A stretch of DNA of 64,000 nucleotides from Shigella phage Shf125875. Positions within the stretch are counted from its first letter, which is position 1. Every line of letters starts with the position of its first letter. Below are positions 1 to 64,000 of this stretch, piece after piece. The stretch lies in the sequence record KM407600; one strand, 5' to 3'. A model generated the notes under the pieces. That model was not told where the DNA came from, searched no databases, and saw only the letters and a list, made by a program, of their open reading frames with translations. Both the position numbers and the translations under genes were made by a program.

Positions 1-86
1 AAGAAGAAAAGAAAGCTAAAGCTTCGGAAGACGACGCTGATGAAGGCGATGACGACGAAGACGAAGATGATGAGGACGATGAATAA
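1..86 (+). CDS. 67: prohead core protein gp67, C-terminal fragment (truncated by window start)
   Basis: In-frame D/E-rich acidic tail ending in TAA that overlaps the next ATG (TAATG); synteny upstream of 68/21/22. Confidence 0.55.
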
Positions 87-511
87 TGTATCTTATCCCT
101 GAATCTTATGAATTGGTACTCGAAAATGTCGAAGCACTTATTCCTGAAGCACAGGGCCGAATCGATGCATTGTCTTCTGCTCTCGATATTGACGATATAA
201 ATACTATTATCGAGAACATGCTTGAAACTGAAACGGATTTAGCTGTTGCAATGGCTTCCATTATTAATGAAGAACAGTTAAATGAGTTTATCGTTAAACA
301 TGTTTCTTCTCGTGGTGAAGTCACCCGCACTAAAGACCGTAAAACTCGTGAACGTAACGCGTTCCAAACCACTGGTCTTTCTAAAGCAAAACGTAGACAA
401 ATCGCTCGTAAGGTCGTTAAAGCTAAAAAAGCTAACCCTTCAGGCCAAGTTAAAGGCTTGCGTAAGCGTAAAAAGGCTCTTAAACGTCGTAAAGCATTAG
501 GATTAAGCTAA
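86..511 (+). CDS. 68: prohead core protein gp68
   Basis: 141-aa ORF with basic K/R-rich C-terminus; position and size match T4 gp68. Confidence 0.8.
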
Positions 512-1158
512 TGAATAAACCCGAGTTACTTATTGAAACTTGGGGTCAACCCGGTGAGATTATTGATGGCGTTCCAATGTTGGAATCTCATGATGGAAAA
601 GATTCTGGCTTAAAACCAGGGCTTTATATAGAAGGTATTTTTCTTCAGGCAGAGGTTGTTAACCGAAATAAACGTTTATATCCTAAACGCGTTTTGGAAA
701 AAGCAGTAAGTGACTATATTAAAGAACAAGTCGCAACCAAACAAGCCCTTGGAGAATTAAACCATCCACCTCGTGCAAATGTTGACCCTATGCAAGCCGC
801 TATCATTATTGAAGATATGTGGTGGAAAGGAAACGATGTATATGGACGCGCTAGAATTATTGAAGGCGACCATGGTCCCGGTGATAAATTAGCTGCTAAT
901 ATACGAGCTGGTTGGATTCCAGGTGTTTCCTCTCGTGGTCTTGGTTCTTTAACCGACACCAATAAAGGGTACCGTATCGTGAACGAAGGATTTAAATTAA
1001 CCGTCGGCGTAGATGCCGTATGGGGACCTTCTGCTCCAGATGCTTGGGTTACTCCTAAACAAATATCAGAATCAGAATCAGAAAATTCGGTGGAAATCAC
1101 CAAAAACAGTGCTGACGAAGCATTTAAAGCTCTCGCAGAGAGTTTAAAAGCATTATAA
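511..1158 (+). CDS. 21: prohead core protease gp21
   Basis: 215-aa ORF recognised as T4 gp21-like; ATGA overlap with 68; synteny. Confidence 0.9.
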   Translation: MNKPELLIETWGQPGEIIDGVPMLESHDGKDSGLKPGLYIEGIFLQAEVVNRNKRLYPKRVLEKAVSDYIKEQVATKQALGELNHPPRANVDPMQAAIIIEDMWWKGNDVYGRARIIEGDHGPGDKLAANIRAGWIPGVSSRGLGSLTDTNKGYRIVNEGFKLTVGVDAVWGPSAPDAWVTPKQISESESENSVEITKNSADEAFKALAESLKAL

Positions 1159-1161
1159 ATA
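1154..1161 (+). promoter_or_regulatory. late promoter (TATAAATA) for gene 22
   Basis: Exact TATAAATA about 30 nt upstream of the 22 start. Confidence 0.7.
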
Positions 1162-1191
1162 ATAATGTAATCTAAACCACAGGACACTAAA

Positions 1192-2004
1192 ATGATCAAA
1201 GAACAACTTTTGAAAGAAGCTCAGAACATCGAGACTTCAGTTGCTCTTAATAGTGTTTTCGAATCAGTAGAACTGTCTCCGGACGTTAAAGCTAATTTCA
1301 GCACTGTATTCGAAGCCACCGTTAAGCAGGAAGCAGTCAAACTGGCTGAATCTCATATCAAAGCCATCGCCGAAAAGGCTGAAGAAGAAGTTGAAAAGGC
1401 CAAAGAAGATGCTGAAGAGAAAGCTGATAAAAAATTGGCTGAACAAGCTTCTAAATTCCTAGACCATCTTGCAAAAGAATGGCTCGCAGAAAACCAAATC
1501 GCAGTTGATAAAGGCATTAAAGCTGATTTGTTCGAATCCATGCTTGGTGGTCTGAAAGAACTGTTTGTTGAACATAACGTTGTTGTTCCAGAAGAATCTG
1601 TAGATGTTGTAGCAGAAATGGAAGAAGAGCTGGCCGAACATAAAGAAGAAACCGCTCGTTTGTTCGAAGAAGTTACCAAACGTGATGCATATATCAATTA
1701 CGTTCAGCGTGAAACCGCTATTAATGAAAGCGTAAAAGACCTGACTGAATCTCAGAAAGAAAAAGTTATTGGCCTGGTTGAAGGTATGGATTATTCTGAC
1801 GCATTTGGTACTAAGTTAACTGCTATTGTAGAAATGGTTAAAGGTTCTACTAAAGAAGAAGCCGCTATTACCGAAAGTATAAATACAGTTGACAATGACG
1901 CTGCCGGTCTTAATTTTGTTGCCGAAGCAGTTGACACTACCACAACTCAGGTAGAACAGAATTCTAATGTAAGTTTATATGCGAAAGTCGCATCTCGTTT
2001 CTAA
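1192..2004 (+). CDS. 22: prohead core scaffold protein gp22
   Basis: 270-aa acidic coiled-coil-like protein; TATAAATA late promoter upstream; synteny. Confidence 0.9.
   Translation: MIKEQLLKEAQNIETSVALNSVFESVELSPDVKANFSTVFEATVKQEAVKLAESHIKAIAEKAEEEVEKAKEDAEEKADKKLAEQASKFLDHLAKEWLAENQIAVDKGIKADLFESMLGGLKELFVEHNVVVPEESVDVVAEMEEELAEHKEETARLFEEVTKRDAYINYVQRETAINESVKDLTESQKEKVIGLVEGMDYSDAFGTKLTAIVEMVKGSTKEEAAITESINTVDNDAAGLNFVAEAVDTTTTQVEQNSNVSLYAKVASRF
1878..1885 (+). promoter_or_regulatory. late promoter-like TATAAATA inside the 3' end of 22 (possible gene 23 promoter)
   Basis: Exact TATAAATA 137 nt upstream of the 23 start. Confidence 0.4.
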
Positions 2005-2021
2005 TTTAAAGGTTAACACAA

Positions 2022-3590
2022 ATGACTACTATCAAAACTAAAGCTCAGCTCGTAGACAAATGGAAAGAACTGCTGGAAGGTGAAGGCCTGCCGGAAATCG
2101 CTAATAGCAAGCAGGCTATTATCGCTAAAATCTTCGAAAACCAGGAAAAAGATTTCGAAGTATCCCCTGAATATAAAGACGAGAAAATCGCTCAGGCATT
2201 TGGTTCTTTCTTGACCGAAGCTGAAATTGGTGGTGACCACGGTTATAATGCTCAGAATATTGCAGCAGGTCAAACCTCTGGTGCAGTAACCCAAATTGGG
2301 CCGGCAGTTATGGGTATGGTTCGTCGTGCTATTCCTAATCTGATCGCTTTTGATATTTGTGGTGTTCAGCCTATGAACAGCCCGACCGGTCAGGTATTTG
2401 CTCTCCGTGCAGTATATGGTAAAGACCCTATCGCTGCTGGCGCTAAAGAAGCTTTCCATCCGATGTATGCCCCAGACGCGATGTTCTCTGGTCAGGGTGC
2501 TGCTAAGAAATTCCCAGCTCTGGCTGCTGACACTACCACCGTTGTAGGTGATATCTATACTCACTTCTTCCAAGAAACTGGTACTGTATATCTGCAAGCT
2601 TCTGCTATCGTAACACTTGATTCTGGTGCAACTGATGCAGCTAAATTAGATGCAGAAGTTAAGAAACAAATGGAAGCTGGTGCACTGGTAGAAATCGCTG
2701 AAGGTATGGCTACTTCTATCGCTGAACTCCAGGAAGGTTTCAACGGTTCTACCGATAACCCATGGAATGAAATGGGCTTCCGTATCGATAAACAAGTTAT
2801 CGAAGCTAAATCTCGCCAGCTGAAAGCTGCTTACTCTATCGAATTAGCACAAGACCTCCGTGCAGTACACGGTATGGATGCTGATGCTGAACTGAGCGGT
2901 ATTCTGGCTACGGAAATTATGCTAGAAATCAACCGTGAAGTTGTTGATTGGATTAACTACTCTGCACAGGTTGGTAAATCTGGTATGACCCTGACTCCGG
3001 GTTCTAAAGCCGGTGTATTTGACTTCCAGGACCCGATTGATATCCGTGGTGCTCGTTGGGCCGGTGAAAGCTTTAAATCTCTGTTGTTCCAGATTGATAA
3101 AGAAGCAGTTGAAATTGCTCGTCAAACCGGTCGTGGTGAAGGTAACTTCATTATCGCTTCCCGTAACGTAGTTAACGTACTGGCTTCAGTTGATACTGGT
3201 ATTTCTTACGCTGCACAGGGTCTGGCTTCTGGGTTTAATACCGACACTACTAAGTCTGTATTTGCCGGTGTACTTGGTGGTAAATACCGCGTATACATCG
3301 ACCAGTATGCTAAACAGGATTACTTCACCGTTGGTTACAAAGGCGCTAACGAAATGGATGCAGGTATTTACTATGCTCCTTACGTTGCACTTACCCCACT
3401 GCGTGGTTCCGATCCTAAGAACTTCCAGCCGGTAATGGGCTTTAAAACTCGTTACGGTATCGGTGTTAACCCGTTTGCTGAAAGTTCCCTGCAGGCTCCA
3501 GGTGCTCGCATCCAGTCCGGTATGCCGTCTATCCTGAACAGCCTTGGTAAGAACGCTTACTTCCGCCGTGTATATGTAAAAGGCATCTAA
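2022..3590 (+). CDS. 23: major capsid protein gp23
   Basis: 522-aa ORF, N-terminus MTTIKTKAQLVDKWKELLEGEGLPEIA recognised as T4 gp23. Confidence 0.97.
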   Translation: MTTIKTKAQLVDKWKELLEGEGLPEIANSKQAIIAKIFENQEKDFEVSPEYKDEKIAQAFGSFLTEAEIGGDHGYNAQNIAAGQTSGAVTQIGPAVMGMVRRAIPNLIAFDICGVQPMNSPTGQVFALRAVYGKDPIAAGAKEAFHPMYAPDAMFSGQGAAKKFPALAADTTTVVGDIYTHFFQETGTVYLQASAIVTLDSGATDAAKLDAEVKKQMEAGALVEIAEGMATSIAELQEGFNGSTDNPWNEMGFRIDKQVIEAKSRQLKAAYSIELAQDLRAVHGMDADAELSGILATEIMLEINREVVDWINYSAQVGKSGMTLTPGSKAGVFDFQDPIDIRGARWAGESFKSLLFQIDKEAVEIARQTGRGEGNFIIASRNVVNVLASVDTGISYAAQGLASGFNTDTTKSVFAGVLGGKYRVYIDQYAKQDYFTVGYKGANEMDAGIYYAPYVALTPLRGSDPKNFQPVMGFKTRYGIGVNPFAESSLQAPGARIQSGMPSILNSLGKNAYFRRVYVKGI

Positions 3591-3614
3591 TCTTAATTGA
3601 TTAAATCTTATTTT

Positions 3615-3639
3615 GGGAGACTTCGGTCTCCCATTTTTG
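3615..3639 (+). terminator. rho-independent terminator after gene 23 (UUCG-loop hairpin plus U-tract)
   Basis: gggagacttcggtctccc followed by atttttgg. Confidence 0.75.
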
Positions 3640-3642
3640 GTT

Positions 3643-3912
3643 TTATTTCTGTGCAATTTCGATGTAAGTTTTCAAAATATTTTGCCAATTAGGCATACCT
3701 TCTTGGACATATGCCGGAGAACCGTCTTTGTTTTTGAATGATGCAAGTTTATCAGTGGCCCAATAACCTTTAGCTCGAGCTTCAGAATCAACTTTCATCC
3801 ATACTTTGTTGAAGGCATTACCATTAACTTTTGCACCATATTTTTCTACTAACTTAACTGCTTCAGCTTCTAGAACTTTTAAAGTATCTCGTAAGAAACG
3901 TGCTTTAGTCAT
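3643..3912 (-). CDS. hypothetical protein (between 23 and 24)
   Basis: 89-aa ORF on the opposite strand, preceded by an early-type promoter at 3943-3972. Confidence 0.5.
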   Translation of the reverse strand: MTKARFLRDTLKVLEAEAVKLVEKYGAKVNGNAFNKVWMKVDSEARAKGYWATDKLASFKNKDGSPAYVQEGMPNWQNILKTYIEIAQK

Positions 3913-3942
3913 TTTGTTTACTCCTCTGTAGTTGATAAGTCT

Positions 3943-3972
3943 ATAGTATCACACGCCAAATACGTTGTAAAC
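3943..3972 (-). promoter_or_regulatory. early sigma70-type promoter (-35 GTTTACA, -10 TACTAT)
   Basis: Reverse complement reads GTTTACA, 17 nt spacer, TACTAT; upstream of ORF 3643..3912. Confidence 0.6.
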
Positions 3973-3978
3973 AATCTT

Positions 3979-3986
3979 TATAAATA
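3979..3986 (+). promoter_or_regulatory. late promoter for gene 24
   Basis: Exact TATAAATA 28 nt upstream of the 24 start. Confidence 0.7.
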
Positions 3987-4013
3987 ATCTATATCACATA
4001 AGGAAAAAATGCA

Positions 4014-5297
4014 ATGAGTAAAATCCAAAAATTATTGCGTGAATCTACAACGTCTACTAGCAACTCAATCGGTCGCCCAAATCTCGTTGCTTTGACTCGC
4101 GCTACGACTAAATTAATATATTCTGACATTGTAGCAACACAAAGAACTAATCAACCTGTTGCTGCTTTTTATGGTATCAAATATCTTAACCCAGATAACG
4201 AATTCACATTTAAAACTGGTGCTACTTATGCAGGCGAAGCTGGATATGTAGACCGAGAAAAAATTACTGAGCTCACAGAAGAATCAAAAGTCACACTAAA
4301 TAAAGGTGATTTTTTCAAATATAATAATATCGTCTATAAGGTGTTAGAAGATACACCATTTGCAGATATTCAAGAAAGTGATCTAGAATTAGCTCTTCAG
4401 ATTGCAGTCGTTCATTTAAAGGTACGGTTATTTTCAGATGCAGCGGTAACAAGCAAATTTGAAAGCTCTGATAGCGAAATTTCTGATGCAAGATTCCAGA
4501 TTAATAAATGGCAAACTTCAGTCAAATCTCGTAAACTTAAAACCGGCCTCACGGTTGAATTAGCGCAAGATTTGGAAGCGAATGGATTTGATGCCCCTAA
4601 CTTCTTAGAAGATTTGCTTGCTACTGAAATGGCTGATGAAATTAATAAAGATATTCTTCAGTCTTTAATTACTGTATCGAAACGTTATAAAGTTACTGGA
4701 ATTACTGACACCGGATTTATTGACTTGAGTTATGCATCAGCTCCAGAAGCAGGTCGTTCATTATATCGAATGGTGTGTGAAATGGTATCACACATTCAAA
4801 AAGAGACAACTTATACTGCAACGTTTTGTGTAGCCTCAGCTCGTGCAGCTGCTATTCTTGCTGCTTCCGGTTGGTTAAAACATAAGCCAGAAGATGACAA
4901 GTATCTTTCACAAAATGCTTATGGATTCTTGGCAAATGGATTACCTCTTTACTGCGATACCAACAGCCCGTTAGATTATGTTATTGTGGGTGTTGTAGAA
5001 AATCTCGGCGAAAAAGAGATTGTAGGTTCCATCTTTTATGCTCCATACACTGAAGGAATGGATTTAGACGACCCGGAACATGTCGGTGCATTTAAAGTTG
5101 TAGTTGATCCGGAAAGCTTACAACCGTCTATAGGTTTATTGGTTAGATATGCTTTATCAGCAAATCCTTACACAGTAGCAAAAGATGAAAAAGAAGCGAG
5201 AGTAATTGATGGCGGGGACATGGATAAAATGGCAGGACGTTCAGACTTGTCTGTTTTACTCGGTGTTAAATTGCCTAAAATTATTATAGATGAATAA
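4014..5297 (+). CDS. 24: capsid vertex protein gp24
   Basis: 427-aa ORF with late promoter upstream; gp23 paralogue position. Confidence 0.92.
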   Translation: MSKIQKLLRESTTSTSNSIGRPNLVALTRATTKLIYSDIVATQRTNQPVAAFYGIKYLNPDNEFTFKTGATYAGEAGYVDREKITELTEESKVTLNKGDFFKYNNIVYKVLEDTPFADIQESDLELALQIAVVHLKVRLFSDAAVTSKFESSDSEISDARFQINKWQTSVKSRKLKTGLTVELAQDLEANGFDAPNFLEDLLATEMADEINKDILQSLITVSKRYKVTGITDTGFIDLSYASAPEAGRSLYRMVCEMVSHIQKETTYTATFCVASARAAAILAASGWLKHKPEDDKYLSQNAYGFLANGLPLYCDTNSPLDYVIVGVVENLGEKEIVGSIFYAPYTEGMDLDDPEHVGAFKVVVDPESLQPSIGLLVRYALSANPYTVAKDEKEARVIDGGDMDKMAGRSDLSVLLGVKLPKIIIDE

Positions 5298-5300
5298 ACG

Positions 5301-5331
5301 AAAAAGGGACCGTAAGGTCCCTTTTTTTTTT
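5301..5331. terminator. bidirectional terminator between 24 (+) and rnlB (-)
   Basis: aaaaa-gggaccgtaaggtccc-tttttttttt; A-run and T-run flank the hairpin. Confidence 0.8.
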
Positions 5332-5332
5332 G

Positions 5333-6340
5333 TTATGATACTAATTCAATCCATGCAGGACGCAGAACATCTTGCACCATTCGGACTAATTCTTTCTTAA
5401 CAAGATTCGGATTATCAGATGATGTTAATACAATACCTTCACGAGAAGTTTCTTCCAGAATATCTTGGACAGTCAATCCCATCACTTTGCCAAAATCTTT
5501 TGGCGTTACAGTCCCAATCTTAGAAATAACATTATTAACACGATTTAATGTAACATAACAAGCTAGAACATCAAGCAAGTTTTTGTCAACTTCGGTTAAT
5601 GGAACCTGAGTTTTAATAGGCTTATCAGACTTTTTCTTTTCACTGAATTTAGAGTTCTTGCACTTAATCGCTACACGAGCACCGTTTGGCAGCCATTTAG
5701 GGAAACAAGGCTTCAGAACATAACCTTCTGCCGTATTATCGCCAATAACATTAGCATCAAATACACAATTATTTGCTTCTACAAGGTCTTCTGACGCAGT
5801 AGCATTATAAGCGGCTAAGACGGAATCAAGGTCATTTGGAATCATGATAAGAGAATCAAATGTTCCACGTCCAAGCATTGGTGCCATTTTAAAACCGAAT
5901 TCATTACAGAAATCTTGCATTTCGTAATCACTCATGTAATAAGTATCAGCACTTTCTGTGTTTATGATGATATCGAATACATAGAAATCTTTTTCACCAT
6001 AGTCAACACCTTTCTGGATTCCACCACCAGCGAATTCACCAAAGACTTGATATGACACCGGCACTGAAGTTGAAATACTGTCCATGACTTCTTGAACGGC
6101 TTTAATAGCTTTATCATACTTCTTGAGTACGATTTCATAACCATAAAAATCTTCTGCTAGAAGAATAGGGCCTGTGCGCTTGGCGCATGTGACGTTGTCA
6201 CGTTCAATTATTAACGAGAAGTTGGTCCCATGGATTTTCTCACGTGCTACCCAAACACCAGTAGTCAAACCATTAGTGTAGAGTTTTTCAATAAACTTAG
6301 AGTTGTAGTGGTTTTCAAGACTGCTGTATTTCTTAAACAT
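5333..6340 (-). CDS. rnlB: RNA ligase 2 (RnlB)
   Basis: 335-aa ORF with nucleotidyltransferase Lys motif (EKIHGTN); T4 position after 24. Confidence 0.85.
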
Positions 6341-6377
6341 AAATCACCATTATAAATAATAATATCAAAATAATTAG

Positions 6378-6394
6378 CAGAGACTCTGTCTCTG
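6378..6394 (-). terminator. hairpin downstream of the 24.2-position ORF
   Basis: cagagac-tct-gtctctg followed by an A/T-rich stretch. Confidence 0.35.
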
Positions 6395-6459
6395 ACCAGA
6401 TGTTTAATTTGAATGGATAGAACCTAGATTCATTATACCATCAAAAAATGTAAAGCATA

Positions 6460-6711
6460 TTAGAACTTGATTTCTATCCAATGACCATCACGCTGGTCGT
6501 GATTAATTTTGTACTGAAAGCCGTTATCACGAAGCCATTGACCGACTTGCTCGGTGATAGTTAAATCATTCTTTGACGGGTAGTACGTGAATTGTGTCTG
6601 GCCTTTGTCAGCGGCTTTCTCTGCCATCACAGAGAAGTTAGTAATAAAATCACTCAACAAATTGGCTTTAGTGGCCAGAGCCCTTTCTCTTAATTCCTGT
6701 GCAAAACTCAT
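6460..6711 (-). CDS. hypothetical protein (24.2 position)
   Basis: 83-aa ORF; synteny only. Confidence 0.5.
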   Translation of the reverse strand: MSFAQELRERALATKANLLSDFITNFSVMAEKAADKGQTQFTYYPSKNDLTITEQVGQWLRDNGFQYKINHDQRDGHWIEIKF

Positions 6712-6908
6712 TTCTTCACCTTTTTATTAATCAGACGTTTACGGTATACAACTTTTTCTTTTGCTTTAAACTTTGACCGAGCTGTCTCGGCTTTAGTCCA
6801 TAGTAATCCAACTTCTTTAGGTTGTAAACCGATTTTTTGAGCAATTTCTACGAATGAAAATCCCGCCTCATGTAATGTATAAACTTCAACTTCAGCTCTC
6901 ATAATCAA
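6708..6908 (-). CDS. small putative helix-turn-helix DNA-binding protein (24.3 position)
   Basis: 66-aa ORF; HTH-like segment FSFVEIAQKIGLQPKEV; track start is TTG, an in-frame ATG lies at 6902. Confidence 0.45.
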   Translation of the reverse strand: MIMRAEVEVYTLHEAGFSFVEIAQKIGLQPKEVGLLWTKAETARSKFKAKEKVVYRKRLINKKVKK

Positions 6909-6969
6909 TCCCGTATTATTTGGTTTGTGCCATTATATACATCAATCTCAAGTTGTGTTTTTATGCTTT

Positions 6970-6996
6970 AAAAACGAAGAAAGGGGCCGAAGCCCC
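6970..6996 (-). terminator. terminator after hoc
   Basis: Minus strand reads ggggcttcggcccc then tttcttcgttttt. Confidence 0.65.
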
Positions 6997-7002
6997 TTTC
7001 GA

Positions 7003-8133
7003 TTATGGATATGTATAGATGATACCAGTTTCCAAAGCAGTTTTATGGACGATGTATCCATTACGTGATTCTTGAACATCAACTTCTGGGTAGTCTTTCA
7101 TCATCTTCTGAAGCGTATAACGATGCAGGTAGTATTTACTATCTGGATCTTCAGTTTTCCAATCTTTACCTTCTTCAGTCATTTTTTGGATTTCATCCAT
7201 AACCCACCAACCGCACCAGATGTAAGCTGAGGTACGATGTGGAAGAGGATGAACATAAGGTAATTCACCTTCTGGTTCCGGAGCAACTTTATCAGTCACT
7301 TGAACTTGACCTTCTGCTGTAATAGTTTTGCTATCATAATCAGCAGCAGTAACAGTTGCAGTCACTTCAATAGTTTGACTTCCAACAGATGAAGTATCAA
7401 CGGTATATACATTAGTCGACCCTTCTACAGGAGAAGAATCTTTCTTCCATGAATACGCAATTTGCGCTTCTTCTGGAGCATCAGTGACATTAGCGGTAAA
7501 TGTAGCCGAAGCATCTTGTTGAACGTTAATAGAAGGAGGAGTCAATGTAACCTGTGGATTCATTGTCTTCTTATTAACTGTTAATGATACTTCATTAGAA
7601 GTAACTTCCTTTGCATCATAATCTGTTGCGGTTACTTGGGCTACACACTTGATCTTTTTAACTCCGCTTGTGGTAGGAGTGTAATTGAATGTAGCGCTAG
7701 TCGCTTCGCTTACAGGAGAATCGTCAACATACCATTGATACGTAGCAGATGCACCTGATGGCTGCGAAGCCAAAGCAGCAGTAAATTTAACAGCTGTTCC
7801 AATTACTCCAGCTGAAGGACTATTGGGAGTTACTGCCAACGTAGTTGACTGAGTTTTATTTTTAACCGTGATAGTCGTAGTAATTTCTGCTGTTTCAGCA
7901 TCAGTATCTGGGACTGTGTTTGTTGCAACTACTTTAATAGTCTTTTGTCCAGCAGGACCCTTTAATACATAACTAAAAGTTGCTTCAGCTCCATCTTGTG
8001 GAGCATCGTCTACAGTCCAAGCATAAGTAATAGTTCCACCTCCAGTTTCACCACTGGGCGTAGCAGTAAACTGCTTAGTCTGATCTATAACTCCAGTAGG
8101 CGTTTTAGGAGTTATATCAACTGTAAAAGCCAT
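7003..8133 (-). CDS. hoc: head outer capsid protein Hoc (Ig-like repeats)
   Basis: 376-aa ORF with tandem Ig-like T/S-rich repeats and conserved C-terminal capsid-binding region. Confidence 0.85.
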   Translation of the reverse strand: MAFTVDITPKTPTGVIDQTKQFTATPSGETGGGTITYAWTVDDAPQDGAEATFSYVLKGPAGQKTIKVVATNTVPDTDAETAEITTTITVKNKTQSTTLAVTPNSPSAGVIGTAVKFTAALASQPSGASATYQWYVDDSPVSEATSATFNYTPTTSGVKKIKCVAQVTATDYDAKEVTSNEVSLTVNKKTMNPQVTLTPPSINVQQDASATFTANVTDAPEEAQIAYSWKKDSSPVEGSTNVYTVDTSSVGSQTIEVTATVTAADYDSKTITAEGQVQVTDKVAPEPEGELPYVHPLPHRTSAYIWCGWWVMDEIQKMTEEGKDWKTEDPDSKYYLHRYTLQKMMKDYPEVDVQESRNGYIVHKTALETGIIYTYP

Positions 8134-8142
8134 AAGTTATCC

Positions 8143-8811
8143 TTATTTTAATGTTACGAAAGAAGAATTACGAGTTTCACGAATTAGAACTGATCCATCG
8201 CGATTAATATAATAAATTAAGCTAAATAATGTTTGGTGTGCAGACGCATGTTCAAAACTGGTTGGGCGAGATTTCCAATCAGGTGTTTCGGCTATCCATT
8301 GATAAATCCACCAAGGAACAGTAACATACCCTGGGCCTTTGCCTAATTTAATGAGTGTAGGACTAAAATTTTCAGGCAGAACAAATTTTACTTCTTTATT
8401 TACTTCTGGCTTGGGCTCTTTTTCAGATTCAACAACCTGAGTAATTGCTTCTTCAAATTTATCATGGTCGAATTCTATTTCTTGTTCGACAACTTCTAAT
8501 ACTTCAACTTGTTCTGTTGGAGAATCAAACAACAGAATAGCTTCTTCTTTAACTTCTTCGTTGGTGAAATTAACACCGTCTACATCATCTGCGGCAGTAA
8601 TTAAATCAGTGATAGATAATCCATCAGTTTCAGGTAACGGTTCATCAGCCAGTTCGTTAAGAGCTTCTTCGATATCAATAACAATATTATCGAATGATTT
8701 TGTTTTCTTAACACTAATGCCAAATTGTTCCGCATATTCAGACAGTTTAGCTTTGGCTTCCTTTTTATCAGAAAGAGCACGTAACTCTTCAATATAGTCT
8801 TTATCGATCAT
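8143..8811 (-). CDS. inh: Inh, inhibitor of prohead protease
   Basis: 222-aa acidic protein at the T4 inh position. Confidence 0.7.
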   Translation of the reverse strand: MIDKDYIEELRALSDKKEAKAKLSEYAEQFGISVKKTKSFDNIVIDIEEALNELADEPLPETDGLSITDLITAADDVDGVNFTNEEVKEEAILLFDSPTEQVEVLEVVEQEIEFDHDKFEEAITQVVESEKEPKPEVNKEVKFVLPENFSPTLIKLGKGPGYVTVPWWIYQWIAETPDWKSRPTSFEHASAHQTLFSLIYYINRDGSVLIRETRNSSFVTLK

Positions 8812-8824
8812 GGTATTTCCTCAT

Positions 8825-8832
8825 TATAAATA
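8825..8832 (+). promoter_or_regulatory. late promoter for uvsW
   Basis: Exact TATAAATA 30 nt upstream of the uvsW ATG. Confidence 0.65.
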
Positions 8833-8861
8833 TAACTATATTTATTACATGGTAATTTGAC

Positions 8862-10376
8862 ATGACTGACATTAAAGTACATTTTCATGATTTTAGTCAC
8901 GTGCGCATTGAATGCGACGAAAGTACGTTTTACGAACTTCGTGACTTTTTTAGCTTTGAAGCTGACGGGTATAAATTTAACCCAAAATATCGCTATGGGC
9001 AATGGGATGGTAGAATTCGACTTTTAGATTACAATCGTTTGTTACCATATGGACTTGTAGGTCAAATAAAAAAGTTCTGTAACAATATGAGTTATTCTGT
9101 ATGGATTGACCCTAAAATCTTTGAGACTGAAGACCTTACCAGAGAAGATTTTGACGCATGGCTTTCTAAACAAGAAATTTATTCGGGCAACACCAAAATC
9201 GAACCACATTGGTATCAAAAAGATGCAGTATATGAAGGACTAGTTAATCGTCGTCGAATTTTAAACCTTCCGACATCAGCAGGTAAATCACTAATCCAAG
9301 CACTTTTAGCTCGATATTATCTAGAGAACTATGAAGGTAAAATTCTCATTATCGTCCCTACAACAGCATTGACAACCCAGATGGCTAATGATTTTGTTGA
9401 TTATCGCTTGTTTAGTCATTCGATGATTAAGAAAATTGGCGGTGGTGCTGATAAAGCCGACAAATCTAAAAACGACGCTCCAATTATTGTTGGCACATGG
9501 CAAACGGTAGTTAAGCAGCCTAAAGAATGGTTCTCTCAGTTCGGTATGATGATGAACGATGAATGCCACTTAGCAACAGGCAAAAGTATTTCTTCAATCA
9601 TCTCAGGATTAAATAATTGCATGTTTAAATTCGGTTTATCTGGCTCATTAAGAGACGGAAAAGCCAATGTAATGCAGTACGTAGGTATGTTCGGCGAAAT
9701 CTTCCGTCCTGTTAGCACGTCTAAATTAATGGAAGACGGACAGGTAACTGAGCTTAAGATTAATAGTATTTTCCTTCGTTATCCGGACGAATTCACCGTT
9801 AAATTAAAAGGTAAAACATACCAAGAAGAAGTTAAAATTATTACCGGACTAAAACGACGTACAAAGTGGATTGCTCAACTTTCAGTCAAATTGGCTAAGA
9901 AAGACGAGAACGCATTTGTAATGTTTAAACACGTTACACACGGTAAAGAAATATTTGAAGCTATTAAAGAGCTTGGATACGAAAAAGTTTATTACGTATC
10001 AGGCGAAGTTGATACTGAAACACGTAACGCGCTTAAAGTCATGGCAGAAAATGGTAAAGGCATTATTATTGTCGCATCATATGGAGTATTCTCTACTGGT
10101 ATTTCAGTCAAGAATCTTCATCATGTTATTTTTGCCCATGGTGTTAAATCAAAAATTATCGTACTTCAAACCGTAGGTCGCGTGCTTCGTAAGCATGGTT
10201 CTAAAGCTGTTGCTACAGTTTGGGATCTCATCGATGACGCAGGTGTAAAACCTAAATCATTAAATACTAAAAAGAAGTATACTCATCTTAATTACTTGTT
10301 AAAACACGGTATTGATCGTATCCAACGTTACGCTGATGAGAAATTTAACTATGTAATGAAAACAATTAATTTATAA
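8862..10376 (+). CDS. uvsW: UvsW DNA/RNA helicase
   Basis: 504-aa ORF with helicase motifs (PTSAGKS Walker A, DECH box). Confidence 0.93.
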   Translation: MTDIKVHFHDFSHVRIECDESTFYELRDFFSFEADGYKFNPKYRYGQWDGRIRLLDYNRLLPYGLVGQIKKFCNNMSYSVWIDPKIFETEDLTREDFDAWLSKQEIYSGNTKIEPHWYQKDAVYEGLVNRRRILNLPTSAGKSLIQALLARYYLENYEGKILIIVPTTALTTQMANDFVDYRLFSHSMIKKIGGGADKADKSKNDAPIIVGTWQTVVKQPKEWFSQFGMMMNDECHLATGKSISSIISGLNNCMFKFGLSGSLRDGKANVMQYVGMFGEIFRPVSTSKLMEDGQVTELKINSIFLRYPDEFTVKLKGKTYQEEVKIITGLKRRTKWIAQLSVKLAKKDENAFVMFKHVTHGKEIFEAIKELGYEKVYYVSGEVDTETRNALKVMAENGKGIIIVASYGVFSTGISVKNLHHVIFAHGVKSKIIVLQTVGRVLRKHGSKAVATVWDLIDDAGVKPKSLNTKKKYTHLNYLLKHGIDRIQRYADEKFNYVMKTINL

Positions 10377-10388
10377 GGGCTTCGGCCC
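10377..10388 (+). terminator. UUCG hairpin immediately after the uvsW stop (weak terminator or RNA stability element)
   Basis: gggcttcggccc; no strong U-tract. Confidence 0.35.
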
Positions 10389-10401
10389 TTAGGAGATAAA
10401 A

Positions 10402-10635
10402 ATGGTACTTGAATTTAAACAATTTTTATACGAAGCATCTATTGACGAATTCATGGGTAAAATTGCTAGTTGTCATACCTTAGAAGGGCTTGAAGAATTG
10501 GAAGCTTATTATAAGAAACGTATAAAAGAAACGGAATTAAAAGATACAGATGATATTTCTGTCAGGGATGCCTTAGCAGGTAAGCGTGCCGAACTTGAAG
10601 GCGACGATGATGAGGATGAGGAAGAAGACTTCTAA
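10402..10635 (+). CDS. uvsW.1: UvsW.1 small acidic protein
   Basis: 77-aa ORF directly downstream of uvsW. Confidence 0.6.
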   Translation: MVLEFKQFLYEASIDEFMGKIASCHTLEGLEELEAYYKKRIKETELKDTDDISVRDALAGKRAELEGDDDEDEEEDF

Positions 10636-10696
10636 TTAAAAAAAAAGGCCCGACCTTTTTGGAAGGGCCAAAAACCATAGGCAAAAAAAGGTAACA

Positions 10697-10864
10697 CTAT
10701 AGTAAAAGTTGGGTTTCGTTCAATTGCTCTTCTGAACTTTCTGAAACCGGCAATTGTTGGACATAATTATAACAAGGACCAGGATGTGCTGGACCTTTGT
10801 CTGTTTCAACAACCAATGCAGAATCGATTGGAGTTTTACAGACAACACAAATCTTATCTGACAT
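10697..10864 (-). CDS. small Cys-rich protein (55 aa, below ORF-track threshold)
   Basis: Hand-translated codon by codon: MSDKICVVCKTPIDSALVVETDKGPAHPGPCYNYVQQLPVSESSEEQLNETQLLL; GGAGG Shine-Dalgarno 5 nt upstream. Confidence 0.4.
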   Translation of the reverse strand: MSDKICVVCKTPIDSALVVETDKGPAHPGPCYNYVQQLPVSESSEEQLNETQLLL

Positions 10865-10896
10865 GATTGCCTCCTAAGTTGAAATTACATATCTAT

Positions 10897-11121
10897 TTAT
10901 ACCACTCGCATGCACATATCGATACCCATATCTTTTGTATAAAAATACTCGTCGATATACCCAGCAAACTTCCCTTTAATATAAAGGACGTCTTCGCCGC
11001 AAGGATGGTCTGCCAGGATACGAATATCCTGACGTCGTAGACGATACTTTTCCATTAAGAATTTAATTTCGGTTTCAAATTCTTCATCATTATTAAAGGC
11101 ATCTTCAATTGAATAACGCAT
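10897..11121 (-). CDS. hypothetical protein (uvsY.-1 position)
   Basis: 74-aa ORF overlapping the uvsY stop. Confidence 0.5.
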   Translation of the reverse strand: MRYSIEDAFNNDEEFETEIKFLMEKYRLRRQDIRILADHPCGEDVLYIKGKFAGYIDEYFYTKDMGIDMCMRVV

Positions 11122-11534
11122 TATTGCCCCGCTTCAAATTCTCGCATATCTTGAATATGTTTAAGTGCAAAACTACGAGACTTAACTGCGTCAAGTGCCC
11201 CACTACAGAACTCAAGTAAAATTCCCCAGTATTGTAAAGTAGTCTCTATTTTAAGCACATCTTTATCTGCAGCCAGGACAGTTTTCATTTCAGATTTCTC
11301 ATATCGGTCCATACTGAATTCATCACCATCACCTCGTCCCGAGTAGTAGTCTAATCTTGCTTTTAGAGCAGTTTTCTTCTGAGTCTCTATACGCAACATT
11401 TCTTTACGAATAAATGAGTGCTTACGTAGCCATTTGCTGTATAACTTAACATTATTCGCCGTCTCATATTGCAACTTTGTCGTATCAATAGCTAAGTCTG
11501 CGTCTAACTCTTCCTGTAAATCTTCCAGCTTCAT
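11121..11534 (-). CDS. uvsY: UvsY recombination mediator
   Basis: Track ORF is 164 aa; internal Met at residue 28 (MKLEDLQEEL) gives 137 aa, matching T4 UvsY. Confidence 0.9.
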   Translation of the reverse strand: MKLEDLQEELDADLAIDTTKLQYETANNVKLYSKWLRKHSFIRKEMLRIETQKKTALKARLDYYSGRGDGDEFSMDRYEKSEMKTVLAADKDVLKIETTLQYWGILLEFCSGALDAVKSRSFALKHIQDMREFEAGQ

Positions 11535-11614
11535 AATGTTCTCTCTTTTAACTAATAATCTCCCGGCTGTATCGGAAGGACCTAAAACCATTATACATAG
11601 GTTGCCTTGAAGCA

Positions 11615-12013
11615 TTACACTCTATTGCTTGACGCTAACTGAAGTTTAATTTGTTCAATATCGTCAGGGTTGTCTACGACCGAAAATCTAATCTCTACTA
11701 TAACCGTATAGTCATCATATACTGGCGTTACACTTACAGAAAGTTTGTCGATGCGTGGCTCATAGTTACGAACAGCTGCCTGGATATTACGCTCAATCGT
11801 ATCGGCTGTAAGTGGTGTCATGTTCTCGAAAAGTTCATCAACCAAATCGCATCCAAATTCAGGGTCGAAGGGGCGTGAGCCTTTTCTAGTTGTCACTATG
11901 CCAAGAAGACTATTTTTAATAGAACGAAGTCCTACAGAACGAGCAACGTCCTTGTTCCAATCCATACGCATTTCTGGGTCGATATCTGAATAAAGTTTAT
12001 TGATATTAGACAT
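11615..12013 (-). CDS. 25: baseplate wedge subunit gp25
   Basis: 132-aa ORF recognised as gp25. Confidence 0.9.
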   Translation of the reverse strand: MSNINKLYSDIDPEMRMDWNKDVARSVGLRSIKNSLLGIVTTRKGSRPFDPEFGCDLVDELFENMTPLTADTIERNIQAAVRNYEPRIDKLSVSVTPVYDDYTVIVEIRFSVVDNPDDIEQIKLQLASSNRV

Positions 12014-12639
12014 TATAGTAACTCAAAGAATTCTTTGAGGCCTCGTATTGTGTGAACGTGTGACGCCCCACATTTGGGACATTTAATAGGGGTTGCCAGA
12101 TAAATTGATGGCGACACCAAAAGATTTTTAATATTGATCATGTCATCTTCTGTTATAAGGCCGTAAAGGTCGTTTATTTCTGCTTCAGTTAAATCTTCAA
12201 CAGGGATAGACTCTCCATTGACAAAAACAGCCTCAATACATGAAGCAATCATTAATGCGATATTTTTATCATCAAATAATTTAGGTTGACGGAACTTAAT
12301 TTTAATACCGCTGAACGAATACCAGGGATCGGCCTGTTCATCTAATTGAGTGTGCAATAAATTCATATAGACTTGAAATGAATGCCCACAGGAACAATTC
12401 CAGGTGTGTTCTTGATTCACTTCACCTAATGAATGTGCCCACAGATTTACCAACAATAGCTCGGCTTCTTGTTTAGTCAAGTTTTTAGCATTAGAGCAAT
12501 TAGTGATAATATTGTTCACTGCTGATTCAATAGTACCAGTAGCCCGAGCACCTATGAGCCCTAAATATTCTTTTAAAGTAAAGGCCCTACAATTCACTTC
12601 TTTATCGCCTAAACGTACGGTAAACGTATATTTGTACAT
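12013..12639 (-). CDS. 26: baseplate hub subunit gp26
   Basis: 208-aa ORF; late promoter upstream. Confidence 0.88.
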   Translation of the reverse strand: MYKYTFTVRLGDKEVNCRAFTLKEYLGLIGARATGTIESAVNNIITNCSNAKNLTKQEAELLLVNLWAHSLGEVNQEHTWNCSCGHSFQVYMNLLHTQLDEQADPWYSFSGIKIKFRQPKLFDDKNIALMIASCIEAVFVNGESIPVEDLTEAEINDLYGLITEDDMINIKNLLVSPSIYLATPIKCPKCGASHVHTIRGLKEFFELL

Positions 12640-12657
12640 GTTAACTCCTTTATTGTG

Positions 12658-12665
12658 TATTTATA
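12658..12665 (-). promoter_or_regulatory. late promoter for genes 26/25 (overlaps the divergent 51 promoter)
   Basis: Plus-strand TATTTATA is TATAAATA on the minus strand, 19 nt upstream of the 26 ATG. Confidence 0.65.
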
Positions 12666-12669
12666 AATA
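12662..12669 (+). promoter_or_regulatory. late promoter for gene 51
   Basis: Exact TATAAATA 18 nt upstream of the 51 ATG. Confidence 0.7.
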
Positions 12670-12686
12670 ATAGAAAAGGAGTAATT

Positions 12687-13439
12687 ATGGCTAATATAAT
12701 TCGTTGTAAATTACCGGATGGTGTTCATCGTTTTAAGCCGTTCACTGTGGCGGATTATAGAGACTTTTTACTAGTTAGAAATGATATCGAACATCGTTCG
12801 CCGCAAGAACAAAAAGAAATAATTGCCGATCTGATTGATGATTATTTTGGCGAGTACCCTAAAACATGGCAACCATTTATATTCCTGCAAGTTTTTGCAG
12901 GATCTATAGGCAAAACAAAAGTTCCCGTTATTTTCACTTGCCCTAAATGCTCTAAAGAAAAAACTGCACCATTTGAGATATATCAAAAAGAACTAGTCGA
13001 ACCTGAACTTGATGTTGCTGGTATAAAAATACGTTTTTCTTTCCCTGAAAAGTTTTATGACAATAAAGCATTAATGATAAGTGAAAACATAAAAGAAATA
13101 TATTATAATGATGAATGGTACCCATGGAATGATTTGACTGAAGAGAACCAAATCCAAGTAATAGAAGCAATAGACATTGACTCGCTCGAGAAGGTTATTG
13201 CTTCTATGAACCCTATTAATTTGACCCTTAGATTAGGTTGTTGTGAACGACATGTTAAAACATATACTGATATCTTAGAGGTTTTTAAATTGTTAGTTAA
13301 CCCTGATGAGATTTTTACATTCTATCAGATAAACCATTCACTAGTAAAGAGTCAATACACATTGGATTCTATTATGCAAATGATTCCTGTTGAACGTGGT
13401 ATTGCTTTAACATTAGTAGAAAAGGACCATAAAAAATGA
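12687..13439 (+). CDS. 51: baseplate hub assembly catalyst gp51
   Basis: 250-aa ORF divergent from 26; late promoter upstream. Confidence 0.88.
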
Positions 13440-14608
13440 CAGTATTCCAACGTCCAGGATATCCTAACTTAAGCGTTAAATTATACCAAGATTATTCGGC
13501 TTGGCAAGAAAATAGATACGTTGAACTCGCAGCAACAATAACAACTTTAACCATGCGAGATTCGCTATATGGAAGAAATGAAGGGATTCTTCAATTTTAT
13601 GACACTAAAAACATCCACACTAAAATGGATGGTAGACAGATAGTTCAAATCTCTGTTTCAAATTCAAACACACCTCTCCAAGTTAGAACTCGAATTTACG
13701 GATGTAGACATTATTCTGTGTCTGTGGACTCAAAAGGCGACAATATTATTGCAATTGAGCTTGGAACAATACATTCTATAGAGAACCTTAAATTTGGGCG
13801 ACCGTTCTTCCCGGACGCAGGAGAATCTATACGTGAAATGTTAGGTGTCATATACAAAGACCGTACGTTAATTACTCCGCCAATAAACACTATTAATGCT
13901 TATGTTCCTGATATTCCTTGGACAAGCACATTTGATGATTATTTGGCATATGTCAGAGAATTAGGACTTGCTACAGCGAGTGATAAGTTCGTATTCGTAT
14001 GGCAAGATATTTTAGGCGTAAACATGATTGACTACGATACTCTTATTGGCCAGGAAGGCATTAAGATGATTGTAGGCGAGCCAAATACCGTAGGCCAGTA
14101 TATTCAAGAGCTTGAGTATCCATTAGTATGGGATTTCACCTGGATGACTAAAGCTAACCAATTTACAAGAGACCCTATTAAAAACGCCACAATATTCGCC
14201 CATTCATTTTTAGATACATCTATTCCGGTTATTGTTACAGGTGATGGTGATAATGCTATTCTTGTGTCAAGATCCGGCGGATATTCCGAAATGACCTATC
14301 GTAATGGATTTGAAGAAGCAAGTCGTCTTCAGACAATGGCTCAATACGACGGTTATGCTAAATGCACTACTACAGGTAATTTTAACATAACGCCTGCTAC
14401 TAAAATTATATTTGTTGACCAAAAGAACCAATTCAAATCCGAATTTTACGTGGATGAAGTTATTCATGAGTTATCAAATAACAACTCACAAACTCATCTG
14501 TACATGTTTACCAACTCAATGGTGTTAGAACCTGTTAACCCAGTTAAGGTTAAAAATGAACTTAAATCTGATTCTACCTCTAAAGAAAATAATTCTACCA
14601 CAGTCTAA
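13436..14608 (+). CDS. 27: baseplate hub subunit gp27
   Basis: 390-aa ORF; synteny and size. Confidence 0.9.
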
Positions 14609-15089
14609 TAAAAAGGTAATGATTCCCAAATTAGGGCTCAAACATTATAATCTTTTAAAGGACGTTAAAGGTCCTGATGAAAACATGAAAATCTTAGCTG
14701 ATTCTATTTGTAAAAATATGAGTCCCGCAGATTTTGATTTTGCATGTCTACATATATTGGAATTTAATAACAAACTTAAGTCTGAAGTTGAAAAAGACGG
14801 ATTCACATATAAACTAGATGACGTCTATGTATGCCAACGAACAGAATTCCAATTCCAAGGCAATACTTTTTATTTTAGACCTCCAGGCAAATTTGAACAA
14901 TTCGCTACAATCAGTGAAATGTTATCAAATTGCTTAATAAAAGTTAATGACGAAGAGAAAGAAATTTCTTTCCTTGAGATGCCTGCTTTTGTAATCAAAT
15001 GGGCAGAAGACCTTTCGACAACTATTGCTATTCCAGGCCCTAATGGTCCTATTAAGGGTATAGCAGAAATTATTGGATTGCTTGAATGA
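14556..15089 (+). CDS. 28: baseplate hub distal subunit gp28
   Basis: 177-aa ORF overlapping the 27 end. Confidence 0.85.
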
Positions 15090-16858
15090 AACCTGAAGAA
15101 ATGAAATCCATGCGTAGAAATAAGGTCATTGCCGATAATAAACCACAAAAAGTAGCTGCTGATGCAGCTACCGATTCATTAGAAGCATTGAATAACATTT
15201 CATCAAAACTAGACGATGTCCAAGCCGCGTCTGAACTCACATCACAAAGTGTAGAAGATAAAGGCAATGGAATTATTGAATCAATTGGAGACTTAAAGAA
15301 TTCGACAGATAATACTGCTGAAGGCACAGAGCTTATCGCAGAAGTTATTGAAAAACAAACTGAAGTCACTAAAAGTATAAACGAAGTTTCTAGTGCAATA
15401 AGCTCTAAGTTAGACCGATTAGCTACATTATTAGAGCAAAAATTACAAACATCTACCGCTATTCAAAATACAGGAGGCACCTCTCTTGAAGTAATTGAGA
15501 ACGCAATACCTGTTAAAGTGGTTGAGAATGAAACTTCTGATGAGTTGTTTAAAGCATTACCTACACCTGAAAAGATTGATAATAAGCCAGACGAAGATTT
15601 CTTCCCAGCGCCGGTTCAAGAAAGTGCTAATTCTACTTCCGATTCTAAAGGTGGAATTAGCTTTAAATTGAGCGATAAAATTGCAATGCTCACCAAAACA
15701 GTTCAAACCGGGTTTAATAAATCAATATCAATTTCAGACAGAATTGCTGGAATGCTTTTCAAATACACTATAACAGCTGCTATTGAAGCAGCAAAAATGG
15801 CCGCACTTATTCTTGGTATTGTTATCGGTATTGATTTATTGATAGTCCATTTCAAATATTGGACAGACAAGTTCACTTCTGCCTGGGATTTATTTGATGA
15901 AAACTTTACTAAATTCTCCGATGAAGCTAAAGAGTGGGGTAAATTCTTAAGTGATATATTCACTTCTATTGACTCGATAAAACAATTGTGGGAAGCTGGA
16001 GACTGGGGTGGTTTAACCGTTGCTATTGTCAAAGGTGTAGGAACAGCATTAATGAACTTAGGTGAACTAATTCAATTAGGAATGGCTAAACTCTCCGCGT
16101 CTATATTGCGTGCTATAGGTTTTGGTGATACCGCGGACGAAATAGAAGGACGTGCTTTGGAAGGATTCCAAGAAACTACTGGGAACAAATTAAAGAAAGA
16201 AGACCAAGAGAAAGTCGCTAAATATAAAATGAAGCGTGACGATGGGGAATTAGGAACCGTTTCTAAAGGTCTTGATATGTTACAACGCGGCAAAACATTC
16301 GTTACTAACTGGGTTCGTGGTAATGACAATAAAGAAGAGTTTAGTACAAGTGATGAGCGCGCTGCGGAATCAGCAAAATTAAAAGAGTTACCTGAAGAGG
16401 AGCGTAAAGAGGCGTATATAAAAGCTAATGAAACTCGTGCGGCACTGGTTAGATTTGAGGATTATATCGATAAAATCGATATGACTAATCCGGAAAATGC
16501 TAAAAACGTCGAGAAGTCTTATGCTGATTTAAGTAAACTTATTAAAGACCCTGAACTTAATAAAACTCCTGTTGTTAAAAAGGAAATAGATGCTAGATTT
16601 GAAAAGCTAAATAATAAAATGGCTGAAGTCAAAAAGGCTCAGACAACAGTTAAGCCTGAATCTTCGACTAAATCTCCGGAAGCAAAACAAGTTCAGTCAA
16701 TAGAGAAAGGACGTGCTTCTGAATCTAAACAACAGCAACCGGTAGCGGCGATTAGTAACACAAATAATGTCGTCAAAAAGAATACCGTAGTCCAGAATAT
16801 GACCCCTGTAACAAGTACAACGGCTCCTGGAATTTTCCATGCCACCGGTGTTAATTAA
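15086..16858 (+). CDS. 29: baseplate hub / tail length determinant gp29
   Basis: 590-aa ORF; synteny and size. Confidence 0.88.
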   Translation: MKPEEMKSMRRNKVIADNKPQKVAADAATDSLEALNNISSKLDDVQAASELTSQSVEDKGNGIIESIGDLKNSTDNTAEGTELIAEVIEKQTEVTKSINEVSSAISSKLDRLATLLEQKLQTSTAIQNTGGTSLEVIENAIPVKVVENETSDELFKALPTPEKIDNKPDEDFFPAPVQESANSTSDSKGGISFKLSDKIAMLTKTVQTGFNKSISISDRIAGMLFKYTITAAIEAAKMAALILGIVIGIDLLIVHFKYWTDKFTSAWDLFDENFTKFSDEAKEWGKFLSDIFTSIDSIKQLWEAGDWGGLTVAIVKGVGTALMNLGELIQLGMAKLSASILRAIGFGDTADEIEGRALEGFQETTGNKLKKEDQEKVAKYKMKRDDGELGTVSKGLDMLQRGKTFVTNWVRGNDNKEEFSTSDERAAESAKLKELPEEERKEAYIKANETRAALVRFEDYIDKIDMTNPENAKNVEKSYADLSKLIKDPELNKTPVVKKEIDARFEKLNNKMAEVKKAQTTVKPESSTKSPEAKQVQSIEKGRASESKQQQPVAAISNTNNVVKKNTVVQNMTPVTSTTAPGIFHATGVN

Positions 16859-16866
16859 GGATTATT

Positions 16867-17976
16867 ATGATTAGTGTAAAAGAAATAGTAGTAGATGCAA
16901 AGGATTTAAATAAAGCAATCCCAGTCTCAGAAAGTGCTGGGCAAAGCACTAAAACCGAAACAACTACTAAAACTTATGTTGCTCAATTTCCTACAGGAAG
17001 AGCAGCCGGAAATGACTCCACAGGAGACTTCCAGGTAACAGACCTTTATAAGAATGGATTATTATTTACCGCGTACAATATGTCTGCACGCGATTCAGGA
17101 TCCCTCAGGAATTTACGTCCGGCATACGCCGGAACTTCATCTAATGGTATCATATCAGATTTAACTGATAACGTGAAAGATGCAGTGACTAAATTCTCAA
17201 ACGGATTGCTTCCTGCCGGAGCTAATAAGTCTACTATAAATAAAACTCCTGTTGCTAATATACTTTTGCCACGTTCCAAATCTGACGTTGATACAACTTC
17301 GCATCGTTTTAATGATATCGGTGATAGCCTTATTACTAAAGGTGGAGGTACTGCTACAGGTGTTTTAAGTAACATTGCTTCCACTGCAGTCTTTGGTGCA
17401 TTAGATTCTATTACTCAAGGGCTTATGGCCGATAATAACGAACAGATTTATACGACTTCTCGTAGTATGTATGGCGGTGCTGAGAACCGTACTAAAGTCT
17501 TTACATGGGATTTAACTCCACGTTCAACTGAAGACCTTATGGCTATTATAAACATTTACCAGTATTTTAACTATTTCTCATATGGTGAGACCGGTAAATC
17601 ACAGTACGCCCAAGAGATTAAAAGTTATTTAGACGAATGGTACCGTTCAACGTTTATTGAGCCTATGACACCAGATGATGCGGTAAAAAATAAGACATTG
17701 TTTGAAAAGATTACTGCGTCATTAACAAACGTATTAGTTGTAAGCAACCCTACAATTTGGATGGTTAAAAACTTTGGTTATACATCTAAATTTGACGGGT
17801 TAACTGATGTATTTGGCCCATGTCAAATTCAAAGTGTACGTTTTGATAAAACTCCAAATGGACAATTTAATGGTCTCGCTGTTGCTCCTAACTTACCGTC
17901 AACATTTACGTTAGAGATAACAATGCGAGAAATTATTACATTAAACCGTTCTTCACTTTATGCGGGGACTTTCTAA
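16867..17976 (+). CDS. 48: baseplate tail-tube junction protein gp48
   Basis: 369-aa ORF. Confidence 0.88.
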   Translation: MISVKEIVVDAKDLNKAIPVSESAGQSTKTETTTKTYVAQFPTGRAAGNDSTGDFQVTDLYKNGLLFTAYNMSARDSGSLRNLRPAYAGTSSNGIISDLTDNVKDAVTKFSNGLLPAGANKSTINKTPVANILLPRSKSDVDTTSHRFNDIGDSLITKGGGTATGVLSNIASTAVFGALDSITQGLMADNNEQIYTTSRSMYGGAENRTKVFTWDLTPRSTEDLMAIINIYQYFNYFSYGETGKSQYAQEIKSYLDEWYRSTFIEPMTPDDAVKNKTLFEKITASLTNVLVVSNPTIWMVKNFGYTSKFDGLTDVFGPCQIQSVRFDKTPNGQFNGLAVAPNLPSTFTLEITMREIITLNRSSLYAGTF

Positions 17977-18938
17977 TGTACTCTTTAGAAGAATTTAATA
18001 ACCAAGCTATAAATGCAGATTTCCAACGAAACAATATGTTTAGTTGTGTATTTGCTACTACGCCATCGACCAAATCATCTTCACTAATTTCGTCAATTGG
18101 TAGTTTTGCTTATAATAACTTAGGGTTGGATTCTGATTGGTTAGGATTGTCTCAAGGTGATATCAATCAGGGCGTAACAACCCTGATTACAGCAGGAACA
18201 CAGAAATTAATTCGAAAATCAGGTATAAGTAAATATCTGATTGGAGCAATGAGTCAACGTACGGTACAAAGCTTGTTAGGTGAGTTCACAGTAGGAGCTT
18301 ATCTGATAGACTTCTTCAATATGGCATATAATAATACAGGTTTAATGATTTATTCTGTAAAAATGCCTGAGAACCGATTATCTTATGAAACGGATTTCAA
18401 CTATAACTCACCGAACATCCGAATTACCGGCCGAGAAATGGACCCATTAGTAATAAGCTTTAGAATGGATTCCGAAGCATCTAACTTTAGAGCAATGCAA
18501 GACTGGGTAAACTCAGTCCAAGACCCTGTAACAGGTCTTCGCGCTTTACCACAAGACGTCGAAGCAGATATTCAGGTTAATTTACATGCGCGAAATGGTT
18601 TACCACATACCGCTGTCATGTTCACTGGTTGTATTCCTGTTAGTGTCTCTTCTCCTGAGTTAACGTATGATGGTGATAATCAAATAACAGTTTTTGATGT
18701 AACATTTGCTTATCGCGTTATGCAATCAGGTGCTGTAAATAGACAGGCTGCTTTAGAATGGTTGGAATCAGGACTTATTAGTAGTGTTTCAGGAATGTTT
18801 GGAAATAATCAGAATGATTCTGGTCTAGGAAGTGCAGTATCAAGACTTTCTAGATTAGGTGGGACTGCTGGAGGTGTGTCTAATATAAACACATTGACAG
18901 GTGTGGTGAATTCTGCGTCAAGAGTTTTAGGACTATAA
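17976..18938 (+). CDS. 54: baseplate tail-tube initiator gp54
   Basis: 320-aa ORF, ATGA overlap with 48. Confidence 0.88.
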   Translation: MYSLEEFNNQAINADFQRNNMFSCVFATTPSTKSSSLISSIGSFAYNNLGLDSDWLGLSQGDINQGVTTLITAGTQKLIRKSGISKYLIGAMSQRTVQSLLGEFTVGAYLIDFFNMAYNNTGLMIYSVKMPENRLSYETDFNYNSPNIRITGREMDPLVISFRMDSEASNFRAMQDWVNSVQDPVTGLRALPQDVEADIQVNLHARNGLPHTAVMFTGCIPVSVSSPELTYDGDNQITVFDVTFAYRVMQSGAVNRQAALEWLESGLISSVSGMFGNNQNDSGLGSAVSRLSRLGGTAGGVSNINTLTGVVNSASRVLGL

Positions 18939-18940
18939 GA

Positions 18941-18966
18941 AAAAGGGAGACGTTGTCTCCCTTTAG
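18941..18966. terminator. hairpin terminator between 54 (+) and the convergent minus-strand ORF
   Basis: aaaaa-gggagacgttgtctccc-ttt. Confidence 0.65.
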
Positions 18967-18970
18967 GGGT

Positions 18971-19264
18971 TTATTTACGGAATGAAAGGAATGCTGGTGC
19001 TCGGAATGGAGTATCATCTTTAGAGTATTTAACTAATACGACCATTGGTACCTCTGTTTCTAAATGACCTGTCACTACACCGACAAAAATTTGATCAGTG
19101 TGCTCAGGGTCGCGAAAGTTTTTAAGAGGTTCCATAGCAATATGGAATGCACCTGGGAATACTCGATTCAATTCTTCAATCACAGCTTCGTTAAAAACAT
19201 CATCTGCCGGGATAACATCTTCAACTACTAGTTCTTGACCATTAAAGCGAAGCATAGATTTCAT
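18971..19264 (-). CDS. hypothetical early protein
   Basis: Track ORF trimmed to Met25 (start 19264), which lies downstream of the early promoter at 19294-19323 and has a GAGGA Shine-Dalgarno. Confidence 0.5.
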   Translation of the reverse strand: MKSMLRFNGQELVVEDVIPADDVFNEAVIEELNRVFPGAFHIAMEPLKNFRDPEHTDQIFVGVVTGHLETEVPMVVLVKYSKDDTPFRAPAFLSFRK

Positions 19265-19293
19265 AACGTTTTCCTCATGTTGTTGATTGGATG

Positions 19294-19323
19294 ATAGTAT
19301 CACACATCCATGTGTTTGTAAAC
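19294..19323 (-). promoter_or_regulatory. early promoter
   Basis: GTTTACA, 17 nt, TACTAT on the minus strand; upstream of ORF 18971..19264. Confidence 0.6.
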
Positions 19324-21410
19324 TATCCTTGGACAAATTTAAACGGAACTGATTCTAAATCCATTAAAGATGCTAACAATTTCAAACCTTTAGGTGCACT
19401 AGTTTTTTCTACAAATGAGGAGAACGATACCGGCTCATCCGATTCGATTTCACCCGTCATAGCAACCACCTCGCCTGTTTCCATGAGAACATCACCATCG
19501 TAAATGACGGCTTCATCCAACTGGTCTGAGGACATGACTTCAGCTTGAATAAATTTAAGGTTGGATTCTAAACCTGCACCGGTGTCAGATGACGCATCTG
19601 TAATTTTATTTATCTGCAAGAGAATGCCTCTAGGCAAAATAATTTCTTGCTCATTAGGGTGATTACTCAACTGTCCTGGATAAATCACGTTAACTTTATG
19701 GGCACCGTCAATAGCCCATCCAACGTTAACACGGATTTGTTCTGGCGCATGCATAGCTGTTCTTACTTGACTAGGAGAAATAGTAACACCTTCGTCATTA
19801 TTGTCAATGTTAAGCTCTTTGCGAACTTCTTCAGGAGCAAGTCCAAGGGCAACGTTCTCTTTAAACCCACCGAAAATAATAGGAGCTAGTGAAGTGGAAA
19901 CATAGTTTCTGAAGTAGAATACTTTATTTTTAACCATTGCTTCGTAAATAGGCATTCTGATAGACTGAGCTCTATATAACGTTAGTCCTTCAGGTAAACG
20001 GTCTCCATTTAAAAACGCCGAATCAAGACCATCAATAGCGCGTTTAACTTCATCTTCATCTGCAACATCGTAAAAATCTGGTTTATAACGACCTAACAAC
20101 ATATTATTGATATCTATATATGCAGAAGAGGCATATTCACGAATAGCTCGTTTTTCAGCAACAGAGTATTGTTTAGGGTCCCGATTCATTGTTATATTAA
20201 AGGTGCCTCTAGCCGATTCTCGTGCATAAGTATACATCACATTAGACAAGAACGCTGATTTACGTTGTTTCCAAGTTCTTTCAGATACTTCAGCTAAAAC
20301 GTCGTCAGGCAGTTGGAAATTATCACGTCTAAAATCTTCAAACCATTCGTCTTTAATAGAGTCTGCAATTTCATTTGCAGCTTCAACAAAAGCAGCTAAT
20401 GCTTTAACAGATGTTGTTTTTTCGGTTTTAATTTTCTTAGCAAACTTTTCTAAAGTCGGCTTAATAACACTACCATAAGAAACTTCATCAGCAAATTTAA
20501 AGGATTCATCAATACGATTATAAATCTTATTTTCGATATCAGCAACTAAAGTGCCTTTTGCTGTGGACGATGCTTGGGCTAGTACGATTTCATATGCTTC
20601 AGGAAGTAATTCGGCCGTAGCTGGGCCACTAACTTCTTTAGCAGAATTTTCGTATTTCTGGAATAACTCACCTTCTTGTCGGTCAGCTTCTAAAGATTGA
20701 CTTGCTGCAATAGCACGACGAGAAATTTTAGTACGAGCAATAACAGGCTTATCTTTACGTTTTTCTTCTACAGCAGCAATAGAACCAGCGATAGCCGTTT
20801 CTTTGGTGACCTTTTCGCCGGTCTTTTTACTCACATAAACTTCGCCAACATCAGAATCTACTTTCGTATACAACTCTGTGTTAATGTTAGGGATGCCTTT
20901 AATATCTTCAATGTTGGCATTTTTACGAACCATCATCACATAGGTGTGTTTACCTGTGAATTGATACATTGCCGACAATACTTTAAAACGACCACCGGTT
21001 TTAGTAGAAACTAAACGAGCAAGAAGAGTTTGAAGCTGTTGTCCACGTCCTTTCAATTTCTTGGTAGGGAATCGGAACAGAACTGCATCCATACGAAGAG
21101 CTTTAACCTGTTCATATACTGTATTGAAAATAGTGTTGATTGCATCAATAGGAGCAGGACCAAGGCCATTTTTCAATTCAGCGAGATTACCCTTTTCAGA
21201 TAGACTCATAATAACAACATGAGCGTATTTGTCGCCAAGTTTAACTTGTTTTACGGCATCGCCTTCAGAAAGATAAGAGAATAAGCGAACTACGATGTTT
21301 GTATCGATATCACCAATTTTCCAGACTTGTGGAACTTTAGCTTTAGGGTTCAAATTGACGACAGGAAGACTGCCTTCAGATTCAAACACTTCGTTTATTT
21401 GTTCAGACAT
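19323..21410 (-). CDS. alt: Alt ADP-ribosyltransferase (packaged, modifies host RNA polymerase)
   Basis: 695-aa ORF at the T4 alt position (T4 Alt about 682 aa); assigned by size and synteny. Confidence 0.88.
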   Translation of the reverse strand: MSEQINEVFESEGSLPVVNLNPKAKVPQVWKIGDIDTNIVVRLFSYLSEGDAVKQVKLGDKYAHVVIMSLSEKGNLAELKNGLGPAPIDAINTIFNTVYEQVKALRMDAVLFRFPTKKLKGRGQQLQTLLARLVSTKTGGRFKVLSAMYQFTGKHTYVMMVRKNANIEDIKGIPNINTELYTKVDSDVGEVYVSKKTGEKVTKETAIAGSIAAVEEKRKDKPVIARTKISRRAIAASQSLEADRQEGELFQKYENSAKEVSGPATAELLPEAYEIVLAQASSTAKGTLVADIENKIYNRIDESFKFADEVSYGSVIKPTLEKFAKKIKTEKTTSVKALAAFVEAANEIADSIKDEWFEDFRRDNFQLPDDVLAEVSERTWKQRKSAFLSNVMYTYARESARGTFNITMNRDPKQYSVAEKRAIREYASSAYIDINNMLLGRYKPDFYDVADEDEVKRAIDGLDSAFLNGDRLPEGLTLYRAQSIRMPIYEAMVKNKVFYFRNYVSTSLAPIIFGGFKENVALGLAPEEVRKELNIDNNDEGVTISPSQVRTAMHAPEQIRVNVGWAIDGAHKVNVIYPGQLSNHPNEQEIILPRGILLQINKITDASSDTGAGLESNLKFIQAEVMSSDQLDEAVIYDGDVLMETGEVVAMTGEIESDEPVSFSSFVEKTSAPKGLKLLASLMDLESVPFKFVQG

Positions 21411-21442
21411 AGTGTTTTCCTTTTAGTAATAATTTATATTTA

Positions 21443-21466
21443 TGCCAAAAAGAGCCCGAAGGCTCT
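21443..21466 (-). terminator. hairpin terminator upstream of alt
   Basis: Minus strand reads agagccttcgggctct then ttttgg. Confidence 0.6.
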
Positions 21467-21675
21467 TAATCCACAATCGGGAGCAAAGTACGATAAACTT
21501 CAAAATTAGGGCCTTTTTCGTACCCATTAACGTTATCTACGAAAACCCGATACGAATTTTCATTAGGAAAATCTAATATAATCTGAGAGCAAGAGGTGGA
21601 AACATCTCCACCATCCTTCTTAGCTACAATAACTGTTTCTAAATAAGCTTTCATTATAAACCTGTCTGGGACCAC
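21466..21675 (-). CDS. hypothetical protein (alt.1 position)
   Basis: 69-aa ORF followed by a hairpin terminator. Confidence 0.45.
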   Translation of the reverse strand: MVPDRFIMKAYLETVIVAKKDGGDVSTSCSQIILDFPNENSYRVFVDNVNGYEKGPNFEVYRTLLPIVD

Positions 21676-23147
21676 GGTCCAAATACGTCTTCAAACGAAT
21701 CCGCTTCTGTTTTATCAAAACGGAACCCTTTAATAATTGGAAGGAAAATACCTACAGTACCTTCACGGCCTTTAGAATGAACCCAACCATTACATTCACA
21801 ATCAGCGATACGTCCAATTAATTTACCTTCACGAGCTTCGGCCATTAATCGTTCACGGTCTAAATCATGACGCTCGTCTAAAGGAATAAGAACCTTTACA
21901 CCGTCAACTGTTTTATGAGTTGTATCTTTAAAACCTGAACCACAATCGGTTGTAATACGACGACAACGTGATACGAGTTCGACACCACCTAATTTGTTAG
22001 GGTCTTTAGAGTGTTCGTAGTATCCTACAACTTCTAAAGCGATATCAATAACTTCTTTAAATTTAATTAGATTCTTAGAGCGTTTGTTTTCCCAATATGA
22101 ATCACGGTTTTTAAGGATAATACCTTCAAGACCTTGGTCAACATATTTTTTATAAACCACTTTAGCTTCGTCAAGATTATGAACTAACTGATTTTCAATT
22201 GGCTCAATTCGTTTAAAGCCTTCAGCCATATTTTCAAGAGCAGCAAAACGAACATCATATTTCTGACCTTTAATTTTGCCATCAGAATAGACTTCATCTA
22301 AAGGAACATAGTCCCAGGCTTGAAGAACCATACCTTCCGCTTCTTTAGGAGAAATAGTCCCTTGAAGAGATTTATTTGCTAAACCATTTGAAGTGCTACG
22401 GTCTGCAACTTGTACTTCTTCGGATTCTTCATTATCACCAAATAAGAACGACAGGTCATTTCCTGAGCTCACAGCCTTTTTAATATCAAATGAATGATAA
22501 ACTAATTCACCGTCGATTAAAACCCCATTAGGGTGTCTTTCACGAGCTTCTTTAGTCATTTCCATTAGTTCATCCGCTAATAGAGTAAGACCATGATATT
22601 CATTACCAGCACGAGAAAAGAATTGAACACCATCATCGCGAACTTCAGCGAAACAACGAGCACCATCGGCTTTTAATTGAGCAAATGCAGGCCATTTAAT
22701 ATTTTTAGTAATCAATTTCTCATCATATGCAGATGCTAACATCTGTGGTTGCAATTGAATAAGTCCAGGCCACACCTTATTCGCGATAGACACTGAAGCA
22801 CCTACTTCAAGGTCGCGCATCATTACACGACGAAGGACTTCTACATCGTCAGGTTTACCGTCAGCGATATAACCCATGAGCTCTTTAATTGCAGCATTAC
22901 CAGTGAGTTTACGAGTGGCTAATGTGAACTCAATAAAATCCAACATGTCATCTAATTCAAGAAGACCATACGCTTGAGACCTTTCACCTGGTCCTGGCCA
23001 TTTCTTAATATAATACTGAATGCCACGTGCATACGTTAAACGATACACACGTTCAAGTAATTTGTTGTCCTTATTTTTCTTAAGGATTTCCTGTTTTGTT
23101 TTAGTAGAACCGATCGCAGCTATTTGGTTTAAAATATCTAAAATCAT
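21654..23147 (-). CDS. 30: ATP-dependent DNA ligase gp30
   Basis: 497-aa ORF with ligase motif I KADGAR. Confidence 0.93.
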   Translation of the reverse strand: MILDILNQIAAIGSTKTKQEILKKNKDNKLLERVYRLTYARGIQYYIKKWPGPGERSQAYGLLELDDMLDFIEFTLATRKLTGNAAIKELMGYIADGKPDDVEVLRRVMMRDLEVGASVSIANKVWPGLIQLQPQMLASAYDEKLITKNIKWPAFAQLKADGARCFAEVRDDGVQFFSRAGNEYHGLTLLADELMEMTKEARERHPNGVLIDGELVYHSFDIKKAVSSGNDLSFLFGDNEESEEVQVADRSTSNGLANKSLQGTISPKEAEGMVLQAWDYVPLDEVYSDGKIKGQKYDVRFAALENMAEGFKRIEPIENQLVHNLDEAKVVYKKYVDQGLEGIILKNRDSYWENKRSKNLIKFKEVIDIALEVVGYYEHSKDPNKLGGVELVSRCRRITTDCGSGFKDTTHKTVDGVKVLIPLDERHDLDRERLMAEAREGKLIGRIADCECNGWVHSKGREGTVGIFLPIIKGFRFDKTEADSFEDVFGPWSQTGL

Positions 23148-23413
23148 TTGATATCCTCGATTTTGGTTACGGTTCTATTATAAGCCACTTCATCTAGAAG
23201 CGATTTCAGCGTTTTCTGATAAGTGGTAATCCATTTACCGAGTCCTTCAACATAATATTCTGAAATGTAGATGAACCCTTGTTCAACACACTCTTTAAAT
23301 ATTTCTGCGTCTTTTACTGAACGAAACACCGGCCAGTCTCGAAAGAACATGTTAACATGACCGTAGTCACGTGTGGTGTTTTTGCCATCTGTAATATCAT
23401 GAACTACAAACAT
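23144..23413 (-). CDS. hypothetical protein (30.1 position)
   Basis: 89-aa ORF. Confidence 0.5.
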   Translation of the reverse strand: MFVVHDITDGKNTTRDYGHVNMFFRDWPVFRSVKDAEIFKECVEQGFIYISEYYVEGLGKWITTYQKTLKSLLDEVAYNRTVTKIEDIK

Positions 23414-23422
23414 AATTAGCCC

Positions 23423-24238
23423 TTAACAATTTATAGACCAAGTCCATTTAGACGAATCTAAAGGAAAGTTTTGAATCGTCCACCATGGCTGCATATCGGT
23501 TGGTCCTGGAGTTCGCCAGGTGTACGGATTCGACGGACCGCCAATTTGATTAGGCCATGCACCTGGACTTGTTGCACCAGATTCTTTAAGCAAATCTGCC
23601 AATCGTTTTAAAAGGTCTTCACGATCTGAATCTGAATTATGCTTTGGCGGAACTAAACGAGATTCAATATCATCCCATGTGTGTACACGTTGTGCAGTGC
23701 GAGGAATATCATCACGTTCACCACGAGCCAACCAATAAATCGGTACATTAAGAATTTCTGCCGCATGGTCACAATGATGAGCTAAATCGTCAACGTAACA
23801 AATTACGTTATATTTTGTTTTAGCTAGTTCGAATAATTGTTCCTTTGAAGAATCATGACCACACATCATTACTTCAGAGAAAGCGCCTGGGAACAAAGCA
23901 TTCAAATTAAATTGTCTATTCAATCGAGCATCAATTGAATCACCTAACGCCGTTACGGCTACAAAATTATAGTCTTCTTTTAGTTTATTGATAACTCGAA
24001 GAGCATCCGAATAAGGCGCTAAGTAACGAATAAAATCAGAGCGATTATATTTTTCTATTAATTGTTTACCAAGGTTATCGTCGGTATTGAATAGTTTACC
24101 AGGAGAAATAAATTTTTCGTCCTGAATCATTTTTAAAATATGTTCTAATGGAAGATTATATTTTTGGGCAAAATAAGGAAGTCCCGATTGCCAGCTTAAA
24201 CATACACCATCAATATCAGTCAAAATAGTAGGCTTCAT
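23423..24238 (-). CDS. 30.2: 30.2-like protein, function unknown
   Basis: 271-aa ORF at the T4 30.2 position. Confidence 0.6.
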   Translation of the reverse strand: MKPTILTDIDGVCLSWQSGLPYFAQKYNLPLEHILKMIQDEKFISPGKLFNTDDNLGKQLIEKYNRSDFIRYLAPYSDALRVINKLKEDYNFVAVTALGDSIDARLNRQFNLNALFPGAFSEVMMCGHDSSKEQLFELAKTKYNVICYVDDLAHHCDHAAEILNVPIYWLARGERDDIPRTAQRVHTWDDIESRLVPPKHNSDSDREDLLKRLADLLKESGATSPGAWPNQIGGPSNPYTWRTPGPTDMQPWWTIQNFPLDSSKWTWSINC

Positions 24239-24702
24239 AAAGAGTCTCTTAATAGGTTTAACACATCAATAAATTCAGCTTCAGTTAGTATTGTATCATC
24301 TTTTGTTAGGTGGCTGGCCATGCTATGCTTCAAAATTTTTCCTTTAGAGGCTTGTAAGGCATCGCGAAAACCCTTGTTTTGGATCGCGGCTTCAAAATAT
24401 GCATTTGTGTATAATTCTTTCCACGCTTCAGAGTATCTTGAAAATGGAACTCCTAACCAGAAGAGAGTCCCATGGTCCTGAGCTCTTGCATAAGACCTTC
24501 CAGCTTGCTGTGCAGCCAATCCAGATAACCCAAATATACGTCTTTGTTGTTCAACATTTTTCACCTTACATCCTTGGAGAAATCCTTCAAGACCTCCGAA
24601 TTGAATACCGTCCATAACAAAAGGCCATTGAGCAAAGTTACTTAGTGCACATGACGGCCACTTGAAATTGCTTCTTATCTCTAACTCAGACATCTTTAAC
24701 AC
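24235..24702 (-). CDS. 30.3: 30.3-like protein (possibly YbiA/DUF1768-like N-glycosidase family)
   Basis: 155-aa ORF at the T4 30.3 position; family assignment is from memory, not a search. Confidence 0.55.
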   Translation of the reverse strand: MLKMSELEIRSNFKWPSCALSNFAQWPFVMDGIQFGGLEGFLQGCKVKNVEQQRRIFGLSGLAAQQAGRSYARAQDHGTLFWLGVPFSRYSEAWKELYTNAYFEAAIQNKGFRDALQASKGKILKHSMASHLTKDDTILTEAEFIDVLNLLRDSL

Positions 24703-24904
24703 TTATAATTTCAACATCAGCCCAATGGCCGTATCCTGGTATACGGTCTTCGATAGATAAATTTCCGTCATTTTTAGGCATTTTAATTGACGTAACGTAT
24801 GGTTCTAAACGGTTTTCTGCATAATATGGAAAAACGTCCGTCACACGATAAGTAACTTCAATCATTTCTGTACCAAACAATTTCTGGATTAATTTTTTAA
24901 GCAT
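24686..24904 (-). CDS. hypothetical protein
   Basis: 72-aa ORF in the 30.x early cluster. Confidence 0.4.
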   Translation of the reverse strand: MLKKLIQKLFGTEMIEVTYRVTDVFPYYAENRLEPYVTSIKMPKNDGNLSIEDRIPGYGHWADVEIISVKDV

Positions 24905-24908
24905 TTCA

Positions 24909-25196
24909 TTAGAACCTCATCTGAAAACCATGTGATTTAACATTACCGCCGCCAATATCAGAAATGTTAATTTCACTTGCAATCGAAGGATCGATGTCAA
25001 TTTCACGATTAAGTTTAGTGATAGCTAAAGTATCATGTCCATTTACTGTACGAAACTCCAAAGGACATACTACGTTGACATAGTGTTTAATTGACTCGCT
25101 AGTAGGTTGCAAATGGGCCGGAAGGTCTTTAGGTGCTTTAGAGAAAACAACTTCACAAAAGTTTTTGCGGGTATCAAAATAAGTGGTCATAAACAT
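24909..25196 (-). CDS. hypothetical protein
   Basis: 95-aa ORF in the 30.x early cluster. Confidence 0.45.
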   Translation of the reverse strand: MFMTTYFDTRKNFCEVVFSKAPKDLPAHLQPTSESIKHYVNVVCPLEFRTVNGHDTLAITKLNREIDIDPSIASEINISDIGGGNVKSHGFQMRF

Positions 25197-25212
25197 AATA
25201 TTTTCCTCAATT

Positions 25213-25228
25213 GGGAGCCGAAGCTCCC
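25213..25228 (-). other. UUCG-loop stem-loop without U-tract (RNA stability or processing element?)
   Basis: gggagccgaagctccc; identical stem to the hairpin at 59168-59183. Confidence 0.4.
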
Positions 25229-25235
25229 AGTTAAA

Positions 25236-25601
25236 TTAGATATCGAATTCATTAAGAACTACATCAAAGATTGCTTCGAGATGTTCAGGTTTAGCTCGGT
25301 TACTCAGGATATGACGAATCCAAGTTTTAACCAAAAGTTTACGATTAACACCGTTCCAGCAAGGATGAGTACCTAAATCACGCTGACGGAAATCATCATC
25401 TAATGCAATTTTAAAATTTGAACCTTCCATCGTGATTGAAACCGTGATGCCATTTTCAAATCGCATATAAACGTAATTAGGAGTCATGCACTGTTCGATT
25501 TCACAAACTGTACCGTTTTTGTGTTTCCATAAGCAAATAACTTCAGAAGAACCAGCGATACCGTTAGAAACATATTTACGTTCGAAGTTGATGTAGTTCA
25601 T
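25236..25601 (-). CDS. hypothetical early protein
   Basis: 121-aa ORF preceded by the early promoter at 25643-25671. Confidence 0.5.
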   Translation of the reverse strand: MNYINFERKYVSNGIAGSSEVICLWKHKNGTVCEIEQCMTPNYVYMRFENGITVSITMEGSNFKIALDDDFRQRDLGTHPCWNGVNRKLLVKTWIRHILSNRAKPEHLEAIFDVVLNEFDI

Positions 25602-25642
25602 TTTATTCTCCAGATGTTTAAGTTGTTTGTTGGTACAGGTCT

Positions 25643-25671
25643 ATAATAACATAACCTGTACCAAAGTAAAC
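25643..25671 (-). promoter_or_regulatory. early promoter
   Basis: GTTTAC, 17 nt, TATTAT; upstream of ORF 25236..25601. Confidence 0.55.
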
Positions 25672-25675
25672 TGTT

Positions 25676-26044
25676 TTATGCAACTTTAATCCAATTGTCT
25701 AAATTTAAAACACCTTTGGCTTTCATTTTTTCGATCAGGTTATCTGCTGTAATGCGTCCATTTTGATACCATGTAACATCTTCAGAGTAACCAGTTTCTT
25801 CGTCAACATATGTTTCTGAACGAATTTTACCTGTAATAATAGTTTTTAATTCGTATGTGTCACCTGTGAAAAAGTTTGCTAACACAATTTTCCAAGAGAA
25901 ATCATTTGAAGGACCTTCAGGAGTTGTACAACCTACGATCTCAAATTGCTCTTTGTATAACATCCACTGGAATTCTTTAATTTCGATAGCTTTATAACCG
26001 TCGTGGTCTTTACATTTGATGTATGAGTTCAGGTTGATTTTCAT
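25676..26044 (-). CDS. hypothetical early protein
   Basis: 122-aa ORF preceded by the early promoter at 26087-26115. Confidence 0.5.
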   Translation of the reverse strand: MKINLNSYIKCKDHDGYKAIEIKEFQWMLYKEQFEIVGCTTPEGPSNDFSWKIVLANFFTGDTYELKTIITGKIRSETYVDEETGYSEDVTWYQNGRITADNLIEKMKAKGVLNLDNWIKVA

Positions 26045-26086
26045 TTTGTTCTCCAGTTTGTTTTATTGATTAGGTGGTACAAGTCT

Positions 26087-26115
26087 ATAGTAACACATCC
26101 TACAGGAGAGTAAAC
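26087..26115 (-). promoter_or_regulatory. early promoter
   Basis: GTTTAC, 17 nt, TACTAT; upstream of ORF 25676..26044. Confidence 0.6.
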
Positions 26116-26145
26116 ATTTTTTTTAAACTTTTTCTGCCCTAAACG

Positions 26146-26170
26146 CACAAAAGGGAGACCGAAGTCTCCC
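26146..26170 (-). terminator. terminator after the 59-aa basic ORF
   Basis: Minus strand reads gggagacttcggtctccc then ttttgtg. Confidence 0.7.
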
Positions 26171-26175
26171 TAAAA

Positions 26176-26355
26176 TTATGCAACAACCTTTCCAAAACGA
26201 GAAGCATCATCTCGAAGAACTGCACGTGCTCTGCGCATGATCTTCTCAACTGTTTGATTAATACGAGAGTTCGACCCACGCTTGTATCCAGCGCGTTTAG
26301 AGGTACCATCAACTTTCTTTTCAACTGCTTTCTTTGCTTTAGCTTGTTTTGCCAT
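26176..26355 (-). CDS. small basic protein (59 aa, below ORF-track threshold)
   Basis: Hand-translated: MAKQAKAKKAVEKKVDGTSKRAGYKRGSNSRINQTVEKIMRRARAVLRDDASRFGKVVA; followed by a UUCG hairpin terminator at 26153-26170; preferred over the overlapping track ORF 26139..26324. Confidence 0.45.
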   Translation of the reverse strand: MAKQAKAKKAVEKKVDGTSKRAGYKRGSNSRINQTVEKIMRRARAVLRDDASRFGKVVA

Positions 26356-26623
26356 TATAAATTCTCTTTAAATGAAAATGCAGGACTTATTGACATTGCC
26401 TGCGCAAGCCCTCAAGGGGAACATAGGTTTTGGATATTTAACGACAGGATAACCATAAACCCGTCATCATACCAACCACGACTTAGACAGATAACCTTTT
26501 TCTGACGCGTGATAGTACAAAATACATTCAAGAGGTACACCGTAAAATTGTCGGGGCGGTACTTCTAAAACATACCGATTCGCAAATCGATAATCAGACA
26601 ATTCGACGGCTCCTCGATTTAAC

Positions 26624-26872
26624 TTACTTCAGGGTAATAACAAAATGACGAACTGCTTTACGAGCTGCTGAAGCCAGAGGCTTAGCATATTTCAATTCAT
26701 CTTTCTGAGCCAGTACATCACGAAGATCGGCCTGTGCTGGATTCAGATGTTTGAAATACTGTAAGATTTCCAGTGCTTCGGCTTCAACATCAATTGACGC
26801 GCCGTAGTTTTCGTGACCGTTATTCCATGCATGGCGTTGCAGTTCAAGAGCGTGTTGTAATTGTTTAATCAT
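26624..26872 (-). CDS. rIII: rIII lysis-inhibition accessory protein
   Basis: 82-aa ORF at the T4 rIII position. Confidence 0.8.
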   Translation of the reverse strand: MIKQLQHALELQRHAWNNGHENYGASIDVEAEALEILQYFKHLNPAQADLRDVLAQKDELKYAKPLASAARKAVRHFVITLK

Positions 26873-26996
26873 TTTAAATTCTCAATTCGAGATAATATTT
26901 AGTAGCCACGTTCGTCTGAATTTCACCTTCTTTCGACAGGTCTCTCAGTTGTAGGCTACCGCTTAGAAGAGTGTTCTCTTCATATAGTTATTTATA

Positions 26997-27329
26997 TCAC
27001 TTATAAAGACACGGAATAGCTTTATAGTGGCATGTTACGAATTTCTGTTTAATTTCTTTAGGTTGTTTAAGACCTAAAGCCACAAATGGATGTGGAACAT
27101 TTCGAATTTGTCCAACTGGTAGTGGAGTCAAATCACCGACTTCAACAAAACCTTCAGGAACATCAGGACCTACAGAATGAACTACACATAGTTCAGGAAC
27201 TTCACCTTGAACACGTTTACCAATCACAAGTCCTGATTCGGTAACTTCTTCATCACCTGCTTGAGCGGGTTCAGAAACCAGAATGACATATTCACCAACA
27301 GCACGAATTGGGAGTTGTACTTCAGACAT
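26997..27329 (-). CDS. 31: gp31 co-chaperonin (GroES-like, capsid folding)
   Basis: 110-aa ORF; synteny and size. Confidence 0.85.
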
Positions 27330-27386
27330 CTTATTTCCTTGTTGTTTGACGATAGATTAATAATACCATACTATTCGTAAAGCATA

Positions 27387-27695
27387 TTACATAAGAAGCA
27401 AACGTTCGACCGGAGTACCATCAACCGAAATTACTTTATCAAGGCGGAAAGAACGCCACTGACCTAACTTGGTATCAAATGCTCGAACTGATTCACGAGG
27501 TTCAGAACGAACTTCTGTTGCCGGATTGTTATTTTCATATTTGACTTCAAGTTCATCACGCGAAGCAAACATAGTGCGTACCTCGCCGTTAGCCTTTTCA
27601 AATACAACACAATGAACGCCTACAGACAGAATAGTTTTAATACGTTCACGAAGAACCATAGTTTCTTGTTCAGTTAAAATCATATTATTCACCAC
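27387..27695 (-). CDS. hypothetical protein (31.1 position)
   Basis: 102-aa ORF. Confidence 0.5.
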   Translation of the reverse strand: MVNNMILTEQETMVLRERIKTILSVGVHCVVFEKANGEVRTMFASRDELEVKYENNNPATEVRSEPRESVRAFDTKLGQWRSFRLDKVISVDGTPVERLLLM

Positions 27696-28266
27696 AAAAG
27701 TTTCGGATTTGTTCCCAATTCAGAGAACGAAGATTATTACGAGAGTACTGAATTACTTCAATACCGGCTTGTTTTAGAATGTCTGCCCAATTTTCAGGAG
27801 ATCTGTCATATAATTCTGCGTATACAACCTTTTTAATACCTGACTGCGTAATAGCTTTAGTGCAATCAGGACACGGAGAAAGCGTCGTATATAACGTAGC
27901 ACCTTCAATAGAATTACCTTTACGAGCTGCAAACAAAATTGCGTTCAGTTCCGCATGGATTTCGTTATTAGCAGACCATGCACTATGAGCCGCTCGATGT
28001 TCTTTAGCCAAAACAAAATTATCTGCCCGTCCAAATGCTGTAGTGCCTTCTTTATGACCGGCAATGATGACAGGACTCGGCTTGTTCTTCAACCAACCTT
28101 GTTCAGTAGCATGGTCACAACAGTTTATACCACCTGCAGGTGAACCGTTATATCCAGTAGAGATAATGCGTCCATCTTTTTCAATGACGGCACCTACTTT
28201 CCATGAACAACATTTTGATTCTTGAGAAATCAAATAAGCAATTTGAAGATATGTGCTAGCTTTCAT
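27685..28266 (-). CDS. cd: dCMP deaminase
   Basis: 193-aa ORF with zinc-deaminase motifs (HAE..., PCPDC). Confidence 0.93.
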   Translation of the reverse strand: MKASTYLQIAYLISQESKCCSWKVGAVIEKDGRIISTGYNGSPAGGINCCDHATEQGWLKNKPSPVIIAGHKEGTTAFGRADNFVLAKEHRAAHSAWSANNEIHAELNAILFAARKGNSIEGATLYTTLSPCPDCTKAITQSGIKKVVYAELYDRSPENWADILKQAGIEVIQYSRNNLRSLNWEQIRNFCGE

Positions 28267-29258
28267 TATTGAACCTTATTAATATAAGTTAACAGCTCTT
28301 TAGTTTGTTCCCAACTGATGCACGCATCGGTAACGGAAACGCCATAGGACATATTATCAGAAATTTTTTGATTTCCTTCATGTAGGAACGATTCTATCAT
28401 AATTCCTTTGACCAAATCATTAGCTGCTAAATTTTTACCAATACCAATTTGATTGCTATAATGCCCATCAGCGTTTGCATGGCTACAGTCAACCATTACA
28501 TAATGATTCAGACCTACTGCCCTTGCTTTGTTAGAAGCTTCTTGAATATCAGAAGAATGATAGTTCGGGCCGTTGGTCCCGCCACGCAATACGATATGCG
28601 TATTCTGATTACCTTCAGCTTCAACAATGCCTACAGTACCATCGACGTCCATACCCATATACCGATGAGGCCAGGCGGCACTATACATCGCGTCTGTAGC
28701 TACTTTAATAGAACCATTGGTTGCGTTCTTGAAGCCTACGCACATCGGTAGACCTGAAGCAATTTCACGATGTGTCTGACTTTCAGTCGTACGGGCGCCA
28801 ATAGCAACCCATGAGAAAATACCAGAAAGATACTTAATCGTGAATGGGTCTAATACTTCAGTTGCTAATGGAAGTCCCATACGTAGAAGTTTACGACACA
28901 ATGTTCGTGCAACTATAAGACCGTGGTTCATATCAAAACTTCCGTCAAGATATGGATCATTTACAAGACCTTTCCAACCTACGGTAGTTCGAGGCTTTTC
29001 AAAATAAACGCGCATCACTAACAGAACATTAGGAAGACGAGTTTGAAGTTCAGCCAGACGTTTGCCGTATTCAACAGCAGCAATAGGGTCATGAATTGAA
29101 CAAGGACCTACAACAATAAGTTTGCGTGGGTCTTCACCGTTCATAATCGAATTAACTTGTTCGCGATGAGAAGCCACTTGTGATGCGTAAGCTTCCGACA
29201 AAGGAATAATCTCAGCCAGTTCTTTTGGAGAAATAAGTTTTCCGACGACAGGTAACAT
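28266..29258 (-). CDS. 3-deoxy-D-arabino-heptulosonate-7-phosphate (DAHP) synthase, class I AroG/F/H-like
   Basis: 330-aa ORF with DAHP synthase motifs GPCSIHD, RVYFEKPRTTVGWKGL, GARTTESQ, FKN, CSHAN, ESFLHEGNQ, TDACI; Cys, His, Glu and Asp metal ligands all present. Confidence 0.88.
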   Translation of the reverse strand: MLPVVGKLISPKELAEIIPLSEAYASQVASHREQVNSIMNGEDPRKLIVVGPCSIHDPIAAVEYGKRLAELQTRLPNVLLVMRVYFEKPRTTVGWKGLVNDPYLDGSFDMNHGLIVARTLCRKLLRMGLPLATEVLDPFTIKYLSGIFSWVAIGARTTESQTHREIASGLPMCVGFKNATNGSIKVATDAMYSAAWPHRYMGMDVDGTVGIVEAEGNQNTHIVLRGGTNGPNYHSSDIQEASNKARAVGLNHYVMVDCSHANADGHYSNQIGIGKNLAANDLVKGIMIESFLHEGNQKISDNMSYGVSVTDACISWEQTKELLTYINKVQ

Positions 29259-29378
29259 AACAATCCTTAGGAGATATAAACAGATTCTGATTCAACAATA
29301 CCTTTAACCGGATTAGACAGGCTAAGTTGGTAGTGCTCAGATTTATGACCATTCTCGATAGTAATGAGATAGCTCTCA

Positions 29379-29615
29379 TTATAGTGTTCCATATACTCGA
29401 GTTGCTTCAACAAGACCATCACTGCCTAATTTAAGATTAGTAATTTGGTCACCATCTTTAGGATTAACGATTATGAGAAAAGAACGTGGAGATTCTTGAA
29501 TAACTCGTAATGTTGCATCTTGGAAACGTTCAGACACTTTATTGATGAGTGCTTGAGCAAATTCTTTTACTTTAATCTGAAATTCGTGTACTGTAATTGG
29601 GTTTTCACTTAGCAT
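29379..29615 (-). CDS. hypothetical early protein (cd.x position)
   Basis: 78-aa ORF with early promoter at 29644-29673. Confidence 0.45.
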   Translation of the reverse strand: MLSENPITVHEFQIKVKEFAQALINKVSERFQDATLRVIQESPRSFLIIVNPKDGDQITNLKLGSDGLVEATRVYGTL

Positions 29616-29643
29616 TTCTATTTCCTCATTTGTTGGTAGAGTT

Positions 29644-29673
29644 ATAGTATCACAACTCCACCATGTTGTAAAT
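29644..29673 (-). promoter_or_regulatory. early promoter
   Basis: ATTTAC, 18 nt, TACTAT; upstream of ORF 29379..29615. Confidence 0.5.
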
Positions 29674-29675
29674 CA

Positions 29676-29951
29676 TTAAATTGCTTTGCATTCAATTTTT
29701 TGTGTACCGAAATTGATATCACATTGGATAACTAAATCGCCGTCAAGATCAAATACCACTATGACGTGTGCAGACCCAGGGAGAAGAGTAATAGCAATAG
29801 AATCTACTTGGTCTGGGAGCAAAGCATTGAGTACATGAGTTAGTTGAGCATGAACTCTGAGTTCGGCTGCATTATCAAGCACTTCAAACATATTATTAGC
29901 AATAATCTGACTGAAGACTACCTTTACAATTTCAGAATAAGTTGGGAACAT
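29676..29951 (-). CDS. hypothetical protein (cd.x position)
   Basis: 91-aa ORF. Confidence 0.45.
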   Translation of the reverse strand: MFPTYSEIVKVVFSQIIANNMFEVLDNAAELRVHAQLTHVLNALLPDQVDSIAITLLPGSAHVIVVFDLDGDLVIQCDINFGTQKIECKAI

Positions 29952-29958
29952 AATTACC

Positions 29959-30183
29959 TCAGTGTACAGTATTTACTTTAACTCGAACAACAAATCGCTC
30001 GGTCGGTTCACCTACAGGAACAAACTCTACATGATATTCGCCTTTGTAACGAGTATTCAGATCATTACGAATTCCTGCGAGTTTGTTGATTAATGTAGGA
30101 CTCATATTAAGTCCCACTAGTTTACGAAGCATTTTGTATGCTTCATCTTCGATTTCATGATGTTTATCGTACATAGTTTTCAT
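29959..30183 (-). CDS. hypothetical protein (cd.x position)
   Basis: 74-aa ORF. Confidence 0.45.
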   Translation of the reverse strand: MKTMYDKHHEIEDEAYKMLRKLVGLNMSPTLINKLAGIRNDLNTRYKGEYHVEFVPVGEPTERFVVRVKVNTVH

Positions 30184-30354
30184 TTAACCATTCAATTGCC
30201 TGGTCGACGTTATCAAATATACCACCGTCCAAACGTTCTTCATGCTCATAGTCCAGCACATCAATACCGAACTGTCCATTTACTAAAGGCCAGGCTACAA
30301 ACAAATATTCTTTATGCTGTTCGATGGCCTCAATCACTTCATATAATCGTTTCA

Positions 30355-30355
<1 letters not shown>
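30164..30355 (-). CDS. hypothetical protein (cd.x position)
   Basis: 63-aa ORF overlapping its neighbours. Confidence 0.4.
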
Positions 30356-31441
<1,086 letters not shown>

Positions 31442-31442
<1 letters not shown>

Positions 31443-31741
31443 TATTTTATTCCTAAGAAAATTTCAAGAATACGAATGTTATGCTCGCGCCGGTCTTTAT
31501 TAATTTCAGCAACGTTTTTATTAATTGACGTACTTCTAACGTTTGAAGAAATAAATTTAATCATATGACTTTTGAGTTGTTGCAAATCCAACCCTTTTTC
31601 TTTAGCAGCTTTACGAAGAGCTTTACCTGCTTCATCTAGTGCCTTTGCTGCATCTTTGTCATAATTGCCAAGTGACATTCCACGACAGATATCAATATAC
31701 TCATCAGACCGTTTGATGTAATTCTCTAGTAATGTTTTCAT
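31442..31741 (-). CDS. hypothetical early protein
   Basis: 99-aa ORF with early promoter at 31770-31799. Confidence 0.5.
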
Positions 31742-31769
31742 TTAGATTTCCTCAATTATCCATAGGAGC

Positions 31770-31799
31770 ATTATACTCTGCTCCTGAGAGTTTGTAAAC
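31770..31799 (-). promoter_or_regulatory. early promoter
   Basis: GTTTACA, 17 nt, TATAAT; upstream of ORF 31442..31741. Confidence 0.65.
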
Positions 31800-32023
31800 T
31801 ATTTTACTAAAGATTCAATATACTCGTGAAGAGCTTTAGTCGCTACTGCCCACTTATTCTGATATTCATTTTCATGATTAGCACGAGACTGAACTAACAA
31901 TCGGTCATTAGTCGGAGGCAAAGATTCTAATCGTTGAATCTGGCGCCCATAAATCATAGCCGCCATTTCAGATTCATAGATAAGCCCTTTAATGTATTCA
32001 TGCTGTTCTTTAGTCATTGGCAT
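31799..32023 (-). CDS. hypothetical protein
   Basis: 74-aa ORF. Confidence 0.45.
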   Translation of the reverse strand: MPMTKEQHEYIKGLIYESEMAAMIYGRQIQRLESLPPTNDRLLVQSRANHENEYQNKWAVATKALHEYIESLVK

Positions 32024-32304
32024 TTTTCCTCTTTTAAACCACTACGATAATAACATAACATAGTCTTCTGGTCATGTACATATCTTTTTACGTCGTTTAA
32101 CCAGATACGAAATTCTTGAGAGTCTTCAAATGGCATTCCAACCCATGGATTACCATCAATAACCTTTACTTGCCATTTCTGGTTATATTCAGCAATAGAT
32201 TCAGGCCATTGCGGATGTAAAGTTTCTTTAGGGCTTAAGGGCACATCCTGGGCACATCCAGCCAAAATACCAATAGATAATACAACTGCGGTTAATTTAA
32301 TCAT
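32014..32304 (-). CDS. pseT.2: o-spanin (outer-membrane lipoprotein, Rz1 equivalent)
   Basis: Signal peptide plus lipobox LAGC; C-terminal Cys; follows the i-spanin candidate. Confidence 0.6.
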   Translation of the reverse strand: MIKLTAVVLSIGILAGCAQDVPLSPKETLHPQWPESIAEYNQKWQVKVIDGNPWVGMPFEDSQEFRIWLNDVKRYVHDQKTMLCYYRSGLKEEKCQ

Positions 32305-32657
32305 TCTGAGAGCTTCCTGAGGTCTTCTGCAAAGGAATCGAAGGACCTGTTGATTTGTTTTTCGACCAATCCTGGTTTACTTGCCACCACGTTCTTCTTC
32401 TTCGAATCCTTACGGAGCTTTTCATTTTCAGCCTTAAGTTGGTCAACTAAAACACGGTTCTTATAAGTCATTTCTTCGATTGACTGATATTGAACTTTGA
32501 AGTCGTCTAATACTTTAGCATTGTTTTTAGCAGCCTCTTTAACAGAGGCCAATTCAGTATTCAACGAATCAACTTTGTTGTTTAAGACCACTATTGTTAC
32601 CGTAGAAACTAGAGCAAAAGCTGCTACTATAGCATAAATCGGATTTACTTTAAGCAT
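32301..32657 (-). CDS. pseT.3: i-spanin (inner-membrane, Rz equivalent)
   Basis: N-terminal transmembrane segment followed by a periplasmic coiled-coil-like region; precedes the o-spanin. Confidence 0.6.
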   Translation of the reverse strand: MLKVNPIYAIVAAFALVSTVTIVVLNNKVDSLNTELASVKEAAKNNAKVLDDFKVQYQSIEEMTYKNRVLVDQLKAENEKLRKDSKKKNVVASKPGLVEKQINRSFDSFAEDLRKLSE

Positions 32658-33145
32658 GTTTTAATAATCTCAATGATTTCATCTCGGGATAATCCATTGA
32701 TAAGAACGGTTTTCAAACCATCACACTGGATTTTGTACGATTCAAACAATACACACAACTCTTCTGCTGTATGATACGGGCTTGAAATTCCGAGACGGTT
32801 GAATTTGTCGGTAAGAGGGTCGCAAATGATGTAGAATTTTATACCTGCGATATGTACGTTTGGTTGACTAATATTAATGAACACATTAGCGTCGTATTTA
32901 GTCAAATTGTTTTGAAGAAATTTTACCATGGCATTAACTGCTTCTGGCATCGCTTCGCGTTTCTCTTCAGCGTATCGGGTGGAATACTCTTTTTGTTTTA
33001 CTTTCTTTTTAAGATTTTTGGCCAGTGTAACACGGAGGTCAGTAAGATAACCAACTGGACGTCCTTTCTTAAAGACTCGGATTCCATCAGTTGTGTCTCC
33101 AAAAGCGGTTACGACCATATCGTTAGTAATCAATTGCATATTCAT
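32645..33145 (-). CDS. alc: Alc (host transcription terminator on dC-DNA)
   Basis: Track ORF trimmed to Met22 (MNMQLITNDMVV), which is downstream of the early promoter at 33176-33205 and has a GAGGAG Shine-Dalgarno; assigned by synteny and size. Confidence 0.65.
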   Translation of the reverse strand: MNMQLITNDMVVTAFGDTTDGIRVFKKGRPVGYLTDLRVTLAKNLKKKVKQKEYSTRYAEEKREAMPEAVNAMVKFLQNNLTKYDANVFINISQPNVHIAGIKFYIICDPLTDKFNRLGISSPYHTAEELCVLFESYKIQCDGLKTVLINGLSRDEIIEIIKTCLK

Positions 33146-33175
33146 AATTTTCTCCTCGTGTTGTTGATAAAAGCC

Positions 33176-33205
33176 ATAGTAACACCATCCTTGGTGTTTG
33201 TAAAC
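33176..33205 (-). promoter_or_regulatory. early promoter for alc
   Basis: GTTTACA, 17 nt, TACTAT; predicted transcript start is upstream of Met22 of the alc ORF. Confidence 0.6.
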
Positions 33206-33207
33206 CA

Positions 33208-34341
<1,134 letters not shown>

Positions 34342-34357
34342 TCAGTTAGTTTTTTAA

Positions 34358-34387
34358 ATTGTACCACAATCCTTGTGGTATGTAAAC
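34358..34387 (-). promoter_or_regulatory. early promoter for rnlA
   Basis: GTTTACA, 17 nt, TACAAT; 26 nt upstream of the rnlA ATG. Confidence 0.6.
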
Positions 34388-34797
34388 TACTTTTTCTTAT
34401 GTTGGATATTCCAAGGCGGGTTGAACTTTTTGATAAAAAGCGGTTCTTCAAGGTCCATTGTTGCGATGGTCATTGAACCAAGTTCGTTGGTGACTGAAAG
34501 GTCAAAACATTGACGGGCCCAGAATTCAACCTTTTTGCCTTGCATTAAGGCATCCAAAATCATAAGTGATTTTCTTGAATCTGAAGTCTGGTCTTTTCGA
34601 TTTATAGCTGTTCGATAATAGTTAATGCGTTTCTTTAAATTCTTGGTTTTACCAATATACACAAGTTCGTCATCTATAGCAATAGCGTATATGACATTTT
34701 TCTTATTAGGGGCATCAATGGTTTTAATTGTTGCATCTTCTAATAGCTCCAATTCTATATATTTAATAAAGGAATATTCGGCGGCAATATCTTTCAT
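34387..34797 (-). CDS. denA: endonuclease II (DenA)
   Basis: 136-aa ORF with GIY-YIG-like motif VIYAIAIDDELVYIGKT; recognised as T4 DenA-like. Confidence 0.9.
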   Translation of the reverse strand: MKDIAAEYSFIKYIELELLEDATIKTIDAPNKKNVIYAIAIDDELVYIGKTKNLKKRINYYRTAINRKDQTSDSRKSLMILDALMQGKKVEFWARQCFDLSVTNELGSMTIATMDLEEPLFIKKFNPPWNIQHKKK

Positions 34798-34805
34798 AAT
34801 AAAGT

Positions 34806-34819
34806 GGGACCGAAGTCCC
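34806..34819 (-). other. UUCG-loop stem-loop in the nrdB-denA intergenic spacer
   Basis: gggaccgaagtccc, 8 nt upstream of the denA ATG; no U-tract. Confidence 0.4.
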
Positions 34820-34823
34820 GTCC

Positions 34824-36002
34824 TTAGAAATATTTTTTGTATGAATTGATTACATTTTGGTCTACATCATTATCAATTTGTGCGACAAGATAAGAACTGA
34901 TTTCAACTTCCTGAGGAGCTGCTTGAACTAAATCAGAGTTCAGATATTCACGAATCCAAGGATACGGATGCTTGGTCGGAGCATCAGTGATTGGGCATGG
35001 CAAACCGCACTGTTTCATACGAGACACAGTCAAGTAATCAACAAAAGCACACATACTCTGCGTATTGATACCTGGACATGTACCATCTTTAAAGAGGTGT
35101 GCAGCCCATTCCTTCTCTTGACTATTTACTTCCATAAAGATATCTACTGCTTCTTGCTCACACTCTTTAGCAATTTGAACCCATTCATCCCCATCAACAC
35201 CAAGTTGGAGCTGTCGAATAATGTACTGAGTGCCTTTAAGGTGGAGTTGTTCGTCACGAGCGATGAACTTCATAATCTTTGCATTACCTTCCATGATTTC
35301 CATGTTCTTATGGAAGTTGAAAGTACATGCAAAAGATACATAAAAACGAATAGCTTCTAAGGCGTTAATAACGTGTAAGCAGAGATAAAGAGACTTCATT
35401 AATGCACGTTTACATTCTTCCACATGCATAAGACTATTTGAATATGCATCCAAATCATATTCATTTTCGGAAAAACATTTAAAAATTTCTTTAGCATTTT
35501 CCCATTCACGTGTTTTAACTAGAACATCATCATAATATTTGCCGATTGATTCCGCACGTTTCATAATTGCTTCATCTAATACAATCTCATCAAATACCTT
35601 CGATGGATCAGTATAAAGATTTCGCATGATATGAGTATATGAACGAGAGTGAATGGTTTCACTGAATGTCCATGTAGCAACCCATGTATCTAATGAAGGG
35701 TCAGAAATCAGTGCCATAAGTACCGCAGATGGGGCCCTGCCTTGGATAGAATCTAATAATGATTGATACTTAAGATTGTTTGTAAAGATATCCTGTTGAA
35801 ACTGAGGAAGCTTATTGAACTGCGCAGAGTCCAACATCAAGTTTACCTCTTCCGGGCGCCAAAAAAACGACAATTGCTTTTCAATAAGCTCTTCAAAAAC
35901 TTTATGGCGTTGAATATCGTAACGCGCAAGGCCAAGACCGGAACCAAAGAACATTGGTTCATTCAAAACATCAACTTTTTGGGTATTAAAAACTGTACTC
36001 AT
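34824..36002 (-). CDS. nrdB: ribonucleotide reductase small subunit NrdB (no intron)
   Basis: 392-aa continuous ORF. Confidence 0.95.
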   Translation of the reverse strand: MSTVFNTQKVDVLNEPMFFGSGLGLARYDIQRHKVFEELIEKQLSFFWRPEEVNLMLDSAQFNKLPQFQQDIFTNNLKYQSLLDSIQGRAPSAVLMALISDPSLDTWVATWTFSETIHSRSYTHIMRNLYTDPSKVFDEIVLDEAIMKRAESIGKYYDDVLVKTREWENAKEIFKCFSENEYDLDAYSNSLMHVEECKRALMKSLYLCLHVINALEAIRFYVSFACTFNFHKNMEIMEGNAKIMKFIARDEQLHLKGTQYIIRQLQLGVDGDEWVQIAKECEQEAVDIFMEVNSQEKEWAAHLFKDGTCPGINTQSMCAFVDYLTVSRMKQCGLPCPITDAPTKHPYPWIREYLNSDLVQAAPQEVEISSYLVAQIDNDVDQNVINSYKKYF

Positions 36003-36052
36003 TATATTCTCTCAATAGTGACTCATCCATGAGTCAATTATAAACAAAATTC

Positions 36053-38308
36053 TTAAAGCTTACAAGCGGAGCAATCTTCAGCTTTAGGCGTTTCTAACTC
36101 ATAGTCATCTGTACCAGAACCATCTCGAGTGTTATGATAGTAAAGGTTCTTACCACCAAAGTACCAGAAGTAAAGCAAGTCATCAAGCATTACAGACATT
36201 GGCACTTTGCCTTTCTCAAAGACTGAAGGGTCGTAGTATGTATTAGCAGAAGCAGATTGGCACACCCATTTTAACATGATAACAACTTGTGTCAGATAAG
36301 GCTTATTACCTTTCTTAGCGAGTTTCCACGCATAGTCATAAAGACCCATGTTGTGTTCAATATTAGGAACTACTTGACGGAAATTACCTTCTTTAGATTC
36401 TTTAATACTTACTGGGCCACGAGGTGGTTCAATACCATTTGTGCTATTTGAGACCTGGCTGCTTGATTCGCATGGCATGAGTGCAGACAACGTTGAGTTA
36501 CGAATTCCATGTTCTTTGAGTTCAGCTCGAAGTTCTTCCCAGTCACAGACGTAGTTTGGGGCTGCGATTTGGTCAATCTTTTTATTGTACCAGTCGATAG
36601 GTAATTCGCCTCGAGACCATTTAGTGTCTGAATAATACTCGCAACGTCCTTTTTCTTTGGCGAGTTTGATTGATGCTTTGATAAGGCCATATTGCAATCT
36701 CTCAAACAATTCATGAGTCAAATCGTTAGCGTCTTCATATGAAGCAAAGTTAGAAGCTAACCATGCAGCATAGTTCGTAACACCAATACCAAGATTACGA
36801 CGCTTTTTAGCTTTTAAAGCTTCTGGAACCGGATAGTCTTGATAGTCTAACAGGTTATCAAGTGCACGTACTTGTACTTCAGCAAGTTCATTAATTTTAT
36901 CTTGGTCTTGCCAATCAAATTTATCTAACACGAATGCAGATAATGTGCATAAACCAATTTCAGCATCAGGACCATTCACATCATTAGTTGGAATAGCGAT
37001 TTCACAACATAAGTTACTCTGTCGAATTGGAGCTTTTTCACGAATAAATGGAGTGTAGTTGTTCGTGTTATCAACGAATTGTGGATAAATTCGAGCAGTA
37101 CCAGAGCGTTCAGTCATGAACAATTCAAAGAGTTCTAGTGCTTTGATTCTTTTCTTTCTGATTGTTGGGTCTTTTTCAGCTTTCTCATAAAGCTCACGGA
37201 ATTTATCTTGATCTTCAAAGAACGAGTAGTATAGTTCGCCTGACATTTCGTGAGGGCTAAATAAAGTAATATAATCATTTTTACCAAGGCGTTCCATCAT
37301 AAGGTCATTAATCTGAATTCCGTAGTCCATATGTCTAATACGGTTTTCATCCACGCCTTTGTTATTTTTCAGAACCAACAGGTTCTCTACTTCTAAGTGC
37401 CACATCGGATAATACGCTGTAGCAGCACCACCACGAATACCACCTTGAGAACAAGATTTTACTGCAGTTTGGAAATGTTTCCAGAATGGAATAACACCCG
37501 TATGTCGAACTTCACCCATACCAATCTTAGAACCTTCTGCACGAAGCATACCAACGTTGATACCGATACCAGCTCGTTTAGAAATATATTCAATAATTGA
37601 TGCTGAAGTTTTGTTAATAGATTTTAACGAATCACCGGCTTCAATAACTACACAACTAGAGAACTGGCGAGTTGGAGTACGAGCACCTGCCATAATTGGG
37701 GTTGGCAATGAAACTTGATGAGTAGAAACGGCATCATAAAAACGAATAATATGTTTCAAACGGTCATGAGTTTCGTCTTGATGTAAGGCCATGCCAATAG
37801 CCATGATAGCAAACTGTGGAGTTTCATAAATCTTCCCAGTTGTTTTATCTTTAACTAGATATTTTTCTTTAAGCTGCATAGCACCAGCATAAGTCAGGTC
37901 AAAGTCTCGTTCATGTTTAATCTGTGAATCGAGATAAATGATTTCTTCTGCCGAATATTGAGACAACAGCTCAGGGTCGTATTTGCCTTCATTAACACAA
38001 TAAGAAATATGGTCGATAAAAGCAGGCGGTTCAAACTGCCCATACACATCTTTACGAAGTGCAAACATTAATCCTTTAGCGGCAACATATTGATAGTCAG
38101 GTTCTTCGACAGAAATCAAGTTAGCTGCAACTTTAATACAAATCTTCTGGATATCTTTGGTGCTCATCCCATCAACCAGATGAGTCTTAATTTCTTCATA
38201 CAATTCGTATGGGTCGATTTGTGTTCCTTCACACTGCCAAGTTAAGACTTGAATAATTTTCTGTGCATCAAAATTTTGGGATACACCACTGCTCTTAGTT
38301 ACTTGCAT
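36053..38308 (-). CDS. nrdA: ribonucleotide reductase large subunit NrdA
   Basis: 751-aa ORF with C-terminal redox cysteines. Confidence 0.95.
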   Translation of the reverse strand: MQVTKSSGVSQNFDAQKIIQVLTWQCEGTQIDPYELYEEIKTHLVDGMSTKDIQKICIKVAANLISVEEPDYQYVAAKGLMFALRKDVYGQFEPPAFIDHISYCVNEGKYDPELLSQYSAEEIIYLDSQIKHERDFDLTYAGAMQLKEKYLVKDKTTGKIYETPQFAIMAIGMALHQDETHDRLKHIIRFYDAVSTHQVSLPTPIMAGARTPTRQFSSCVVIEAGDSLKSINKTSASIIEYISKRAGIGINVGMLRAEGSKIGMGEVRHTGVIPFWKHFQTAVKSCSQGGIRGGAATAYYPMWHLEVENLLVLKNNKGVDENRIRHMDYGIQINDLMMERLGKNDYITLFSPHEMSGELYYSFFEDQDKFRELYEKAEKDPTIRKKRIKALELFELFMTERSGTARIYPQFVDNTNNYTPFIREKAPIRQSNLCCEIAIPTNDVNGPDAEIGLCTLSAFVLDKFDWQDQDKINELAEVQVRALDNLLDYQDYPVPEALKAKKRRNLGIGVTNYAAWLASNFASYEDANDLTHELFERLQYGLIKASIKLAKEKGRCEYYSDTKWSRGELPIDWYNKKIDQIAAPNYVCDWEELRAELKEHGIRNSTLSALMPCESSSQVSNSTNGIEPPRGPVSIKESKEGNFRQVVPNIEHNMGLYDYAWKLAKKGNKPYLTQVVIMLKWVCQSASANTYYDPSVFEKGKVPMSVMLDDLLYFWYFGGKNLYYHNTRDGSGTDDYELETPKAEDCSACKL

Positions 38309-38395
38309 ATATTCCTCAGTATAGGTTGATAGACATTACTCCAAACGGGATAGTATTTATCCCGTTAATTTATTATACACTTTTAAACTGAAGCG

Positions 38396-38650
38396 TTAAT
38401 TATTCTTAGCAATAATTTCTTTGTATTCTTTAGGTGTCAAGACTGTGATATCGAAATAAACCAATGGTTCTTTTTCCATACCGTAACCACCACAAAATTC
38501 ACGATATTCATAAATTCGTTCATGTGAATAACAAATGAATCGTTCACCTTTAACTGTGATTTCACTATTCGGTGAAGGGATATCTAGTTCGGTAGGATTT
38601 TTCATTTCAAAAATTGTGGTACCATATGAATTAATAAAACGTAAAATCAT
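38396..38650 (-). CDS. hypothetical protein (nrdA.1 position)
   Basis: 84-aa ORF. Confidence 0.45.
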   Translation of the reverse strand: MILRFINSYGTTIFEMKNPTELDIPSPNSEITVKGERFICYSHERIYEYREFCGGYGMEKEPLVYFDITVLTPKEYKEIIAKNN

Positions 38651-39511
38651 TTATACCGCCATTTTAGCTTTGATAGTTGGATGAGATTCGTAATTTTTAA
38701 GAACGAAATCAGAATGTGTCATCGTTCCAGTAACCCAGTCCATTTGGATTTTTGTAGGCCAATTCTCAAAATTACTAGGCCAATTAATTTCAAGAGAACA
38801 CAACTCTTTAGGTTCACGACGAAGAACTTCTTTGCATTGTTCTACATGATTGCTGTAGATATGCGTGTTGCCGCCTGAGAACACTAAATCACCTGGGATA
38901 AGGTTACACATCTTCGCTACAATATGCGTCAAGGCAGCGTATGAGGCAATGTTGAACGGCAGGCCCAAGAAAACATCTACACTGCGTTGATACCATTGTA
39001 AATCAAGATGCCCATTACGCACATTGAACTGATAGAACATGTGGCAAGGAGGAAGAGCCATTTGATTTATTTCGGCCGGATTCCAGGCAGAAACAATTTG
39101 ACGACGATCAGTTGGTAATTTTTTAATACTGTTGATTGTTTCAACTAATTGGTCCACACCACCGAAATCACGCCATTGTTTACCATATATAGGACCAAGT
39201 TCGCCGCTATGATATCCAAGGTCTTTTGCCTGATTTTCATAGTTGTCGTCCCAAATAGTTTTACCTTCAATTAGACTACCATGAGTACGAAGACGTAATT
39301 CATTAACATTAGTAGAACCGGACATGAACCACAATAACTCGGCAATACAAGCTTTCCATGCTAATTTCTTAGTTGTTACTGCAGGGAATCCTTTAGTCAG
39401 GTCCCAACGTAATTTAGTTCCGAACAGAGCAATTGTTCCTGTGCCTGTACGGTCGTCTGTTTCGTAACCGTTTTCAAGGATATTTTTAATTAAATCTTGG
39501 TATTGTTTCAT
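38651..39511 (-). CDS. td: thymidylate synthase Td (no intron)
   Basis: 286-aa continuous ORF with the active-site Cys motif (PPCH). Confidence 0.95.
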   Translation of the reverse strand: MKQYQDLIKNILENGYETDDRTGTGTIALFGTKLRWDLTKGFPAVTTKKLAWKACIAELLWFMSGSTNVNELRLRTHGSLIEGKTIWDDNYENQAKDLGYHSGELGPIYGKQWRDFGGVDQLVETINSIKKLPTDRRQIVSAWNPAEINQMALPPCHMFYQFNVRNGHLDLQWYQRSVDVFLGLPFNIASYAALTHIVAKMCNLIPGDLVFSGGNTHIYSNHVEQCKEVLRREPKELCSLEINWPSNFENWPTKIQMDWVTGTMTHSDFVLKNYESHPTIKAKMAV

Positions 39512-39524
39512 TTAGCACCTATAA

Positions 39525-40482
<958 letters not shown>

Positions 40483-40764
40483 TCAAAACCCCTTTTCAAT
40501 AAACCATTCAGTGGCTTTATTAGCGTCAAAGAATAACTCTTCATATGTCTTTTCTTTGTTTTCAAAAACTGTCACACAAACACGTTGACATTCTCCACAG
40601 TATTCTTCTGACATACTCAAAGCGTCAGAAAACATTTCATTAAATTCACTTAAATCGGGATTATGCAATGCGTTAAAAATTGCATAATCGAATTCGTCAT
40701 TCATAAATTCAAATACAAAAATCATATTATTTTTCCTCAAACAGACTTTTTCACAATTTTCCAA
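40483..40764 (-). CDS. hypothetical protein (frd.1 position)
   Basis: 93-aa ORF. Confidence 0.45.
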   Translation of the reverse strand: MENCEKVCLRKNNMIFVFEFMNDEFDYAIFNALHNPDLSEFNEMFSDALSMSEEYCGECQRVCVTVFENKEKTYEELFFDANKATEWFIEKGF

Positions 40765-40979
40765 TCAGCTTTAAACGATTCAACATCAGAGTGGTAAATC
40801 CAGAATCCTGCACTTTCACCATCTTCATAGAGTGGACATCCATCGCATTCATCTTCCCAACCCATATCGCGTAAAAGATGTTCAGCTTTTTCAACAAGTT
40901 CAGCGTCTTTACCGACGATGTTGAAGTACCATTTACCTCTAACTTCAGAATCTTTGATGCTCTGGCGTTGCAATCTCAT
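40737..40979 (-). CDS. hypothetical early protein (frd.2 position)
   Basis: 80-aa ORF with early promoter at 41014-41043. Confidence 0.45.
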   Translation of the reverse strand: MRLQRQSIKDSEVRGKWYFNIVGKDAELVEKAEHLLRDMGWEDECDGCPLYEDGESAGFWIYHSDVESFKADWKIVKKSV

Positions 40980-41013
40980 TTTATTCTCCTCTTCACTTTT
41001 ATTTGATAGGGCT

Positions 41014-41043
41014 ACTATAACATAACCCTATCTTGTTATAAAC
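41014..41043 (-). promoter_or_regulatory. early promoter
   Basis: GTTTATA, 17 nt, TATAGT; upstream of ORF 40737..40979. Confidence 0.55.
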
Positions 41044-41435
41044 TACTTTTTAAAAGTTTTTTGCAAAAGTTTGATGATTTCGTCGACGTTGGTTTCATCT
41101 ACGATACAATGGATTTTTGTTACACCTAAAGTTATACCTTCGTTAGTAGGTTGAGGCTTTACTAAATCTACCTCAATAAAGTATTTGAACTCGTCAGGAT
41201 AAATCTCAAAATAAGTTTCAATTTCACCACCGGCAGAACATACAGTACCATCTTCCATAGTTACACTTACTACGTTTGACGTATCGTTATCATAATCAGG
41301 TTCCATTCCGTTTACAACAAAACTAGGCCCATGGAGTTCAATCAATTTTAACATCTTAGCGTTATTGTGTGGTGCTTCTTGAACAAAGTCATCTTTAAAT
41401 AAAGGGTTGATGATATAAGATTTTCCGATTTCCAT
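41043..41435 (-). CDS. hypothetical early protein (frd.3 position)
   Basis: 130-aa ORF with early promoter at 41465-41493. Confidence 0.5.
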   Translation of the reverse strand: MEIGKSYIINPLFKDDFVQEAPHNNAKMLKLIELHGPSFVVNGMEPDYDNDTSNVVSVTMEDGTVCSAGGEIETYFEIYPDEFKYFIEVDLVKPQPTNEGITLGVTKIHCIVDETNVDEIIKLLQKTFKK

Positions 41436-41464
41436 TTTGATTTCCTCATGTTGTTGATAAGTCT

Positions 41465-41493
41465 ATAGTAACACATCTACGGAAGAAGTAAAC
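41465..41493 (-). promoter_or_regulatory. early promoter
   Basis: GTTTAC, 17 nt, TACTAT; upstream of ORF 41043..41435. Confidence 0.6.
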
Positions 41494-41517
41494 AACTTTT
41501 TCAGCAATTTACAGATA

Positions 41518-41542
41518 CTCAAAAGGGAGACCGAAGTCTCCC
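41518..41542 (-). terminator. gene 32 terminator (UUCG-loop hairpin)
   Basis: Minus strand reads gggagacttcggtctccc then ttttgag, 7 nt after the gp32 stop. Confidence 0.8.
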
Positions 41543-41548
41543 AATTTA

Positions 41549-42448
41549 TTATAAACCAGCTAACAGGTCATCAAGGTCGCCATCATCAGAAGACGAGGAA
41601 CTCATGAAGTCATCTTCAGTTTTTGCAGAACTAAAGGCTTCCATGTCTTTATCAAAATCGTCAAGGTCAGAAGCAACTTTATCTGCAACAGAAGCTGCTG
41701 CGGCTGCTGCACCACCAAGAGCGGCAGTACCAAGAACCTTAGCGAAAGATTCATTTAATTTTTCGAAGGATTTGAACTGGTCTTTAGCCGTCAAAGTAGT
41801 AAGGTCTACCATCTGGTCATACAGTTCTTTCTGGAATGCTTCGTCATTAATACGAGGAATTTCAGATTGACCCAAGAATTTAGATTCGTCATAGTTGCTA
41901 AAACCAGAAACCTGCTTAGCTTTCAGAACGAAGTTAGCACCTTCAAACGGACAAGTAACATCAACTGGAGTTTCACCCATTTCGGTATCAACTGCAATCA
42001 TTGCATTGATTTTGTCCCAAATCTTTTTACCGAAACGATATTTAAATACTTTACCTTCGTTATCTGGAGCTTGAGGGTCTTTAACAACCAGAATATTAGC
42101 CCAATAAGAAGTTTTACGTTTCAGTTGAGAATATTCAGTTTTGTTGGTATTGTACAGGTCATTTTTACTAATGTACTGACATACAGGACAAGAGTCGTAA
42201 TCACCATGTGTAGAAGAGCAATTTTCAATATACCATTTACCATTTTTCTTGAAACCGTGGTTAACAAGAATTGCAAATGGTAGTGCATCATCAGTTTTTG
42301 CTGGCAGGAAACGAATTACCGCTTGACCATTACCTGATGCATCTAGCTTCAGCTTCCATTCGCCTTTATCTTCTGAAGAGAAACCTTTGTTACCGTTCAG
42401 TTTAGCCATTTGAGCAGCGAGGTCAGCAGTAGATTTACGTTTAAACAT
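41549..42448 (-). CDS. 32: single-stranded DNA-binding protein gp32
   Basis: 299-aa ORF, N-terminus [36 protein letters not shown] recognised as gp32; acidic C-terminal tail. Confidence 0.97.
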
Positions 42449-42540
42449 TATATTTACCTTTATTTAGATTATTTAGATTATTTAGATTATTTAATTTATT
42501 TACAGTTGGTTGCTACGACACTTATACCTCGTAGCTGGTA
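42449..42540 (-). promoter_or_regulatory. gene 32 translational operator: A/U-rich unstructured leader with 9-nt tandem repeats, plus upstream hairpin (pseudoknot candidate)
   Basis: mRNA leader reads UAAAUAAUC repeated three times then AAAGGUAAAUAUA-AUG; hairpin GCUACGA...UCGUAGC at 42512-42535. Confidence 0.7.
42451..42505. repeat. tandem 9-bp repeat (tatttagat; three perfect copies plus degenerate flanking copies)
   Basis: Direct reading of 42461-42487 (three perfect units) with degenerate units on either side. Confidence 0.85.
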
Positions 42541-42582
42541 TGATTTATTTATAAAGTAATTTTAACAAACAAGAAATAAAGC

Positions 42583-43236
42583 TTAATACTTACATGATTT
42601 GATTGTTTCTATGAACAATTTCTTAGCAGCATTTCCGTCGATTTGAAGTATTTTTCGATATGCCTTTAATTTGGTAGAATAATTTTGCCAGACTAAATTG
42701 TCGGTGAGTTCGTCGTGCTTATCTATAATATTCAAGAATGAATCCAACAACAAGAAGGTTTCAAATGAAATTATATTGCTTTGTAGCAATTTAAATATGT
42801 AGCTCGACTGAACTTTATTATTATAATCAAATATCTCTTGAAGCGCACTAACTTCCACTTTCTTACTGAAATAGTAGATGTTACGTACATCTTCAGCAAA
42901 CGTCTCCTTGGCTTGTTTGAGACGTCCAATATATTCCCTATAGAAAACTAATGCATCAGCGTCTGATATCTCACCAATCCATGCATCTTGGTTAGCAACT
43001 AAGTTACTGATGAATATCAAGGTGAGTTCCTTTAACTTATATTTCTCTGCTAGTTTCTCAAAGAAATATTTATCTCGGCGTTTTTGATACGCATTATCCG
43101 AAACACGCATGCACCAGTTATATTTGATTACGTCATACCGACCACCAAAATGGTTTTTGCACATCAAGTATAGTTTATATACCGATTTTCCATTAATATA
43201 ACGTTCTCCATCAGGAGGCATGCGTATTTTAATCAT
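42583..43236 (-). CDS. 59: helicase loader gp59
   Basis: 217-aa ORF recognised as T4 gp59-like. Confidence 0.93.
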   Translation of the reverse strand: MIKIRMPPDGERYINGKSVYKLYLMCKNHFGGRYDVIKYNWCMRVSDNAYQKRRDKYFFEKLAEKYKLKELTLIFISNLVANQDAWIGEISDADALVFYREYIGRLKQAKETFAEDVRNIYYFSKKVEVSALQEIFDYNNKVQSSYIFKLLQSNIISFETFLLLDSFLNIIDKHDELTDNLVWQNYSTKLKAYRKILQIDGNAAKKLFIETIKSCKY

Positions 43237-43912
43237 ATTTCCATCCGGACCATTTTGAAGATTTAAGTCTATATGTAACTAAAGACGCAGAAATATTAAA
43301 AACATTTGAAACTTCTTTACACGAGGCGTATTTTATACCATCAATAATTATAGGTTTTTGTTTTTTAATAGTTCTTTCTTTAGAATGCGGCTTTGAATTT
43401 GCTATTCTAAGAGCTTCTTTGGTTGAATCGGGCATCGGCTTATTCGTTTTTCGCCCTTTTCGGACTTTGCTCAAGGCCAATTTGTGAGCTTCAGATAGTT
43501 TCTTACCCTTATTAGGTGACGATATTTTCTTTTCTAGTCTTGTTTTAGATACTTTAGCCTTAGTCTCTTCAGATCTAGGTTTACCTAATTTAGAAAGTGA
43601 AATAGCCCTTTTAGCTTCATCACTTTGTTTTTTACCAGGACCACCTTTACCACCGGGAACTAAGTTATAAGTATCATCTCGCAAAACAAAATCTTCGTTA
43701 ACCAATTCTGCTTCTTTTTTATAGGCGTCCTTGTCATTATCATATTCATAAAGAATTTCGGTATAAAAATTTTTTAGTCCATATTTAGCTTTGGCCGCTA
43801 ATATAGCGCGGCCTGATCCAATATACCAATCTTTCTCTTTATGTTTTTTGTGTACGCCTATATAAATTTTACCATTTATTTTATTGGTAGTTTTATACAC
43901 AACGTATTTCAT
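43229..43912 (-). CDS. free-standing GIY-YIG homing endonuclease (Seg / I-TevI family)
   Basis: 227 aa; GIY-YIG motifs (YVVYKTTNKINGKIYIGV, YIGSG), NUMOD3-like repeats, basic C-terminal DNA-binding region. Confidence 0.8.
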   Translation of the reverse strand: MKYVVYKTTNKINGKIYIGVHKKHKEKDWYIGSGRAILAAKAKYGLKNFYTEILYEYDNDKDAYKKEAELVNEDFVLRDDTYNLVPGGKGGPGKKQSDEAKRAISLSKLGKPRSEETKAKVSKTRLEKKISSPNKGKKLSEAHKLALSKVRKGRKTNKPMPDSTKEALRIANSKPHSKERTIKKQKPIIIDGIKYASCKEVSNVFNISASLVTYRLKSSKWSGWKYD

Positions 43913-44247
43913 AATAAGAAATCTAACGTATTAGTTTTTTCACCACGAGCAACTGATGGGCGAAGCATATTTTCGTCAATTGCTTCGCTTGTAATTTTTT
44001 CAACAATTCCTGTAGGAATAAATTTAGCAAATTGTGTTTCTGGAATAGAATTTTCTTCCAAGAAAGCAGTTGTTGCTTCTAAATAAGACATACCAAATTG
44101 CTCAACCATGGATTCGATAATGAATCCGTTTTCTTGACGGTCAAGCAATTTAGCGATATCATCTTTATCATGTTTTACTGCTAATTCTTGTTCAGATAAA
44201 CCGGTCTCATCAACCGGTTTAATATCACTTAGTGAAAACTGTGTCAT
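43909..44247 (-). CDS. 33: late transcription accessory protein gp33
   Basis: 112-aa ORF recognised as gp33-like. Confidence 0.9.
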   Translation of the reverse strand: MTQFSLSDIKPVDETGLSEQELAVKHDKDDIAKLLDRQENGFIIESMVEQFGMSYLEATTAFLEENSIPETQFAKFIPTGIVEKITSEAIDENMLRPSVARGEKTNTLDFLL

Positions 44248-44512
44248 AAAGCTCGACTACCTCTTCGTTTTCAGCTTCAAATTGGTCACGAGCATCTTTA
44301 TGATAAAGAGCTAACAAACGATTAAACATTTTTCCATCAACGCCAAGCTCTTCTTTAGCACGAGTACGAATGTCTTTAATCAGTTCATTATAACCAGAAA
44401 TTTTAAGTTTGTTATCGGAAGCTTCCTTGACTAGTTTAGCCAGTTCTTCACCATGCACATCTTGATTAAATTCAACTGCTTCTTTCTTAGCCATGTTTAC
44501 CTCAGAATTCAT
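44225..44512 (-). CDS. dsbA: DsbA double-stranded DNA-binding protein
   Basis: 95-aa ORF between 33 and rnh. Confidence 0.75.
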   Translation of the reverse strand: MNSEVNMAKKEAVEFNQDVHGEELAKLVKEASDNKLKISGYNELIKDIRTRAKEELGVDGKMFNRLLALYHKDARDQFEAENEEVVELYDTVFTK

Positions 44513-45419
44513 TAATTACACTTGTTAATTTAGAAAGACCCGATTTTACAAAGTATGAATAAATCTTGCCTTTAGGTTGTTGTTTATATGAGTTATAATA
44601 CTCTATAATGGTTGAAGCAATATTATCAGGGATATAATCAAAATCAATGAGAACCAAATTTTCTTGGTACCGTTTATATTCTTCTGCACTTAATAATACT
44701 TCAGCTTGAGAACGGTCATTAGCAATTGCTTCAATAATCGTTGTTTTCATACTCGGAGTTCGTTCGCCTTCAACTCGAGTAAACCAGAAATCACCACGAA
44801 CTCGAACAGACGCAACACCATCTTTACGGTCGCCTTTAAGAATTTTAGTCATGCAATCAATTTCGGCAGAACCATTCTTAATTTTAACCCATTTTTTCTG
44901 TGGTGGTGACCACTGTTTAACGTTAGGGTATTTGTGTAATTGTGTAAAGTCACCATCTGATGCAACAATACATACCTTATGACCAGCTAATGACAAATAT
45001 TTAGTTAATACACCGATATGGTCATCCGCTTCGTATTTGTCAATATCCATTACAACGTATGGCATATATTTCTTAATCTCATCAACAACTTGATGGAGTG
45101 CAGTAAAATATCCTTCCCAATCCCACTTTGAAGCTTCACGATCGGTTTTACGATTTTTCTTATAATAGTAAGCAAAGTCACGACGCCAATATCCAGAAGT
45201 AGCGTTATCCATGCACAATACAAATTTTGTATAACCTTGCTTACGGAACATCACTACGTTTTTACGAATTGAATTCAAGACTACATGACGAACCATCGGA
45301 ACAGTAATTTTATCACCATCTTCAAAGTTGTTTAATGCAGCTGCCAATGCAATGTTACTAAAGTCTGCAAGCGCAATACCTTCTTTGTAATCTTCATCCA
45401 ACATCATTTCTAAATCCAT
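44502..45419 (-). CDS. rnh: RNase H (5'-3' exonuclease, FEN family)
   Basis: 305-aa ORF; synteny and size. Confidence 0.92.
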   Translation of the reverse strand: MDLEMMLDEDYKEGIALADFSNIALAAALNNFEDGDKITVPMVRHVVLNSIRKNVVMFRKQGYTKFVLCMDNATSGYWRRDFAYYYKKNRKTDREASKWDWEGYFTALHQVVDEIKKYMPYVVMDIDKYEADDHIGVLTKYLSLAGHKVCIVASDGDFTQLHKYPNVKQWSPPQKKWVKIKNGSAEIDCMTKILKGDRKDGVASVRVRGDFWFTRVEGERTPSMKTTIIEAIANDRSQAEVLLSAEEYKRYQENLVLIDFDYIPDNIASTIIEYYNSYKQQPKGKIYSYFVKSGLSKLTSVINEF

Positions 45420-45452
45420 ATGAACCTCTTGTTCAGTTAGTCAACTTAGACC

Positions 45453-45482
45453 ATAGTAACATACTAGTTCGAAAGCGTAAAT
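45453..45482 (-). promoter_or_regulatory. early promoter for rnh
   Basis: ATTTAC, 18 nt, TACTAT; upstream of the rnh ATG. Confidence 0.45.
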
Positions 45483-45497
45483 AGTCTTTTACTCATT

Positions 45498-45505
45498 TAT
45501 AAATA
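45498..45505 (+). promoter_or_regulatory. late promoter for gene 34
   Basis: Exact TATAAATA 35 nt upstream of the 34 ATG. Confidence 0.7.
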
Positions 45506-45539
45506 GTAAAATAGAACACATAATGATAAGAGGACTACC

Positions 45540-48500
45540 ATGGTTGACATCAAACGTAAGTTCAGGGCCGAAGATGGTCTTGACGCAGGCGGTGATAAGA
45601 TAGTTAACGTTGCGCTTGCTGACCGCACAGTTGGCACCGATGGCGTGAACGTTGACTTTTTGGTGCAAGAAAACACCGTACAGAATTATGACGATACGCG
45701 CGCGTATACAAAAGATTTTATTGTTCTTTATGATAATCGTTTTTATCAAGCTTTAAACGATATTCCAGCTCCGGCAGGCCCTTTCTCTTTGGCTAAATGG
45801 AAGTCAACTCGTACAGATGCAGAATGGACTACAGTTCAAGGCGGAGATTTCCAATTATCAGTAGGTAACTCTATTGCGGTTGATACTTCAGCTGGCACTG
45901 ATATTAATTTCACTTTGCCTCAAAATCCTTTAAATGGCGATACAGTTATTTTGTCTGATATTGGCGGTAGAGTAGGCTATGTAAAAGTTCAAATTACTGC
46001 AGAGGCTCAAAGTATTGTAAACTTTAGAGGACAACAGGTTCGTTCAGTTTTAATGACGCACCCAAAATCTAAAATGGTCTTCATTTTTAGCAACCGCCTA
46101 TGGCAAATGTATGTTTCTGATTACGAACGTAATGCAGTCACAGTAACTCCTGCTAAGCCATATCAGGCGCAACCTAACGATTTTATCATTCGACGTTTTA
46201 CATCAGCCGCTCCTATTAATATTACATTGCCTCGCAATGCTAATAATGGCGATATTATTAATTTAGTTGATTTAGACAAATTAAACCCGTTATATCACAC
46301 AATTGTCAAAACTTACGATGATACAACTTCTATACGAGAAGCCGGTGTTCATGTAGCAGAAGGACGTAATACTGCGGAAGCATTCTTTGTTTATGATTCT
46401 GCTAATAGCTTATGGCGTGTTTGGGAAGGTGACCAGAAATCTCGTTTACGTATAGTTCGTAATGATACTGATTTACGCCCTAATGAAGAAGTTCTTGTTT
46501 TTGGAACTAATAATGATACAATCTCGACGGTAAATCTTACTTTGCCTACAGATATTTTGTCTGGCGATACTGTTAAAATATCGTTGAATTATATGCGTAA
46601 AGGGCAAACTGTAAAAATTAAAGCTGCTGAAGGCGATACAATTGCTAGCAGTATTTCTTTATTACAGTTCCCAAAACGTTCGGAGTATCCACCTGATGCA
46701 CAATGGGTTTCTGTTAGTGAGCTGGAATTTAATGGTGATACTTCGTATGTACCTGTACTTGAGTTAGTTTATATAGAAGATTATTCATCTGAAACAAAAT
46801 ATTGGGTAGTTCAACAAAACACCGTAACCGTCGAACGAGTCGATGCATCGAGCAATACAACTCGAGCTCGTTTAGGTGTTATTGCTCTTGCTTCTCAAGC
46901 GCAAGCAAATGTCGATTTAGAAAATGCTCCTGGTAAAGAACTGGCTATTACTCCGGAAACATTAGCAAATCGTACAGCAACTGAAACTCGTCGTGGTATT
47001 GCTCGTATTGCAACAACTGCACAAGTTAACCAGAATACCGATTTTGCATTCCAAGACGACTTGATTATTTCTCCTAAGAAATTGAACGAACGTACAGCAA
47101 CTGAAACCCGTAGAGGTGTTGCTGAAGTTGCAACTCAAGCTGAAACTAATGCTGGAACAGATGACACCACTATTATTACTCCTAAGAAATTGGATGCCCG
47201 TCAAGGTTCTGAAGTTTTATCTGGTATTGTAAAATACACATCTACGACTGGTACTATAGCTGCTACTATTCGCGGTAATGCTGGGACTAACGTTTATAAC
47301 AAAGCCGTAGATAATTTAACTATTTCTCCAAAGGCTCTTGACCAGTATAAAGCTACCCCTACTCAGCAGGGTGCAGTAATTCTTGCTATTGAAAGTGAAG
47401 TTATCGCTGGCGAATCACAAGCAGGTTGGGCTAATGCTGTAGTGACCCCTGAAACTCTGCATAAGAAAACTTCTACTGATGGGCGTATTGGTTTAATTGA
47501 AATTGCTACGCAAGCAGAAACTAACACTGGAACTGATTATACTAGAGCAGTAACGCCTAAGACGTTAAATGATAGGAAAGCTACGGAAGGATTATCTGGC
47601 ATAGCCGAAATTGCTACGCAAGTTGAATTTGATACTGGAACTGACGATACTCGTATCTCGACTCCACTGAAAATTAAAACTCATTTTGATTCTTCTGGCC
47701 GTACCAGTGTTAATTCTGATTCCGGACTTATTGAAGAAGGAACCTTGTGGAACCATTATACTCTTGATATTTCTAAAGCAAATGAAACACAACGCGGTAC
47801 ACTTCGCGTAGCGACCCAGGCAGAATCTAATGCAGGAACTTTAGATGATGTTCTTATTACTCCTAAAAAGCTTTTAGGGACTAAGTCCACTGAAACGTCT
47901 GAAGGCGTAATTAAGGTTGCTACTCAGGCTGAAACTGTAACAGGAACTTCTGCTAATACTGCTGTATCACCTAAGAATTTAAAATGGATTGTTCAATCAG
48001 AACCATCATGGACTGCTACTACGGCAATTCGTGGATTCGTTAAAACTTCATCTGGTTCTATTACATTTGTTGGTAATGATACAGTTGGTTCAACACAATC
48101 TTTAGAATCATATGAGAAAAATAGCTATGCGGTATCACCATATGAATTAAACCGTGTACTTGCTAACTACTTACCGTTGAAAGCTAAAGCAGCTGATAGT
48201 AATTTGTTAGATGGTCTAGATTCTCTTCAGTTCATCCGTAGAGACATCGACCAGACGGTTAATGGTTCTTTAAGTCTTACTAAACAGACCAACCTGAGTG
48301 CTCCTTTAGTATCTACAAGCACTGCTTCTTTTGGTTCCGAAGCATCTGTTACTCGTAGATTAACTCTTAATGATTCTAGCGGTTCTGAAATAATTTTCAC
48401 TAAAGGAACCCAATCTCTTAGTAATAAAGAGAATTTCGTTGTTAGAGCATGGGGTAATAGCGCTACAGATGGTGCCCGTGATACAGTATTTGAAGCGGGT

Positions 48501-49373
48501 GACGAAACCGGATACCATTTCTATTCTCAGCGCGCTGCTGATAATAAAGTATCATTTAATATTAATGGAACACTTTATTCAACAGGTATTGTTTCTACAA
48601 ATGGATTAAATGTTACAGGTGTTTCTACCTTTACAGGGCCTATTAGTGCTACAGGCGAAATTGTTTCTAGTTCTCCTATTGCATTCAGAGCTATTAATGG
48701 TAACTATGGTGTTATGCTTTATAATGCTGGTAACAGTTCTTATATTGCATTAACTAACTCAGGTGACCAGACCGGGACGTTTAATAACTTACGCCCGATC
48801 ACGATTAACAACGCCACAGGCTTAGTTCGTCTTGACAATGGTGTTCAAATCACAAGTGGTGCAACAATAACTACCGGTGGGTTAACTGTAAATAACAGAA
48901 TTATTTCTAACGGCGTTAAAACTGCCACTGTTTATACCGATAAACCAACAGCTTCTACTGTAGGTTTTTGGTCTATTGACATTAACGATTCTGCTGTATA
49001 TAGCCAATTCCCTGGATACTGGACGCGTGATAACAAAGGTAACCGTGACCAAGAAATTAAATATCCTGGTACTTTGACTCAATTCGGCAATAGCTTAGAT
49101 TCGCTTTATCAGGATTGGATTTGTTATCCTACAGGTGCAAATGGTGGTAGTATTCGTTATACTCGTACCTGGCAGAAAAATAAAGATGCTTGGACTTCAT
49201 TTGCAATGGTATTTGATAGTGGCAACCCACCTTCACCTAGCGATGTCGGTGCTATCCCATCTGATAATGCTGTTATTGGAAACCTTACTATTCGAGACTT
49301 CTTACAATTAGGAAATGTGAGAATTGTTCCAGACCCGGTTAACAAAACAGTTAAATTTATATGGGTTGAATAA
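45540..49373 (+). CDS. 34: long tail fibre proximal subunit gp34
   Basis: 1277-aa ORF with late promoter; internal tandem repeat motifs. Confidence 0.93.
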   Translation: MVDIKRKFRAEDGLDAGGDKIVNVALADRTVGTDGVNVDFLVQENTVQNYDDTRAYTKDFIVLYDNRFYQALNDIPAPAGPFSLAKWKSTRTDAEWTTVQGGDFQLSVGNSIAVDTSAGTDINFTLPQNPLNGDTVILSDIGGRVGYVKVQITAEAQSIVNFRGQQVRSVLMTHPKSKMVFIFSNRLWQMYVSDYERNAVTVTPAKPYQAQPNDFIIRRFTSAAPINITLPRNANNGDIINLVDLDKLNPLYHTIVKTYDDTTSIREAGVHVAEGRNTAEAFFVYDSANSLWRVWEGDQKSRLRIVRNDTDLRPNEEVLVFGTNNDTISTVNLTLPTDILSGDTVKISLNYMRKGQTVKIKAAEGDTIASSISLLQFPKRSEYPPDAQWVSVSELEFNGDTSYVPVLELVYIEDYSSETKYWVVQQNTVTVERVDASSNTTRARLGVIALASQAQANVDLENAPGKELAITPETLANRTATETRRGIARIATTAQVNQNTDFAFQDDLIISPKKLNERTATETRRGVAEVATQAETNAGTDDTTIITPKKLDARQGSEVLSGIVKYTSTTGTIAATIRGNAGTNVYNKAVDNLTISPKALDQYKATPTQQGAVILAIESEVIAGESQAGWANAVVTPETLHKKTSTDGRIGLIEIATQAETNTGTDYTRAVTPKTLNDRKATEGLSGIAEIATQVEFDTGTDDTRISTPLKIKTHFDSSGRTSVNSDSGLIEEGTLWNHYTLDISKANETQRGTLRVATQAESNAGTLDDVLITPKKLLGTKSTETSEGVIKVATQAETVTGTSANTAVSPKNLKWIVQSEPSWTATTAIRGFVKTSSGSITFVGNDTVGSTQSLESYEKNSYAVSPYELNRVLANYLPLKAKAADSNLLDGLDSLQFIRRDIDQTVNGSLSLTKQTNLSAPLVSTSTASFGSEASVTRRLTLNDSSGSEIIFTKGTQSLSNKENFVVRAWGNSATDGARDTVFEAGDETGYHFYSQRAADNKVSFNINGTLYSTGIVSTNGLNVTGVSTFTGPISATGEIVSSSPIAFRAINGNYGVMLYNAGNSSYIALTNSGDQTGTFNNLRPITINNATGLVRLDNGVQITSGATITTGGLTVNNRIISNGVKTATVYTDKPTASTVGFWSIDINDSAVYSQFPGYWTRDNKGNRDQEIKYPGTLTQFGNSLDSLYQDWICYPTGANGGSIRYTRTWQKNKDAWTSFAMVFDSGNPPSPSDVGAIPSDNAVIGNLTIRDFLQLGNVRIVPDPVNKTVKFIWVE
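46930..47990 (+). repeat. intragenic tandem repeats in gp34 (about 7 copies of a roughly 35-aa motif ...RRG.A..ATQAE.N.GTDDT..ITPKKL)
   Basis: Repeated peptide motif visible in the gp34 translation. Confidence 0.7.
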
Positions 49374-49381
49374 GAGGTTAT

Positions 49382-50506
49382 ATGGAAAAATTTATGGCAA
49401 GGTTTGGACAAGGATACGTCCAAACGCCGTTTTTATCGGAAAGCAATTCAGTTAGATTTAAGCTAAGTATAGCGGGTTCATGCCCGCTTTCAACAACTAA
49501 TCCGTATATTTTGTTCCAAAATGAGCCTTTAGGGTTGCAGTCTTTTGGTATTGGACTAAATGTTAGGGTGATAAATCCGGAAAATGGAACTATAGTTGAT
49601 AGTAAATTATACAATTTTGCGCCTACAAATAATGCAACTTCAGCTGCATTTATTTCGTTTGTTAATACATACGCAGATAATTTCATTTTCGCATTTATTT
49701 CTAATAACAAATTTAATTTGCCGCCAGAAATAATTGAATGGTTTAAAGCTGCTGGGAGTTCAGTTATACCGTCAATTGAAGTTGCTAGTCTTGTTGATAT
49801 TTCATATTCAGCGTTTTATGTTTCAGGTAAAAATACTATTGCATTAGAACACATAAAATACAGTAATAAGAAAACAATTTCTGATTACGCAACTCCATTA
49901 GATATTGTATATGACTCTATTGCTGATATAGGTGCTACCGGCTATCCTAGACGTACATATGAAGCTCTAGAAACGTTTTTATCTCCTGTTGGAGGAACTA
50001 ACAATGAAATAAAAAGGATGCCTACGTCATCCCTTGTTACTCCTATCGCAAACTATGGATTAAAGCCTACAGATTTTCTTTATTTGAAATTTCAATTAAT
50101 GGCTGATGAAGAATTATTAGAGGAAGGAACCACAAGACTTTCAATTCGTTTCTTTAAGTCTCCATCTAGCTCTCCTATATCATCTAAAGATATAAACTTT
50201 GATGGAACTGCCGGGGAGTGGAAGCTATATGAAGAATACGTTGAAATACCAGCTGAAGCTGATGGCTTTACAGTATATTGTTACCGTACGGCCTCAGTCG
50301 GTCAAGGTGGACTAAGAAATGTTATTTTCACTGAAGTATCATGTAACGGAAGTATAGCAAAACCCGCTGAGTTTGGTATAAACGGTATTCGTGTTAATTA
50401 TATTGATGAATCATTAACCGGTAATGATATAATGGACTTGCCTACTCAGTTATCTAACGACACAGGTAAGGTATTTGGGCAGGAATTTAAAGAGTACACA
50501 GAATAA
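49382..50506 (+). CDS. 35: long tail fibre hinge protein gp35
   Basis: 374-aa ORF; synteny. Confidence 0.85.
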   Translation: MEKFMARFGQGYVQTPFLSESNSVRFKLSIAGSCPLSTTNPYILFQNEPLGLQSFGIGLNVRVINPENGTIVDSKLYNFAPTNNATSAAFISFVNTYADNFIFAFISNNKFNLPPEIIEWFKAAGSSVIPSIEVASLVDISYSAFYVSGKNTIALEHIKYSNKKTISDYATPLDIVYDSIADIGATGYPRRTYEALETFLSPVGGTNNEIKRMPTSSLVTPIANYGLKPTDFLYLKFQLMADEELLEEGTTRLSIRFFKSPSSSPISSKDINFDGTAGEWKLYEEYVEIPAEADGFTVYCYRTASVGQGGLRNVIFTEVSCNGSIAKPAEFGINGIRVNYIDESLTGNDIMDLPTQLSNDTGKVFGQEFKEYTE

Positions 50507-50507
50507 A

Positions 50508-50527
50508 GGAGACTTCGGTCTCCTTTT
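50508..50527 (+). terminator. terminator after gene 35
   Basis: ggagacttcggtctcc followed by ttttcg. Confidence 0.7.
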
Positions 50528-50531
50528 CGCG

Positions 50532-50539
50532 TATAAATA
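50532..50539 (+). promoter_or_regulatory. late promoter for genes 36-37-38
   Basis: Exact TATAAATA 27 nt upstream of the 36 ATG. Confidence 0.7.
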
Positions 50540-50565
50540 CTTTAATATTAATAAGGAGACACGAA

Positions 50566-51222
50566 ATGGCCGATTTAAAAGCCGGAAGTACAGTTGGTGG
50601 TTCCGTCATATGGCATCAAGGCAATTTTCCTTTAATGCCAGCTGGCGATGACATCCTATATAAAACATTTAAATTATACACCGAATATAACAAGCCAAAA
50701 GCGGCTGATAACGATTTCGTATCTAAAGCAAATGGTGGGACATATCTCAAAAAGGTAATCTTTAACGAAGGTATTGCAGTCAAAACAGCAGATGACCAAA
50801 CGAATGGTATTTTTTCTGGTGGTGGTGACGCCGCGACATTCGACCAAACAAACATGGATATTGTTTCGTGGTATGGTATTGGGTTTAAATCATCTCAAGG
50901 TACAGGTGAAAGAACTGTTGTAATTGATGCTCGCACCGGTAATATAAGTTCTAAAGGCGTTATTGAAGCATCTCAATTCAGAGCCACAACGTTAGCACCT
51001 TTAAATAATTACGACCTTACTCGCAAAGATTATGTTGATAGTCAAATAAATACAGTTAATGCTAATGCAAACAGACGCGTACTCCGTTCAGGAGATACGA
51101 TGACCGGCGCGCTAACAGCCCCAAACTTTTTCTCACAGAATCCTGCATCTCAACCCTCGCATGTTCCACGATTTGACCAAATTGTTATTAAGGATTCTGT
51201 TCAAGATTTCGGCTATTATTAA
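50566..51222 (+). CDS. 36: long tail fibre distal connector gp36
   Basis: 218-aa ORF with late promoter. Confidence 0.85.
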   Translation: MADLKAGSTVGGSVIWHQGNFPLMPAGDDILYKTFKLYTEYNKPKAADNDFVSKANGGTYLKKVIFNEGIAVKTADDQTNGIFSGGGDAATFDQTNMDIVSWYGIGFKSSQGTGERTVVIDARTGNISSKGVIEASQFRATTLAPLNNYDLTRKDYVDSQINTVNANANRRVLRSGDTMTGALTAPNFFSQNPASQPSHVPRFDQIVIKDSVQDFGYY

Positions 51223-51230
51223 GAGGACTT

Positions 51231-54200
51231 ATGGCTACTTTAAAACAAATACAATTTAAAAGAAGCAAAACTGCAGGAGCACGTCCTGCCGCTTCAGTAT
51301 TAGCCGAAGGTGAATTGGCTATAAACTTAAAAGACCGTGTACTTTTTACTAAAGATGACCAAGGAAATATTATTGATCTGGGTTTTGCTAAGGGTGGTAG
51401 TATTGACGGGAATGTTATTCATATAGGAAACTATAATCAAACTGGTGATTATACTTTAAATGGCGTCTTCACTCAGACTGGTAATTTTAATTTAACTGGT
51501 ATTGCTCGAGTAACTCGCGATATTATTGCCGCTGGGCAGATTATGACTGAAGGCGGAGAACTTATTACAAAAAGTTCAGGTACATCACATGTTCGTTTTC
51601 ATGATTCAGCTGACCGTGAACGTGGAATCATTTTTTCTCCTGCTAATGATGGATTAACTACACAAGTAATTAATATTAGAGTTCAAGACTACGCAGCTGG
51701 TAGCGAAAGCACCTATGCATTTTCAGGCAGTGGACAATTTATTTCACCTGAAGTATCGGCATGGAAATCTATGTCAACTCCTCAGATTTTGACTGACAAA
51801 GTCATTACAGACGGGAAGAAGGCAGGTGATTATGACATCTATTCATTAGCAAATAATAATTCTAATACAGATAAAAATAATTTACGTGTTGTACGTACCG
51901 ACCCAGCGGCCGCAATGCTCCATGAAATTTGTGAAAACAACGGCATCAGTTGGTATTCTGGTTCAACCCCTACTGATTATATGTTATCTTTTGCTTATTC
52001 CGGCGGTTTTCAAGCAGGCCATTCGATTGCAGTAGGTATGGAATCAGGGCCTATGACATATTCAACCTTAGGTAAAAGTTCTATTGTTCTTGGGGATAAT
52101 GATACTGGATTTAAATGGCATCAAGACGGATATTATTTCAGCGTTAATAATGGAACAAAAACGTTTTTATTTAATCCTAGCGAAACAACTAGCCTAAGAA
52201 AATTTGTAGCTGGATATTCTACTAATGGAACCGATTTAACTACTCCTCCAACTGAAAACTATGCTCTTGCTACTGTTGTGACATATCACGATAATAACGC
52301 GTTTGGAGATGGTCAGACTCTTTTGGGATATTATCAAGGCGGTAACTATCATCACTATTTCCGTGGTAAGGGTACCACAAACATTAATACTCATGGCGGT
52401 TTGTTGGTTACTCCTGGTAATATTGATGTTATTGGCGGTTCTGTTAATATAGATGGTAGAAATAATTCTTCTACACTAATGTTTAGAGGCAACACAACAG
52501 GATACAGCTCGGTTGATAATATGGATATTAAAGTTTGGGGTAATACGTTTGTTGATCCAAGCGGAGGTATCCGTAAAAACGTCATGGAAATTTCTGATGC
52601 AACTAGTTGGATGAGCTATATTCAAAGACTTACAACAGGTGAAGTAGAAATGAACGTTAACGGTTCATTTGAATCATCTCGTGTTACTGCTGGAGATAGG
52701 GGAGTTTACACAACAGGCGAAATTTCATCTGGGGCTGTGAATGCGCTTCGTATTTGGAACGCAGATTATGGAGCTATTTTTAGACGTTCAGAAGATAGTC
52801 TTCATATTATTCCAACTACTTACGGTGAAGGTAAACACGGCGGTATCGGTCCACTTCGCCCGTTTAGTTTGGCTTTAGATACCGGTAAAGTTACTATTCC
52901 AGATTTACAGTCAAAATACAATACGATCACTGCGAACGGCTATATTAAATTTGTTGGTCATGGAGCGGGTGCCGGCGGTTATGACATTCAATATGCTCAA
53001 GCAGCTCCTATTTTCCAGGAAATTGATGATGATGCTGTAAACAAATATTATCCTATTGTTAAACAGAAGTTTTTAAATGGTAAAGCCGTCTGGTCTTTAG
53101 GTACTGAAATTAATTCGGGTACATTCGTTATTCATCATTTAAAAGAAGACGGAACTCAAGGACATACATCTCGTTTTAATCAAGACGGTACTGTTAACTT
53201 CCCAGATAACGTTCTGGTCGGTGGTGGTGAAGCTGCTATTGCTCGTAATGGTAATATTTTCTCGGATATTTGGAAAACGTTTACTTCTGCAGGCGACGTA
53301 ACTAATATTCGCGACGCAATAGCTACTCGTGTTGCCAAAGAAGGTGATACGATGACCGGCACTCTTTGGATTAATAAAGATGCTGCTGGAATAGTTCTTA
53401 ATCCTCCTTTGGCCAGTGATTCATCATTTATTCGTTCTGATACGGCCGGGGCCAATAATTGGTATATTGGTAAAGGCGGTGCCGACAATGGTCTAGGTTT
53501 TTACAGTTACATTACACAAGGCGGTGTATACATAACAACTAACGGTGAAATATCGCTTTCTCCTCAAGGCCAAGGAACATTTAATTTTAATAGAGACCGC
53601 CTCCATATAAACGGTACACAATGGACCGCACACCAGGGCGGTGACTGGGCTAACCAATGGCGCCAAGAAGCTCCTATATTTGTAGATTTTGGTAATGTCG
53701 GTAATGATAGTTATTATCCTATTATTAAAGGAAAATCCGGTATTACTAACGAAGGATACGTATCCGGCGTAGATTTTGGTATGCGACGCATTACTAATAC
53801 CTGGGCACAAGGTATTATTCGTGTAGGTAACCAGGAAAACGGTTCTGACCCCCAAGCCATCTATGAATTCCATCATAATGGTGTTTTTTATGCCCCTAGC
53901 TTACTTAAGAGCAGCAGAGTATCAGCAGGCGGCGGTGACCCTGCATGGGCCGGGCCGTGTATTGTACTGGGAGATAACGATACCGGTTTGCTTTGGGAAA
54001 ACGATGGTATTTTCAACGCATATGCAAACGGCCAAGGTGTGTTTAGTTTTAGACCTGGTTTAGCTCAGACATTCGGTGATGTTAACTTCCACTGTAATGC
54101 AGGTATGTATGTTCGTGATAACATCGATGTTAACGACGTTTATATTCGTTCTGATATTCGTTGTAAGTCAGAAATTAAGCTTATAGAGAATGCCCAAGAG

Positions 54201-54470
54201 AAATCTAAACTATTGGGCGGTTATACTTATCTGCTTAAAAACTCTGTTACAGACGAAGTTAAACCGTCCGCAGGTTTAATTGCTCAGGAAGTTCAAGAAG
54301 TATTACCTGAACTTGTTTCTGAAGATAAAGAGACCGGACTGCTTCGTTTGAACTATAACGGTATTATTGGTTTAAATACAGCTGCAATAAACGAGCATAC
54401 AGATGAAATCAAGGAATTGAAATCTGAAATTGCCGAATTGAAAGCATTAATTAAATCATTGATAAAATAA
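51231..54470 (+). CDS. 37: long tail fibre distal subunit gp37 with C-terminal intramolecular-chaperone-like domain
   Basis: 1079-aa ORF; C-terminus (CKSEIKLIEN ... coiled coil) resembles self-cleaving chaperone domains. Confidence 0.9.
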   Translation: MATLKQIQFKRSKTAGARPAASVLAEGELAINLKDRVLFTKDDQGNIIDLGFAKGGSIDGNVIHIGNYNQTGDYTLNGVFTQTGNFNLTGIARVTRDIIAAGQIMTEGGELITKSSGTSHVRFHDSADRERGIIFSPANDGLTTQVINIRVQDYAAGSESTYAFSGSGQFISPEVSAWKSMSTPQILTDKVITDGKKAGDYDIYSLANNNSNTDKNNLRVVRTDPAAAMLHEICENNGISWYSGSTPTDYMLSFAYSGGFQAGHSIAVGMESGPMTYSTLGKSSIVLGDNDTGFKWHQDGYYFSVNNGTKTFLFNPSETTSLRKFVAGYSTNGTDLTTPPTENYALATVVTYHDNNAFGDGQTLLGYYQGGNYHHYFRGKGTTNINTHGGLLVTPGNIDVIGGSVNIDGRNNSSTLMFRGNTTGYSSVDNMDIKVWGNTFVDPSGGIRKNVMEISDATSWMSYIQRLTTGEVEMNVNGSFESSRVTAGDRGVYTTGEISSGAVNALRIWNADYGAIFRRSEDSLHIIPTTYGEGKHGGIGPLRPFSLALDTGKVTIPDLQSKYNTITANGYIKFVGHGAGAGGYDIQYAQAAPIFQEIDDDAVNKYYPIVKQKFLNGKAVWSLGTEINSGTFVIHHLKEDGTQGHTSRFNQDGTVNFPDNVLVGGGEAAIARNGNIFSDIWKTFTSAGDVTNIRDAIATRVAKEGDTMTGTLWINKDAAGIVLNPPLASDSSFIRSDTAGANNWYIGKGGADNGLGFYSYITQGGVYITTNGEISLSPQGQGTFNFNRDRLHINGTQWTAHQGGDWANQWRQEAPIFVDFGNVGNDSYYPIIKGKSGITNEGYVSGVDFGMRRITNTWAQGIIRVGNQENGSDPQAIYEFHHNGVFYAPSLLKSSRVSAGGGDPAWAGPCIVLGDNDTGLLWENDGIFNAYANGQGVFSFRPGLAQTFGDVNFHCNAGMYVRDNIDVNDVYIRSDIRCKSEIKLIENAQEKSKLLGGYTYLLKNSVTDEVKPSAGLIAQEVQEVLPELVSEDKETGLLRLNYNGIIGLNTAAINEHTDEIKELKSEIAELKALIKSLIK

Positions 54471-54475
54471 TAAAA

Positions 54476-54489
54476 GGGCCTTCGGGCCC
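54476..54489 (+). other. stem-loop between 37 and 38 (gggccttcgggccc)
   Basis: Perfect 5-bp GC stem with UUCG loop directly before the gp38 ribosome-binding site; no U-tract. Confidence 0.4.
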
Positions 54490-54500
54490 TGGAGGTTTAT

Positions 54501-55280
54501 ATGGCAGTAGTAGGAATCCCTGGTTGGATTGGGACTTCAGCCGTTGCTGAAACGGGACAAAGATGGATGACGGCTGCTTCAAGGGAACTTCGTTTAGGAA
54601 ACCCTTCATGGATGTCCCAATTCGCGGGCCGTTCAAGAGAAATAATTCACACACTTGGAGCAGACCATAACTTCAATGGTCAATGGTTCCGAGATAGATG
54701 TTTTGAGGCAGGTAGTGCACCTATAGTGTTTAATATCACCGGAAATTTGGTATCATATAGTAAAGATGTTCCATTATTCTTTATGTATGGCGATACGCCA
54801 AATGAATATGTTACTTTGAATATTCACGGTGGAGTTCATATGTGGGGACGAGGTGGTAACGGTACTGTAAACGGAAACCCAGGCACAAATGGCGGCGATG
54901 TAATCCAAAATGATATCGGCGGAAGACTTCGTATTTGGAACTATGGCGTTATTGCATCAGGCGGCGGCGGTGGTGGTGCGGTGTCATTACAGAATAGCTG
55001 GGCACCAAATGCTACAGCAGGTGGCGGTGGCGGCAGACCATTTGGCCTCGGCGGAGGCGGCGTTAATTGGCCTGGTGGTAATGCTAGTTATGACGCCCGG
55101 GGCGGCGCCGGTTACACTTCCCAATTCGGCGGTGGTAATGGCGGGGATGCTGGAGGTCGGGGCGGAGATGGATGGGGTAATCACTTATCTAGATCTGGCG
55201 GTGGTGCTCCTGGCAGAGCAGTATTCGGAAGTTCACCGTCATGGGGTGCTACAGGCACAATCTACGGCTCCTGGATTTAA
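54501..55280 (+). CDS. 38: gp38 receptor-binding adhesin (T2-type, glycine-rich motifs)
   Basis: 259-aa ORF with conserved N-terminus [11 protein letters not shown]...[20 protein letters not shown] and poly-Gly motifs separated by variable segments. Confidence 0.85.
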
Positions 55281-55298
55281 ATGATAATACCTCTCAAT

Positions 55299-55306
55299 TA
55301 TAAATA
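55299..55306 (+). promoter_or_regulatory. late promoter for holin t
   Basis: Exact TATAAATA 20 nt upstream of ATG 55326. Confidence 0.7.
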
Positions 55307-55325
55307 TTGATAAATGGGAGGTAAT

Positions 55326-55985
55326 ATGACAGCACCAAAAGTATCATTTTCGCCTAGTGATATTTTATTTGGGTTGCTAGACCGCATTTTCAAAGATAAC
55401 GCCTCTGGAAATATTCTTATTTCAAGAGTTGCTGTTGTAGTTCTTTTGTTCCTAATGGCACTAATATGGTACAAAGGGAATATTTTTATGGATTATTACG
55501 TGAGGTCGAAATATGATACTTACACAGAAGTAATTCAAAAAGAAAGAAATACACGATTTGAATCTGCGGCTTTAGAACAACTACAAATAGTCCACGTCAC
55601 ATCAAGGGCGGATTTTAGTTCGGTGTATTCTTTCAGACCTAAAAATCTAAATTATTTCGTCGACCTTATTGCGTATGAAGGTAAGTTACCTAGCACAGTA
55701 ACTGAAAAATCTATTGGAGGATTTCCTGTTGATAAAACGACAGCAGAATATTCGGTCCATTTAAGTGGACTTCACTTTACTTCTAAAACAGATTTTGCTT
55801 TCTTACCTACCAAATCAAAAACTCCGGAACTGGCGTATATGTATAGTTGTCCTTACTTCAATTTGGATAACATATATGCGGGAACTGTTTCTATGTATTG
55901 GTATAAGGGATCGGATGTGCTAAATGAAGAACGCTTGGCTGCAATATGCAACCAAGCAGCAAGGATATTAGGGCGGGCTAAATAA
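55326..55985 (+). CDS. t: holin t
   Basis: Recognised as T4 T-like; GGGAGG Shine-Dalgarno before ATG 55326 (track ORF starts at an upstream in-frame ATG, 55314). Confidence 0.9.
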   Translation: MTAPKVSFSPSDILFGLLDRIFKDNASGNILISRVAVVVLLFLMALIWYKGNIFMDYYVRSKYDTYTEVIQKERNTRFESAALEQLQIVHVTSRADFSSVYSFRPKNLNYFVDLIAYEGKLPSTVTEKSIGGFPVDKTTAEYSVHLSGLHFTSKTDFAFLPTKSKTPELAYMYSCPYFNLDNIYAGTVSMYWYKGSDVLNEERLAAICNQAARILGRAK

Positions 55986-56258
55986 TTAGTTGTTAGAATA
56001 CATCGTCAAATGGCGATAAATATTTTCAAAACCTTCATTGAATTCACTAATCAGTGTTTTCTTTTCTTCGGCAGTTAAATTTGTAATTAGTTTTCTGAAC
56101 GAATTCTGATTTAGCTGCCGACCATCTTTTTTAATTCCAATCTCATTCAAGAATCCGATGAAATTTGCTCGGTCTTCAACAATATCTTCCCTCGAGAATT
56201 TAATCAAAATAGAAGCAATAGTAATAATTTCACGTACGATTTCAATGTCTTTATTCAT
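55986..56258 (-). CDS. asiA: anti-sigma70 factor AsiA
   Basis: 90-aa ORF recognised as T4 AsiA-like. Confidence 0.9.
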   Translation of the reverse strand: MNKDIEIVREIITIASILIKFSREDIVEDRANFIGFLNEIGIKKDGRQLNQNSFRKLITNLTAEEKKTLISEFNEGFENIYRHLTMYSNN

Positions 56259-56304
56259 AACGTTTTATTCATTCCATTTGGTTGATATGGGTATAGTACC
56301 ATTA

Positions 56305-56520
56305 TCAGTGTTGATTGTAAATGGCTTTTTCTACACTTTTAACGTAATCAGTGTAGTCTTCCTGTTCGTACGAGTGTAAGGCCAAGAACGTGGCTAATAG
56401 TTCATTATAGACTAAAGCCTCACGCTCACGTTCTGCCTCTACTACGTTCTGAAGATTATGGCTCATATCATTCCTTATAACTATCAATGTAGTCCTGTAT
56501 GTCAAAGAATGACATTTCAT
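56305..56520 (-). CDS. hypothetical protein
   Basis: 71-aa ORF overlapping the next ORF; uncertain. Confidence 0.3.
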   Translation of the reverse strand: MKCHSLTYRTTLIVIRNDMSHNLQNVVEAEREREALVYNELLATFLALHSYEQEDYTDYVKSVEKAIYNQH

Positions 56521-56755
56521 ATTCTAGGACATTAAGAGCCCGTTCTTCAGTATAGTCAGAACCAAATACGATAGTGATTTCACCAGGCTTCATATGATTG
56601 AAATCGACACTAAAAGGAATACGAGAACATACTTCGTCTGCCATATCTGCAACAACACTACGATACACTTCTCGGTTAACCTGATAAAGCTCTGCAAGTT
56701 CTTCGCAACGAATAACAAGTTCAGTGGCAGGATTTTCTTTTATTTTAGTAAGCAT
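56468..56755 (-). CDS. hypothetical acidic early protein (arn position)
   Basis: 95-aa D/E-rich ORF; T4 Arn occupies this position, but sequence identity is unverified. Confidence 0.45.
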   Translation of the reverse strand: MLTKIKENPATELVIRCEELAELYQVNREVYRSVVADMADEVCSRIPFSVDFNHMKPGEITIVFGSDYTEERALNVLEYEMSFFDIQDYIDSYKE

Positions 56756-56829
56756 AGTCTTTACCCTTATGTTTTTGTTTACGTTTAGATTGAAGTTCCG
56801 ATTTCTTCTTGTCCTTATGGACAGAAGCC

Positions 56830-57057
56830 TTATTGAAATCGTGTTTTGCTACAAGATTGTTCATAATGATTTATAACCTCATTTAAACATTTGTCTGTGA
56901 AAGAAAACTTTTTAGCCACAGAACATTCGATGATGTGTTCTTTCAAATCTTTAGAGTCAGTATATCCCATCTCAGTAATAAAGTGACGAATTAAAGCTTT
57001 ATTCTTATCATTAACAGAATTAAAATAATCTGCTTTAGAATCAATTATTCTCATCAT
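56830..57057 (-). CDS. hypothetical protein
   Basis: 75-aa ORF. Confidence 0.4.
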   Translation of the reverse strand: MMRIIDSKADYFNSVNDKNKALIRHFITEMGYTDSKDLKEHIIECSVAKKFSFTDKCLNEVINHYEQSCSKTRFQ

Positions 57058-57322
57058 CTAATTTCCTTAATTGATATTGCAACGAGCTAATAATTTCTTC
57101 ATTCATTTTAATATACATGTCGCGCAAGAAAGGTTTTAACCCATCACGAATAATTGCTAACGTATCACCTTTACATAAATTAACCAAATAAGGATGGTCT
57201 AAAGCATCCCAACCAGGCTGATTAGCATACATACCATAGTTTTCTTCCATCATATGATTAAGACGTTTGATATCTTGGATACGTGATTCAATAGCATCTT
57301 TCTGGAGTTGTTTAATATTCAT
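57041..57322 (-). CDS. hypothetical protein
   Basis: 93-aa ORF. Confidence 0.45.
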   Translation of the reverse strand: MNIKQLQKDAIESRIQDIKRLNHMMEENYGMYANQPGWDALDHPYLVNLCKGDTLAIIRDGLKPFLRDMYIKMNEEIISSLQYQLRKLDDENN

Positions 57323-57783
57323 TAATAAAGGTCCTCTGAATAAAGTTCTTTCTCACTTCCACCACGTTCAATACGTACCTGTCCAGCATACGTTGCAATA
57401 ATCATTGCTTCTTCACGTGTCCAGTAATTAGAGTATTGGTCAATAAAGCCTTGGTCGTCGCCGCAAACTTGTTGCGAGACTAATTGAGGACCAACTATAT
57501 CAAGTACTTCAGCCATATCTTTAGAGTAATGACGAACTCCAGGAATAACCAGAGTTCCACCGTTCTTCAATTTAAACCTATTAGCTGCACATACTATAAC
57601 ACGTTGAACTTTTTGGTCATTATTCCAATAGCAAGTTTGCCAACAGATTTCAGGAACTTCATTCATTATATCATCAGCAGAATAATTATAACCGTAGGAC
57701 TGGAATTTTTCTGCTAGACTTTCAGGAGTCTCACGAGACAAGGCTAAATCTAATAGCTCTAAACGTTCTTTAAATGATTTCAT
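57322..57783 (-). CDS. hypothetical protein
   Basis: 153-aa ORF with no recognisable motif. Confidence 0.5.
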
Positions 57784-58109
57784 TTAAACCATTCCTTAAT
57801 ACGTTGCCAAATAGATTTTTGTGCTTGTTTATTTACACCAATCGAACGAATAACCGGTTGTGACTGCTGATATTCTTTATAATCTTCTTTATAGATTTCG
57901 TAAGCTGCATCAACAAATGAACTGATCGCTGCCATGTAGTTTTTACGAAGGCCAAATGGCGCGTCATTATTTTCACGAATAACCGTATATTGGCCTGCTT
58001 TAATCTTTACAATTGTCCCTAAATAAGCCCCGTGGTACCAAATATCCCATCCTTCCTGAGTAGGTTCTGCACATTTACGAAGTTCGTTAATAATATTCAG
58101 CTTATTCAT
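57780..58109 (-). CDS. hypothetical protein
   Basis: 109-aa ORF. Confidence 0.5.
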
Positions 58110-58119
58110 TATGTATTCC

Positions 58120-58752
58120 TCACAGTACGTTAGTTACAAGGGTAATGATTTCTTTGGACACATTAGGGAAGTCAATGTAAGTATATTTACCACCGATTTT
58201 AATCTTAACATCATTTTCAAGAGAAGTAAACAGCTTTGATTCAGTTTCTGACATGTTGTATGCAAAGATTCTAAGAGCGCCATCTCGTCGAATTTCAATT
58301 TGGCGAATGCCTAGAACTCGTTTAGCGAATCGAACTTCTAAGTTACTACGGTTTTCACCAATTTCTTTAACTTCAACTTTATCTTTAATATTTTCAAAAA
58401 CAAAGTTCGCTAGTTCATGCATTTCAGGAGTAACTCCACGTGCTTTTCTGGTGTTACGTTTCTGGAGAAGTTCTGGAGCATTTTCTTGAGCAAATAGGTC
58501 TGCAGCTTTTTGGATAATATCCATTGCTTCGCCGGTTGCCACAAGTCCATCACCGGATTTTTCGACTAAACCTTTTTTAATCAATACACCAATGTTAGAG
58601 TTAACAACCGATGCATTGTATTCCGCTTTCAGAGCTTCACGGACATTGGCAGCAGTGGTGAAGTTGTTCTTAATGATATAAACCATTATTGCAGCAGTTT
58701 TTTCATTCAGAGCGTTTTCAGAAGCTTTGATGATGTAAGTAACTTTAGACAT
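58120..58752 (-). CDS. motA: MotA middle-transcription activator
   Basis: 210-aa ORF recognised as T4 MotA-like. Confidence 0.93.
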   Translation of the reverse strand: MSKVTYIIKASENALNEKTAAIMVYIIKNNFTTAANVREALKAEYNASVVNSNIGVLIKKGLVEKSGDGLVATGEAMDIIQKAADLFAQENAPELLQKRNTRKARGVTPEMHELANFVFENIKDKVEVKEIGENRSNLEVRFAKRVLGIRQIEIRRDGALRIFAYNMSETESKLFTSLENDVKIKIGGKYTYIDFPNVSKEIITLVTNVL

Positions 58753-58788
58753 TTTATTTCTCCAAATTAGTATTTGTTTGATAGGTCT

Positions 58789-58817
58789 ATAATATCATGT
58801 TTGAAGCAAAAGTAAAC
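58789..58817 (-). promoter_or_regulatory. early promoter for motA
   Basis: GTTTAC, 17 nt, TATTAT; 37 nt upstream of the motA ATG. Confidence 0.6.
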
Positions 58818-58854
58818 TTTATTTTGGGCTCTTTTTCAAAAGCCCTGGTAAAAT

Positions 58855-59070
58855 TTACAAACTCATTTCTTTAATAAGGCTAATAAGTTTTGCCTTTTTA
58901 GAACGAAGCTTTTCTAAATGATGTCCATTTGAACCGCGAACCACTAAAGAATTGATTTCAACTTCTAAGAAATTTAATTCTTCAACAAGTGCTTTACGGA
59001 GAGCATTCATACCAGGTTTAACTTTACCGAAACGAGTAGTTGTGTTTTGGGTTAATTTCATTTTAGACAT
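58855..59070 (-). CDS. hypothetical early protein (motA.1 position)
   Basis: 71-aa basic ORF with early promoter at 59110-59138. Confidence 0.5.
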   Translation of the reverse strand: MSKMKLTQNTTTRFGKVKPGMNALRKALVEELNFLEVEINSLVVRGSNGHHLEKLRSKKAKLISLIKEMSL

Positions 59071-59109
59071 TTTATTTCTCCAATTTGGTTGTTTTGTTTT
59101 GATAGGTCT

Positions 59110-59138
59110 ATAATATCATGTTTGAAGCACATGTAAAC
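59110..59138 (-). promoter_or_regulatory. early promoter for the motA.1 ORF (near-duplicate of the motA promoter)
   Basis: GTTTACA, then TATTAT; about 40 bp nearly identical to 58782..58822. Confidence 0.6.
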
Positions 59139-59160
59139 TGTTTTGTGAGAAAAAAAAATG

Positions 59161-59183
59161 CACAAAAGGGAGCCGAAGCTCCC
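59161..59183 (-). terminator. terminator downstream of gene 52
   Basis: Minus strand reads gggagcttcggctccc then ttttgtg. Confidence 0.65.
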
Positions 59184-59259
59184 TAATCATGTTTGTCCAA
59201 CCAATACAGCCAAATCACTAGTGCAGCTATTGCACCGAGAAATCCTAAGGCTAGGGCAC

Positions 59260-60585
59260 TCAAAGTGCCTCCAAGTCTTTAGTGTACTCTGTCACAACAT
59301 CAGTAGACTTCCAATACTCATTTTCTTCTTTCTTAGCTTTAGCTTCTTCTGCTAGTTTACGTGCTTCGTCAGAAGTGATATGGAAGATGTTAAGACCTAC
59401 CAATTTATCGATATGTTCTTTATACATTTCGATTTGTGCTAGCTCTTCAGTCAAAGCTTTACGAGTCTTGCCTTGAATCACAATTTCGCCACTGATAACT
59501 TTTTTGATGAAGTGTGCCTTAGCAAAAGCCAGTTTAAATGCTTTTTCAGATTCAATGATTTTGTTATCAATACGTTTCTGAACGTAAGTCTTACGGACTT
59601 CAACAAAATCTTTGATTAAGTCCACTACGTTATCGTAGACCGTTAATTTACCCTTTTCATTAATCACTGTGATGTTTTGTGAACGACGTTCGATGAGACT
59701 AAAATCTTTCATGATTTTTTCATGACGTAGCTCTTCATCATCAGGAAGCGAGTACTCTTTACGGAACTTCACCTTAAACCCAAAACCGTGTTCACCACAA
59801 TCATCTTCCCATGAGATTAGACCTTTGTCTTCCAACGGGTCAAGAACCTTACTCACATACGTTTCACGGTCGAATTTATATGGGATTTCAGTTATCTGCA
59901 TTTGAGTGCGAGATGTGAACTTATATGTTCCGTGAATCTCATAACGCCCATCAACTTCATGCACTTCACCGCGGAATTCCGGGAATTCAACTTTTGGTTT
60001 AGTGACATTTTTACCTTGAAGAGCTTGTAATACAGCCTTTTTGACCGATTTAAAACTATGAGGCAGAATATTTGTTGCGTAACCGGTTGCAATACCAGAG
60101 ACACCGTTCAAAAGAACTGTCGGAATAATAGGAAGATAGAATTTTGGTGGAACGTGTTCTTTATCTTCATGAGCTGGAGCATATTCGGTATCTTTATAGA
60201 CATTATAGAAATTTTTGCTTACACGAGCAAAAATATAACGAGATGCTGCAGCTTTTTGGACTGTTCGAGAACCAAAGTTGCCTTGACCATCTAATAGTGG
60301 ATAGTTGTTATTCCATGTGTTAGCCATCAATGCACCTGCATCTTGTGCAGAAGATTCACCATGGTGATAACCTAAATCTGCAACACCGCCTGCAATTGAC
60401 GCAAGTTTATGAAATTTTTCTTTATTACCACGAGCCAAATCTAATGCACGATGAACCACAAAACGTTGAACCGGCTTAAATCCATCAATCATGTTTGGGA
60501 TTGCACGGTTTTCAACGGTGTACATAGCATATGCTAAGGCTTCGTTATCAATAATACTTTTTAGATTACGAGAATTCAATTGCAT
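59260..60585 (-). CDS. 52: topoisomerase II medium subunit gp52
   Basis: 441-aa ORF recognised as gp52-like. Confidence 0.95.
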   Translation of the reverse strand: MQLNSRNLKSIIDNEALAYAMYTVENRAIPNMIDGFKPVQRFVVHRALDLARGNKEKFHKLASIAGGVADLGYHHGESSAQDAGALMANTWNNNYPLLDGQGNFGSRTVQKAAASRYIFARVSKNFYNVYKDTEYAPAHEDKEHVPPKFYLPIIPTVLLNGVSGIATGYATNILPHSFKSVKKAVLQALQGKNVTKPKVEFPEFRGEVHEVDGRYEIHGTYKFTSRTQMQITEIPYKFDRETYVSKVLDPLEDKGLISWEDDCGEHGFGFKVKFRKEYSLPDDEELRHEKIMKDFSLIERRSQNITVINEKGKLTVYDNVVDLIKDFVEVRKTYVQKRIDNKIIESEKAFKLAFAKAHFIKKVISGEIVIQGKTRKALTEELAQIEMYKEHIDKLVGLNIFHITSDEARKLAEEAKAKKEENEYWKSTDVVTEYTKDLEAL

Positions 60586-60589
60586 ATTT

Positions 60590-60730
60590 TCACCATATTA
60601 ATGAACGAATAACTATTATAACATCTGAAATGAAAAGCACTACTTGGATTAGTCCAAACATCACACCGTAGTACCGAATCGTAAACAACAACAAGAGCCC
60701 GAAGGCTCCTGCTAAGATTTTCTTAATCAT
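60590..60730 (-). CDS. small hydrophobic peptide (46 aa), doubtful
   Basis: Hand-translated MIKKILAGAFGLLLLFTIRYYGVMFGLIQVVLFISDVIIVIRSLIW; overlaps a UUCG hairpin and a TGnTATAAT promoter element, so it may be non-coding. Confidence 0.25.
   Translation of the reverse strand: MIKKILAGAFGLLLLFTIRYYGVMFGLIQVVLFISDVIIVIRSLIW
60612..60623 (-). promoter_or_regulatory. extended -10 promoter candidate (TGTTATAAT) for gene 52
   Basis: TGnTATAAT on the minus strand about 30 nt upstream of the 52 ATG; a TGCTT motif lies further upstream but is mis-spaced for a canonical MotA box. Confidence 0.35.
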
Positions 60731-60876
60731 TACTCGCCTTTTAACACATTAAGAAGAGCTAAGACCGCTAAGGTACCTTGTGATACGGCCTGTTGAAATA
60801 CCGTTGTTTCGCCTGTAACTAAAGTGTTAACGAATAAAAACGACCAACACAACAATGCAATAATCCATGATACCAT
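60730..60876 (-). CDS. small hydrophobic membrane peptide (48 aa; ac position)
   Basis: Hand-translated MVSWIIALLCWSFLFVNTLVTGETTVFQQAVSQGTLAVLALLNVLKGE; GAGG Shine-Dalgarno 8 nt upstream. Confidence 0.45.
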   Translation of the reverse strand: MVSWIIALLCWSFLFVNTLVTGETTVFQQAVSQGTLAVLALLNVLKGE

Positions 60877-60889
60877 TTTAATTACCTCA

Positions 60890-60921
60890 CAAATAAATTA
60901 AAGGCCTAACTTAATAGGCCT
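60890..60921 (-). terminator. hairpin plus U-rich tract after ndd
   Basis: aggcct-aacttaat-aggcct followed on the minus strand by uaauuuauuug. Confidence 0.45.
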
Positions 60922-60928
60922 GTATAAA

Positions 60929-61375
60929 TTAGTAACTCTGCAGAATAAATTTGAAATTATCGGCCAGAAGACGGTTCATTTCAGTGAGTGTTTGATATTC
61001 TGATGTATGGTTGCGAGTGAATGCCAGAGCCAATTGACCTTTACCATAACCAGTAGTCAGGGGTTTCATGTTCTTGGCTGAAACAAAGATTACGTCATAT
61101 TCAATATTATTAGTGCCCATGGTACGGGCTAGTTGCGAACGGCCTTGACGAATGTGAGAAAGAATTGCATCCAACCCTTGTTTAGAACGTTGACGTCCTA
61201 CAAAGAATCGTGCTGCTACTTGTCGCCAGTCAGATGAACCTTTAACAAAGAAGTAAAAACCTTCACGAGAACGAAACTCTTTAGAAACTTCAGAACCGTA
61301 TTCGCCATTACGAACTACTGCAACAACTTCACCGCCAACTGCCAGAAGGTCTTTACGAGTTAAATATTTGGACAT
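60929..61375 (-). CDS. ndd: Ndd nucleoid disruption protein
   Basis: 148-aa ORF recognised as T4 Ndd-like. Confidence 0.9.
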
Positions 61376-61419
61376 GCTAATTTCCTCAATTGATTAATGT
61401 TTTTGTAATCCATGAGAGC

Positions 61420-61449
61420 ATTATACTCTGCTCTCAAGAGTTTGTACAA
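61420..61449 (-). promoter_or_regulatory. early promoter for ndd
   Basis: TTGTACA, 17 nt, TATAAT; near-duplicate of the promoter at 31770..31799. Confidence 0.6.
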
Positions 61450-61451
61450 TT

Positions 61452-61652
61452 TTATTCGGCTATATCAGAACGTTCAAAAAGCTCTTCAACAGTTAAACAT
61501 TCAGTGTCATCTTCAATAAAGAATCGAGTCCAACACGTTGGGGCGATACAGTTATGAGTTTGTCCGGCGATAGAAGCTACACGAATAAGCTGCTGACCAT
61601 TATTCAGAACAAATTTTTCACCAATTTCAACATCTTTAAAAAGCTTAGCCAT
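61452..61652 (-). CDS. hypothetical early protein (ndd.1 position)
   Basis: 66-aa ORF with early promoter at 61681-61710. Confidence 0.45.
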   Translation of the reverse strand: MAKLFKDVEIGEKFVLNNGQQLIRVASIAGQTHNCIAPTCWTRFFIEDDTECLTVEELFERSDIAE

Positions 61653-61680
61653 TTTGTGTTCCTCATGTTTCAGTAGGACT

Positions 61681-61710
61681 ACTATACCATAATCCTACCG
61701 TGATGTAAAC
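61681..61710 (-). promoter_or_regulatory. early promoter
   Basis: GTTTACA, 17 nt, TATAGT; upstream of ORF 61452..61652. Confidence 0.6.
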
Positions 61711-61902
61711 AATTAAATTACATTAAAATATGTTAAAGCCAGCCATGTTCCAGTGAACGAACATGCAATGTAAAAACCAGTATCACAAATTGTTTTTAGT
61801 ACAATAAGAAGTGCATTTTTCATAAGTACCTCAACACAATTGAAAATATTATACAAATCATTGGGATACTAAGCAACCATATTCCAATCCACATTTTAGA
61901 GC

Positions 61903-62166
61903 TCATATCTCAACTTCCGCGAGTTCCATATATCCTTTGTTGATAACCTCTTTAAGGTCTTTAGAAAGAATAACACCAAAATGGTCATTCATATGTCCAT
62001 TAACTAAACGAGTTATTTCGGCTTCGGATGACATATAAGGCACGTCTGAGTCCCAATGAGATAGACCTAAATGAGTATAAATCATCCCTTCGTCATCTGC
62101 AGTGTTGTACATTGAAACAAACTCACCAGTCACTTTATGTTTTGCGTAGAAAAATTTAAATTTCAT
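61903..62166 (-). CDS. hypothetical early protein
   Basis: 87-aa ORF with early promoter at 62193-62222. Confidence 0.45.
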   Translation of the reverse strand: MKFKFFYAKHKVTGEFVSMYNTADDEGMIYTHLGLSHWDSDVPYMSSEAEITRLVNGHMNDHFGVILSKDLKEVINKGYMELAEVEI

Positions 62167-62192
62167 GATGTTATCCTCTTTTAGATAGGACT

Positions 62193-62222
62193 ACTATATC
62201 ATAGTCCTACTTAGTTGTAAAC
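62193..62222 (-). promoter_or_regulatory. early promoter
   Basis: GTTTACA, 17 nt, TATAGT; upstream of ORF 61903..62166. Confidence 0.6.
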
Positions 62223-62234
62223 ACTTTTATGAAA

Positions 62235-62792
62235 TTAAAGATGAAGATACCACCCGTTGTAGTTGCTCTTGCGGACGATTTTCTTTAGGTCTTCATGGTC
62301 TCCAACGAACTTTATAGAATAAGAGAAGACGTCAGGTGAGGTTTCTTTGACATTCAATATAATAATACAGTCAGCGACTCGATGATTAAGGAAGGGCCCT
62401 ATGTTGATTCCGTTGCCACCCGGATAATCACCACTGTATCCTGTGGTAACAGAAATCCATTTAGAATCCATCTGATGTGTCTTGACTTCTACACGAATTC
62501 CACAATATTTGGGATGGGCTAACACGTCCCACGCATACGTGTACGGGTCTTCTACATCTTCAATACCTTTATTAACATATCCGTCTAGCCAATTTGCTAC
62601 TACATACTCTGCAAAGACTGCAACCTTACAACGTCGAACTACATCTTCTTTGTTTTGGTCTGGATTTTGGCTCAGGGAATACCGAGCGGTGTCAGCAATC
62701 TTCACTTTCATTTCACTAGTCAAAAACTCATTCGACAGGATAAATGTCGGAAGATTCTTCAGTCTCAACAGTCCCAAGTTCGTCTTTACCAT
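62235..62792 (-). CDS. denB: endonuclease IV (DenB), putative
   Basis: Track ORF trimmed to Met22 (185 aa, the T4 DenB size) with an AGGT Shine-Dalgarno; assignment rests on position and size only. Confidence 0.55.
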   Translation of the reverse strand: MVKTNLGLLRLKNLPTFILSNEFLTSEMKVKIADTARYSLSQNPDQNKEDVVRRCKVAVFAEYVVANWLDGYVNKGIEDVEDPYTYAWDVLAHPKYCGIRVEVKTHQMDSKWISVTTGYSGDYPGGNGINIGPFLNHRVADCIIILNVKETSPDVFSYSIKFVGDHEDLKKIVRKSNYNGWYLHL

Positions 62793-63015
62793 AGATACCT
62801 CTGATGTGTAGTTCGCCAAAATAAATGCGGTCTCCTTCTTCAAGATAGTTAGCATCTACCGGTGGGATTTCAATAACAACTTCGTCGCATTCTAACCAGC
62901 CGTAGTGTGCATCACCAGGATGTTTTACCAATTTAGCACAATAAACTGATTTACACTTATGATGACCACGAAGATTAGCAATTTTGGATTCTGATACGTC
63001 AAATGGATGAATCAT
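62728..63015 (-). CDS. hypothetical protein
   Basis: Track ORF trimmed to Met18; overlaps the proposed denB start by 65 nt in another frame. Confidence 0.35.
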   Translation of the reverse strand: MIHPFDVSESKIANLRGHHKCKSVYCAKLVKHPGDAHYGWLECDEVVIEIPPVDANYLEEGDRIYFGELHIRGIYGKDELGTVETEESSDIYPVE

Positions 63016-63025
63016 AATTACCCCT

Positions 63026-63050
63026 AAAGAAAAAGGGGACCGAAGTCCCC
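63026..63050 (-). terminator. terminator after rIIB
   Basis: Minus strand reads ggggacttcggtcccc then ttttttcttt. Confidence 0.75.
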
Positions 63051-63055
63051 AATTA

Positions 63056-63991
63056 TTATTCTGCAAATAATTCAGTAACGTCTGAAATTACTTCATAACG
63101 ACAAGTACGCATCTTAGCATCACCATAGTCAACTGGGATGGATACAACATCACGTGGATGAACTTTAACCTTAACAACTTTATCTGAGCTTGAACCAAAG
63201 TGGCGAATATAAGATTTAGCACAAACGTGGAGACCGCGAGAACAGGTTTGAGTATCATCGTCGTTAACTCGAGTACGAGGCATTGAAACAACTTTACCTG
63301 GGGAGTTATCAAATGTACCACTATAGCAGTCTAAATAGTCTTTACGAACTACTTTCCACGCATAGAAATACCCATCTTCAGTGATTTCAATATCGTTTGC
63401 AACCAAGAAGTCGAATAAACGTTGTACAGCTTTTTCGCTTGGGTTTTCTAACAGGTTTTCAAGGAACGGCAGATAGAATTTAAAGTCTTCGCCTTTTTCC
63501 ATGGAATCAATAATACGATTAACCAGTCCTGAACGAATTTCTATACCTTGATAAAATAAACTACCACCTTCAATAGTAACATTACCGTCAACAAACTTAG
63601 TAATAGCTTTCTTGATGTTAATAAGTTCGACAGCTTTACTAAGGTTTCCTGCGACCAGATTAGCTTTAATTTCTTCAAAATTTGCATGACTTGATGGGGT
63701 CGCATTGTATGCTACGCGTCCTTCAATGATTGAAATAAATTTAGATGACGCGTTCCATACGATTTCTGGACGATGACCTGTAATAATAGGTTCATTATTT
63801 TCTGGGACCTGTTCTTCGTCTTCAAATTCAGCGGCTTTCTCTTCAGCTTTAAAATTCTTAACAATCTTACGAAGAGTGTCGGTGGAAATATTGAAGTAAT
63901 CAGCAATTTCCTGACGAGTCCATTGGCCTGATTTAACCAGTCCGTAAGCTTCTAACTGTTCTTCTTGGGACAAGCATTTGATATTGTACAT
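63056..63991 (-). CDS. rIIB: rIIB membrane-associated protein
   Basis: 311-aa ORF recognised as T4 rIIB-like. Confidence 0.93.
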   Translation of the reverse strand: MYNIKCLSQEEQLEAYGLVKSGQWTRQEIADYFNISTDTLRKIVKNFKAEEKAAEFEDEEQVPENNEPIITGHRPEIVWNASSKFISIIEGRVAYNATPSSHANFEEIKANLVAGNLSKAVELINIKKAITKFVDGNVTIEGGSLFYQGIEIRSGLVNRIIDSMEKGEDFKFYLPFLENLLENPSEKAVQRLFDFLVANDIEITEDGYFYAWKVVRKDYLDCYSGTFDNSPGKVVSMPRTRVNDDDTQTCSRGLHVCAKSYIRHFGSSSDKVVKVKVHPRDVVSIPVDYGDAKMRTCRYEVISDVTELFAE

Positions 63992-64000
63992 AATGTTTCC

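Follow-up and report, generated by a model that had tools for sequence, protein, structure and literature searches.

A DAHP synthase with an altered inhibitor pocket and a short N-terminus encoded beside cd in Shigella phage Shf125875 and other T4-like phages

DAHP synthase (3-deoxy-7-phosphoheptulonate synthase) opens the shikimate pathway, from which the aromatic amino acids are made. In the E. coli enzymes the first ~9 residues, contributed by the partner subunit, close the inhibitor pocket, and in the AroG-Phe structure the Asp6/Asp7 segment of AroG binds the amino group of the inhibitor. The side chains of Q151/Q152 and S180/S181 touch the inhibitor main chain, and the AroG changes P150L, S180F and F209A/S are feedback resistant, with Q151 variants likewise among the feedback-resistant enzymes (PMC9529685). 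Deletion of Ile11 in AroF also yields a feedback-resistant enzyme (PMC10729320). The existence of a DAHP synthase gene in phages is already known, as more than a hundred genomes, many of them of T4-like phages, have it annotated, and a 2025 paper counts the homolog of Kanagawavirus KLB31 among amino-acid auxiliary metabolic genes (PMC11845039). Searches of the openly accessible literature yielded one genomic mention only and no biochemical or genetic study of any phage DAHP synthase. The interest of the gene lies in the kind of DAHP synthase, one with a rebuilt feedback site, and not in its presence.

The window that we analyzed is the whole 64,000-nucleotide stretch of Shigella phage Shf125875 (sequence record KM407600), a Mosigvirus, that is, an RB69-like member of the T4-like phages. 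The initial annotation had placed a 330-aa minus-strand ORF between cd and pseT, where T4 was said to carry small ORFs only. Both statements hold: T4 has five small ORFs and nothing else between pseT and cd, and in the window the interval is arranged as follows.

30355..31254, minus strand: pseT, polynucleotide kinase/phosphatase, the upstream edge of the interval (PF25109, E=2e-58, and AAA_33)
29379..29615, minus strand: cd.2 homolog (DUF7320), the codirectional upstream neighbor (PF24005, E=1.5e-35; annotated cd.2 in RB69)
29259..29378, minus strand: spacer of 120 nt from the cd.2 homolog to the DAHP synthase gene; RB69 lacks spacer and gene alike
29264..29268, minus strand: Shine-Dalgarno sequence AAGGA, read from the sequence, 5 bases ahead of the ATG at 29258
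28266..29258, minus strand: type Iα DAHP synthase coding sequence, 330 aa (ORF, profiles and structure match)
27685..28266, minus strand: cd, dCMP deaminase (ORF and PF00383, E=5e-26)

The gene begins at the first start codon past an upstream stop, and the ORF cannot be extended further upstream. At its other end the stop codon shares one nucleotide with the ATG of cd, where the junction reads ...CAATAATGAAAGC..., and the same-strand cluster frd/td/nrdA/nrdB accompanies the two genes. The operon-like run with dCMP deaminase and nucleotide-metabolism genes that had been described is thus evident in the codirectional order and the 1-nt overlap with cd. T4, T2 and T6 are without the gene, no remnant of it was detected in T4 or RB69 at E<=1, and T4 cd.1 is without a counterpart in this interval of the window.

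The segment that RB69 lacks is bounded in Shf125875 by a 13-nt direct repeat, whose copies lie 1113 bp apart:

29370..29382, minus strand: repeat copy 1, ATAATGAGAGCTA, at the cd.2 homolog's stop
28257..28269, minus strand: repeat copy 2, ATAATGAAAGCTA, at the DAHP synthase stop and cd start

In the window the repeat pattern has two occurrences and no more, against 0.01 expected. RB69 has a single copy, at its cd.2/cd junction, and is without precisely the 1113-bp segment between the repeats, the result of a clean deletion. As RB69 has deleted it, the gene is dispensable in the laboratory and not essential, and its value is probably an accessory one, for fitness. RB69, without the 1.1-kb segment, and its gene-bearing wild relatives make up a near-isogenic system in which the benefit of the gene can be studied.

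The product is a type Iα DAHP synthase, intact and with all active-site residues in place. It matched PF00793 with 252.3 bits (E=5.2e-75, cut-off 25.5), the NCBIfam aroFGH equivalog TIGR00034 with 427.7 bits (cut-off 173.2) and PRK12755 with 455.1 bits (cut-off 343), and the structure of E. coli AroF (PDB 6agm) with E=5e-105. All the motifs quoted in the initial annotation (GPCSIHD, RVYFEKPRTTVGWKGL, GARTTESQ, CSHAN, ESFLHEGNQ and TDACI) are in the translation, and its identification of an intact AroF/G/H-like enzyme was borne out by Pfam, NCBIfam, the AroF structure and the model described below. The four expected metal ligands, Cys, His, Glu and Asp, are C53, H260, E289 and D311, aligned with C61, H268, E302 and D326 of AroG. 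The PEP-binding residues R92, K97, G163-A164-R165, K186 and R234 (AroG numbering) are present and the KPRT motif that binds erythrose-4-phosphate (E4P) is intact, both being invariant in the phage clade; in total, none of the 14 residues for metal, PEP and E4P varies among the 31 clade proteins. The AF2 model of the protein (pLDDT 91.4) is a (β/α)8 barrel that includes the β6a/β6b hairpin peculiar to type Iα (strands 198-203 and 209-214), and by Foldseek it superposes on AroG and N. meningitidis DAH7PS with a TM of 0.96 and an rmsd of 1.3 Å.

Could the enzyme condense PEP with another sugar phosphate, such as arabinose-5-phosphate, for modification of DNA or of surface glycans? KDO8P synthase (KdsA) has the same fold, belonging with DAHP synthase to one TIM-barrel superfamily with common PEP-aldol chemistry, and E. 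coli DAHP synthases take five-carbon phosphates weakly, both of which speak for this reading. So does the occurrence of arabinosyl-hmC in Mosigvirus DNA (PMC6024577). However, KPRT, which is of the DAHP synthase type, and all other DAHP synthase-specific residues are invariant, no KdsA model matched the protein, and at E<=0.01 NCBIfam gave DAHP synthase families only, with the aroFGH equivalog far over its cut-off. The DNA of RB69 carries arabinosyl-hmC, and the candidate arabinose genes of RB69 lie elsewhere, between DNA polymerase and uvsX (PMC6024577). As RB69 has the modification but no DAHP synthase gene, the gene is not needed for arabinosyl-hmC DNA and a role for it there was rejected. 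The gene is also present in six genera besides Mosigvirus. We regard a changed substrate as very improbable, and the proposed KDO8P-like use of arabinose-5-phosphate finds no support.

Among the E. coli isozymes the closest is the Tyr-sensitive AroF (6agm/6agl), with 51% identity across the whole barrel. The two have in common every residue for metal, PEP and E4P, as well as the DCSH motif and the β6a/β6b hairpin, and the phage enzyme is like AroF in having, at the position of AroG S211, the Gly that marks Tyr-type isozymes. In contrast, it is 26 residues shorter overall, with ~9 N-terminal residues missing, two small internal deletions and a shorter C-terminus, and it carries P151->I, Q152->K, D156->G, S181->P and F210->Y (AroF numbering), all in or beside the Tyr site. 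The Phe-sensitive AroG and N. meningitidis DAH7PS (structures 1kfl, 8e0u and 4uc5), which are 45-47% identical and superposable on the predicted structure, differ from it in the same features of the pocket and N-terminus. The pocket codons are located as follows.

28818..28850, minus strand: codons of D137-I147 (DPFTIKYLSGI), a pocket segment identified by alignment and by the clade-specific scan
28746..28748, minus strand: codon of P171 (AroG S180, AroF S181), by alignment
28659..28661, minus strand: codon of Y200 (AroG F209), by alignment

To define the residues that set the phage proteins apart, 31 phage-clade proteins were compared with 97 bacterial homologs. Only seven of the 330 residues are clade-specific fixed substitutions. 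Four of these fall at the 15 pocket positions known from the literature (P=9e-5), and a fifth affects the Asp of a salt bridge linked with the inhibitor site. Within D137-I147 the clade-specific residues are I141 (AroG P150), K142 (Q151), G146 (D155) and I147 (L156). The position of AroG S180 is Pro in 31/31 clade proteins vs. Ser in 94/97 bacterial ones, and that of F209 is Tyr in 31/31 vs. Phe in 94/97; over the four positions P150, Q151, S180 and F209, the clade has I, K, P and Y in 30-31/31 proteins and the bacteria have P, Q, S and F in 89-95/97. The canonical inhibitor pocket made up of these four residues is therefore missing from the phage enzyme, while D146 and P148 (AroF numbering), L179 and V221 are conserved. 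The rebuilt pocket is itself conserved, with 13/15 positions at >=90% vs. 118/301 elsewhere (p=0.0003). The N-terminus is altered as well, as the initial annotation had suspected: 52 residues precede the catalytic Cys vs. 59-61 in AroF/G/H, and across the clade the range is 48-52 vs. 58-95 in bacterial homologs. Leu2 aligns with AroF Ile11, D6/D7 of AroG and N7/N8 of AroF have no counterpart in the alignment, and the full N-terminal extension that serves the inhibitor site of the partner subunit is absent. This altered regulatory region could release the enzyme from host feedback control.

The rebuilt pocket and the shortened N-terminus together suggest an enzyme that is probably deaf to the host's signal of sufficient aromatic amino acids. 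Judging from sequence comparison, the reading that we consider probable is that of an early-expressed, catalytically competent and feedback-insensitive phage DAHP synthase with an accessory fitness role. The allosteric site would have been converted to a different fixed state with the active site left untouched, the contacts to the inhibitor main chain being replaced through the changes Q151->K, S180->P, P150->I, D155->G and F209->Y (AroG numbering), so that Tyr, Phe and Trp most likely could not switch the enzyme off. Engineered feedback-resistant AroG enzymes carry single changes, whereas here the same positions are altered together. Phage evolution has apparently done the engineers' trick, changing the feedback site and keeping catalysis intact for more aromatic flux. 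If so, this would be a clear case of a virulent enterobacterial phage that overrides an allosteric control of its host over the making of amino acids and cofactors, and the enzyme might be a naturally optimized feedback-resistant DAHP synthase of possible use in strain engineering.

It is improbable, in our estimate, that the gene provides plain extra capacity, as an AroF-like and still Tyr-sensitive enzyme that adds to the number of DAHP synthase molecules after host transcription shut-off, the changes in the pocket being neutral marks of the lineage. The rank of AroF as the closest E. coli isozyme, the retained Tyr-type Gly and the conserved D146, P148, L179 and V221 fit such an enzyme. Yet the changes affect P150, S180, Q151, F209 and Ile11, where single mutations abolish inhibition of AroG/AroF, and the clustering of substitutions in the pocket is very unlikely to have arisen by chance, as the above P value indicates.

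An abolished site is expected to drift, whereas the rebuilt pocket is strongly conserved, and hence the pocket may still bind something. The enzyme could then be an active DAHP synthase whose pocket was rebuilt for a different effector, tuning entry into the shikimate pathway to the phage, which we hold to be unlikely but credible. Candidate effectors would be acidic compounds without an alpha-amino group (chorismate, prephenate or an arylpyruvate) or an infection-specific metabolite. Consistent with this, the pocket residues are fixed over seven genera at a mean identity of 63% and are conserved above the rest of the protein; the Gln->Lys change puts a positive charge at the inhibitor carboxylate, and the Asp6/Asp7 segment is lost. 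The conservation could, however, equally be structural, since the residues that bind PEP, G163-R165 and K186, lie right next to these segments. We find it rather doubtful that the I-K-G-P-Y pocket and the truncated N-terminus form a new allosteric site that ties shikimate entry to another signal during infection, or that mixing of the truncated subunit with host AroF/AroG cripples their shared two-subunit inhibitor sites; the signal of a new site may be a chorismate-branch intermediate or a metabolite tied to the neighboring nucleotide/folate enzymes. With a new site as with mixed oligomers, a virus would have evolved a changed allosteric regulation of a core biosynthetic enzyme.

The pocket signature separates the Straboviridae enzymes from other viral ones. 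DAHP synthases of Kanagawavirus CIP9, KLB31 and PEi20, Marfavirus F48, Winklervirus X20, Kagamiyamavirus EcS1, Bragavirus PM2 and Gualtarvirus PSTRCR_127 belong to the same clade and are encoded beside cd, in some genera with a nearby insertion of a homing endonuclease or of one or two small ORFs. They are 56-77% identical to the Shf125875 copy and have in common with it the signature I-K-G-P-Y-G-A and the short N-terminus. The copies found in giant-virus MAGs and other viral contigs of IMG/VR and in Aeromonas phage HJ05 are also of type Iα with intact catalytic residues, but they are 38-50% identical and fall outside this clade, and ~70 viral copies beyond it, those of giant viruses among them, do not have the signature. 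The pocket reads exactly PQDSFGT in 53/80 IMG/VR loci and is off at one or two positions in ten more, and the N-termini are of normal or greater length, unlike the short ones of Straboviridae. HJ05 has a long N-terminus and a non-canonical pocket different from that of the clade. The pocket of L028, a viral contig of 262 kb, is partly like the clade's (S180->P, F209->Y, Q151->N, D155->H), which adds to the case for a different effector; the placement of this contig as sister of the clade obtained 84/200 bootstraps only. Matches labeled 'Acinetobacter phage MD-2021a' were rejected as phage examples, being bacterial contigs with argC, clpS and clpA as neighbors.

To the question raised in the initial annotation, whether the gene is host derived or of a phage lineage, the searches answered in favor of a phage lineage and against recent capture from a host. 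In a neighbor-joining tree with 200 bootstraps the phage clade was monophyletic in 183/200. Identity to the closest bacterial proteins, which belong to scattered phyla, is ~50-55%, and GC3 is 0.30 vs. 0.50-0.57 in E. coli aroF/G/H. These distant matches, AroF at 51% included, together with the phage-like GC3 and the monophyly, rule out recent host capture. The gene order pseT...DAHP synthase-cd-gp31-rIII is retained in seven genera, and the divergence of the gene follows that of its neighbors (r=0.77-0.88). By these sequence comparisons the gene is an old resident of the T4-like phages (Straboviridae). At least 95% identity to it is found in 138 related records, many of which annotate DAHP synthase or aroF. 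A dispensable passenger or a decaying gene with no role in infection would agree with the vigor of RB69 as a laboratory phage after the loss and with the existence of T4-type phages without the gene. Against this, the 138 Mosigvirus records and six further genera all have an unbroken reading frame, the catalytic residues do not vary, the codon composition is phage-like, and a dN/dS of 0.15-0.24, close to that of cd and pseT, points to purifying selection, although the value is only approximate because dS is 1.2-2.9, near saturation. To the passenger reading we assign hardly any probability. The gene is, as expected of an auxiliary metabolic gene, one for a host-type enzyme in a bona fide phage genome, with T4 core genes on its flanks in seven genera, and under selection.

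Motif scans revealed no convincing dedicated promoter or terminator adjoining the gene: there was no MotA box match directly upstream of it and no minus-strand terminator next to it. A consensus scan reported one candidate upstream of cd.2-DAHP synthase-cd:

29644..29672, minus strand: candidate sigma-70 / T4-early-like promoter, TTTACA-17-TGaTACTAT

This match was found also in RB69, and the region contains 10 sigma-70-like matches vs. 12.5 expected from shuffles, no excess over chance. In view of the Shine-Dalgarno sequence, the overlap with cd, the early-type promoter match and the frd/td/nrdA/nrdB cluster, early transcription of the gene, jointly with cd and the genes for nucleotide precursors, is probable; we infer this timing, like the physiological benefit of the enzyme. 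For the feedback-insensitive enzyme that we favor, the predicted reaction is the metal-dependent conversion of PEP and E4P to DAHP and Pi. TyrR/TrpR repression would not reach the gene either, as it resides on the phage genome, and the infected cell would keep carbon flowing to the shikimate/chorismate pathway at any level of aromatic amino acids, with the six other shikimate enzymes having to be supplied by the host. The gain might go to the phage proteome, rich in Tyr and Phe, or to cofactors made from chorismate; one of these, folate, would be needed by the neighboring td/frd/cd enzymes. Insensitivity counts only when aromatics are plentiful, and they are then not limiting, which weakens the version in which the phage gains more amino acids. 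In line with a demand of the phage for aromatic residues, the F+Y+W content, computed by an identical method, was 9.65% in phage ORFs (Tyr 4.09%) vs. 7.50% in an E. coli sample (Tyr 2.55%).

The open reading frame at 28266..29258 (-) comprises 330 codons from the first start codon past the upstream stop, with an AAGGA ribosome-binding site five bases ahead of the ATG. All six motifs that the initial annotation had quoted for an intact class I DAHP synthase (DAHPS) were recovered in the translation, and a profile search returned a strong match to Pfam DAHP_synth_1 (E=5.2e-75). Scores were above the curated thresholds for the NCBIfam aroFGH equivalog TIGR00034 (427.7 bits, cut-off 173.2) and for PRK12755 (455.1 bits, cut-off 343), and under those for the isozyme-specific AroG and AroH models. 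The top solved-structure match was E. coli Tyr-sensitive AroF (6agm, E=5e-105; query 8-327 corresponding to AroF 17-344), and identity to the E. coli isozymes is 51% for AroF, 47% for AroG and 43% for AroH. An AlphaFold2 prediction based on an alignment of 36 sequences (pLDDT 91.4, pTM 0.91), in which low confidence is restricted to the mobile KPRT loop (residues 89-95), matched the AroG and N. meningitidis DAH7PS structures with a TM of 0.96 and an rmsd of 1.3 Å. In a 131-sequence alignment, the 14 metal-, PEP- and E4P-binding residues of AroG (C61, R92, K97, P98, R99, T100, G163, A164, R165, K186, R234, H268, E302 and D326) were all invariant in 31 of 31 Straboviridae proteins, hereafter the phage clade, which shows the active site to be complete as judged by residue identity.

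The locus had been correctly described as part of a minus-strand run, in the cd-pseT interval where T4 has only small ORFs. The run extends from frd through gp31, as follows.

39862-40479 (-), frd (DHFR)
38651-39511 (-), td
36053-38308 (-), nrdA
34824-36002 (-), nrdB
between nrdB and pseT in run order (-), denA, rnlA and alc
30355-31254 (-), pseT
between pseT and DAHPS (-), four small ORFs, homologs of RB69 cd.4, ORF227c, cd.3 and cd.2
29672..29644 (-), T4-early-like promoter match TTTACA-17-TGaTACTAT upstream of the cd.2 homolog, a consensus match only
between the cd.2 homolog and DAHPS (-), 120-nt spacer
28266..29258 (-), DAHPS
27685-28266 (-), cd, directly downstream of DAHPS
after cd (-), gp31.1-like WYL_2 protein, then gp31

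DAHPS and cd are co-oriented, and the stop of the former shares one base with the start of the latter. The T4 pseT-cd interval holds five small ORFs and no trace of DAHPS. Matches resembling T4 early promoters are not commoner in the region than in shuffled sequence; MotA-box-like matches were found inside pseT and upstream of gp31, and the same scan gave none directly upstream of DAHPS. Across both strands of the window, TGCTTNA-N10-14-TANNNT, a pattern like that of T4 middle promoters, has 16 matches where 6.7 are expected, a count reached in 0 of 100 shuffles; most lie on the minus strand (e.g. 30662..30638 in pseT and 27384..27360 upstream of gp31).

The window belongs to a Mosigvirus (RB69 group of T-even phages), and an identical protein is encoded by phage phiC120 (NC_055718) and dozens of other phages. 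By tblastn the gene was found in 211 phage records, 138 at >=95% identity (Mosigvirus) and 47 at 60-80%. Many of these annotate it as phospho-2-dehydro-3-deoxyheptonate aldolase, aroF or DAHP synthase, and the homolog in Kanagawavirus KLB31 was listed in 2025 among amino-acid auxiliary metabolic genes, in a paper that goes no further than a hypothesis (PMC11845039); the existence and annotation of the gene are thus already known, but its properties are not. Our literature search turned up no phage DAHP synthase that had been studied biochemically or genetically. A 98%-identical cluster representative (P0001), named by NCBI '3-deoxy-7-phosphoheptulonate synthase [Escherichia coli]', lies on a 170,875-bp contig and is presumably a phage genome deposited with a bacterial name. 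The 'Acinetobacter phage MD-2021a' records (CAKLQH020000043.1 and a second hit) were rejected as bacterial chromosome fragments, with argC, clpS, clpA and fadH flanking aroF; such records inflate the apparent phage occurrences of host genes.

Whether the gene is host-derived or belongs to a phage lineage was answered in favor of the latter. The order pseT...DAHPS-cd-gp31-rIII is shared by seven genera: Mosigvirus, Kanagawavirus (CIP9), Marfavirus (F48), Winklervirus (X20), Kagamiyamavirus (EcS1), Bragavirus (PM2) and Gualtarvirus (PSTRCR_127). Across these, pairwise DAHPS identity correlates with that of cd (r=0.77), pseT (0.80) and gp31 (0.88). Neighbor-joining of 130 sequences placed the 31 phage-clade proteins in one monophyletic group (183/200 bootstraps), and the closest bacterial sequences are as distant as the deepest splits within it. 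GC3 is 0.30, like that of adjacent phage genes, whereas E. coli aroF/G/H have 0.50-0.57; with the monophyly and an AroF only 51% identical, this led us to reject a recent pick-up from the host. DAHPS has long been passed on vertically in phages and is under purifying selection (dN/dS 0.15-0.24, with dS near saturation). As one or two small ORFs lie between DAHPS and cd in Winklervirus, Kagamiyamavirus and Bragavirus, the 1-nt overlap is not found in every genus. A SegD-type homing endonuclease is encoded between pseT and DAHPS in Proteus PM2 and Providencia PSTRCR_127 (inserted small ORFs and SegD-type genes in the homologous loci: L007 5998-6339; L012 4983-5318; L008 5957-6516 and 3606-4322; L011 2090-2806).

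The suggestion that allosteric control may be altered was examined in the alignment. An unbiased scan for positions at which at least 90% of the phage clade has one residue and at least 85% of bacteria another passed only seven.

I141, AroG P150
K142, AroG Q151
G146, AroG D155
I147, AroG L156
P171, AroG S180
Y200, AroG F209
A214, AroG T223

The protein has 15 of the inhibitor-pocket positions defined in the literature, and four of the seven are among these (hypergeometric P=9e-5). In AroG, P150L confers complete feedback resistance, S180F, F209A and F209S are reported as feedback-resistant, and D155 is a salt-bridge Asp tied to the inhibitor site; in AroG/AroF, the side chains of Q151/Q152 and S180/S181 touch the inhibitor main chain (PMC9529685). 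The location of the substitutions speaks against an ordinary, Tyr-sensitive extra copy, which we regard as improbable; Gly is retained at the AroG S211 position, as in Tyr-type isozymes. The N-terminus is shortened as well: 48-52 residues precede the catalytic Cys in the phage clade versus 58-95 in bacterial homologs, and Asp6/Asp7 of AroG, which in the AroG-Phe structure reach over from the partner subunit to bind the amino group of the inhibitor, have no counterpart in the alignment. The phage proteins start at about AroF Ile11 (Leu2 in the window aligns with it), a residue whose deletion yields a feedback-resistant enzyme (PMC10729320). The rebuilt pocket shows no erosion: in a non-redundant set of 20 clade members (mean identity 63%), 13 of 15 pocket positions are >=90% conserved versus 118 of 301 elsewhere (p=0.0003). 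The conservation data leave a functionless passenger scarcely credible. The strong conservation of the new residues favors, together with the Gln-to-Lys change, a pocket re-specified for another effector, which we consider unlikely but the foremost of the alternatives; if a new effector proved to be bound, the interest of the finding would rise. As judged from the alignments, the rebuild is shown to be fixed and clade-specific and coupled with the N-terminal truncation, pointing to a specifically rewired, constrained allosteric site in a phage lineage.

Comparison with IMG/VR confirmed that the signature is specific to the Straboviridae clade. About 70 other viral loci, none from Straboviridae and mostly giant-virus MAGs, are without it; the pocket is exactly PQDSFGT in 53 and departs from this at one or two positions in a further ten, and in almost every one the N-terminus is longer. 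Dozens of putatively viral GVMAG contigs (L032-L095) encode type Iα DAHPS that are 38-48% identical, keep the catalytic residues intact and have mostly canonical pockets and normal or extended N-termini. Only one contig stands out as an exception, a 262-kb sequence of an uncultivated virus (L028, IMGVR_UViG_3300028829_003504; also L029). Its 349-aa DAHPS (L028 3956-5005) has the pocket P-N-H-P-Y-G-S, thus the same S180->P and F209->Y changes as the Straboviridae clade, to which it is closest, although sister support is weak (84/200 bootstraps). The gene lies between those for a type IB topoisomerase and a thymidylate kinase, and a NUDIX gene is located farther upstream. The unrelated, smaller Aeromonas phage HJ05 (79 kb; L009 4899-6062) encodes a 387-aa DAHPS that is 37% identical and has a long N-terminus; its pocket is different again and non-canonical (T-A-H-M-P-V-A at AroG 148/150/151/175/180/209/211), and the gene's neighbors are all annotated as hypothetical.

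RB69 provides a precise natural deletion. Megablast with the cd-pseT interval gave 100% query coverage in other Mosigvirus records and 69%, in two pieces, in RB69, where cd.2 abuts cd in the annotation and the aligned junction reads ...GGAACACTATAATGAAAGCTAGC.... The 13-mer ATAATGARAGCTA occurs exactly twice in the window (29370-29382 and 28257-28269, 1113 bp apart; 0.01 expected) and once in RB69, at the junction. Since DAHPS occupies the same locus in seven genera, RB69 most likely lost spacer and gene through recombination between the repeats. The gene is therefore dispensable for laboratory growth, and since arabinosyl-hmC DNA was discovered in RB69 itself (PMC6024577), it is not required for that modification; of the DNA-modification role floated initially, DNA arabinosylation is excluded. 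Together with the conserved KPRT and the equivalog-level match, this makes an alternative sugar-phosphate substrate very improbable.

The main interpretation, an apparently competent phage DAHP synthase, is supported, and the finding is real. We propose that the enzyme would be produced early and make DAHP from PEP and E4P, that Tyr, Phe or Trp would not inhibit it, and that the shikimate/chorismate pathway would be kept supplied despite host feedback and TyrR/TrpR repression. Aromatic amino acids are one plausible beneficiary: F+Y+W make up 9.65% (Tyr 4.09%) of the window's phage ORFs versus 7.50% (Tyr 2.55%) for E. coli, from a 50-kb sample treated identically. Chorismate-derived cofactors, especially folate, are another, and the adjacent td, frd and cd enzymes are folate-dependent. 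The cofactor option plausibly fits the logic better, because insensitivity matters only with abundant aromatics, when the host throttles chorismate supply.

In 29259-29392 (-), the 120-nt spacer upstream of DAHPS opens with ATGAGAGCTA, which nearly repeats the start of cd, ATGAAAGCTA. The spacer contains two short ORFs that overlap each other and are unannotated: 29212..29379, encoding 55 aa (MRAIS...), and, within 29267..29422, a 41-aa ORF beginning at an ATG (MEHYNES...), whose start overlaps the cd.2-homolog stop; the phiC120 annotation has no feature at the spacer. It may be a scar of the original insertion, or the ORFs may be real. Just downstream of cd, the gp31.1-like ORF 27387-27695 (-) matches WYL_2, a domain with an Sm-like SH3 barrel (E=9e-10). 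A 227-aa ORF (43229-43912 (-)) situated between gp59 and RNase H carries an I-TevI-type DNA-binding domain and is probably a mobile homing endonuclease.

Follow-up and report, generated by a model that had tools for sequence, protein, structure and literature searches.

Free-standing homing endonucleases rank among the chief causes of gene-content variation and local allele replacement in T4-type phages, Mosigvirus phages under consideration for therapy and biocontrol among them. Cleavage and co-conversion of a neighbouring gene by the T4 enzyme SegG were reportedly described by Liu et al. in 2003. PMC2988022 describes SegG as acting at a distance, cutting an essential replication gene next to it and co-converting that gene, and places segC, segF and segG in a 'promoter-less cassette' class. 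SegB and SegC are experimentally characterized site-specific nucleases according to PMC2330249 and PMC2988022, and the former describes both as promoting preferential inheritance of their own region. For SegD, which lies between genes 23 and 24 of T4 and has relatives at the SegH position, activity is listed as 'not determined' in PMC2988022. I-TevI, encoded in the T4 td intron, combines a GIY-YIG domain, a long linker with a zinc finger and a helix-turn-helix domain; its Arg27 lies on helix 1.

Here we describe an endonuclease gene of this type at a site that is empty in T4. The material is a 64,000-nucleotide stretch of Shigella phage Shf125875 (KM407600; hereafter the window), to which all coordinates refer; the features discussed lie on the minus strand. 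The phage is an RB69-like (Mosigvirus) T4-type phage. The open reading frame at 43229–43912 is probably a functional, free-standing, Seg-like GIY-YIG homing endonuclease gene (HEG) of a clade found at the junction of genes 33 and 59, predicted to home with co-conversion of adjacent DNA. It is an ordinary further member of a well-known kind, already labelled in databases.

A cassette seated in the overlap of genes 33 and 59

The open reading frame starts with ATG and encodes 227 amino acids followed by a stop codon. Its position between genes 33 and 59, as given in the preliminary description, is borne out by Pfam matches of both neighbours. Gene 33, the late-transcription coactivator, lies intact upstream (43909–44247; Trans_coact, 3.4e-26), and gene 59, the helicase loader, lies intact downstream (42583–43236; T4_Gp59_N, 1.9e-49; T4_Gp59_C, 1.7e-44). 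At one end, the endonuclease start shares an ATGA with the stop codon of gene 33 (43909–43912). At the other, the endonuclease stop codon TAA falls within an 8-nt overlap with the gene 59 start (ATGATTAA, 43229–43236), the same overlap that had been noted earlier. Since the gene 59 start sits within the 3' end of the endonuclease gene, it acquires a new upstream context, GGATGGAAAT.

In HEG-less phages the same ATGA serves as gene 33 stop and gene 59 start. Comparison of junctions had been proposed as a way to define the insertion boundaries, and alignment with the HEG-less Mosigvirus LF82-1 delimits a cassette of 676 extra nucleotides (43233–43908), the ends of which can slide by the 5-nt repeat TATGA. 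The genes span 1665 nt with the HEG and 989 nt without it. The insertion is clean: the cassette falls exactly within the ATGA by which genes 33 and 59 are otherwise joined, leaving each of them complete. The start setting of gene 59 in HEG-less phages, an ATGA behind gene 33 with no Shine-Dalgarno sequence, is here that of the endonuclease.

Domain organization and active-site residues

Searches with tblastn matched annotated homing endonucleases at 6e-136, and the nearest GenBank records label the gene 'homing endonuclease'. The protein also matches phrog_314 ('homing endonuclease', 2e-55) and passes TIGR01453 over its full length (73 bits; cutoff 56.05). The build is that of the I-TevI/Seg enzymes: a catalytic domain of the GIY-YIG type is followed by four NUMOD3-like helices and then by a DNA-binding domain like that of I-TevI. 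TIGR01453, PF20987 and the AlphaFold and Foldseek results support this; the family assignment made from the letters alone agrees with all of these. The catalytic domain (residues 1–91; 43640–43912) is delimited by invariant columns in 121 homologues, by the AlphaFold model and by matches to the I-TevI catalytic domain. The linker (residues 93–174; 43391–43636) holds the helical repeats, and the helix-turn-helix domain (residues 183–226; 43235–43366) matches Pfam I-TevI_DNA-bd (PF20987) with 44.3 bits against a cutoff of 27.

Other profiles fall below their thresholds. NUMOD3 (PF07460) scores 18.8 bits over two stretches, slightly under its cutoff of 20.4, and precomputed PF07460 matches are present in many homologues. 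SegE_GIY-YIG scores 18.6 bits, under a cutoff of 25, and the Pfam search gave no match of the 227-residue protein to PF01541. The AlphaFold2 model (pLDDT 91.6) places the linker helices at residues 98–108, 115–127, 141–153 and 162–173. Its best Foldseek matches are the structures 1MK0 and 1LN0 of the I-TevI catalytic domain (probability 1.00, E 4e-3 to 4e-2), with TM scores of 0.61–0.66 normalised to the target. The I-TevI DNA-binding domain (PDB 1I3J) was matched by phmmer (E 4.4e-4) and also by Foldseek.

Tyr6, Tyr17, Gly19, Glu67 and Asn83 are unchanged in 121/121 homologues. The GIY motif reads VVY6 and the YIG motif Y17-I-G19, both coinciding with Tyr6, Tyr17 and Gly19 of I-TevI; further motif residues of the catalytic domain are His21, Y30-x-G-S-G and Gly87-Gly88. 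Asn83 aligns with I-TevI Asn90. The register of Glu67 relative to I-TevI Glu75 is off by 1–6 residues depending on the aligner, and we equate the two because of the invariance of Glu67 and its location in the helix that precedes the Y-N motif. Of the catalytic signature named in the preliminary description, GIY, YIG and Glu are borne out, with Asn in addition. For Arg, the sequence and profile alignments give no alignable counterpart of I-TevI Arg27, residues 23–31 of I-TevI falling in a gap of the Seg-like profile. This lack of an alignable Arg is common to the whole Seg-like clade, SegB and SegC included. Arg35, at the start of model helix 35–44, is Lys or Arg in 89/121 homologues and Val in SegC and SegD.

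The comparison with Seg proteins that the preliminary description had suggested, made with tblastn and global alignment, identifies SegD, SegC and SegB as the closest T4 paralogues, with SegD the closest. SegD aligns with 38% identity over 75% of the protein in tblastn and with 42% identity in global alignment. It shares the motif pattern YIGxH...DxYxGSG...KYG..NF...E...YN.GG, the NUMOD3-like linker and the C-terminal domain, but occupies the 23/24 site, whereas the clade described here is specific to the 33/59 junction. SegB and SegC are 41–46% identical across the catalytic domain, likewise free-standing, likewise without an alignable Arg27 segment, and have the same invariant Tyr, Tyr, Gly, Glu and Asn residues; they differ in their C-terminal regions and in their insertion and target sites (tRNA cluster; 5.1/5.3). 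With I-TevI, the overall identity is only ~24–26%, yet the three-part plan is the same, each end of the model finds its best structural match in an I-TevI domain, and the C-terminal 45 residues are homologous, including the stretch LVTYRLKS.KW. Unlike I-TevI, the 33/59 endonuclease is free-standing and has four NUMOD3-like helices in place of a linker with a zinc finger. No other GIY-YIG paralogues were found in a search of the 64,000-nt window.

Expression signals

Neither the late-promoter motif TATAAATA nor a MotA box was found inside the HEG or just upstream of it. A MotA-like box is found no closer than 44621 and a late motif no closer than 42553, the latter ahead of gene 32. Sigma-70-like matches are not enriched (18 observed; 12.4 ± 3.7 expected), RNA structure over the HEG start is not significant (z = -0.72), and no promoter-like element specific to the HEG was found. 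No Shine-Dalgarno sequence precedes the endonuclease start. Because the start lies in an ATGA without such a sequence upstream, translation of the endonuclease is presumably coupled to that of gene 33. The lack of a promoter and Shine-Dalgarno sequence of its own matches the promoter-less class of segC, segF and segG.

Distribution and age of the insertion

The HEG is present in 27/170 matching records and, by junction query, in ~28/153 Mosigvirus records (~18%), which leaves ~125/153 without it. These figures describe GenBank records as the population sample; an IMG/VR scan with gp59 yielded a single Mosigvirus locus. Presence varies within ICTV species: in JS09, SSE1 carries the gene and ST0 lacks it, and in mar005p1, JK42 and WFbE185 carry it and p000y lacks it. 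Far from being universal among T-even phages, it is missing from T4 and from 19/21 diverse T4-like loci, where gene 33 abuts gene 59 with no HEG between them.

Orthologues with 46–58% identity occupy the identical 33/59 junction in AnYang, IME540 and LQ5, in Serratia phages CHI14, CBH8 and LC53, in Kosakonia phage Kc304 and in metagenome contigs. The LC53 copy adjacent to gp33 is reported in LC53 and Kc304 and missing in Virsaitis27 (PMC10132071). Enterobacter phage KMB20 has a match of 47% identity; the only adjoining gene given for it is a 'transcriptional regulator', which leaves the site unconfirmed. Homologues below 40% identity occupy other sites.

Alleles of the HEG differ by dS values of up to 0.24, the same as in the flanking gene 59, with dN/dS of 0.09–0.13. 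Judged from these sequences, the insertion is an old event in this gene pool and not a recent one, in view of the diverged orthologues at this position in other genera and of allele dS values this high. For much of its history the gene may have been inherited vertically, with losses, and not have spread actively, because allele dS equals that of gene 59 and divergence across genera is about that of gp33; in LQ5, identity is 56% for the endonuclease and 56% for gp33.

Linked variation in gene 59 and a proposed homing mechanism

At the 5' end of gene 59, we compared ten HEG-bearing with eleven HEG-less related genomes. Position 43177 is T in 10/10 of the former and C in 10/11 of the latter. Through positions 43155, 43153 and 43146–43145, gp59 has Asn28 and Gly31 in 10/10 HEG-bearing genomes and Gln28 and Asn31 in 8/11 HEG-less ones, and 43189T, 43183A and 43150C occur in HEG-bearing genomes only. 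The linked variants are confined to nucleotides 47–91 of gene 59 (43145–43189) and absent on the gene 33 side; some are private to a single endonuclease allele group. Among HEG-less phages, ST0, p000y and vB_EQ1 are examples of the majority allele (C at the position equivalent to 43177, gp59 Gln28/Asn31), LF82-1 combines Asn28/Gly31 with C at 43177, and the AV111/F2 type has a fully HEG-bearing-like flank. The cluster suggests a nearby target, immunity determinant or co-conversion tract as candidate explanations. With 10 versus 11 related genomes as its basis, it could also arise by plain linkage to the insertion, and it maps no cut site. In other genera, the nearest HEG-less relatives among the genomes compared are only ~72% identical, too distant for the same comparison to be informative.

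In the homing mechanism we propose, small amounts of the endonuclease would be made from the dsbA-33-59 message. During mixed infection with a HEG-less relative, the helix-turn-helix domain, together with the NUMOD3-like linker, would anchor the protein at the 33/59 junction or close to it, and the tethered GIY-YIG domain would cut close by, most likely in the first ~60–90 nt of gene 59. Repair by recombination with the HEG-bearing genome would then carry the HEG, along with the neighbouring 5' end of gene 59, over to the recipient, with homing, co-conversion and partial marker exclusion as the outcome. Protection of the carrier would come either from a splitting of the site by the insertion or from the linked gene 59 substitutions at 43177 and in codons 28 and 31. 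Marker exclusion and gene conversion, which the preliminary description attributed to genes of this kind, are inferred here. In the literature searched, we found no paper naming this endonuclease and no cleavage, homing or exclusion experiment on it or an orthologue.

The strongest competing explanation, which we nevertheless regard as unlikely, is a gene long established here, passed on by vertical descent and no longer able to home: a decaying relic, or a domesticated protein acting, for example, as a DNA-binding regulator or as a nuclease against competing phages or host DNA, with its patchiness caused by repeated loss. The parity of its divergence with that of gene 59 and gp33 fits such a history. 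So do the direct repeat of 5–10 nt at the cassette ends, which could permit precise loss, the frameshifted copy in AV116, and six HEG-less records that, in database-wide haplotype counts, bear the complete HEG-bearing-like gene 59 haplotype. A relic, however, is difficult to reconcile with a dN/dS of ~0.1 and invariant catalytic residues. The varying presence among phages of one species that are more than 95% identical fits ongoing exchange more easily than repeated loss, and the variants private to HEG-bearing genomes directly adjoin the HEG. Domestication and homing are not separable by sequence data alone.

A possible capture of the gene 59 start

In every lineage examined, the first bases of the endonuclease reading frame repeat the start of the local gene 59. 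The copy is ATGATTAAA in most lineages; in one contig, ATGATTCGTC opens both the endonuclease and gene 59. It is conceivable, although we advance this tentatively, that the 33/59 endonucleases form a distinct, ancient, site-specific Seg lineage that has a 'start-swap' cassette design and whose cut in gene 59 drives a gp59 allele. If so, the endonuclease would capture the coupling of gene 59 to gene 33, and the 3' end of the cassette would hold the replacement start of gene 59, so that the helicase loader would depend for its expression on the HEG being kept. Cleavage inside the first ~90 nt of gene 59 would then spread gp59 Asn28/Gly31 through Mosigvirus populations.

Homing at this site would matter for the genes on either side, 33 acting in late transcription and 59 in replication. 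If active, the HEG would skew which gene 59 alleles are inherited from mixed infections, and it would mark a boundary to genetic exchange. The locus also offers a putative monomeric nuclease of the I-TevI kind whose natural insertion site is defined, together with diverged orthologues for specificity studies and naturally HEG-less alleles that appear to be sensitive, or perhaps resistant. In concept it goes no further than SegA–G: it is one more member.

Relation to intron-encoded endonucleases and to SegG

The TIGR01453 model that the protein passes is named 'group I intron endonuclease', and the records of 348Ecol098PP and WFbE185 carry a group I intron endonuclease name, so an intron-encoded enzyme has to be considered. 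We judge this highly improbable. The reading frame overlaps the two complete genes between which it lies, the HEG-less junction is intact and reveals no split host gene, and in 41000–46000 an Rfam search gave no hit to group I introns or to any other family. What the name reflects is no more than family resemblance to I-TevI.

A functional analogue of the 33/59 endonuclease sits on the other flank of gene 59. The gene order in T4 is 33-59-segG-32 (T4 record; PMC2988022), which agrees with the statement in the preliminary description that segG lies between genes 59 and 32 and not at 59/33. SegG is likewise a promoter-less free-standing GIY-YIG gene; it differs in lineage, in site and in its target, gene 32. 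Despite the shared neighbourhood and enzyme superfamily, there is next to no chance that the gene is a copy or orthologue of segG displaced across gene 59, given ~23% identity in global alignment, no SegG tblastn match to the window at E<=0.01, no I-TevI-type C-terminal domain in SegG in the alignment, and the closer similarity of SegD, SegC and SegB; the earlier reading of an insertion independent of segG holds. LQ5 carries both the 33/59 endonuclease and, between genes 59 and 32, a SegG-like open reading frame with an N-terminus resembling that of T4 SegG, a further argument against displacement. Endonucleases of the SegG type and of the 33/59 type can coexist in one genome. A metagenome contig (L048) has the 33/59 endonuclease together with a 221-residue open reading frame between genes 59 and 32 that has no Pfam match.

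The endonuclease gene at the 33/59 junction

The 227-aa endonuclease ORF occupies 43229..43912 on the minus strand, between gene 33 (43909..44247; Pfam Trans_coact, gp33) and gene 59 (42583..43236; Pfam T4_Gp59_N and T4_Gp59_C). The same strand carries rnh (44502..45419) and dsbA (44225..44512; Pfam Phage_DsbA) upstream and gene 32 (41549..42448) downstream. The tetranucleotide ATGA is common to the gene 33 stop and the endonuclease ATG, and the gene 59 start, ATGATTAA, contains the endonuclease TAA, giving an overlap of 8 nt. Re-reading of the ORF and sequence confirmed the coordinates and the 8-nt overlap of the preliminary description.

The region is 95–99% identical to phages of Mosigvirus, the RB69-like genus containing the window phage. 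The closest match, Shigella phage SHSML-52-1 (98.9%), has the ORF annotated as 'homing endonuclease'. The ORF is carried by 27 of 170 matching records, and in the others gene 33 is joined directly to gene 59. When a 141-nt query representing the endonuclease-free (HEG-less) junction was searched, 153 Mosigvirus records matched: 125 junctions were colinear with it and about 28 were interrupted. Presence and absence occur even within ICTV species, namely JS09 (present in SSE1, absent in ST0) and mar005p1 (present in JK42 and WFbE185, absent in p000y). Two of the compared loci, from Escherichia phage ST2 (OM982647.1) and PaulHMueller (MZ501098.1), have taxonomy lines reading Kagunavirus and Tequatrovirus, respectively, yet show 96–97% nucleotide identity to Mosigvirus here; these lines are probably database mislabels.

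The window has 676 nt (43233-43908) that HEG-less genomes lack, with a boundary that is ambiguous across the repeat TATGA. In every lineage compared, the endonuclease ORF opens with the first codons of the local gene 59. The shared start is ATGATTAAA in phage LQ5, metagenome contig L048 and locus L016, and the window copy is the same start without the ATT codon; in locus L050, ATGATTCGTC opens both ORFs. The first 8–10 nt of the endonuclease ORF repeat those of gene 59 (2501-2510/3090-3099 in L050; 43903-43912/43223-43236 in the window), and the two copies co-vary, with ATGATTCGTC in both in L050 versus ATGATTAAA elsewhere. Candidate explanations are that the target is duplicated independently whenever the gene is transferred, or that the coupled start site is under constraint. 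Because both ORFs begin with the same codons, the endonuclease sits at the original start position of gene 59, coupled to gene 33 and without a Shine-Dalgarno sequence; gene 59 now begins within the endonuclease 3′ end, at GGATGGAAAT-ATG. This duplicated gene 59 start is a new, if modest, addition.

Searches around the endonuclease start found neither a late-promoter motif nor a MotA box, and no significant RNA structure. The gene resembles segC, segF and segG, which are promoter-less cassettes (PMC2988022). A MotA-box-like ATTGCTTCA lies at 44595-44625, in the rnh 3′ end upstream of dsbA; as a bare consensus match, it is a possible middle promoter for a dsbA-33-(endonuclease)-59 message. Annotation of the dsbA start differs among relatives (89 aa versus 95 aa; 44494-44512): the downstream ATG at 44494 is preceded by a GAGG Shine-Dalgarno sequence, while the ATG farther upstream, at 44512, overlaps the rnh end and lacks such a sequence.

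Family, architecture and catalytic residues

Over its full length the protein passes NCBIfam TIGR01453 (73 bits versus a cutoff of 56), and it matches phrog_314 'homing endonuclease' (2e-55). An I-TevI DNA-binding domain at residues 183-226 scores above the Pfam threshold; NUMOD3 and SegE_GIY-YIG both fall slightly under it. The sole match in a PDB sequence search was that domain of I-TevI (1I3J). An AlphaFold2 model built from 121 homologues (pLDDT 91.6) features a β-β-α-β-α N-terminal domain, four linker helices that correspond to the NUMOD3-like repeats, and at the C-terminus a small helix-turn-helix domain. In the PDB, it best matched the I-TevI catalytic domain structures 1MK0 and 1LN0 (TM 0.61–0.66, target-normalised), along with 1I3J. 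The label 'group I intron endonuclease' is a family name only; there is no intron.

Residues Y6, Y17, G19, Y30, G32, E67, N83, G87 and G88 are invariant across the 121-sequence alignment, and H21 is kept in 120 of the 121. I-TevI Y6, Y17, G19 and N90 align with Y6, Y17, G19 and N83, whereas the Seg-like profile has a gap opposite the I-TevI segment bearing R27. Helix 1 opens with R35, a position that holds Lys or Arg in 89 of 121 homologues and Val in SegC and SegD. SegB and SegC share the Arg pattern of the window protein, and both are experimentally active (PMC2330249; PMC2988022). By analogy with these active enzymes, the lack of an alignable R27 equivalent may therefore be a clade trait rather than a sign of inactivity. 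The ORF belongs to a thoroughly studied family, and many GenBank records already label it a homing or Seg-like endonuclease; literature searches found no paper naming or testing it.

Independence from segG and a junction-specific clade

The T4 gene order is 33-59-segG-32, SegG is ~23% identical to the window endonuclease, and a tblastn search of the window with SegG gave no match. A set of 21 diverse T4-like loci, drawn from IMG/VR plus LQ5, has genes 33 and 59 directly adjacent in all but two cases; LQ5 has a SegG-like gene between 59 and 32 as well as a 33/59 endonuclease. Together, these observations bear out both the position given for T4 segG in the preliminary description and the proposal that the present insertion arose independently of it; for the same reasons of divergence and co-occurrence, orthology with SegG was rejected. 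The gene 59–gene 32 intergenic region of the window contains no segG-like ORF. In LQ5 the ORF at that position (4318-4947 of the locus) encodes 209 aa with an N-terminus like that of T4 SegG. Contig L048 likewise combines a 33/59 endonuclease with a 221-aa ORF between 59 and 32 (3846-4511), the latter without a Pfam match. Gene 59 may thus be flanked by two homing endonuclease genes in some carriers.

Proteins 46–58% identical to the window endonuclease occupy the exact 33/59 junction in Escherichia phages AnYang, IME540 and LQ5, Serratia phages CHI14, CBH8 and LC53, Kosakonia phage Kc304 and two metagenome contigs. The homologue in Enterobacter phage KMB20 (47%) has a 'transcriptional regulator' as its sole listed neighbour and is therefore set apart. 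Homologues below 40% identity occupy other sites, for example 23/24 or beside a portal gene. The LC53 copy, gp244, adjoins Gp33 (gp245), and the LC53 paper gives the gene as present in LC53 and Kc304 and absent in Virsaitis27 (PMC10132071), the same polymorphism as in Mosigvirus but in a different genus. Recognition of this junction-specific clade across genera is a further modest addition.

Selection, linked variants and a proposed mechanism

Up to 43 nt separate Mosigvirus endonuclease alleles; dN/dS between them is 0.09–0.13 and dS reaches 0.24, equal to that of gene 59. Purifying selection acts on the protein, which has long resided in the Mosigvirus gene pool. The copy in Escherichia phage AV116 (within OR352946.1, 51447-52928) carries a 1-nt insertion at nt 307, causing a +1 frameshift and truncation past the catalytic domain; the record annotates merely a 138-aa 'hypothetical protein'. 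This could reflect gene decay or a sequencing error. That the ORF is a resident or domesticated gene that does not home and has been lost repeatedly seems to us unlikely.

As a homing endonuclease, the protein would be synthesized in low amounts from the dsbA-33-59 transcript and would bind as a monomer at the conserved 33/59 junction or close to it, via its C-terminal helix-turn-helix and NUMOD3-like linker. Here, gp33 ends in TLDFLL, its sliding-clamp-binding tail, and the gp59 N-terminus MIKIRMPP is likewise conserved; endonucleases typically target conserved sequence of this kind. The tethered GIY-YIG domain would cut both strands within some tens of bp, and T4-type recombination-dependent repair would copy the cassette from the carrier genome together with adjoining gene 59 sequence.

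In an alignment of 10 HEG+ and 11 HEG− genomes across 4.6 kb, a small and phylogenetically structured sample, presence-associated sites were confined to gene 59 nt 47-91 (43145-43189), with none on the gene 33 side. All 10 HEG+ genomes have T at position 43177, where 10/11 HEG− genomes have C. A stretch of 11 nt holds four substitutions that turn gp59 Q28/N31 into N28/G31 (10/10 HEG+ versus 3/11 HEG−), and 43189T, 43183A and 43150C, found in HEG+ genomes only, follow one endonuclease allele group. Among HEG-less records matched by the junction query, the full HEG+-like haplotype occurs in only six: AV111, F2 (two records), G2285, PNJ-9 and JQD51. A further ~15 records, most of them near-clonal LF82 isolates, are three positions off, with the N28/G31 codons common to at least the sampled LF82 genomes; the others are at least five positions off. 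As a lead, the cluster would fit obligatory co-conversion between the insertion and a cut site in the 5′ end of gene 59, by analogy with SegG and gene 32. It is also expected if the substitutions confer immunity, and plain linkage would give the same cluster, which does not map a cut site. The candidate co-conversion or immunity tract is likewise a modest new addition. The two Mosigvirus gp59 alleles at codons 28 and 31 (43145-43155) are Q28/N31 and N28/G31; T4 gp59 is also Q28/N31, and no examined locus outside Mosigvirus has G31.

In the interval separating gene 59 from gene 32, a 9-nt unit is repeated 4.8 times in tandem at 42460-42502, close upstream of the gene 32 start; it reads TTATTTAGA on the plus strand and TCTAAATAA in the gene 32 sense. 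A perfect late-promoter motif, TATAAATA, lies at about 42553, ~100 nt upstream. This stretch is probably the gp32 translational-operator region, as described for RB69 (PMC535899).

Follow-up and report, generated by a model that had tools for sequence, protein, structure and literature searches.

Many early promoters of Shigella phage Shf125875 carry a stem-loop within the promoter itself, such that the −10 hexamer or the spacer preceding it lies between the arms of an inverted repeat, and these hairpins are the Mosigvirus version of the known PeSL architecture. The hairpin observation is confirmed and statistically solid in the window, which is the whole stretch of 64,000 nucleotides from sequence record KM407600 that was analyzed. 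The evidence comes from enrichment over chance, covariation, strand asymmetry, placement relative to the start site and mutual exclusion with strong hairpins located upstream. We hypothesize that these are PeSL-type cassettes in which the stem-loop acts as RNA, namely as a unit-ending attenuator or 3′ stabilizer in read-through transcripts, a reading that we hold to be reasonably probable.

Positions 60000–64000 of the window share 99.4% identity with Escherichia phage CCU7 and 96–98% with many Mosigvirus (RB69/JS09-type) T4-like coliphages. The genes across this segment include rIIB, denB, ndd, ac and a topoisomerase gene; its early genes lie on the minus strand, and all promoters under discussion read on the minus strand. 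Within the window, whose A+T content averages ~0.62, 17 early-type promoters were curated, each consisting of GTTTACA (or TTGTACA), a spacer of 16–17 nt and a TAnnnT −10 element, followed by a Shine-Dalgarno sequence and an ATG 25–45 nt on. A near-complete genome was composed of the window plus the remainder of the 99%-identical phage CCU7, and a stricter rule (at most two hexamer mismatches plus Shine-Dalgarno, ATG and ORF) yielded 42 promoters in this genome and 35 in the whole T4 genome. Promoter annotation was looked for in the T4 records NC_000866 and AF158101 and none is present, so the T4 promoters were predicted by pattern. The mean A+T content of the 25 nt before the −35 element is 0.73 across the 42 promoters and 0.80 at the focal promoter. 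Rfam covariance models at the gathering score gave zero matches over the whole window, and a repeat search over the whole window returned mostly short palindromes and was uninformative.

The focal promoter lies between denB and an ORF encoding 87 amino acids, and is composed of the following elements.

62216–62222, minus strand: −35 element GTTTACA, beginning 12 nt past the denB stop codon (62237–62235)
62185–62210, minus strand: hairpin with 5′ arm GTAGGACTAT (62210–62201), loop GATATA (62200–62195) and 3′ arm GTAGTCCTAT (62194–62185)
62193–62198, minus strand: −10 element TATAGT, part in the hairpin loop and part in the top of the 3′ arm
61903–62166, minus strand: downstream ORF of 87 amino acids served by the focal promoter, with its ATG at 62166–62164 and the Shine-Dalgarno sequence AGAGG ~8 nt upstream

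The elements therefore read in the order GTTTACA-actaa-GTAGGACTAT-gatata-GTAGTCCTAT-ctaaaagagg...ATG, with a 17-nt spacer (GTTTACA-N17-TATAGT). The perfect Watson-Crick core of the hairpin spans 62186–62209, and its RNA fold is predicted at −13.2 kcal/mol with a z-score of −5.5. The start site would fall at ~62186, 7 nt downstream of the −10 element. Loci related through the downstream 87-amino-acid protein number only three and are near-identical, hence they carry little covariation information.

How often would such repeats be expected by chance? Repeats were scored within the spacer, the −10 element and the next 14 nt, and the control consisted of shuffled spacer and downstream bases. The raw counts are inflated by paralogous copies and by a partly self-complementary consensus; read with that in mind, perfect repeats of at least 6 bp are found at 9 of the 17 window promoters versus 1.16 in shuffles (maximum 6 of 3000), and repeats of at least 7 bp at 7 of the 17 versus 0.28 expected (maximum 3). 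Random 37-nt windows contain a repeat of at least 6 bp with a probability of 0.078, which gives a binomial P of 1.5e-6 for the window count. Among the 42 promoters of the near-complete genome, repeats of at least 6, 7 and 8 bp are found at 17 (3.4 expected), 13 (0.89) and 8 (0.21, maximum 3 of 2000), respectively, and 13–14 of these repeats straddle the −10 element. The corresponding values for the 35 T4 promoters are 10 (3.2 expected), 8 (0.88) and 6 (0.21), with stems of 10–14 bp at the promoters before dmd, mobD.2, ipI, ipII and 30.7, and thus the feature is present in T4 itself too. The promoters are not independent, since the arms TAGGRYTAT/GTAGYCCTA are common to three window copies and eight genome copies, and column shuffles give a baseline pairing of 46–55% for the partly self-complementary consensus. 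A dispersed 24-nt motif, TAGGRYTATGNTATARTAGYCCTA, occurs in three copies in the window, where none is expected, and in eight copies in the genome.

These counts agree with an earlier note on this DNA, which had claimed inverted repeats at no fewer than eight of about 15 early promoters, a promoter number close to the 17 curated here, and had proposed the genome-wide comparison with shuffled controls. All eight repeats that it cited were recovered at their coordinates, all on the minus strand and all in early-type promoters; seven straddle the −10 hexamer, and the eighth (34364–34378) lies in the spacer and abuts it. In addition to the focal hairpin, the hairpin promoters of the window are as follows.

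61671–61700, minus strand: hairpin in the promoter upstream of an ndd.1-like ORF, CGGTAGGATTAT/GTAGTCCTACTG, 12 bp including G·U pairs, −16.1 kcal/mol
61413–61436, minus strand: hairpin in the promoter upstream of ndd, TGAGAGCA/TGCTCTCA, 8 bp, with the −10 element TATAAT in the loop
41005–41032, minus strand: hairpin GATAGGGTTAT/GTAGCCCTATC, 11 bp including G·U pairs, −16.3 kcal/mol, with compensatory changes in orthologues
34362–34380, minus strand: spacer-type hairpin upstream of rnlA, TACCACAA/TTGTGGTA, its 3′ arm overlapping the first two −10 bases
33181–33198, minus strand: spacer-type hairpin AACACCA/TGGTGTT (6-bp core ACACCA/TGGTGT), absent from the earlier list
31764–31785, minus strand: hairpin AGGAGCA/TGCTCCT around the −10 element TATAAT
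29634–29663, minus strand: hairpin TGGTGGAGTTGTG/TATAACTCTACCA, 13 bp with G·U pairs, absent from the earlier list
25630–25664, minus strand: hairpin upstream of a 30.7-like gene, TTGGTACAGGTT/GACCTGTACCAA, 11–12 bp, −17.9 kcal/mol
19288–19310, minus strand: hairpin TGGATG/CATCCA, 6 bp, around the −10 element TACTAT

The hairpin at 25630–25664 is kept in SP18 and, at the promoter at 129895, in T4; for the one at 29634–29663 the orthologous T4 element is the early promoter located between cd.2 and cd.3. At this same T4 promoter, record NC_000866 notes 14 bp (133300–133313) as an "inverted complement of previously reported sequence". That stretch covers the −10 region and loop flanked by the arms, and the discrepancy reflects either an error in the older sequencing of the hairpin or a genuine inversion of the loop between its inverted repeats.

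The placement of the hairpins follows a common geometry. In nine of the 13–14 straddling cases the dyad axis lies between the first and second bases of the −10 element (−12/−11), and a scan over all possible axes peaks at the same position. The stems comprise 6–13 bp, or 10–13 bp once sense-strand G·U pairs are allowed, and their predicted RNA folds range from −12 to −18 kcal/mol, with z-scores versus shuffles between −4 and −8. When +1 is placed 7 nt after the −10 element according to standard sigma-70 geometry, the 3′ arm ends at most ~2 nt from this predicted start. Therefore, the hairpin could form only in transcripts that read through from upstream, and the predicted folds differ accordingly: the promoter's own transcripts fold at ~0 kcal/mol, versus −12 to −18 kcal/mol for read-through RNA. 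In the predicted read-through fold of the cited hairpins, pairing involves 0% of the Shine-Dalgarno bases, leaving the Shine-Dalgarno sequence free in both kinds of transcript.

A mechanism that would fit this geometry is that a strong sigma-70 early promoter also encodes a stem-loop in its free positions, namely those of the spacer and those between −10 and +1. The stem-loop would form only in transcripts started further upstream that read through the promoter, and the promoter's own transcript, starting at the foot of the 3′ arm, would carry no hairpin. In the putative read-through RNA the hairpin would mark the end of the upstream unit, probably with weak attenuation of transcription, and a 3′-terminal hairpin would probably shield the upstream cistron from 3′ exonucleases. 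The leader of the downstream gene would be unstructured in both kinds of transcript. The hairpin thus appears to be written into the only promoter positions that are free to vary; the alternative locations would be constrained, as the region upstream of −35 must stay AT-rich and a hairpin downstream of +1 would enter the promoter's own leader.

A different arrangement is observed at ~38345–38377 (minus strand), where a promoter-like site (TATAAT) is followed by a hairpin, GGGATAaatacTATCCC, downstream of the expected start in the leader of a 751-amino-acid nrdA-like ORF. Unlike the other hairpins, this one would be inside the promoter's own transcript. In a second architecture, the promoter spacer (TCTCCTC...) and the downstream gene's Shine-Dalgarno region form a perfect duplex of 10–14 bp, with the predicted start in the loop; this arrangement occurs outside the window in CCU7 segments L013 (40609 and 43817) and L014 (35208 and 47930) as well as at the T4 promoter at 65390. 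Here the ribosome-binding site would be masked in read-through RNA but not in RNA started at the promoter itself. Such duplexes of at least 8 bp number four cases versus 0.24 expected (maximum 3 of 1000 shuffles). A count of minimum-free-energy folds for general Shine-Dalgarno sequestration at early promoters gave 10 versus 8.7 under a shuffled-spacer null, which is not above chance; the exceptions are a handful of very long duplexes. Hairpin-free promoters show a conserved AGACCTATCAAC after the −10 element, from −6 to +6 (e.g., 59109–59098, 41464–41453 and 3942–3931); this stretch has weak complementarity to the TGATA located in the −10 element or ahead of it, which gives a higher background of 5-bp "repeats".

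Is the pairing itself selected? Orthologous promoters were compared in five other Mosigviruses, the Gaprivervirus SP18 and T4. Across these relatives the pair at 31775 changes from A-U through G·U to G-C, TAGGG/CCCTA at 41019 becomes TGGGG/TCCCA in SP18, and orthologues show T-A to C-G at 29649 and U·G to A-U at 25648. A broader comparison aligned, without gaps, the full set of 59 promoters of the near-complete genome and T4 that have a 17-nt spacer, picked regardless of pairing. For the helix centered at −12/−11, pairing, double changes and the covariation score are above column shuffles (0–2 of 500 reach the observed values), and all three exceed every slid control. Double compensatory changes number 57 versus 39.5 in shuffles, which is above each of the 500 shuffles. 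A scan of IMG/VR with the pattern GTTTACA-N17-TATAGTAG gave 95 unique matches, in which all seven free outer pairs were formed in 11 of 27 promoter-context matches versus 0 of 68 elsewhere (Mann-Whitney p=0.0014); the arms of these matches are diverse, differing partly through G·U. The earlier observation that arms vary between promoters while complementarity is kept is thereby borne out, its inference of selection on pairing was right, and the compensatory changes that it had suggested seeking in orthologous promoters were found, in a comparison that included T4, via G·U intermediates.

The wobble pairs indicate which strand is involved. Inside the stems, read on the sense strand, there are 9 G·T versus 0 A·C pairs, and at the pair next to the loop 23 G·T versus 1 A·C, whereas the first unpaired position outside the stem shows 8 G·T and 9 A·C. 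The sense strand also folds better than the antisense strand (e.g., −16.1 versus −7.1 kcal/mol; Wilcoxon p=0.035), and the hairpin at 29634–29663 folds at −16.9 kcal/mol on the sense strand versus −8.1 kcal/mol on the antisense strand. These data point to a structure formed by one strand, the sense strand, with RNA as the simplest case, and not to a protein site or a two-stranded cruciform.

Could the hairpins be ordinary terminators of the upstream unit? The sense-strand tails after the 3′ arm (CTAAAAGA, AAACATGA, AAATAAAA and similar) are A-rich, with 0–3 T in the next 8 nt, versus at least 5 T of 8, UUCG tetraloops and T-runs in nearby canonical terminators, which the scan found at 63050–63035, 60921–60902 and 60714–60689. 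The same type of scan flags the focal hairpin on the antisense strand only. Because no U-rich tract follows the 3′ arm, efficient intrinsic termination is not expected, and a canonical intrinsic terminator is ruled out by the missing U-tract behind the stem; the stems are also less GC-rich than those of such terminators. A relationship with terminators is seen in their distribution: among 77 promoters of the two genomes, a strong embedded hairpin is present at 20, a strong upstream hairpin at 19 and both at 0 (Fisher p=0.0013), where strong denotes −11 kcal/mol or lower and upstream denotes the 60 nt before −35, a result sensitive to the threshold chosen (p=0.10 when −10 kcal/mol is used). The strong upstream hairpins are mostly UUCG-tetraloop terminators with a U-tract. 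The embedded hairpins therefore look like alternative 3′-end or attenuator elements for the upstream unit. UUCG terminators (e.g., GGGAGACTTCGGTCTCCC-TTTT) are located 20–40 nt before the −35 element of promoters without an embedded hairpin, at the promoters at window positions 59115, 58794, 41470 and 26092 (minus strand) and at seven more in CCU7 segments. A literature search for genome-wide 3′-end mapping in T4-like phages found nothing usable, and the same holds for 5′-end and half-life data.

GenBank record OL960577.1 (Mosigvirus SA35RD), annotated independently, lists rho-independent terminators at 1554–1587, 1815–1848 and 2327–2360, which correspond to these same hairpins at window positions 61403–61436, 61664–61697 and 62176–62209, and no early promoter is annotated at these three hairpin sites. 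Such terminator labels on U-tract-free hairpins are likely a systematic annotation quirk in T4-like genomes, and the consequence for annotation is that hairpins are deposited as rho-independent terminators despite the missing U-tract and the promoters that they overlap are left unannotated.

Alternatively, the cassettes could act as DNA, serving as dispersed homologous repeats for recombination and gene shuffling (the "modular shuffling" of PeSLs) with the hairpin being secondary. The dispersed TAGGRYTATGNTATARTAGYCCTA family would suit such a function with its three window and eight genome copies, and mini-circle formation and recombination between PeSLs have been published for RB49/phi1 (PMC2839356). 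However, homology needs no intramolecular complementarity, so the compensatory changes and the G·U-only asymmetry would go unexplained. Moreover, indel breakpoints in a 17-kb stretch of five Mosigviruses lie apart from the hairpin promoters: in the one region compared, window 25–42 kb, the distance is at least 270 nt. As the main explanation recombination is considered unlikely, and it is compatible with the RNA role, such that the two can coexist. The Mosigvirus indels and replacements between 25000 and 42000 map to ~26620, 28269–29364 (where an aldolase gene is absent in mar005P1), 35393–36048 (a homing endonuclease insertion in mogra) and 39514–40747; no junction falls at a hairpin promoter.

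A second alternative places the action in the promoter DNA, where a cruciform or non-template hairpin at the position at which sigma-70 melting starts (−12/−11) would tune opening or strength, or where the repeat would be the site of a dimeric regulator. The virion RNA polymerase of phage N4 is known to use hairpin-form promoters whose center lies near −11, DNA hairpins tolerate G·T mismatches too, and the dyad stands in fixed register with the −10 element in the majority of straddling cases given above. Several observations oppose this possibility, which we regard as improbable: ~60% of otherwise similar early promoters are without a repeat, and exclusion with strong upstream hairpins that are mostly canonical terminators would be unexpected for a promoter-tuning device. 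A site for one shared dimeric regulator is unlikely given at least seven unrelated arm sequences, and a symmetric cruciform is disfavored because the wobbles become A·C mismatches on the antisense strand, which folds more weakly and would weaken a two-stranded structure. A narrower variant, in which a non-template single-stranded DNA stem-loop at −12/−11 extrudes on supercoiled phage DNA and tunes opening or escape at these very strong promoters as a host-polymerase analogue of the N4 hairpin promoters, is considered very improbable, even though a hairpin of sense-strand DNA accounts for the G·T-only wobbles no less well than RNA does. Among the three roles offered by the earlier note, the hairpin of read-through transcripts is therefore favored by the G·U/A·C asymmetry, the sense-strand fold, the 3′ arm at the predicted start and the exclusion with upstream hairpins, and the dimeric regulator and cruciform roles are not.

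Finally, the idea that the repeats are a by-product of a self-complementary consensus and the copying of one cassette, with no selection on pairing, draws on the column-shuffle baseline of 46–55%, on the three innermost pairs being consensus bases and on one repeat family holding many hairpins, but it is largely refuted by the covariation controls (double compensatory changes above all 500 shuffles), by orthologues that keep pairing through substitutions, by the wobble asymmetry and by arms unrelated to the consensus (GGAGCA, TGGATG, GGTACAGG and AGGATGAT here; GACAAGACTA and TGATGAGGTA in T4), and is thus most improbable.

If the RNA reading is correct, a compact phage genome would place two signals on one 45-nt stretch, a promoter on the DNA and a unit-ending hairpin on the upstream RNA. 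How does this compare with known systems? Like canonical intrinsic terminators, the hairpins would provide a stable RNA stem-loop at the end of a transcription unit, and they appear to substitute for them, a view based on their mutual exclusion with strong upstream hairpins. REP-type hairpins of bacterial mRNAs are intercistronic stem-loops without a U-tract that stabilize 3′ ends by stopping 3′-to-5′ exonucleases. The hairpins described here resemble them as intercistronic stem-loops without a U-tract that could by analogy stabilize the upstream message, but they differ in being embedded in promoters and unrelated in sequence. In the leaders of T4 e, soc, 49 and I-TevI, a late promoter lies inside a hairpin, and this hairpin blocks translation by sequestering the Shine-Dalgarno sequence or AUG (PMC3014915). 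As in those leaders, read-through transcripts would fold, and transcripts from the internal promoter, lacking the 5′ arm, would stay unfolded; unlike them, the promoter here is early and the hairpin ends at +1, leaving the Shine-Dalgarno sequence free.

The closest relatives are the PeSL cassettes, and the earlier note's suggestion that the repeats were undescribed for T4 early promoters does not hold, since such cassettes have been published for RB49/phi1 (PMC2839356) and for T4/PST and KVP40/nt-1 (PMC4122927). In RB49/phi1, Arbiol et al. (2010) found cassettes that combine an early promoter with a stem-loop lying mostly between −35 and −10 or overlapping −10; they noted G-T pairs in the stems and, using a lacZ fusion, measured terminator-like activity for one stem-loop of RB49 (PMC2839356). 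Comeau et al. (2014) added PeSLs from T4/PST and KVP40/nt-1 and referred to previous findings at the locus of the T4 internal proteins (PMC4122927). For RB69, the genome paper of 2006 gives 57 predicted early promoters together with TransTerm terminators, with promoter hairpins or inverted repeats unmentioned (PMC1524935). Experimental promoter and terminator activity concerns selected RB49/phi1 PeSLs only (PMC2839356), with the RNA-level role so far tested on a single RB49 stem-loop. The elements described here share with PeSLs a sigma-70-type early promoter that is intergenic, has AT-rich sequence ahead of it and leads to a Shine-Dalgarno sequence and ATG, a stable stem-loop within the promoter, many dispersed copies conserved beyond the hexamers, G·T pairs and the proposed role as terminator or attenuator of upstream transcription. 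The stems of RB49/phi1 have the form G(n)-loop-C(n), whereas those found here are heterogeneous and rich in A+T (TAGGACTAT, among others). The published T4/PST figure shows stem-loops just upstream of the promoter, whereas here and in the T4 scan many are embedded, with the axis at −12/−11. The association of PeSLs with indel junctions is not seen here in the region compared (25–42 kb, five Mosigviruses), and the phage pairs of the PeSL papers do not include Mosigvirus or RB69-type phages (PMC2839356, PMC4122927). To the PeSL architecture the Mosigvirus hairpins thus add some new detail, namely a fixed axis, a stem ending at +1, a sense-strand wobble asymmetry and exclusion with strong upstream hairpins, and these features provide the PeSL model with testable predictions.
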